Shown here: positions 1 through 19,089 of the stretch, one piece after another
Layout of the letters: each line of letters starts with the position of its first letter
Position numbering within the stretch: position 1 is the first letter of the stretch
NCBI GenBank assembly: GCA_051652765.1
Contig: JBOFUV010000122.1
Span: 1 to 19,089 of the forward strand
DNA length: 19,089 bases
Source of the DNA: Microcoleaceae cyanobacterium
Lineage (GTDB): Bacteria; Cyanobacteriota; Cyanobacteriia; Cyanobacteriales; Microcoleaceae
Direction: 5' to 3'
The notes under the pieces: model-generated
The model's database searches: none
Told to the model about the DNA's origin: nothing
What the model saw: only the letters and a program-made list of their open reading frames with translations
Translations under genes and position numbers: made by a program

Positions 1-40
1 TTAGCTCTCAAGTCAGCTCTTAAGTCAGCTCTTAAGTTAG
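1..40. repeat. Tandem repeat, 12-bp unit T(C/T)AGCTCT(T/C)AAG, about 3.3 copies (may extend beyond the window edge)
   Basis: ttagctctcaag-tcagctcttaag-tcagctcttaag-ttag read directly. Confidence 0.85.
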
Positions 41-55
41 TAAGGGACATCTTAG

Positions 56-82
56 CCCTTTTTAAGAGGATTTAGGGGGATC
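56..82. repeat. Degenerate cyanobacterial REP-like dispersed repeat (CCC..TTTTAAG..GG-TTAGGGGGATC type)
   Basis: ccctttttaagaggatttagggggatc resembles the common C-run/G-run hairpin plus AGGGGGATC tail; loosely similar elements at about 8197-8230 and 9640-9666. Confidence 0.5.
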
Positions 83-329
83 ACTCAGGATGACACCTGA
101 ACAAAAACAGTCATAACAGTAAAGTTCCATTAGCAAATATCTAACATAGCACTAATGACAGTTGTTTTGAATTTTTGTTAGGCTGAAGTCAGTTAGCTTT
201 GAGTGAATCGAGCCTACTAACTGAGCAATTTTCATCCGTTAGCAATCAGGCAGTGCATAAATCTAAAGTTGCTAGACCTATCTCTATATAGATGCAAACA
301 TTAGCCGCATTTGCTAGGAGTTCTCCTCT

Positions 330-524
330 ATGTCTCGACATACTCAGCTCACCTATCGTGGGATTTCCTATGCTGTTGATTTTATTTCCACCCCAGTCAT
401 TGAAACAAGAATTTTTGCAAAATACAGAGGTCTAGCTTACAACGTTTGTCGCTCAGCACTTTTATCTCCAGTCCAGTCTCCGGTTCAGAAGGTGAAGTTA
501 AAGATTGACAACTGCCAAGATTAA
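330..524 (+). CDS. DUF4278-domain small protein
   Basis: 64 aa with the doubled motif LTYRGISY...AKYRGLAY typical of DUF4278; AGGAG Shine-Dalgarno at 316-320. Confidence 0.8.
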   Translation: MSRHTQLTYRGISYAVDFISTPVIETRIFAKYRGLAYNVCRSALLSPVQSPVQKVKLKIDNCQD

Positions 525-554
525 AATCTGGGCTTAGAGCCGATTTAGAGACAG

Positions 555-2294
555 TTAAGAGAAACTGTAAATGGTTTGGGCTTCGAGGCGATCGCCCAGG
601 GAAGACGGGAAGTCTGGCAATGAAAAATGCTGGCGATCAAGTTGCACTTTTAGGCTGGTCAGGGGATCACAACCATTTGCTACCAAAAATTCTAATTGTT
701 GCAAATTGGGCCAAGTTGCAACTTGCGCTAGGATTTTGCCGATGGCCTGTCGATTTGGATGTTCCGGATTTTGATACCAACTGATGGGTTCCAAGCAGGG
801 CTGATCTGAACCTAGGTGAACAATCAGAGAACTCTGACCAAACAGAGCGATCGCCACAGGTCGCTGTTCTTCTTGCAGTAGTAAATGGTAGGTTGAGGCT
901 AAATGGGTCAATTTCTCCAACCAGGCTGAGCGATCGGACAATTGGGCGACCGAGTGCAAAATTGAGGGAGTAGACCAGGTTTGCTGGGCGGTCTGTTGCC
1001 TCTCCTGAACATCCTGAGTTTCATCCCATTGCAAGGCGATTGTGATCAGATAAGTTTGTAGCAACAAATGACCCAGTTTTTTAGCTTTAGTCGCTAGATA
1101 AACCGCGTTATGGTCAGTTGCTTCAATTAACAAAGGTACCCGATCTACGACTTCAATCCCATAACCCTTTAACCCAGCAATTTTGCGGGGATTATTGGTA
1201 ATCAACCGAATTTTCTTCACCCCAATATCATTCAGGATTTGGGCCCCCATGCCATAATTTCTCAAGTCTGCCGGAAATCCTAATCGTTCATTGGCTTCAA
1301 CGGTATCAAGTCCCATATCTTGCAGCGAATAGGCTTTCAACTTGTTAGTTAAACCAATGCCTCGCCCTTCCTGGCGCAGGTAAACAACGACTCCAGACTT
1401 GGCATGATCAATCATTTTGAGGGCAGTTTGAAGCTGCATTCGACAATCACATCGCAATGAGCCAAAAGCATCTCCAGTCAAACATTCGGAGTGAACTCGT
1501 ACCATTACAGGCTGATGCTGAAAGTCTTGGGGATCGCCTTTGACCATCGCCACATGTTCCGATTGATCGAGGAGATTACGATAGGCATAAATCAAAAACT
1601 CCCCAAATTGGGTCGGAAGTTTAGCGATGGCTTCTCGCTGAATAAACCGATCATGGGCTAAACGATAACCAATCAAGTCGGCAATGCTGATCAGCTTCAG
1701 CTCATGCAGCTTGGCGTAGTCGATCAATTCGGGCAATCGCGCCATGGAGCCATCTGGGTTCTGAATCTCGCAAATCACGCCCCCTGGATAGAGCCCCGCT
1801 AATCTGGCCAGATCCACGGCGGCTTCTGTGTGGCCTGCTCGCTTGAGGACTCCGCCATCCCGAGCCCGCAGCGGAAAAATATGTCCTGGTCGTCGTAAAT
1901 CTTGAGGTCGTGTTCCAGGGTTAATGGCTACTTGAATCGTTAGGGCTCGATCTTCTGCTGAGATTCCGGTGGTGACTCCGATTTCTGGAGTTGCATCAAT
2001 GCTCACGGTAAAGGCAGTTTGATTGAGATCCGTATTATTGGTAACCATCAGGGGCAAATCCAACTGGTCAAGGCGATCGCCTGTGAGTGCCAGACAAATC
2101 AAGCCACGGGCATGAACTGCCATAAAGTTGATCACGTCTGGCGTAGAAAATTGAGCTGCCCCAATTAAATCGCCCTCATTTTCTCGATGTTCGTCGTCAA
2201 CGACCACGATGCAGCGTCCGGCCTTGAGTTCAGCAAGGGCAGATTCAATCGAATCAAACTGAAATCCGTCAGGTAAGGCGTTGGTCTGGGTCAC
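555..2294 (-). CDS. ribBA: Bifunctional 3,4-dihydroxy-2-butanone-4-phosphate synthase / GTP cyclohydrolase II with cyanobacterial C-terminal extension
   Basis: [21 protein letters not shown] and RAGHTEA (RibB); [26 protein letters not shown] and LITNNPRK (RibA); GTG start. Confidence 0.97.
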
Positions 2295-2359
2295 AGAGTC
2301 TCACAGAAACAAACTAGAGCTTTTCTTGATTGTACCTTCAATTCTTTTGTTGCTTATCA

Positions 2360-4594
2360 TTAGCCCAGATGAAGTGATGTTGTTTCAGGAGACTGAAGCT
2401 CAATTTCAGGAGATACATCTTTAAGAGCTTGATAAACGGCAAGGTCAAACCAGAATGTGGTTCCAGCTCCCAACTCACTGACTAAATGAATCTGACTATG
2501 ATGCTTTTCAATAATGTTTCGGACAATGGATAATCCTAATCCCGTGCCTTCGAGGGTATGGACGCGATTTTCCACTCGAAAAAATCGCGTAAACACAGAG
2601 TCTTGATCTTCAGGAGCAATTCCTGTTCCTGTATCTGAAATTTCAATCCGAACAAATTGAGGAAAAGAGGGCTGAGCTAGAAAGCCCCGCTCACTAGAGT
2701 GAGCGATTGTCCAACCGGCATGAGAATCAGCTTCATTGAAGTTGACTTCATTTTTACTTAAGTTAACTTCGTTTAACATGAAATTCTGACTGATGGGATC
2801 AGGACGCTCATCTTCTAACAGATAGGCGCGGATCATTACCTTCCCTCCCAATTCAGTAAACTTAAGAGCATTCCCAACCAGGTTGGCAAAGACTTGTAAC
2901 AATAAATCGTAGTGACCTAAGACAGAAGGCAAATCGGGTTCAACCACATGATTTAATTCAATGCCTTTGTCTTTAGCATTCAGTTGATAGGTTCGTAAGG
3001 TTTGCTCAATTGGAAGAAAAATATCGATTGCCTCAAAATGATAAATCCGACAGGATTCCAGTCGAGATAAATCCAATACATCATTGACTAAACGAGTCAG
3101 GCGGTCTGTTTCACTGTTAGCTGTTTCTAAAAACTCTCGGCGCTGTTCCTCAGTCAGATCTTCACCGTAGTCATTCAATGTTTCAATAAAAGACTTGATG
3201 TTAAATAGGGGAGTTCGCAACTCATGAGAGACATTACTGATGAACTGACTTTTTGCTTCATTCAATTCAGCTTCACGGGTAATATCTTGAACGGTCATGG
3301 CAATTCCCTTCAGAACATCCCGGTACCTATCTTCCACTTTTCGAGATTTATTCTGCTGATAAACAGCGCATTCCTTGACATTTGGACGGTCAGGCAGCTT
3401 GCAGGTATCATCACCGTCATAGGTACAACTCTTGCACAGCGGTTCCAAACCGGGAGATTTGTTCAGCGAAACAGTATTGATTAAAATTCGCAGGGTGCGG
3501 TTATTCGGTTCCGTGAGAGAACAGCGAAATTCACCGCCCTCTAAATGACCGGTCGCAATTTTTTGGAGCGATTGGTAGATGTCTTGCAAAATCGGCATCG
3601 GCAGATATTCAAACACACTTTTTCCAATCAGATCTTTCCCCTCCCAGTTGAACAAACGCCGTGCAGTTAGATTGACCAGAATTACCCGCAACTGAGCGTC
3701 TAAAAGCACTGCTCCATCGGCAATGGTTGACACCAAAGTCTCTAACTTGGCTTTCTCTGCGGTCAATTCTTCGATATTCTGCTCTTCATAGCGCTCCAAC
3801 CGCTCTGCCATATCATTGAAGCTGATAATCAGTTCGCCCAGTTCACCCCCAAAAGGCAAATCAATTCGCTGCTTAAAGTTGCCATCCGCAATATTCTTTA
3901 CCCCCGTAGACAACTCTTTAATCGGTTGTGTAATGGTCAGGGCATTGAATACTGCTCCTAAAATCACCATGACCCAAATCGAGACAAAAACAGCCAAGGT
4001 CACGTCACGGGTGAGATTGGAAGAAATGACAACCGTGGGGTTGGGATTAATCCCGATTGCTAAAATTCCTAAATACTGATCACTATGCATCAAGGGAACA
4101 AAAACATCCGTAATCTGCCCCGCAGGAGTCAAGTGCTGCCGAACCATTGGAATCGACGCAAAATTCCCGGATTCAACACTAGCCAAAAAATTCTCTGGCA
4201 GTTGCATCCGCCGTCTCAACGTGAGGGAGCTTTGGACAGCCGAGTCTGAAAAGGGTAATCCTAGGTAAATATCACCCTCGGGATCAGCATAGAGCATATA
4301 ACGCACGCTGGACGTACTGGTATAAAACTGGCGAGAAAACCGGGCCACCTCATCTTTTCGATCTTCAGCCACCAATGGTGCAACATTTGCGGCCAACAAT
4401 AGCCCTAAATCCCGACCGTAGCGAGTGTCGTTCATCCGAGCATCTTCTTGGATGGTATTAACAGCCCAAAATGTCAACCCACTCATCAGCAAAGAAACCA
4501 CTAAGGTCGCCCCTGCCATCAAACGCGTCTGCAAGGTGAACTCAGACCACCAACTTGCAACAATTTGACTAATTCTTTTAAAAAATGCCAGCAT
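2360..4594 (-). CDS. nblS: Sensor histidine kinase NblS/Hik33/DspA (TM-periplasmic-TM-HAMP-PAS-HisKA-HATPase) with two insertions
   Basis: WWSEFTLQTRL N-terminus, RYGRDLGLLLA, HAMP (TQPIKEL...GELGEL), FISNVSHELRTPLFNIKS, FFRVENRVHTLEGTGLGL; lies downstream of purD as in many cyanobacteria. Confidence 0.95.
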   Translation of the reverse strand: MLAFFKRISQIVASWWSEFTLQTRLMAGATLVVSLLMSGLTFWAVNTIQEDARMNDTRYGRDLGLLLAANVAPLVAEDRKDEVARFSRQFYTSTSSVRYMLYADPEGDIYLGLPFSDSAVQSSLTLRRRMQLPENFLASVESGNFASIPMVRQHLTPAGQITDVFVPLMHSDQYLGILAIGINPNPTVVISSNLTRDVTLAVFVSIWVMVILGAVFNALTITQPIKELSTGVKNIADGNFKQRIDLPFGGELGELIISFNDMAERLERYEEQNIEELTAEKAKLETLVSTIADGAVLLDAQLRVILVNLTARRLFNWEGKDLIGKSVFEYLPMPILQDIYQSLQKIATGHLEGGEFRCSLTEPNNRTLRILINTVSLNKSPGLEPLCKSCTYDGDDTCKLPDRPNVKECAVYQQNKSRKVEDRYRDVLKGIAMTVQDITREAELNEAKSQFISNVSHELRTPLFNIKSFIETLNDYGEDLTEEQRREFLETANSETDRLTRLVNDVLDLSRLESCRIYHFEAIDIFLPIEQTLRTYQLNAKDKGIELNHVVEPDLPSVLGHYDLLLQVFANLVGNALKFTELGGKVMIRAYLLEDERPDPISQNFMLNEVNLSKNEVNFNEADSHAGWTIAHSSERGFLAQPSFPQFVRIEISDTGTGIAPEDQDSVFTRFFRVENRVHTLEGTGLGLSIVRNIIEKHHSQIHLVSELGAGTTFWFDLAVYQALKDVSPEIELQSPETTSLHLG

Positions 4595-4943
4595 TTTAAA
4601 ACGTTCTGAGCCCGCAATTTGACTTGATCACTCAACTTGACAGCTATCTACAACAATCTGACTTGAAGTTCGAACGTGGAGTAAGAATTATTCCCGCCCA
4701 AGCTTCAAGCCTGTGCTCTGGATACCTGATTAATCATGACTGATTGCTACATATCTATTCCATTCAATAAACTAGTAACCCCTTCTGCTCTCAAACTGAG
4801 TTCAAACTTCTAGCCTATGCTGCTCATCTTCGCAGCAGCCCTGAATGAATTATTTGAACCGTTACACAGCAGTTACTCCGATTAAGTTAAGTTTTGTTAA
4901 TATACTCATATTATATATTAGCGAGTTTCCCCAAGTTTTACCA

Positions 4944-6224
4944 CTAATTCGTAATCATTCGAGCCACTCGAAACCCAATATCTCGGCGACAGTAGACTCC
5001 TTCAAACTGAATGCAGTCCACAGCCCGATAGGCAGCGGCGATCGCCTGTTGAAAGGTAGGTCGAGCGACAGTGACCCCCAAGACCCGCCCGCCATCAGTC
5101 ACCACTAAGCCATCATGCAGAGTGGTTCCAGCATGAAACACAATTGCTCCTTGAGCCTCAGCCTGTTCTAACCCAGTAATCACTTTGCCTTTTTGATAAA
5201 CCCCTGGATACCCCCCAGAAGCCAACACAACACAGACTGCTACCTCCGGTTTCCAGGCTAGGGGGGGCAGTTGAGCCAGACGCTGCTCACAACAGGCCAA
5301 TAGCAGGTCATCTAATGGAGTTTCTAGTAAGGCAAGCACGGTTTGCGTTTCCGGGTCACCAAAGCGGCAGTTAAATTCCAGGACGTTGAGTTCTCCAGAT
5401 GGAGTGATCATTAAGCCCGCATAGATCACTCCTCGATAGTCAATTCCCCAAGCTTGCAAGGTTCGGAGTGTGGGTTCTAGGACTTGGGACTGAATTCGTG
5501 CCATCAACTCTGGGGTCACAATTGGGGTCGGGGCATAGGCTCCCATCCCCCCGGTATTGGGGCCTGTGTCTCCTTCTCCAACTTGTTTATGATCCTGGGC
5601 TGGAACTAAGGGCCGAATGGTCAAGCCATCGGTTAGAGCTAGGACAGACACCTCTTGACCGGTGAGATACTCCTCAACCACAACCCGCAGGTTATCAACA
5701 CCAAACTCTCCCGCAAAAATTGTGTCAATTGCGGTATGAGCTTCTGCCACACTCGTGGCGACGGTGACTCCTTTTCCTGCCGCCAGCCCATCTGCTTTAA
5801 TAACAATGGGCGCAGTGGTCACATAGGCTTTGGCGGCATTGGCATCGATAAAGGTTTTAGATTGGGCCGTTGGAATCCCGGCTTGCTGCATCAGATCCTT
5901 GGCCCAAGATTTACTGGCTTCCAGTTGGGCTCCTAATTGAGTTGGCCCAAATACAGTAAGACCCTTAGCCTGTAATTGATCCGTTATTCCCAAGGCAAGG
6001 GGCAGTTCAGGCCCTACAATCACTAAATCTACGTGATGCCCTTGGGCAATTTGGCCAATTTGCTCCAAGTCTTCAACGGCTGCAGACAGATTGGAACATC
6101 CAGAGAGGGTTGCTGTTCCCCCATTACCAGGAGTACAAATGACTTGTTTCACATTGGGAGACTGGAGGAGTTTCCAGACAAGGGCATGTTCGCGCCCTCC
6201 ATTACCGACCACTAAAACCTTCAC
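4944..6224 (-). CDS. purD: Phosphoribosylamine--glycine ligase
   Basis: KVLVVGNGGREHAL, KADGLAAGKGV, QDHK...GPNTGGMGAY, EFNCRFGDPETQ, TDGGRVL; GTG start. Confidence 0.98.
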   Translation of the reverse strand: MKVLVVGNGGREHALVWKLLQSPNVKQVICTPGNGGTATLSGCSNLSAAVEDLEQIGQIAQGHHVDLVIVGPELPLALGITDQLQAKGLTVFGPTQLGAQLEASKSWAKDLMQQAGIPTAQSKTFIDANAAKAYVTTAPIVIKADGLAAGKGVTVATSVAEAHTAIDTIFAGEFGVDNLRVVVEEYLTGQEVSVLALTDGLTIRPLVPAQDHKQVGEGDTGPNTGGMGAYAPTPIVTPELMARIQSQVLEPTLRTLQAWGIDYRGVIYAGLMITPSGELNVLEFNCRFGDPETQTVLALLETPLDDLLLACCEQRLAQLPPLAWKPEVAVCVVLASGGYPGVYQKGKVITGLEQAEAQGAIVFHAGTTLHDGLVVTDGGRVLGVTVARPTFQQAIAAAYRAVDCIQFEGVYCRRDIGFRVARMITN

Positions 6225-6356
6225 GGGACTCTACTTCAGCTCACACTTAAATAAACCTTTATGACAACAATACCTGTTGATGGGGATTTGCGATCTGTTT
6301 TTGACGACTTCAGTTTTTCTATGTCGATATCATCTTAATCGGTATCATCTTAAAGA

Positions 6357-6415
6357 GTGCAAGTTAACGGTGCAATCTAGTAGTGCAACCTATATAGTGC
6401 AACCTATTAGTGTAG
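6357..6415. repeat. Tandem array of GTGCAA-core units, 13-14 bp period
   Basis: GTGCAA at 6357, 6370, 6383 and 6397; decayed GTGTAG at 6410. Confidence 0.8.
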
Positions 6416-6512
6416 TCGTAAATCATTTGTGAGAAAACCAGAAAGGAGTTTGAGGACAAGGCCCTCAAGAAAGGCCAACACTCCTTCTCACAAACTATTC
6501 CTGATGACTGTT

Positions 6513-6556
6513 GTGCAACTTTAGTTTAGTAGTGCAACTTTAGTAGTGCAACTTTA
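6513..6556. repeat. Second array of GTGCAACTTTA units
   Basis: GTGCAACTTTA at 6513, 6532 and 6546. Confidence 0.8.
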
Positions 6557-6587
6557 AGCAGTTTTAATCAAAGATAACTGGATAATC

Positions 6588-8183
6588 ATGACCTTAAGGC
6601 GACTAATTTTACTATTTTTGACCTTGGTGGCGATCGCGGTGGTCGGCAGTTCGCTGATTGCCAGTTGGACGCAACCCCAAATTCAAAGTCGTTTGGAACT
6701 TTATCAGACGAATTTGGTACTTCATGCTGCGGAATGGCAAGGCAGTTCAACAGATCAAGCCAATTCAGCTAATTTTAAAACTCTACAAACTGGCTTACTC
6801 GGTCAAGATGCAGTTGCCTCCGCCTTAAAACAATATGAAGCGGCTCAAGAGTCGGTTCGGGCGAGTTTAGACAAGGCTCAACGTTTAAGTGCTTCAGAAG
6901 GTTCAGCAGAAGATTCAGCAGGTGTAGAAGTGGTCACCTCATCCCAATCGATTGATCAGCTTCAGCAGATCTCTCGAGATTTGTCCATCCAGATTGGACT
7001 AATACAAGCCCATCAGGGAGAAGTTGACCCTGCCCTCAATACTTGGGATCAGTTAACTCAAACGACTCAACCTGACCTGACGACCTCCACTCTGGACATC
7101 GTCAACCCGGAAACAGCTACCTCGGATACAGCCAAGGTTACAGCCAAGGTTTTAATCGGTCTTTGGAGCGATCCGGTGCGAATTTTGCCGGATGCTGAAT
7201 CGATCATTCGCACTCATTTAGACGGATGGTTCCAATACCAAGCGCTGTCGCGTTTATACACCCTGCAGCAGCGCCGGGATGCTGTTGAAAGCTTGAATGC
7301 AAAGGAACAGGCGATCGCCCAGGAATCGTTGCTCAAGTTGGGGATTGTCAGTGCCATTCCAGGGCTGGGGCTGGTGGTTGGGATCGTGTTGTTGATTTTT
7401 CTGGGAGCCCAGTGGTTTTTTAAACGCCAGGATGCTCTCATTGCCCAGAATGCCGATGTTGCCTGGACAACGCCTTGGACAGCCGAGACGATTCTGCAAG
7501 TCTTTGTGGTGGGATTTTTCTTCCTGGGTCAAGTGGTGATTCCGATCCTGTTTCAAGTGGGCTTGCAGAGATTGAATTTACAGCCAGGGAATTTGGCGGC
7601 GCGTTCCCAAGCAGAGCTGATCTTAGTCAACTATGGGGTGCTGGCTTTGGGAGGATTGTTGGTGCTTTATTTCTCAATCAAACCTTTCTTTCCCCTACCC
7701 GAGGACTGGTTTCGGGTGAACTGGAAGGGAAACTGGCTGGCTTGGGGACTGGGGGGCTATGCCGTTGCCCTACCGCTTGTGATTCTGGTGTCTTTGATTA
7801 ATCAACAGCTCTGGAAGGGACAGGGTGGCAGTAACCCGATTCTGCCGATTGCCCTAGAAAATCAGGATCAAGTGGCTTTGATTCTATTTTTTATTACGGC
7901 TTCCATTGCGGCCCCTGTGTTTGAAGAATTGATGTTCCGAGGTTTTCTGCTCCCGTCCCTGACTCGTTACGTTCCTGTTTCCGGAGCGATCGCCCTGAGT
8001 AGTTTGGTGTTTGCGCTTGCTCACCTGAATGTTTCAGAAGTGATGCCGTTGATGACTTTAGGAATTGTGTTAGGAACGGTGTATACCCGTTCTCGGAACC
8101 TGTTGTCTTCGATGCTCTTGCACAGTTTATGGAACAGTGGCACGTTGCTAAGTTTATATATTCTCGGCAGCGGAGCCTCATAG
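6588..8183 (+). CDS. CPBP family (Abi/CAAX type II) intramembrane glutamic endopeptidase with large N-terminal extracytoplasmic domain
   Basis: EELMFRG, FALAH and HSLWN motifs; multiple TM helices; N-terminal signal anchor followed by QPQIQSRLELYQT. Confidence 0.92.
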   Translation: MTLRRLILLFLTLVAIAVVGSSLIASWTQPQIQSRLELYQTNLVLHAAEWQGSSTDQANSANFKTLQTGLLGQDAVASALKQYEAAQESVRASLDKAQRLSASEGSAEDSAGVEVVTSSQSIDQLQQISRDLSIQIGLIQAHQGEVDPALNTWDQLTQTTQPDLTTSTLDIVNPETATSDTAKVTAKVLIGLWSDPVRILPDAESIIRTHLDGWFQYQALSRLYTLQQRRDAVESLNAKEQAIAQESLLKLGIVSAIPGLGLVVGIVLLIFLGAQWFFKRQDALIAQNADVAWTTPWTAETILQVFVVGFFFLGQVVIPILFQVGLQRLNLQPGNLAARSQAELILVNYGVLALGGLLVLYFSIKPFFPLPEDWFRVNWKGNWLAWGLGGYAVALPLVILVSLINQQLWKGQGGSNPILPIALENQDQVALILFFITASIAAPVFEELMFRGFLLPSLTRYVPVSGAIALSSLVFALAHLNVSEVMPLMTLGIVLGTVYTRSRNLLSSMLLHSLWNSGTLLSLYILGSGAS

Positions 8184-8284
8184 CTCCATTTGCTCGGCCC
8201 CCCTGTTTCCAGGAGGGCTAAAGGAGAATCGGTTCGAGTCTGTACATCGTAGCTCAGTGACCCAATTAGTGTGACTTCATTAGT

Positions 8285-9556
8285 GTGACCCAATCAGTTG
8301 ACATTTTAATTCTTTCTAATGGGCCGGGAGAACTGACAACCTGGGTGCGGCCTGTTGTGCAAAAATTGCATCAACAATTGGCAGGAACAGGGTTGAATGC
8401 TCGAATTTCAGTCGTTCTCTCTCCTTGTCCCCATGCAACGGAGAGAGAAGTGACCTTGGCCCGTTCCTATCCTGAAGTGGATCGGGTTCAAGGGCCAGAA
8501 CACTTTTGGTCATTTTTGTTGACTGGAAAAACAGCAGAGAACTGGACTTGGTCTGCTCGCGGTGTGGTGCTTTTCCTGGGGGGAGATCAATTTTTTACTG
8601 GGGTTATGGCCAAGCGCTTGGGGTATTACAGCGTGATTTATGGGGAGTGGGAGACTCGATGGTGGCGATGGATTGATCGATTTGGCGTTATGAAGCCAGA
8701 AACCATGGCGACTGTGCCTCAAAAGTATATTCATAAATTCACAGTCGTTGGAGATTTGATCGCTGATGTGCGTTGGGATCAAGGGCTAGAGGACAAAATT
8801 CGGCCAGATGACTGGACTGAGGCAGAGAACCCGAGGGAACTGATCGGATTGCTGCCGGGGTCGAAATCTGCAAAGCTGGCTCAAGGAATGCCTTTAGTCT
8901 TGGCGATCGCCCATCACCTTCAGCTCCAACGACCCCAAACTCAGTTTGTAATTCCAGTGGCCCCAACCCTAGACTTGCAAACCCTAGAGAAATTTTCTGA
9001 CCCAAACCATAATCCGCTTCTGAGTCAGATGGGGGGAATCACGGCGAAGCTACACTCCGGAACTAGGCCCTATCTGCAAACTTCAGCCGGGTTGAACATT
9101 CAACTGGTCACTCAGCACCCAGCCTATGATGTCTTGACCCAATGTCGCCTCTGTATTACGACCGTTGGAGCCAATACTGCGGAATTGGGGTCGTTAGCCG
9201 TGCCGATGATGGTGTTAGTGCCGACTCAACAGCTAGATGCCATGCGGGCTTGGGATGGCATACCCGGATTGTTAGCCAATCTGCCTGTTCTCGGTTCCCT
9301 GTTTGCCAAGGGAATTAATGGGTTGGTTTTGCGCCAGGGCAAGCGGTTTGCATGGCCGAATATCTGGGCTGGAGAAGAAATCGTACCAGAACTGATAGGA
9401 AAATTAGACCCGAAACAGGTGGCTGACTTGGTGTTAGAGTACCTTGAACATCCAGACAGGCTGCAGACAATCAGGAATCGTTTATGCCAGGTGCGGGGCC
9501 AACCCGGAGCTGCCCAAGCCCTAACTGACATCGTGATCCAGTGCCTCACTGTTTGA
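8285..9556 (+). CDS. Lipid-A-disaccharide synthase-like (LpxB-related) GT-B glycosyltransferase
   Basis: DILILSNGPGE, LLPGSK, TTVGANTAEL, AWPNIWAGEEIVPEL; GTG start; true LpxB activity not established from sequence. Confidence 0.85.
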   Translation: MTQSVDILILSNGPGELTTWVRPVVQKLHQQLAGTGLNARISVVLSPCPHATEREVTLARSYPEVDRVQGPEHFWSFLLTGKTAENWTWSARGVVLFLGGDQFFTGVMAKRLGYYSVIYGEWETRWWRWIDRFGVMKPETMATVPQKYIHKFTVVGDLIADVRWDQGLEDKIRPDDWTEAENPRELIGLLPGSKSAKLAQGMPLVLAIAHHLQLQRPQTQFVIPVAPTLDLQTLEKFSDPNHNPLLSQMGGITAKLHSGTRPYLQTSAGLNIQLVTQHPAYDVLTQCRLCITTVGANTAELGSLAVPMMVLVPTQQLDAMRAWDGIPGLLANLPVLGSLFAKGINGLVLRQGKRFAWPNIWAGEEIVPELIGKLDPKQVADLVLEYLEHPDRLQTIRNRLCQVRGQPGAAQALTDIVIQCLTV

Positions 9557-9625
9557 GTCAGACAAATTGAGTCAGACAAAATCTCTAATCCACAACAGTC
9601 CAGGTAGTTTAGAGTGACGGGACTC

Positions 9626-9692
9626 AGGACTTACGCACTTGCCCCCAAACTTGGGGGCAGGGGGCTAAACAATGCTTAACTGGGTAAGTCCT
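9626..9692. mobile_element. MITE-like remnant with 12-bp terminal inverted repeats and an internal GC hairpin
   Basis: AGGACTTACGCA (9626-9637) versus TGGGTAAGTCCT (9681-9692), 11/12 complementary; internal TGCCCCCAA-ac-TTGGGGGCA palindrome at 9640-9659. Confidence 0.65.
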
Positions 9693-9746
9693 AGAACTGA
9701 CTAAAGGAACTTGACCTCAACCATTCAAGGCAGCTATTCCATTCAG

Positions 9747-11567
9747 CTATTCAATGTCGAGATTGAAGGGTAAACGCATGTAAATTTCCCTTGGGTCATT
9801 CAGGATTTTGAACAGTTCTAGCTCTTCCCGCAACCGAATTAACTCTAGGCTGAGGGCATCTAGCTTAGGCAGAGAGTCCACTCTTGTTTCTGAAATCCCT
9901 CGTAAAATCCGATCTTCTAACGTTCGAACTTTGGGATACTCCTCCAGTTTCCAGTCCTCGCCTAATTCTGCTCGCTTAACGGCTGAGGCGATCGCCGCTT
10001 CGATGCCCCCCATGTTGTCCACTAAGCCTAGAGATTTTGCCTGAGTGCCAGACCAGACCCGACCTTGGGCAATTTCCTCCACTTTAGCTCGGGGAATCTG
10101 ACGAGACTCAGAAACTTGCGTCAGGAATCTCTCATAAATCAGATCAACACTCTTTTGCAGCCGTTTGAGTTCCTCAGGGGTTTTGGGGCGGGAATTAGTA
10201 TTGAGATCTGCATAGCGCCCTGTTTTAACAGTGTCCCAAGTCACGCCATTTTTGTTGGCAATTGCTTGAAGGTCAAATGATAAGCCAAACACCCCAATTG
10301 ACCCGGTAATGGTGTTGGGTTCCGCCAGAATTTCATTGGCTTCCATGGAGATCCAGTAGCCTCCGGATGCGGCAAAATTGCCCATTGAAACAACAACGGG
10401 TTTTTTCTGTTTTAAAAGCTCGACTTCGCGACCAATGACTTCCGATGCTGTCGCACTTCCCCCAGGGCTATTGACCCGTAAGACTACAGCCTTTACATCT
10501 TCGTCGAATCGTAAGTTTCGCAGTTCTTTGGCAAGGCGATCGCCCCCAATTTGTCCGCCTAGCCCTTGTCCATCCACAATATTCCCTTCGGCATAGACAA
10601 CCGCAACTTTGTTTTGGCTCCTGCTATCTCCCTGGCCTACTTTTACCACCTCTGGAGTCTTAGTGTAGGACTGAAGACTGACTTGACGAAAGGGCTTTTC
10701 TTTGTTGTCAGATTCTTCCGTGAGTTTCTTTAACTCGGTAGCTACTTCATCAAAATGTGCCACTCGATCCACAATCTTCTGACTCAGGGCTTCTCCAGAA
10801 ATTAAAATTCCTTGACTATCTGCAATTTTCTGAAGTTGCTCAGGGGTAAGATTACGATTTTTACCAATTGTTCTGAGAAATTCCCCCCAAAGATCATTCA
10901 ACAGTTTTTGAGTTTGTTCTCGATTTTCAGGACTCATCTTGCTGAGCAGAAATGGCTCAACTGCAGATTTATACTTGCCAACGCGGGTCACCTGAACCCC
11001 GACACCATACTTTTTGAATGCTCCCCCCAAGAACATAATTTCAGAACTCAGTCCATTTAGCTCCACTGAGCCTAAGGGGTTCACGGCCAAGGTATTCGCA
11101 ACGGAGCCCAAATAATATTCCGATTCTGTCCAGTCAGTATCGTAGGCAATAATTGGCTTGCCACTGTCCCGAAATCGTTGTAGGGCTTCTCGGACTTCCT
11201 TTGAGTTCGCTAACCCGCTGGCAGAGGGGACGCTAGCGCCTTGAATATAAAGCCCGACAATCTGCTCATCTTGCCGAGCTTCGTCAATACTCTTCAGCAC
11301 TGTCCGGAGTTGAAGCTGGCTAGGAATTGCTTCAGCCAACGTCTGCTGGAAAACCTGGCTCGTCGTATACTCCGTTTCGGAATCTGTAATATTGACGGAC
11401 AAATCCAGTACCAAAATCGATTTTTCCTTGACCAAGGGCTCGGATTTTTGGTTTGCAGCACTAGAGATTAAAAAAATTAGCCCTCCAATCCCTGCCGTCA
11501 AAGTTAGAATCAGGGCCAATAAATTTCCGAGGAGGCTGGCAGTCGTGTATTTAAGAAAGTCTTTCAT
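9747..11567 (-). CDS. sppA: Signal peptide peptidase SppA, long (67K) type
   Basis: N-terminal TM, RVGKYKSAVEPF, VLRVNSPGGSA, VSMGNFAASGGYW, TITGSIGVFG, QGRVWSG. Confidence 0.96.
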   Translation of the reverse strand: MKDFLKYTTASLLGNLLALILTLTAGIGGLIFLISSAANQKSEPLVKEKSILVLDLSVNITDSETEYTTSQVFQQTLAEAIPSQLQLRTVLKSIDEARQDEQIVGLYIQGASVPSASGLANSKEVREALQRFRDSGKPIIAYDTDWTESEYYLGSVANTLAVNPLGSVELNGLSSEIMFLGGAFKKYGVGVQVTRVGKYKSAVEPFLLSKMSPENREQTQKLLNDLWGEFLRTIGKNRNLTPEQLQKIADSQGILISGEALSQKIVDRVAHFDEVATELKKLTEESDNKEKPFRQVSLQSYTKTPEVVKVGQGDSRSQNKVAVVYAEGNIVDGQGLGGQIGGDRLAKELRNLRFDEDVKAVVLRVNSPGGSATASEVIGREVELLKQKKPVVVSMGNFAASGGYWISMEANEILAEPNTITGSIGVFGLSFDLQAIANKNGVTWDTVKTGRYADLNTNSRPKTPEELKRLQKSVDLIYERFLTQVSESRQIPRAKVEEIAQGRVWSGTQAKSLGLVDNMGGIEAAIASAVKRAELGEDWKLEEYPKVRTLEDRILRGISETRVDSLPKLDALSLELIRLREELELFKILNDPREIYMRLPFNLDIE

Positions 11568-11741
11568 TGATTAACTTTCATGGATTAAGGGAGAATAAGC
11601 ATCATCAAGAACTGACTGAGGGCAGAGCCTCTAAGCAGCTAGAAGAACTAGCTTGACAGATTCAATATAACAACCTTAGCCCATGACTGAAGAAGTAGCT
11701 AAAACCGCCTCTAAATTTTCAAACTTTTCCCTAAACCTAAA

Positions 11742-11813
11742 AGCCGACAGTCGGATTTGAACCCACGACCGCCCGCTTACAAGGCGGGTGCTCTACCACT
11801 GAGCTATGTCGGC
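11742..11813 (-). tRNA. trnT: tRNA-Thr (anticodon UGU); CCA not encoded
   Basis: Reverse complement GCCGACA TAGCTCAGTGGTAGAGCA CCCGC CT-TGT-AA GCGGG CGGTC GTGGG TTCAAAT CCGAC TGTCGGC T folds as a cloverleaf. Confidence 0.97.
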
Positions 11814-11838
11814 AACTCTAAAAGTGTCACAGACTATC

Positions 11839-11868
11839 ATAGTAGCAAAGACCTGCCATTGCTGTCAA
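11839..11868 (-). promoter_or_regulatory. Sigma70-type promoter for tRNA-Thr
   Basis: Minus strand TTGACA (11868-11863), 18-nt spacer ending TGc, then TACTAT (11844-11839), about 25 nt upstream of the tRNA. Confidence 0.7.
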
Positions 11869-12057
11869 ATTGTATTCGAGAGGCTCAAAACTTCAAAAGC
11901 TTCTAAAGCTCACTCTAGTCAAAATCAGAATTGGTGTTAAGGTATGGGCTTTTTTGAGGGAGTAACTTTTATACTTAACTGGAGTAAGTCTTAAAATGTT
12001 CTAAGTGAAGCAGAGTGTCATCATGAACGCTTACGGTAATCAAATGATCTGTACAGT

Positions 12058-13323
12058 ATGAACGTCTCTCTAACCCCATATTTACCTGTTCTAATGGGCG
12101 GTGAAAACCTGCTCATTGCCTGCTGTTACTTTGCGATTGGATCAGGGATTAGCTACGGCATCTGGCGCAATCGACAAGCAGGAATTGATGCACTGGTTGT
12201 TGTCGTTGCAGGCATATTTTTTAGCTGTGCCCTAGGTCACACGCTGCATAGTATAGGGATGTGGGGATTTCCTCATATTATGACTTGGCAAGTTGTTATT
12301 GATTTGACAACAGTCATTGTTGCTATCCGGTTTTTGAGTTTTTACAGAAGCTTTGACCTGTTGGCTCAGTTTAGTCAAATTTATCTTGCAAAAATTGAAT
12401 TAGAGAGGAAAAATCAAGAGTTGGAGATTACGATGGCAGAGCTGCAGCAGGCACAAACTCAATTGATTCAGTCTGAGAAAATGTCAAGTCTGGGGCAATT
12501 AGTTGCAGGAGTTGCCCATGAGATTAACAATCCCGTTAACTTTATTCATGGTAACTTAATTCATTTACAAGAATCTACTCAAGACTTATTAGATTTGACC
12601 CAACTCTACCAGAAGTATTACCCAAATCCAGAACCCGAGATTCAGGATTGTACTGATGAAATTGACTTAGAGTTTCTCAAACAAGACCTGCCTGAAATCT
12701 TGAAATCCATGAAATTTGGAACCAATCGCATTCGTGAAATTGTCCTATCCCTTCGTAACTTTTCACGCATGGATGAAGCTGATCTAAAAATGGTAGATAT
12801 TCATGAAGGGATTGAGAGTGCTTTGGTAATTTTACAATATCGCTTGAAAGATACTTCTCCTACTATTCAAGTTGTAAAAGATTACGGCGAGTTGCCTTTG
12901 GTAGAATGCTATCCAGGGCAACTTAATCAGGTATTTATCAATATTTTGACTAATGCAATTGATGCAATTGAAGATGGAAGTGCTAAGCGAAAATCCAAGG
13001 AAACTGAGGATCATCTCAGCCAAATTGTTCTCCGGACATCAGTTGTTGATTCTAACTGGGTACAGATTTCTATTGCTGATAACGGGACTGGCATGTCTGA
13101 GCAAGTTCAACAACAAATCTTGAATCCATTTTTCACAACAAAACCTGTCGGCAAAGGAACTGGGATGGGAATGTCGATTAGTTATAAGATTATCACGGAG
13201 AGACATCAAGGTAAGTTAATCTGTTTTTCAAAACTCGGAGAGGGGACAGAATTTTTGATTCAAATTCCCATCCAAAATCAACAATCCTTTAAAACAGACA
13301 CATTGCAAGTCCAAGAACGCTGA
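12058..13323 (+). CDS. Membrane sensor histidine kinase with ethylene-receptor-like three-TM input domain (orphan, no adjacent response regulator)
   Basis: EKMSSLGQLVAGVAHEINNP H-box, QVFINILTNAIDA N-box, DNGTGM, PFFTTKPVGKGTGMGM; N-terminal NLLIACCYFAI and FFSCALGH align with ETR1 DFFIAIAYFSI and IVLCGATH. Confidence 0.9.
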   Translation: MNVSLTPYLPVLMGGENLLIACCYFAIGSGISYGIWRNRQAGIDALVVVVAGIFFSCALGHTLHSIGMWGFPHIMTWQVVIDLTTVIVAIRFLSFYRSFDLLAQFSQIYLAKIELERKNQELEITMAELQQAQTQLIQSEKMSSLGQLVAGVAHEINNPVNFIHGNLIHLQESTQDLLDLTQLYQKYYPNPEPEIQDCTDEIDLEFLKQDLPEILKSMKFGTNRIREIVLSLRNFSRMDEADLKMVDIHEGIESALVILQYRLKDTSPTIQVVKDYGELPLVECYPGQLNQVFINILTNAIDAIEDGSAKRKSKETEDHLSQIVLRTSVVDSNWVQISIADNGTGMSEQVQQQILNPFFTTKPVGKGTGMGMSISYKIITERHQGKLICFSKLGEGTEFLIQIPIQNQQSFKTDTLQVQER

Positions 13324-13586
13324 GAGTGGCATTAGTTTTTTCTTCTACACACGGTTTTTGCAAGCACTTCGTTCATAGCTCTGTTATGTACTTATTCTCG
13401 AATTTTTTGCAGATACTTCAAATATTGTGTTGTTCGAGTCAATCCCTAAAACCTTAAAATAGATGTAAAAATGAACGCGGTACAATGGCCTAAGATACAG
13501 ATAGTGTGTAGCCTTTGGCAACTCTAGCCCACAGGTTATTAGGGACTGCTAGGCTAATGTTTGAATTTATGATTGGGTATTAAGGT

Positions 13587-14861
13587 ATGAATCCAAACCA
13601 ACCGAGCGTTAATCCTGTAAGTCGATGGTTAGAACAGCGACAAATTCGTCTTCTAGAGGATGCTTGTCGGGCTGCCCAGGAAATTAAAATTTTGGAGGAG
13701 AAGTATTTTCAGGGGGACAAAATTGCTTATTCTTTTAGTCAAAGCAAAACGCTCTTTGACTATGTGAAGGGTTTGCGCGATCGCCAACTTTTCAAAATTC
13801 GGGTCAATCTTGCTCAGTTTCAAGCGGGGGGATTTTTCCTAGATCGGAAGTCTTCAAACCTCTCAAACCCATCTCTAGAAGCAGTAGACTCCCCAAAGGA
13901 AGCTGAGTTCATTGCAAAACTAGACTTGATTGAATCTGTAATTGGCAAATATCGAGATGAAGATGAATTTGAACGGCTGATCTCTCCAACAGGAACCCCA
14001 TCTTTAGACTCCTCTGAGCAAGGGGTTGAGTCTAGCTCAAGCCTAAGCCAGGAAGCCAAATTGATTAACCCTCCAAGTCCATCAGTGAGTGGTTCGCGAG
14101 GTGGATTGTTTGGTCTGAGGAAAGAGTTCAATCCAAACTATGAAGAACGGATAGTTCAGGAAATGCGTTGGCGACGCAGTCAAGACAAAACTGCACTCCG
14201 GTGGCTGGTAATTTTGTTGCTGATCCCTTTTCTGGTGCAAGTCTTGGTCAAAAACTTTGTTTTTGAGCCCTTGCTAGGCAACTATAGTAACGAGAATCCT
14301 GACAAGGTTGAGATCAATCAGGAAATTAAAGAAAGTCTGTTCCGGGAATTTAATGAATCTCGAGAACAACTTGAGATCGCTGAACTTCTAGGAATTATTC
14401 CGCCATTAACTCAGGAGGAACGGCAGGAACGCTTAAAAGAAAATGCTGTTGAGTTGTGGCAAGAAGGTCGGAATAGAGAACTCAGTGGTTTAAAAAATGT
14501 CTTGTCGGATGGGGTGGCAATCCTGACCTTTGCAGGGCTGATCTACTTCAATCGCAACAAAGTTGATAGTATTCGCAGTTTTTCGAATCGTACTTTTTTA
14601 GACCTGAGTGATCCAGCTAAGGTATTTTTATTTATTCTAGTTACTGATATATTCGTTGGGTTTCACTCAGCAGAGGGTTGGGATGTGTTGCTGGAGGGAA
14701 CGGCTCGACATTTTGGCTTGCCAGAAAATAGGGCTGCAATTAATACTTTTATTGCAACGGTTCCTGTATTTCTGGACGCTTGTGTTAAATTCTGGATCTT
14801 TAGTTATCTGACTCGATATTCGCCAGCGACTTCAGCAATCTACGAACGAATGAATACCTAA
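13587..14861 (+). CDS. CemA/PxcA (CotA) family proton-extrusion membrane protein, possibly a non-canonical paralog
   Basis: LSDPAKVFLFILVTDIFVGFHSAEGW...HFGLPEN...FIATVPVFLD...KFWIF...SP...YERMN CemA C-terminal domain. Confidence 0.88.
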   Translation: MNPNQPSVNPVSRWLEQRQIRLLEDACRAAQEIKILEEKYFQGDKIAYSFSQSKTLFDYVKGLRDRQLFKIRVNLAQFQAGGFFLDRKSSNLSNPSLEAVDSPKEAEFIAKLDLIESVIGKYRDEDEFERLISPTGTPSLDSSEQGVESSSSLSQEAKLINPPSPSVSGSRGGLFGLRKEFNPNYEERIVQEMRWRRSQDKTALRWLVILLLIPFLVQVLVKNFVFEPLLGNYSNENPDKVEINQEIKESLFREFNESREQLEIAELLGIIPPLTQEERQERLKENAVELWQEGRNRELSGLKNVLSDGVAILTFAGLIYFNRNKVDSIRSFSNRTFLDLSDPAKVFLFILVTDIFVGFHSAEGWDVLLEGTARHFGLPENRAAINTFIATVPVFLDACVKFWIFSYLTRYSPATSAIYERMNT

Positions 14862-14906
14862 AATAAGCACTTAATAACGAATATTTAAAGGGTGATCAAT
14901 CGTTAA

Positions 14907-16562
14907 TCAACCATGAGCAGGGTTTGCTTCAGGTTGCTGCCAGAATCGAATCGGTTCACTCACATGGCGTAATTGGGCTCCTGGGAAGTAGAAATCCAAA
15001 ATGCGATCACTCGACCAGCCCAGTTCTGACAATTTGTAAGATCCAGTCTGACTCAAACCTACGCCATGACCAAAGCCTCCACCGACAAACGTATAACCTT
15101 TCAGGACTTTCTTTTTGTCATAAATTGGATCAATGTAAAATAACGTGCTAATCGGTGGCCAGAGAGCACTTTGAATTTCATCCTTGTGAATTTCGAGCTT
15201 TCCTTGATCTGTTTGAACCTGAACTTTTAACACCCGACCGGAAGGCGATCGCTCAGTGATTTTAATTTCTTTGATGGTTTTAAAGTTGTTTGTAGCCCGT
15301 TTTGTCCGTTGAAGATAATACCTTAAATGTTGAGTCAAAGATTGTAAACTCGCCGTTTCTTTCCAGCGAAAATCAAGCCAGCCTTCTTCCGTAAATCCCT
15401 TTTTTAAAGTCATAAATTTACGAAAATTTTTGTCATCTGCCAGGTTGTTTTGGGTTAAATCCCAAATATTTTGGGGGGCATCCAAGACTGACTTCAAGTA
15501 AGGCCGTTCTGAGCCGTTCCAAATATCTTGAAAATTGGCCGTAACGCCTCCACTACTCGAGAAATATACCGCATCGATCAGTTCATCGGCATAGGTCAGT
15601 ACCAGTCCCCGGGTTACCGTCACAGCCCGGTCTGTGGAAGGGTAGACTTCCGTTAGCCCTTTGTATACCTGGCAGTCTGTATTAGCACAAAGCTGATAAC
15701 CGTCAGCCTCAAATCGCCGTAGGTTTCGGAGGGCATAGGTTCTGGATAAAATCGCCTGGGATTCTATCGAGGCATCAGGGGGCCAAGCCCCCATCTCATG
15801 GGGCACAACCCCTCGCAAGTAAGTTTCTAGGGGAATCGTATTGACTAAGGTATGGGCGTTATAAGCATCCGGTTGCAGTTGCAAACTGCCCCCATAGGTC
15901 ATAGGCTTCTGATCTTTTGGGCCTTTACTCACCTGAATCACCTTTTGTTTGGCAGTGATCGTGAGTTCATGGCGATTGTAACGATAGCCTCCCAACACCC
16001 AATAGGGAGTTAGTTTCTGTTTGATGATCTGGGTTTCTAAATGAGCCACTTTACTGCCCTGGGCCTGAATACTTTGGAGTAACCACCGCCGCAACAGGGG
16101 AGTACTGTAAGTACTGCGTTTGGCCCAGACTTGCCACAAGTCTGGTTGAGTCAGCTCGACTTCAATACCTTTGGCCCGCCATACCTGGGCCGCTTCTTCT
16201 GCATTCTCATAACTCCGGTGGCTACTGAGCACAATCCGTTCATCAATCAAGGGGTCTGCCAAGGGCTGCATCTCAACTTTGAGGGTGACACTCTGGGTCT
16301 GCAACACTTTTTCCCCATCAGGTGAGGAAAATCTCAGGGTTAAACTGTCCTCTGGTTTTGCCTTGAGTACCAACGTATCGTTTGGATGCTTGCCAAACTG
16401 CTGGACAACCCCAATTCTGATCATGGGGTTAAAGTCTGCGGCGCTATGGGCCAAGCCTGTAGACCATCCCAAAATCCAACAGATTGTGGCGATCGCCGAG
16501 CAAAAGCCAGCAAAATTCCCCGCTTTGAAGACAGAAACTTGATGAATGAACAACGTTACCAT
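14907..16562 (-). CDS. SpoIID/LytB domain-containing secreted protein (amidase enhancer / lytic transglycosylase-like)
   Basis: Signal peptide; LVNTIPLETYLRGVVPHEM, QAILSRTYA, LCANTDCQVYKG, GGGFGHGVGLSQTG. Confidence 0.92.
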   Translation of the reverse strand: MVTLFIHQVSVFKAGNFAGFCSAIATICWILGWSTGLAHSAADFNPMIRIGVVQQFGKHPNDTLVLKAKPEDSLTLRFSSPDGEKVLQTQSVTLKVEMQPLADPLIDERIVLSSHRSYENAEEAAQVWRAKGIEVELTQPDLWQVWAKRSTYSTPLLRRWLLQSIQAQGSKVAHLETQIIKQKLTPYWVLGGYRYNRHELTITAKQKVIQVSKGPKDQKPMTYGGSLQLQPDAYNAHTLVNTIPLETYLRGVVPHEMGAWPPDASIESQAILSRTYALRNLRRFEADGYQLCANTDCQVYKGLTEVYPSTDRAVTVTRGLVLTYADELIDAVYFSSSGGVTANFQDIWNGSERPYLKSVLDAPQNIWDLTQNNLADDKNFRKFMTLKKGFTEEGWLDFRWKETASLQSLTQHLRYYLQRTKRATNNFKTIKEIKITERSPSGRVLKVQVQTDQGKLEIHKDEIQSALWPPISTLFYIDPIYDKKKVLKGYTFVGGGFGHGVGLSQTGSYKLSELGWSSDRILDFYFPGAQLRHVSEPIRFWQQPEANPAHG

Positions 16563-16628
16563 AAGCTCAGGAACATAGGTTCAGAAAGTAGGTTCAGGGA
16601 AATAGGTTCAGGAAATAGGTTCAGGAAA
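16562..16628. repeat. Tandem repeat TAGGTTCAGGAAA, about 5 copies of 13-14 bp, in a divergent intergenic gap
   Basis: Units start at 16562 (decayed), 16576, 16589, 16603 and 16616. Confidence 0.9.
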
Positions 16629-16659
16629 TGCAGACAACTTCTCAGTTTAATTGATTACG

Positions 16660-17241
16660 ATGACTCTTGCCCCTTGGCGATCGCCCCTAGCCCGTGCCCT
16701 CCATCAAAACCGTAGCTTAGTTTATACCCGCTATCTACAACTGGCAACCGTGCGTCTGGATCAACGCCCAGCCAACCGCACCGTTGTATTTCGGGGGTTC
16801 TTAGAGGGAACTAATACTTTAAAGTTTGTCACGGATCAGCGCAGTGAAAAGGTGGAGCAGATCGCAGGACTCCCCTGGGGAGAAGCCTGTTGGTATTTTC
16901 CTAAAACACGGGAACAGTTTCGCTTGTTGGGTCAATTAACAGTCGTTGGAGAACACTATTCTGATCCAACCTTGACCCAAGCCCGTGAGTTAATGTGGCA
17001 AGACTTTTCTGACAACGGGCGATCGCAGTTTTATTGGCCTGTTCCGGGTCAACCCAAGGCCGAGGCAATCACGTTCAATCCACCCGAAATCGAAACTGAA
17101 GTGTCACCCGGCAACTTCTGCTTGTTGCTCCTTGATCCAGAACGAGTCGATCAACTAGAACTGCGGGGCACTCCCCAAAGTCGCTGCCTCTACCAACGGG
17201 ATTGCAATCAAAATTGGTCAGTTCAGGACGTGAATCCTTAA
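16660..17241 (+). CDS. Pyridoxamine 5'-phosphate oxidase-like FMN-binding protein (Npun_F5749-type PPOX family)
   Basis: MTLAPWRSPLARAL, YLQLATV...PANRTVVFRGF, TDQRSEK, ACWYFPKTREQFR; ATG at 16660 preferred over TTG at 16651. Confidence 0.88.
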   Translation: MTLAPWRSPLARALHQNRSLVYTRYLQLATVRLDQRPANRTVVFRGFLEGTNTLKFVTDQRSEKVEQIAGLPWGEACWYFPKTREQFRLLGQLTVVGEHYSDPTLTQARELMWQDFSDNGRSQFYWPVPGQPKAEAITFNPPEIETEVSPGNFCLLLLDPERVDQLELRGTPQSRCLYQRDCNQNWSVQDVNP

Positions 17242-17245
17242 AGGC

Positions 17246-17275
17246 AAAAAAGCTCCGCCTATTCCTAGGCGGAGT
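17246..17275 (-). terminator. Rho-independent terminator of the psbDC operon (possibly also serves the convergent gene)
   Basis: CTCCGCCTA-ttcc-TAGGCGGAG stem preceded on the plus strand by A6, i.e. a U-tract on the minus strand. Confidence 0.85.
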
Positions 17276-17319
17276 TCAAGCACATTTACCGAAATCTCTG
17301 TCAAGAATTCTGTCAAAAA

Positions 17320-19089
<1,770 letters not shown>

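Follow-up and report, generated by a model that had tools for sequence, protein, structure and literature searches.

The histidine kinase NblS is described as invariant in its domain content, yet in the family of Trichodesmium, Limnospira (Spirulina), Planktothrix and Microcoleus it has a conserved four-cysteine domain that sits one strand from the catalytic helix, making these proteins natural chimeras of NblS. Where does this domain come from, and what might it do there? In the excerpted text of a 2026 review, input sensing by NblS is called perhaps the most significant open question, and the PAS domain is proposed to participate (PMC13421787). Tsurumaki and Tanaka surveyed 308 species, and all NblS orthologues are reported in their preprint to be without additional domains as judged by SMART (bioRxiv 2025.01.21.633742). 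The Hik33 orthologue of Arthrospira is listed without remark in the corresponding excerpt of the genome paper (PMC2853384). Our search of the open literature found no published description of the insert, so that this family-wide, selected variant of a central kinase is apparently undescribed so far.

The window, meaning the whole 19,089-nucleotide stretch of DNA that was analysed, contains one such nblS gene (Table 1). Its 744-amino acid product scores 1090.4 bits against the NblS equivalog profile NF045911 (cut-off 1000), and it is the only one of 74 genome-wide matches to this profile that lies above the cut-off, indicating a single NblS in the genome. Domains follow the order HAMP-PAS-HisKA-HATPase, with the phospho-histidine, His457, in a SHELRTP motif. 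The protein therefore resembles NblS/Hik33/DspA/Ycf26 in having the full TM-HAMP-PAS-HisKA-HATPase arrangement, a score above cut-off and a single copy, and differs from it by a 45-amino acid, four-cysteine insert in the PAS domain. In a tree whose rows were NblS proteins only, without non-NblS kinases, it is nested in family f1. A scan of 2200-5000 for promoters and terminators returned signals at chance level only. Judging from their translations, the neighbouring gene at 555-2294 (-) looks like ribBA with a long C-terminal extension, the gene upstream of nblS at 4944-6224 (-) is presumably purD, and we take 17320-19081 (-), at the window end, to be psbD/psbC. A second, cysteine-free variable insertion splits the HATPase domain (NblS amino acids ~592-646, window 2657-2821, minus strand), and PF02518 and the NCBIfam kinase models each match the HATPase region in two stretches. 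Many insert-less NblS proteins (among them those at loci L118, L120, L121, L124, L135 and L167) have acidic or histidine-rich variable insertions at an earlier point in PAS, immediately ahead of the EFR strand, the one at L167 being histidine-rich.

Table 1. Coordinates of the nblS gene, its domains and insert (window positions), and of the free-standing gene (own locus)
Feature	Position	Strand	Basis
nblS/hik33 (dspA) sensor histidine kinase, 744 aa	2360..4594	-	ORF translation; NF045911 profile match
HAMP domain, aa 218-267	3794..3943	-	Pfam PF00672
PAS domain before insert, aa 283-376 (PF00989 positions 2-95 of 113)	3467..3748	-	Pfam
Net 45-aa insert, best-fit aa 377-421, turn between last two PAS strands	3332..3466	-	Flank alignment
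Conserved 36-aa core, aa 377-412, homologous to middle of free zinc-ribbon membrane protein	3359..3466	-	Sequence comparison
Cys387	3434..3436	-	Kept in 99% of 87 unique inserts
Cys390	3425..3427	-	Kept in 100% of 87 unique inserts
Cys398	3401..3403	-	Kept in 99% of 87 unique inserts
Cys409	3368..3370	-	Kept in 98% of 87 unique inserts
PAS continuation (last strand and DIT motif), aa 422-439, running into kinase helix	3278..3331	-	Alignment
HisKA/DHp domain, aa 447-514; His457 at 3224-3226	3053..3256	-	Pfam PF00512; SHELRTP motif
Free zinc-ribbon membrane-protein gene, own copy	G000:C97, locus L002 1366-1728		Sequence match to insert

A sequence-only reading of this DNA had proposed a 45-amino acid segment with four cysteines inside the NblS PAS domain. 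Translation of 3335-3469 (-) does give those 45 amino acids in frame within the 744-amino acid open reading frame, and the NF045911 model is broken at the same place, with model positions 2-361 aligning to 3467-4561 and positions 359-621 to 2432-3340. The site and the length thus stand, as does the numbering of Cys387, Cys390, Cys398, Cys409 and His457 when counted on the translation, but the boundary given as amino acids 376-420 is shifted by one codon, the best fit on insert-less flanks being amino acids 377-421. Between these strands, all 39 insert-less NblS proteins listed have a loop of 8 amino acids, and the 24 insert-bearing ones have a loop of 52-55, mostly 53, from which the net insert is 45 amino acids. 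Downstream, the last PAS strand of NblS ends in the DIT motif, as aligned to VicK. Named from PAS topology, the turn that carries the insert would be H-beta/I-beta.

The insert is a trait of the whole family and is present well beyond the genome of the window. Alignment of orthologues, the check that the earlier reading had proposed, places it in 126 of the family's 127 genomes, spanning 14 genera, and in two smaller lineages; the sole exception in the family (G020) has no match even to the flank. Family homologues with the insert bear the names Microcoleus, Planktothrix, Limnospira, Trichodesmium and Okeania, and the listed best matches are named Lyngbya, Capilliphycus, Limnospira, Planktothrix, Limnoraphis and Oxynema, along with Okeania, Microcoleus, Tychonema, Trichodesmium and Hormoscilla. 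Among the top 120 matches to the insert region, a set biased towards insert-bearing sequences because it was ranked by a query containing the insert, 117 have the spacing Cx2Cx7Cx10C, one has Cx2Cx7Cx8C and two are without the pattern. A phylum-wide draw of 301 genomes gave 136 with a match, 19 of them across the insert and 117 not, the latter classed by scores at the level of the flank or of a free module, with the 8-amino acid loop read directly in sampled loci. Standard NblS is therefore without the segment, as had been suspected. The 19 carriers comprise all 17 drawn from the family, one genome of family f5 (G028) and one of family f36 (G232), which belongs to another order.

Across 87 unique inserts, each of the cysteines is conserved at 98-100%, in agreement with the expectation that they would be conserved among insert-bearing homologues. 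One cysteine is missing in G350 and in P0048, and two are missing in P0112. In the same inserts L2, H3, L11, P29, E33 and Y37 of the module are 91-100% conserved, with E33 at 97% compared with 72% in modules of free-standing proteins (see below). Pooled Nei-Gojobori dN/dS reaches 1.03 in the 8-codon linker that follows the core, compared with 0.26 in the core itself and 0.06 in the flanks, based on 9 of 11 pairs (two with longer linkers were dropped) that share ancestry and of which one is saturated. Purifying selection therefore acts on the cysteines of the insert. A different outcome is seen in family f36, in which the module is intact in four genomes, while all four genomes of genus g150 have in its place an acidic linker of comparable length that contains no cysteine. 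Since the module has decayed there to such a linker, it is dispensable in g150, and the g150 loci (L164, L165, L172 and L173) are natural loss-of-function comparators.

Where the insert came from is indicated by a second gene in the same genome. A six-frame search of the 5.04-Mb genome finds Cx2Cx7Cx10C seven times and the stricter pattern [LI]Cx2Cx7Cx10Cx2[YF] twice, once in the insert and once in a free-standing gene that matches the insert with an E-value of 3.7e-8 and 43% identity. This gene encodes a 120-amino acid protein in which a CxxC..CxxC ribbon and a GHPG motif precede the module, and a linker and two C-terminal helices follow it; the second helix is hydrophobic, and the pair is probably a membrane anchor. 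The middle 36 amino acids of this protein correspond to the insert core, whereas the N-terminal ribbon and the C-terminal helix pair are extra to the free form. It has 588 homologues, of which the 120 listed are named 'zinc ribbon domain-containing' or hypothetical, and we found no described function for this ~120-amino acid zinc-ribbon protein. A kinship with small cyanobacterial proteins, suggested in the sequence-only reading, is thereby borne out, and free-standing homologues exist both in cyanobacteria and in other bacterial phyla. Insert and free module align over 39 columns without a gap, and of two profiles, one built from the free modules of cyanobacteria and the other from stand-alone modules outside cyanobacteria, 79 of 82 inserts fit the cyanobacterial one better (mean 50.6 bits, compared with 40.0). 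Together with the match in the genome of the window, these results establish homology to the free gene. In addition, an LH[RK]A lead-in is common to inserts and cyanobacterial modules only. An AF2 model of the free protein has a mean pLDDT of 59.8, with values below 50 at residues 29-87 and about 40 over the module, too low for the fold of the module to be trusted.

The free gene is found across the class and the insert in three lineages only, which argues that copying would have run from the free gene into nblS. Most insert carriers have kept the free gene, as most genomes have two module matches, although none was found in G232. In 16 of 80 named loci the free gene is convergent (tail-to-tail) with nblS; such loci include Microseira, Coleofasciculus, Crinalium, Aliterella and Stigonema among those without the insert, and Trichodesmium, Okeania, Dapis and Hormoscilla among those with it. 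Convergence was seen in at least 20 of 47 insert-less genomes from 13 families, mostly at less than 160 bp, and in at least 7 of 28 insert-bearing loci, both counts being lower bounds (the pattern missed some cases) from loci drawn non-randomly. A linkage of the free gene to rpoD was considered and rejected, as it was seen in none of 98 other loci. In the genome of the window a gene presumed from its label to encode an FKBP is located two genes away from the free gene (L002 186-1728), and a gene with this label lies near the free gene in 29 loci. One record, P0274 (199 amino acids), joins the N-terminal half of the free protein to an FKBP-type domain; because FKBP is commonly near the free gene, the record may reflect a deletion or a misassembly. 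Genome G015 has a third module match at locus L159 (G015:C2), N-terminally shorter (profile positions 7-39), in a 118-amino acid open frame.

In order to count origins, trees were built with the insert excluded. Both a 60-row quick tree and a 47-row careful tree (the 60-row set minus 22 rows plus 9) give three insert-bearing groups, namely f1 with Oxynema, Hormoscilla with G028, and f36. A single insert-bearing clade appears in none of 200 bootstrap trees of the careful set. In approximately unbiased (AU) tests, one clade is rejected neither with 60 rows (p 0.673, likelihood higher) nor with 47 rows (p 0.132, lnL 21.9 lower; p 0.253 without f36). The 36-column module tree requires two changes (AU p 0.245). 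Given that the left junction is shared and that all three groups have a loop of 53-54 amino acids, a single insertion event is tentatively favoured, which would have been followed by spread through transfer or thinning through loss.

Our preferred account, which we hold tentatively and at somewhat less than an even chance, is that the insert is a zinc-stabilised modulating appendage copied from a neighbouring gene into the PAS domain of NblS. The ancestral arrangement would have had the ~120-amino acid zinc-ribbon membrane-protein gene tail-to-tail with nblS, and a piece of this convergent gene may have been duplicated, inverted and inserted into nblS, entering, with the reading frame intact, the exposed turn that joins the last two strands of PAS. 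There the mini-domain would fold independently, with the four cysteines coordinating a single Zn(II), an autonomy suggested by the module being the sole conserved part of 47-100-amino acid proteins in other phyla. Attached to the strand that leads into the phospho-histidine helix, it could act as a structural appendage, and not as the primary stress sensor, in tuning the kinase/phosphatase balance of NblS or the docking of a partner. Most simply, four conserved cysteines in a cytoplasmic unit of 36 amino acids would bind one metal centre. For the metal itself we weakly prefer zinc over iron-sulfur, since the donor has a CxxC..CxxC zinc-ribbon-like unit and the module has sub-threshold zinc-finger matches. 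Several observations weigh against the account as a whole: the low pLDDT over the module, the equal fit of four cysteines to an iron-sulfur site, the relaxation in the inserts of residues that free modules conserve, the cysteine losses in g150, G350, P0048 and P0112, and a phasin-like gene that adjoins the free gene more often than a convergent kinase does. We know of no homology between SipA/Ssl3451 and the module. Excerpts of two papers describe SipA as a small, conserved modulator of NblS/Hik33 kinase activity (PMC7760821, PMC3264485), a likeness to the role suggested here, with the difference that SipA acts in trans. The relationship to the donor also draws attention to a gene next to nblS that is unstudied so far.

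Four cysteines suit a [4Fe-4S] or a [2Fe-2S] site as well as they suit zinc, and the insert could instead hold an iron-sulfur cluster, or act as a redox-active zinc-thiolate or disulphide switch, giving NblS a direct cytoplasmic input for redox, oxygen or iron. We consider this unlikely, although it is the strongest of the alternatives. The kinase is redox-responsive, its near-invariant cysteines are in the cytoplasmic PAS domain with a single strand between them and the phospho-histidine helix, and the CxxC..C..Cx2Y pattern bears what we take to be a loose resemblance to HiPIP. In the review excerpt, the sensing mechanism of the kinase is called unresolved, and RpaB phosphorylation is affected by thiol reduction through a route left unexplained (PMC13421787); the preprint, in the part available, describes NblS of S. 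elongatus as being without redox-active cysteines (bioRxiv 2025.01.21.633742). A partial parallel is Hik2/CSK, likewise a photosynthesis-control kinase with cysteines in a cytoplasmic sensor fold according to the same review excerpt (PMC13421787), but there a [3Fe-4S] cluster within a GAF domain has been demonstrated by experiment, whereas the NblS case is a mini-domain grafted into PAS and known from sequence. The database scans argue against a redox center. The insert matched no family in Pfam, NCBIfam or PHROG, and PDB sequence searches with the module profiles gave nothing significant (best E-values 1.3-7.5, to unrelated molecules), so the mini-domain is absent from these four libraries. 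Among the 25 listed of the 29 Pfam families touched by 141 module members, there is no HiPIP or ferredoxin family; the few sub-threshold matches are mostly to DUF2284 (11 members; best E-value 0.0013) and to zinc-finger families such as treble clef (4). No iron-sulfur assembly or electron-transfer gene recurs near stand-alone modules in the 105 of 140 flanking ORFs scanned. Furthermore, model strains respond to redox without the module. A strong sensory reading is also opposed by the loss of all four cysteines in g150, by the fact that most cyanobacteria signal without the insert, and by the relaxation of residues that are invariant in the free protein: Y17, H18, D20 and A31 are 98-100% conserved in 113 free modules but are at about 50% or changed in the inserts. 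From this relaxation it follows that the functional surface of the donor has been lost, and the insert appears to maintain the fold without keeping that surface.

The same relaxation would be expected of a tolerated passenger, fixed early in a permissive loop and kept in a folded state only because a thiol-rich loop that misfolds would damage the PAS domain, with no role in signalling. This reading is less probable again than a redox input. The cysteine-free acidic linkers of g150, similar in length to the module, are in keeping with it, as are the other insertions of variable length that NblS has in the N-terminal portion of PAS and within the ATPase domain. Against it, the insert is kept across 14 genera, with no precise loss seen among the 127 genomes of the family, and positions other than the cysteines are constrained too, E33 more tightly in inserts than in free modules. 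If the insert is indeed purely structural, it is still a lineage marker and points to a permissive site for NblS engineering.

We regard as improbable, and as weaker than the two preceding alternatives, that the module is an undescribed membrane-associated iron-sulfur or thiol redox mini-domain of several phyla that in most cyanobacteria, encoded by the convergent neighbour gene, regulates NblS in trans and that was fused into the PAS domain of NblS in Microcoleaceae and two further lineages as a direct, cofactor-based redox input. If true, the fusion would suggest that this stress kinase, the most conserved one in cyanobacteria, has a partner that has so far been missed.

The module also occurs outside cyanobacteria. 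A search of 1.84 billion representatives with its profile returned 71 matches, which comprise cyanobacterial proteins, small stand-alone forms and two larger fusions, and a second profile search yielded 108 proteins, of which the few with names are from Sumerlaeota, Planctomycetota and Chlamydiales. Stand-alone forms are the 47-100-amino acid proteins mentioned above, in which a hydrophobic or amphipathic-looking N-terminus precedes the module, and all four cysteines are invariant in a 141-row alignment whose members were chosen by that motif. In the Atlas the insert region has no usable match, and a stand-alone module led to unnamed clusters, most commonly from Planctomycetota and Chloroflexota (the phylum being known for few members). 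At 80 metagenome loci with stand-alone modules (L182-L261), a gene cluster of SH3 type lies upstream in 45 and tgt is convergent in 27. In cyanobacteria the commonest neighbour of the free gene is one labelled, presumably correctly, as phasin-like, which adjoins it in 65 of 102 loci compared with 33 of 102 for a convergent kinase. Adjacency to nblS may therefore be plain synteny; it shows opportunity, and partnership is not implied.

Finally, an artefact of assembly, or a mobile or spliced element that is non-coding, can be dismissed with near certainty as an explanation of the insert, since orthologues carry it at the same site and in the same frame in more than 120 genomes with conservation at the protein level, which excludes the misassembly that the earlier reading had asked about, and since RNA-library contigs from four of four studies run continuously across it without a joint in the gene of a relative (G016, locus L006), which argues against removal at the RNA level even though such contigs may include DNA carry-over and so leave transcription itself unproven.

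Three other occurrences of the module were noted. In P0300 (543 amino acids) it follows a kinase-like domain with weak RIO1/APH matches, and in P0309 (274 amino acids), a protein of no assigned kind, it precedes a transmembrane segment. At L252 (363-1641), a single case, the gene for a stand-alone module is divergent from a PspA/IM30 gene that has a small downstream partner.
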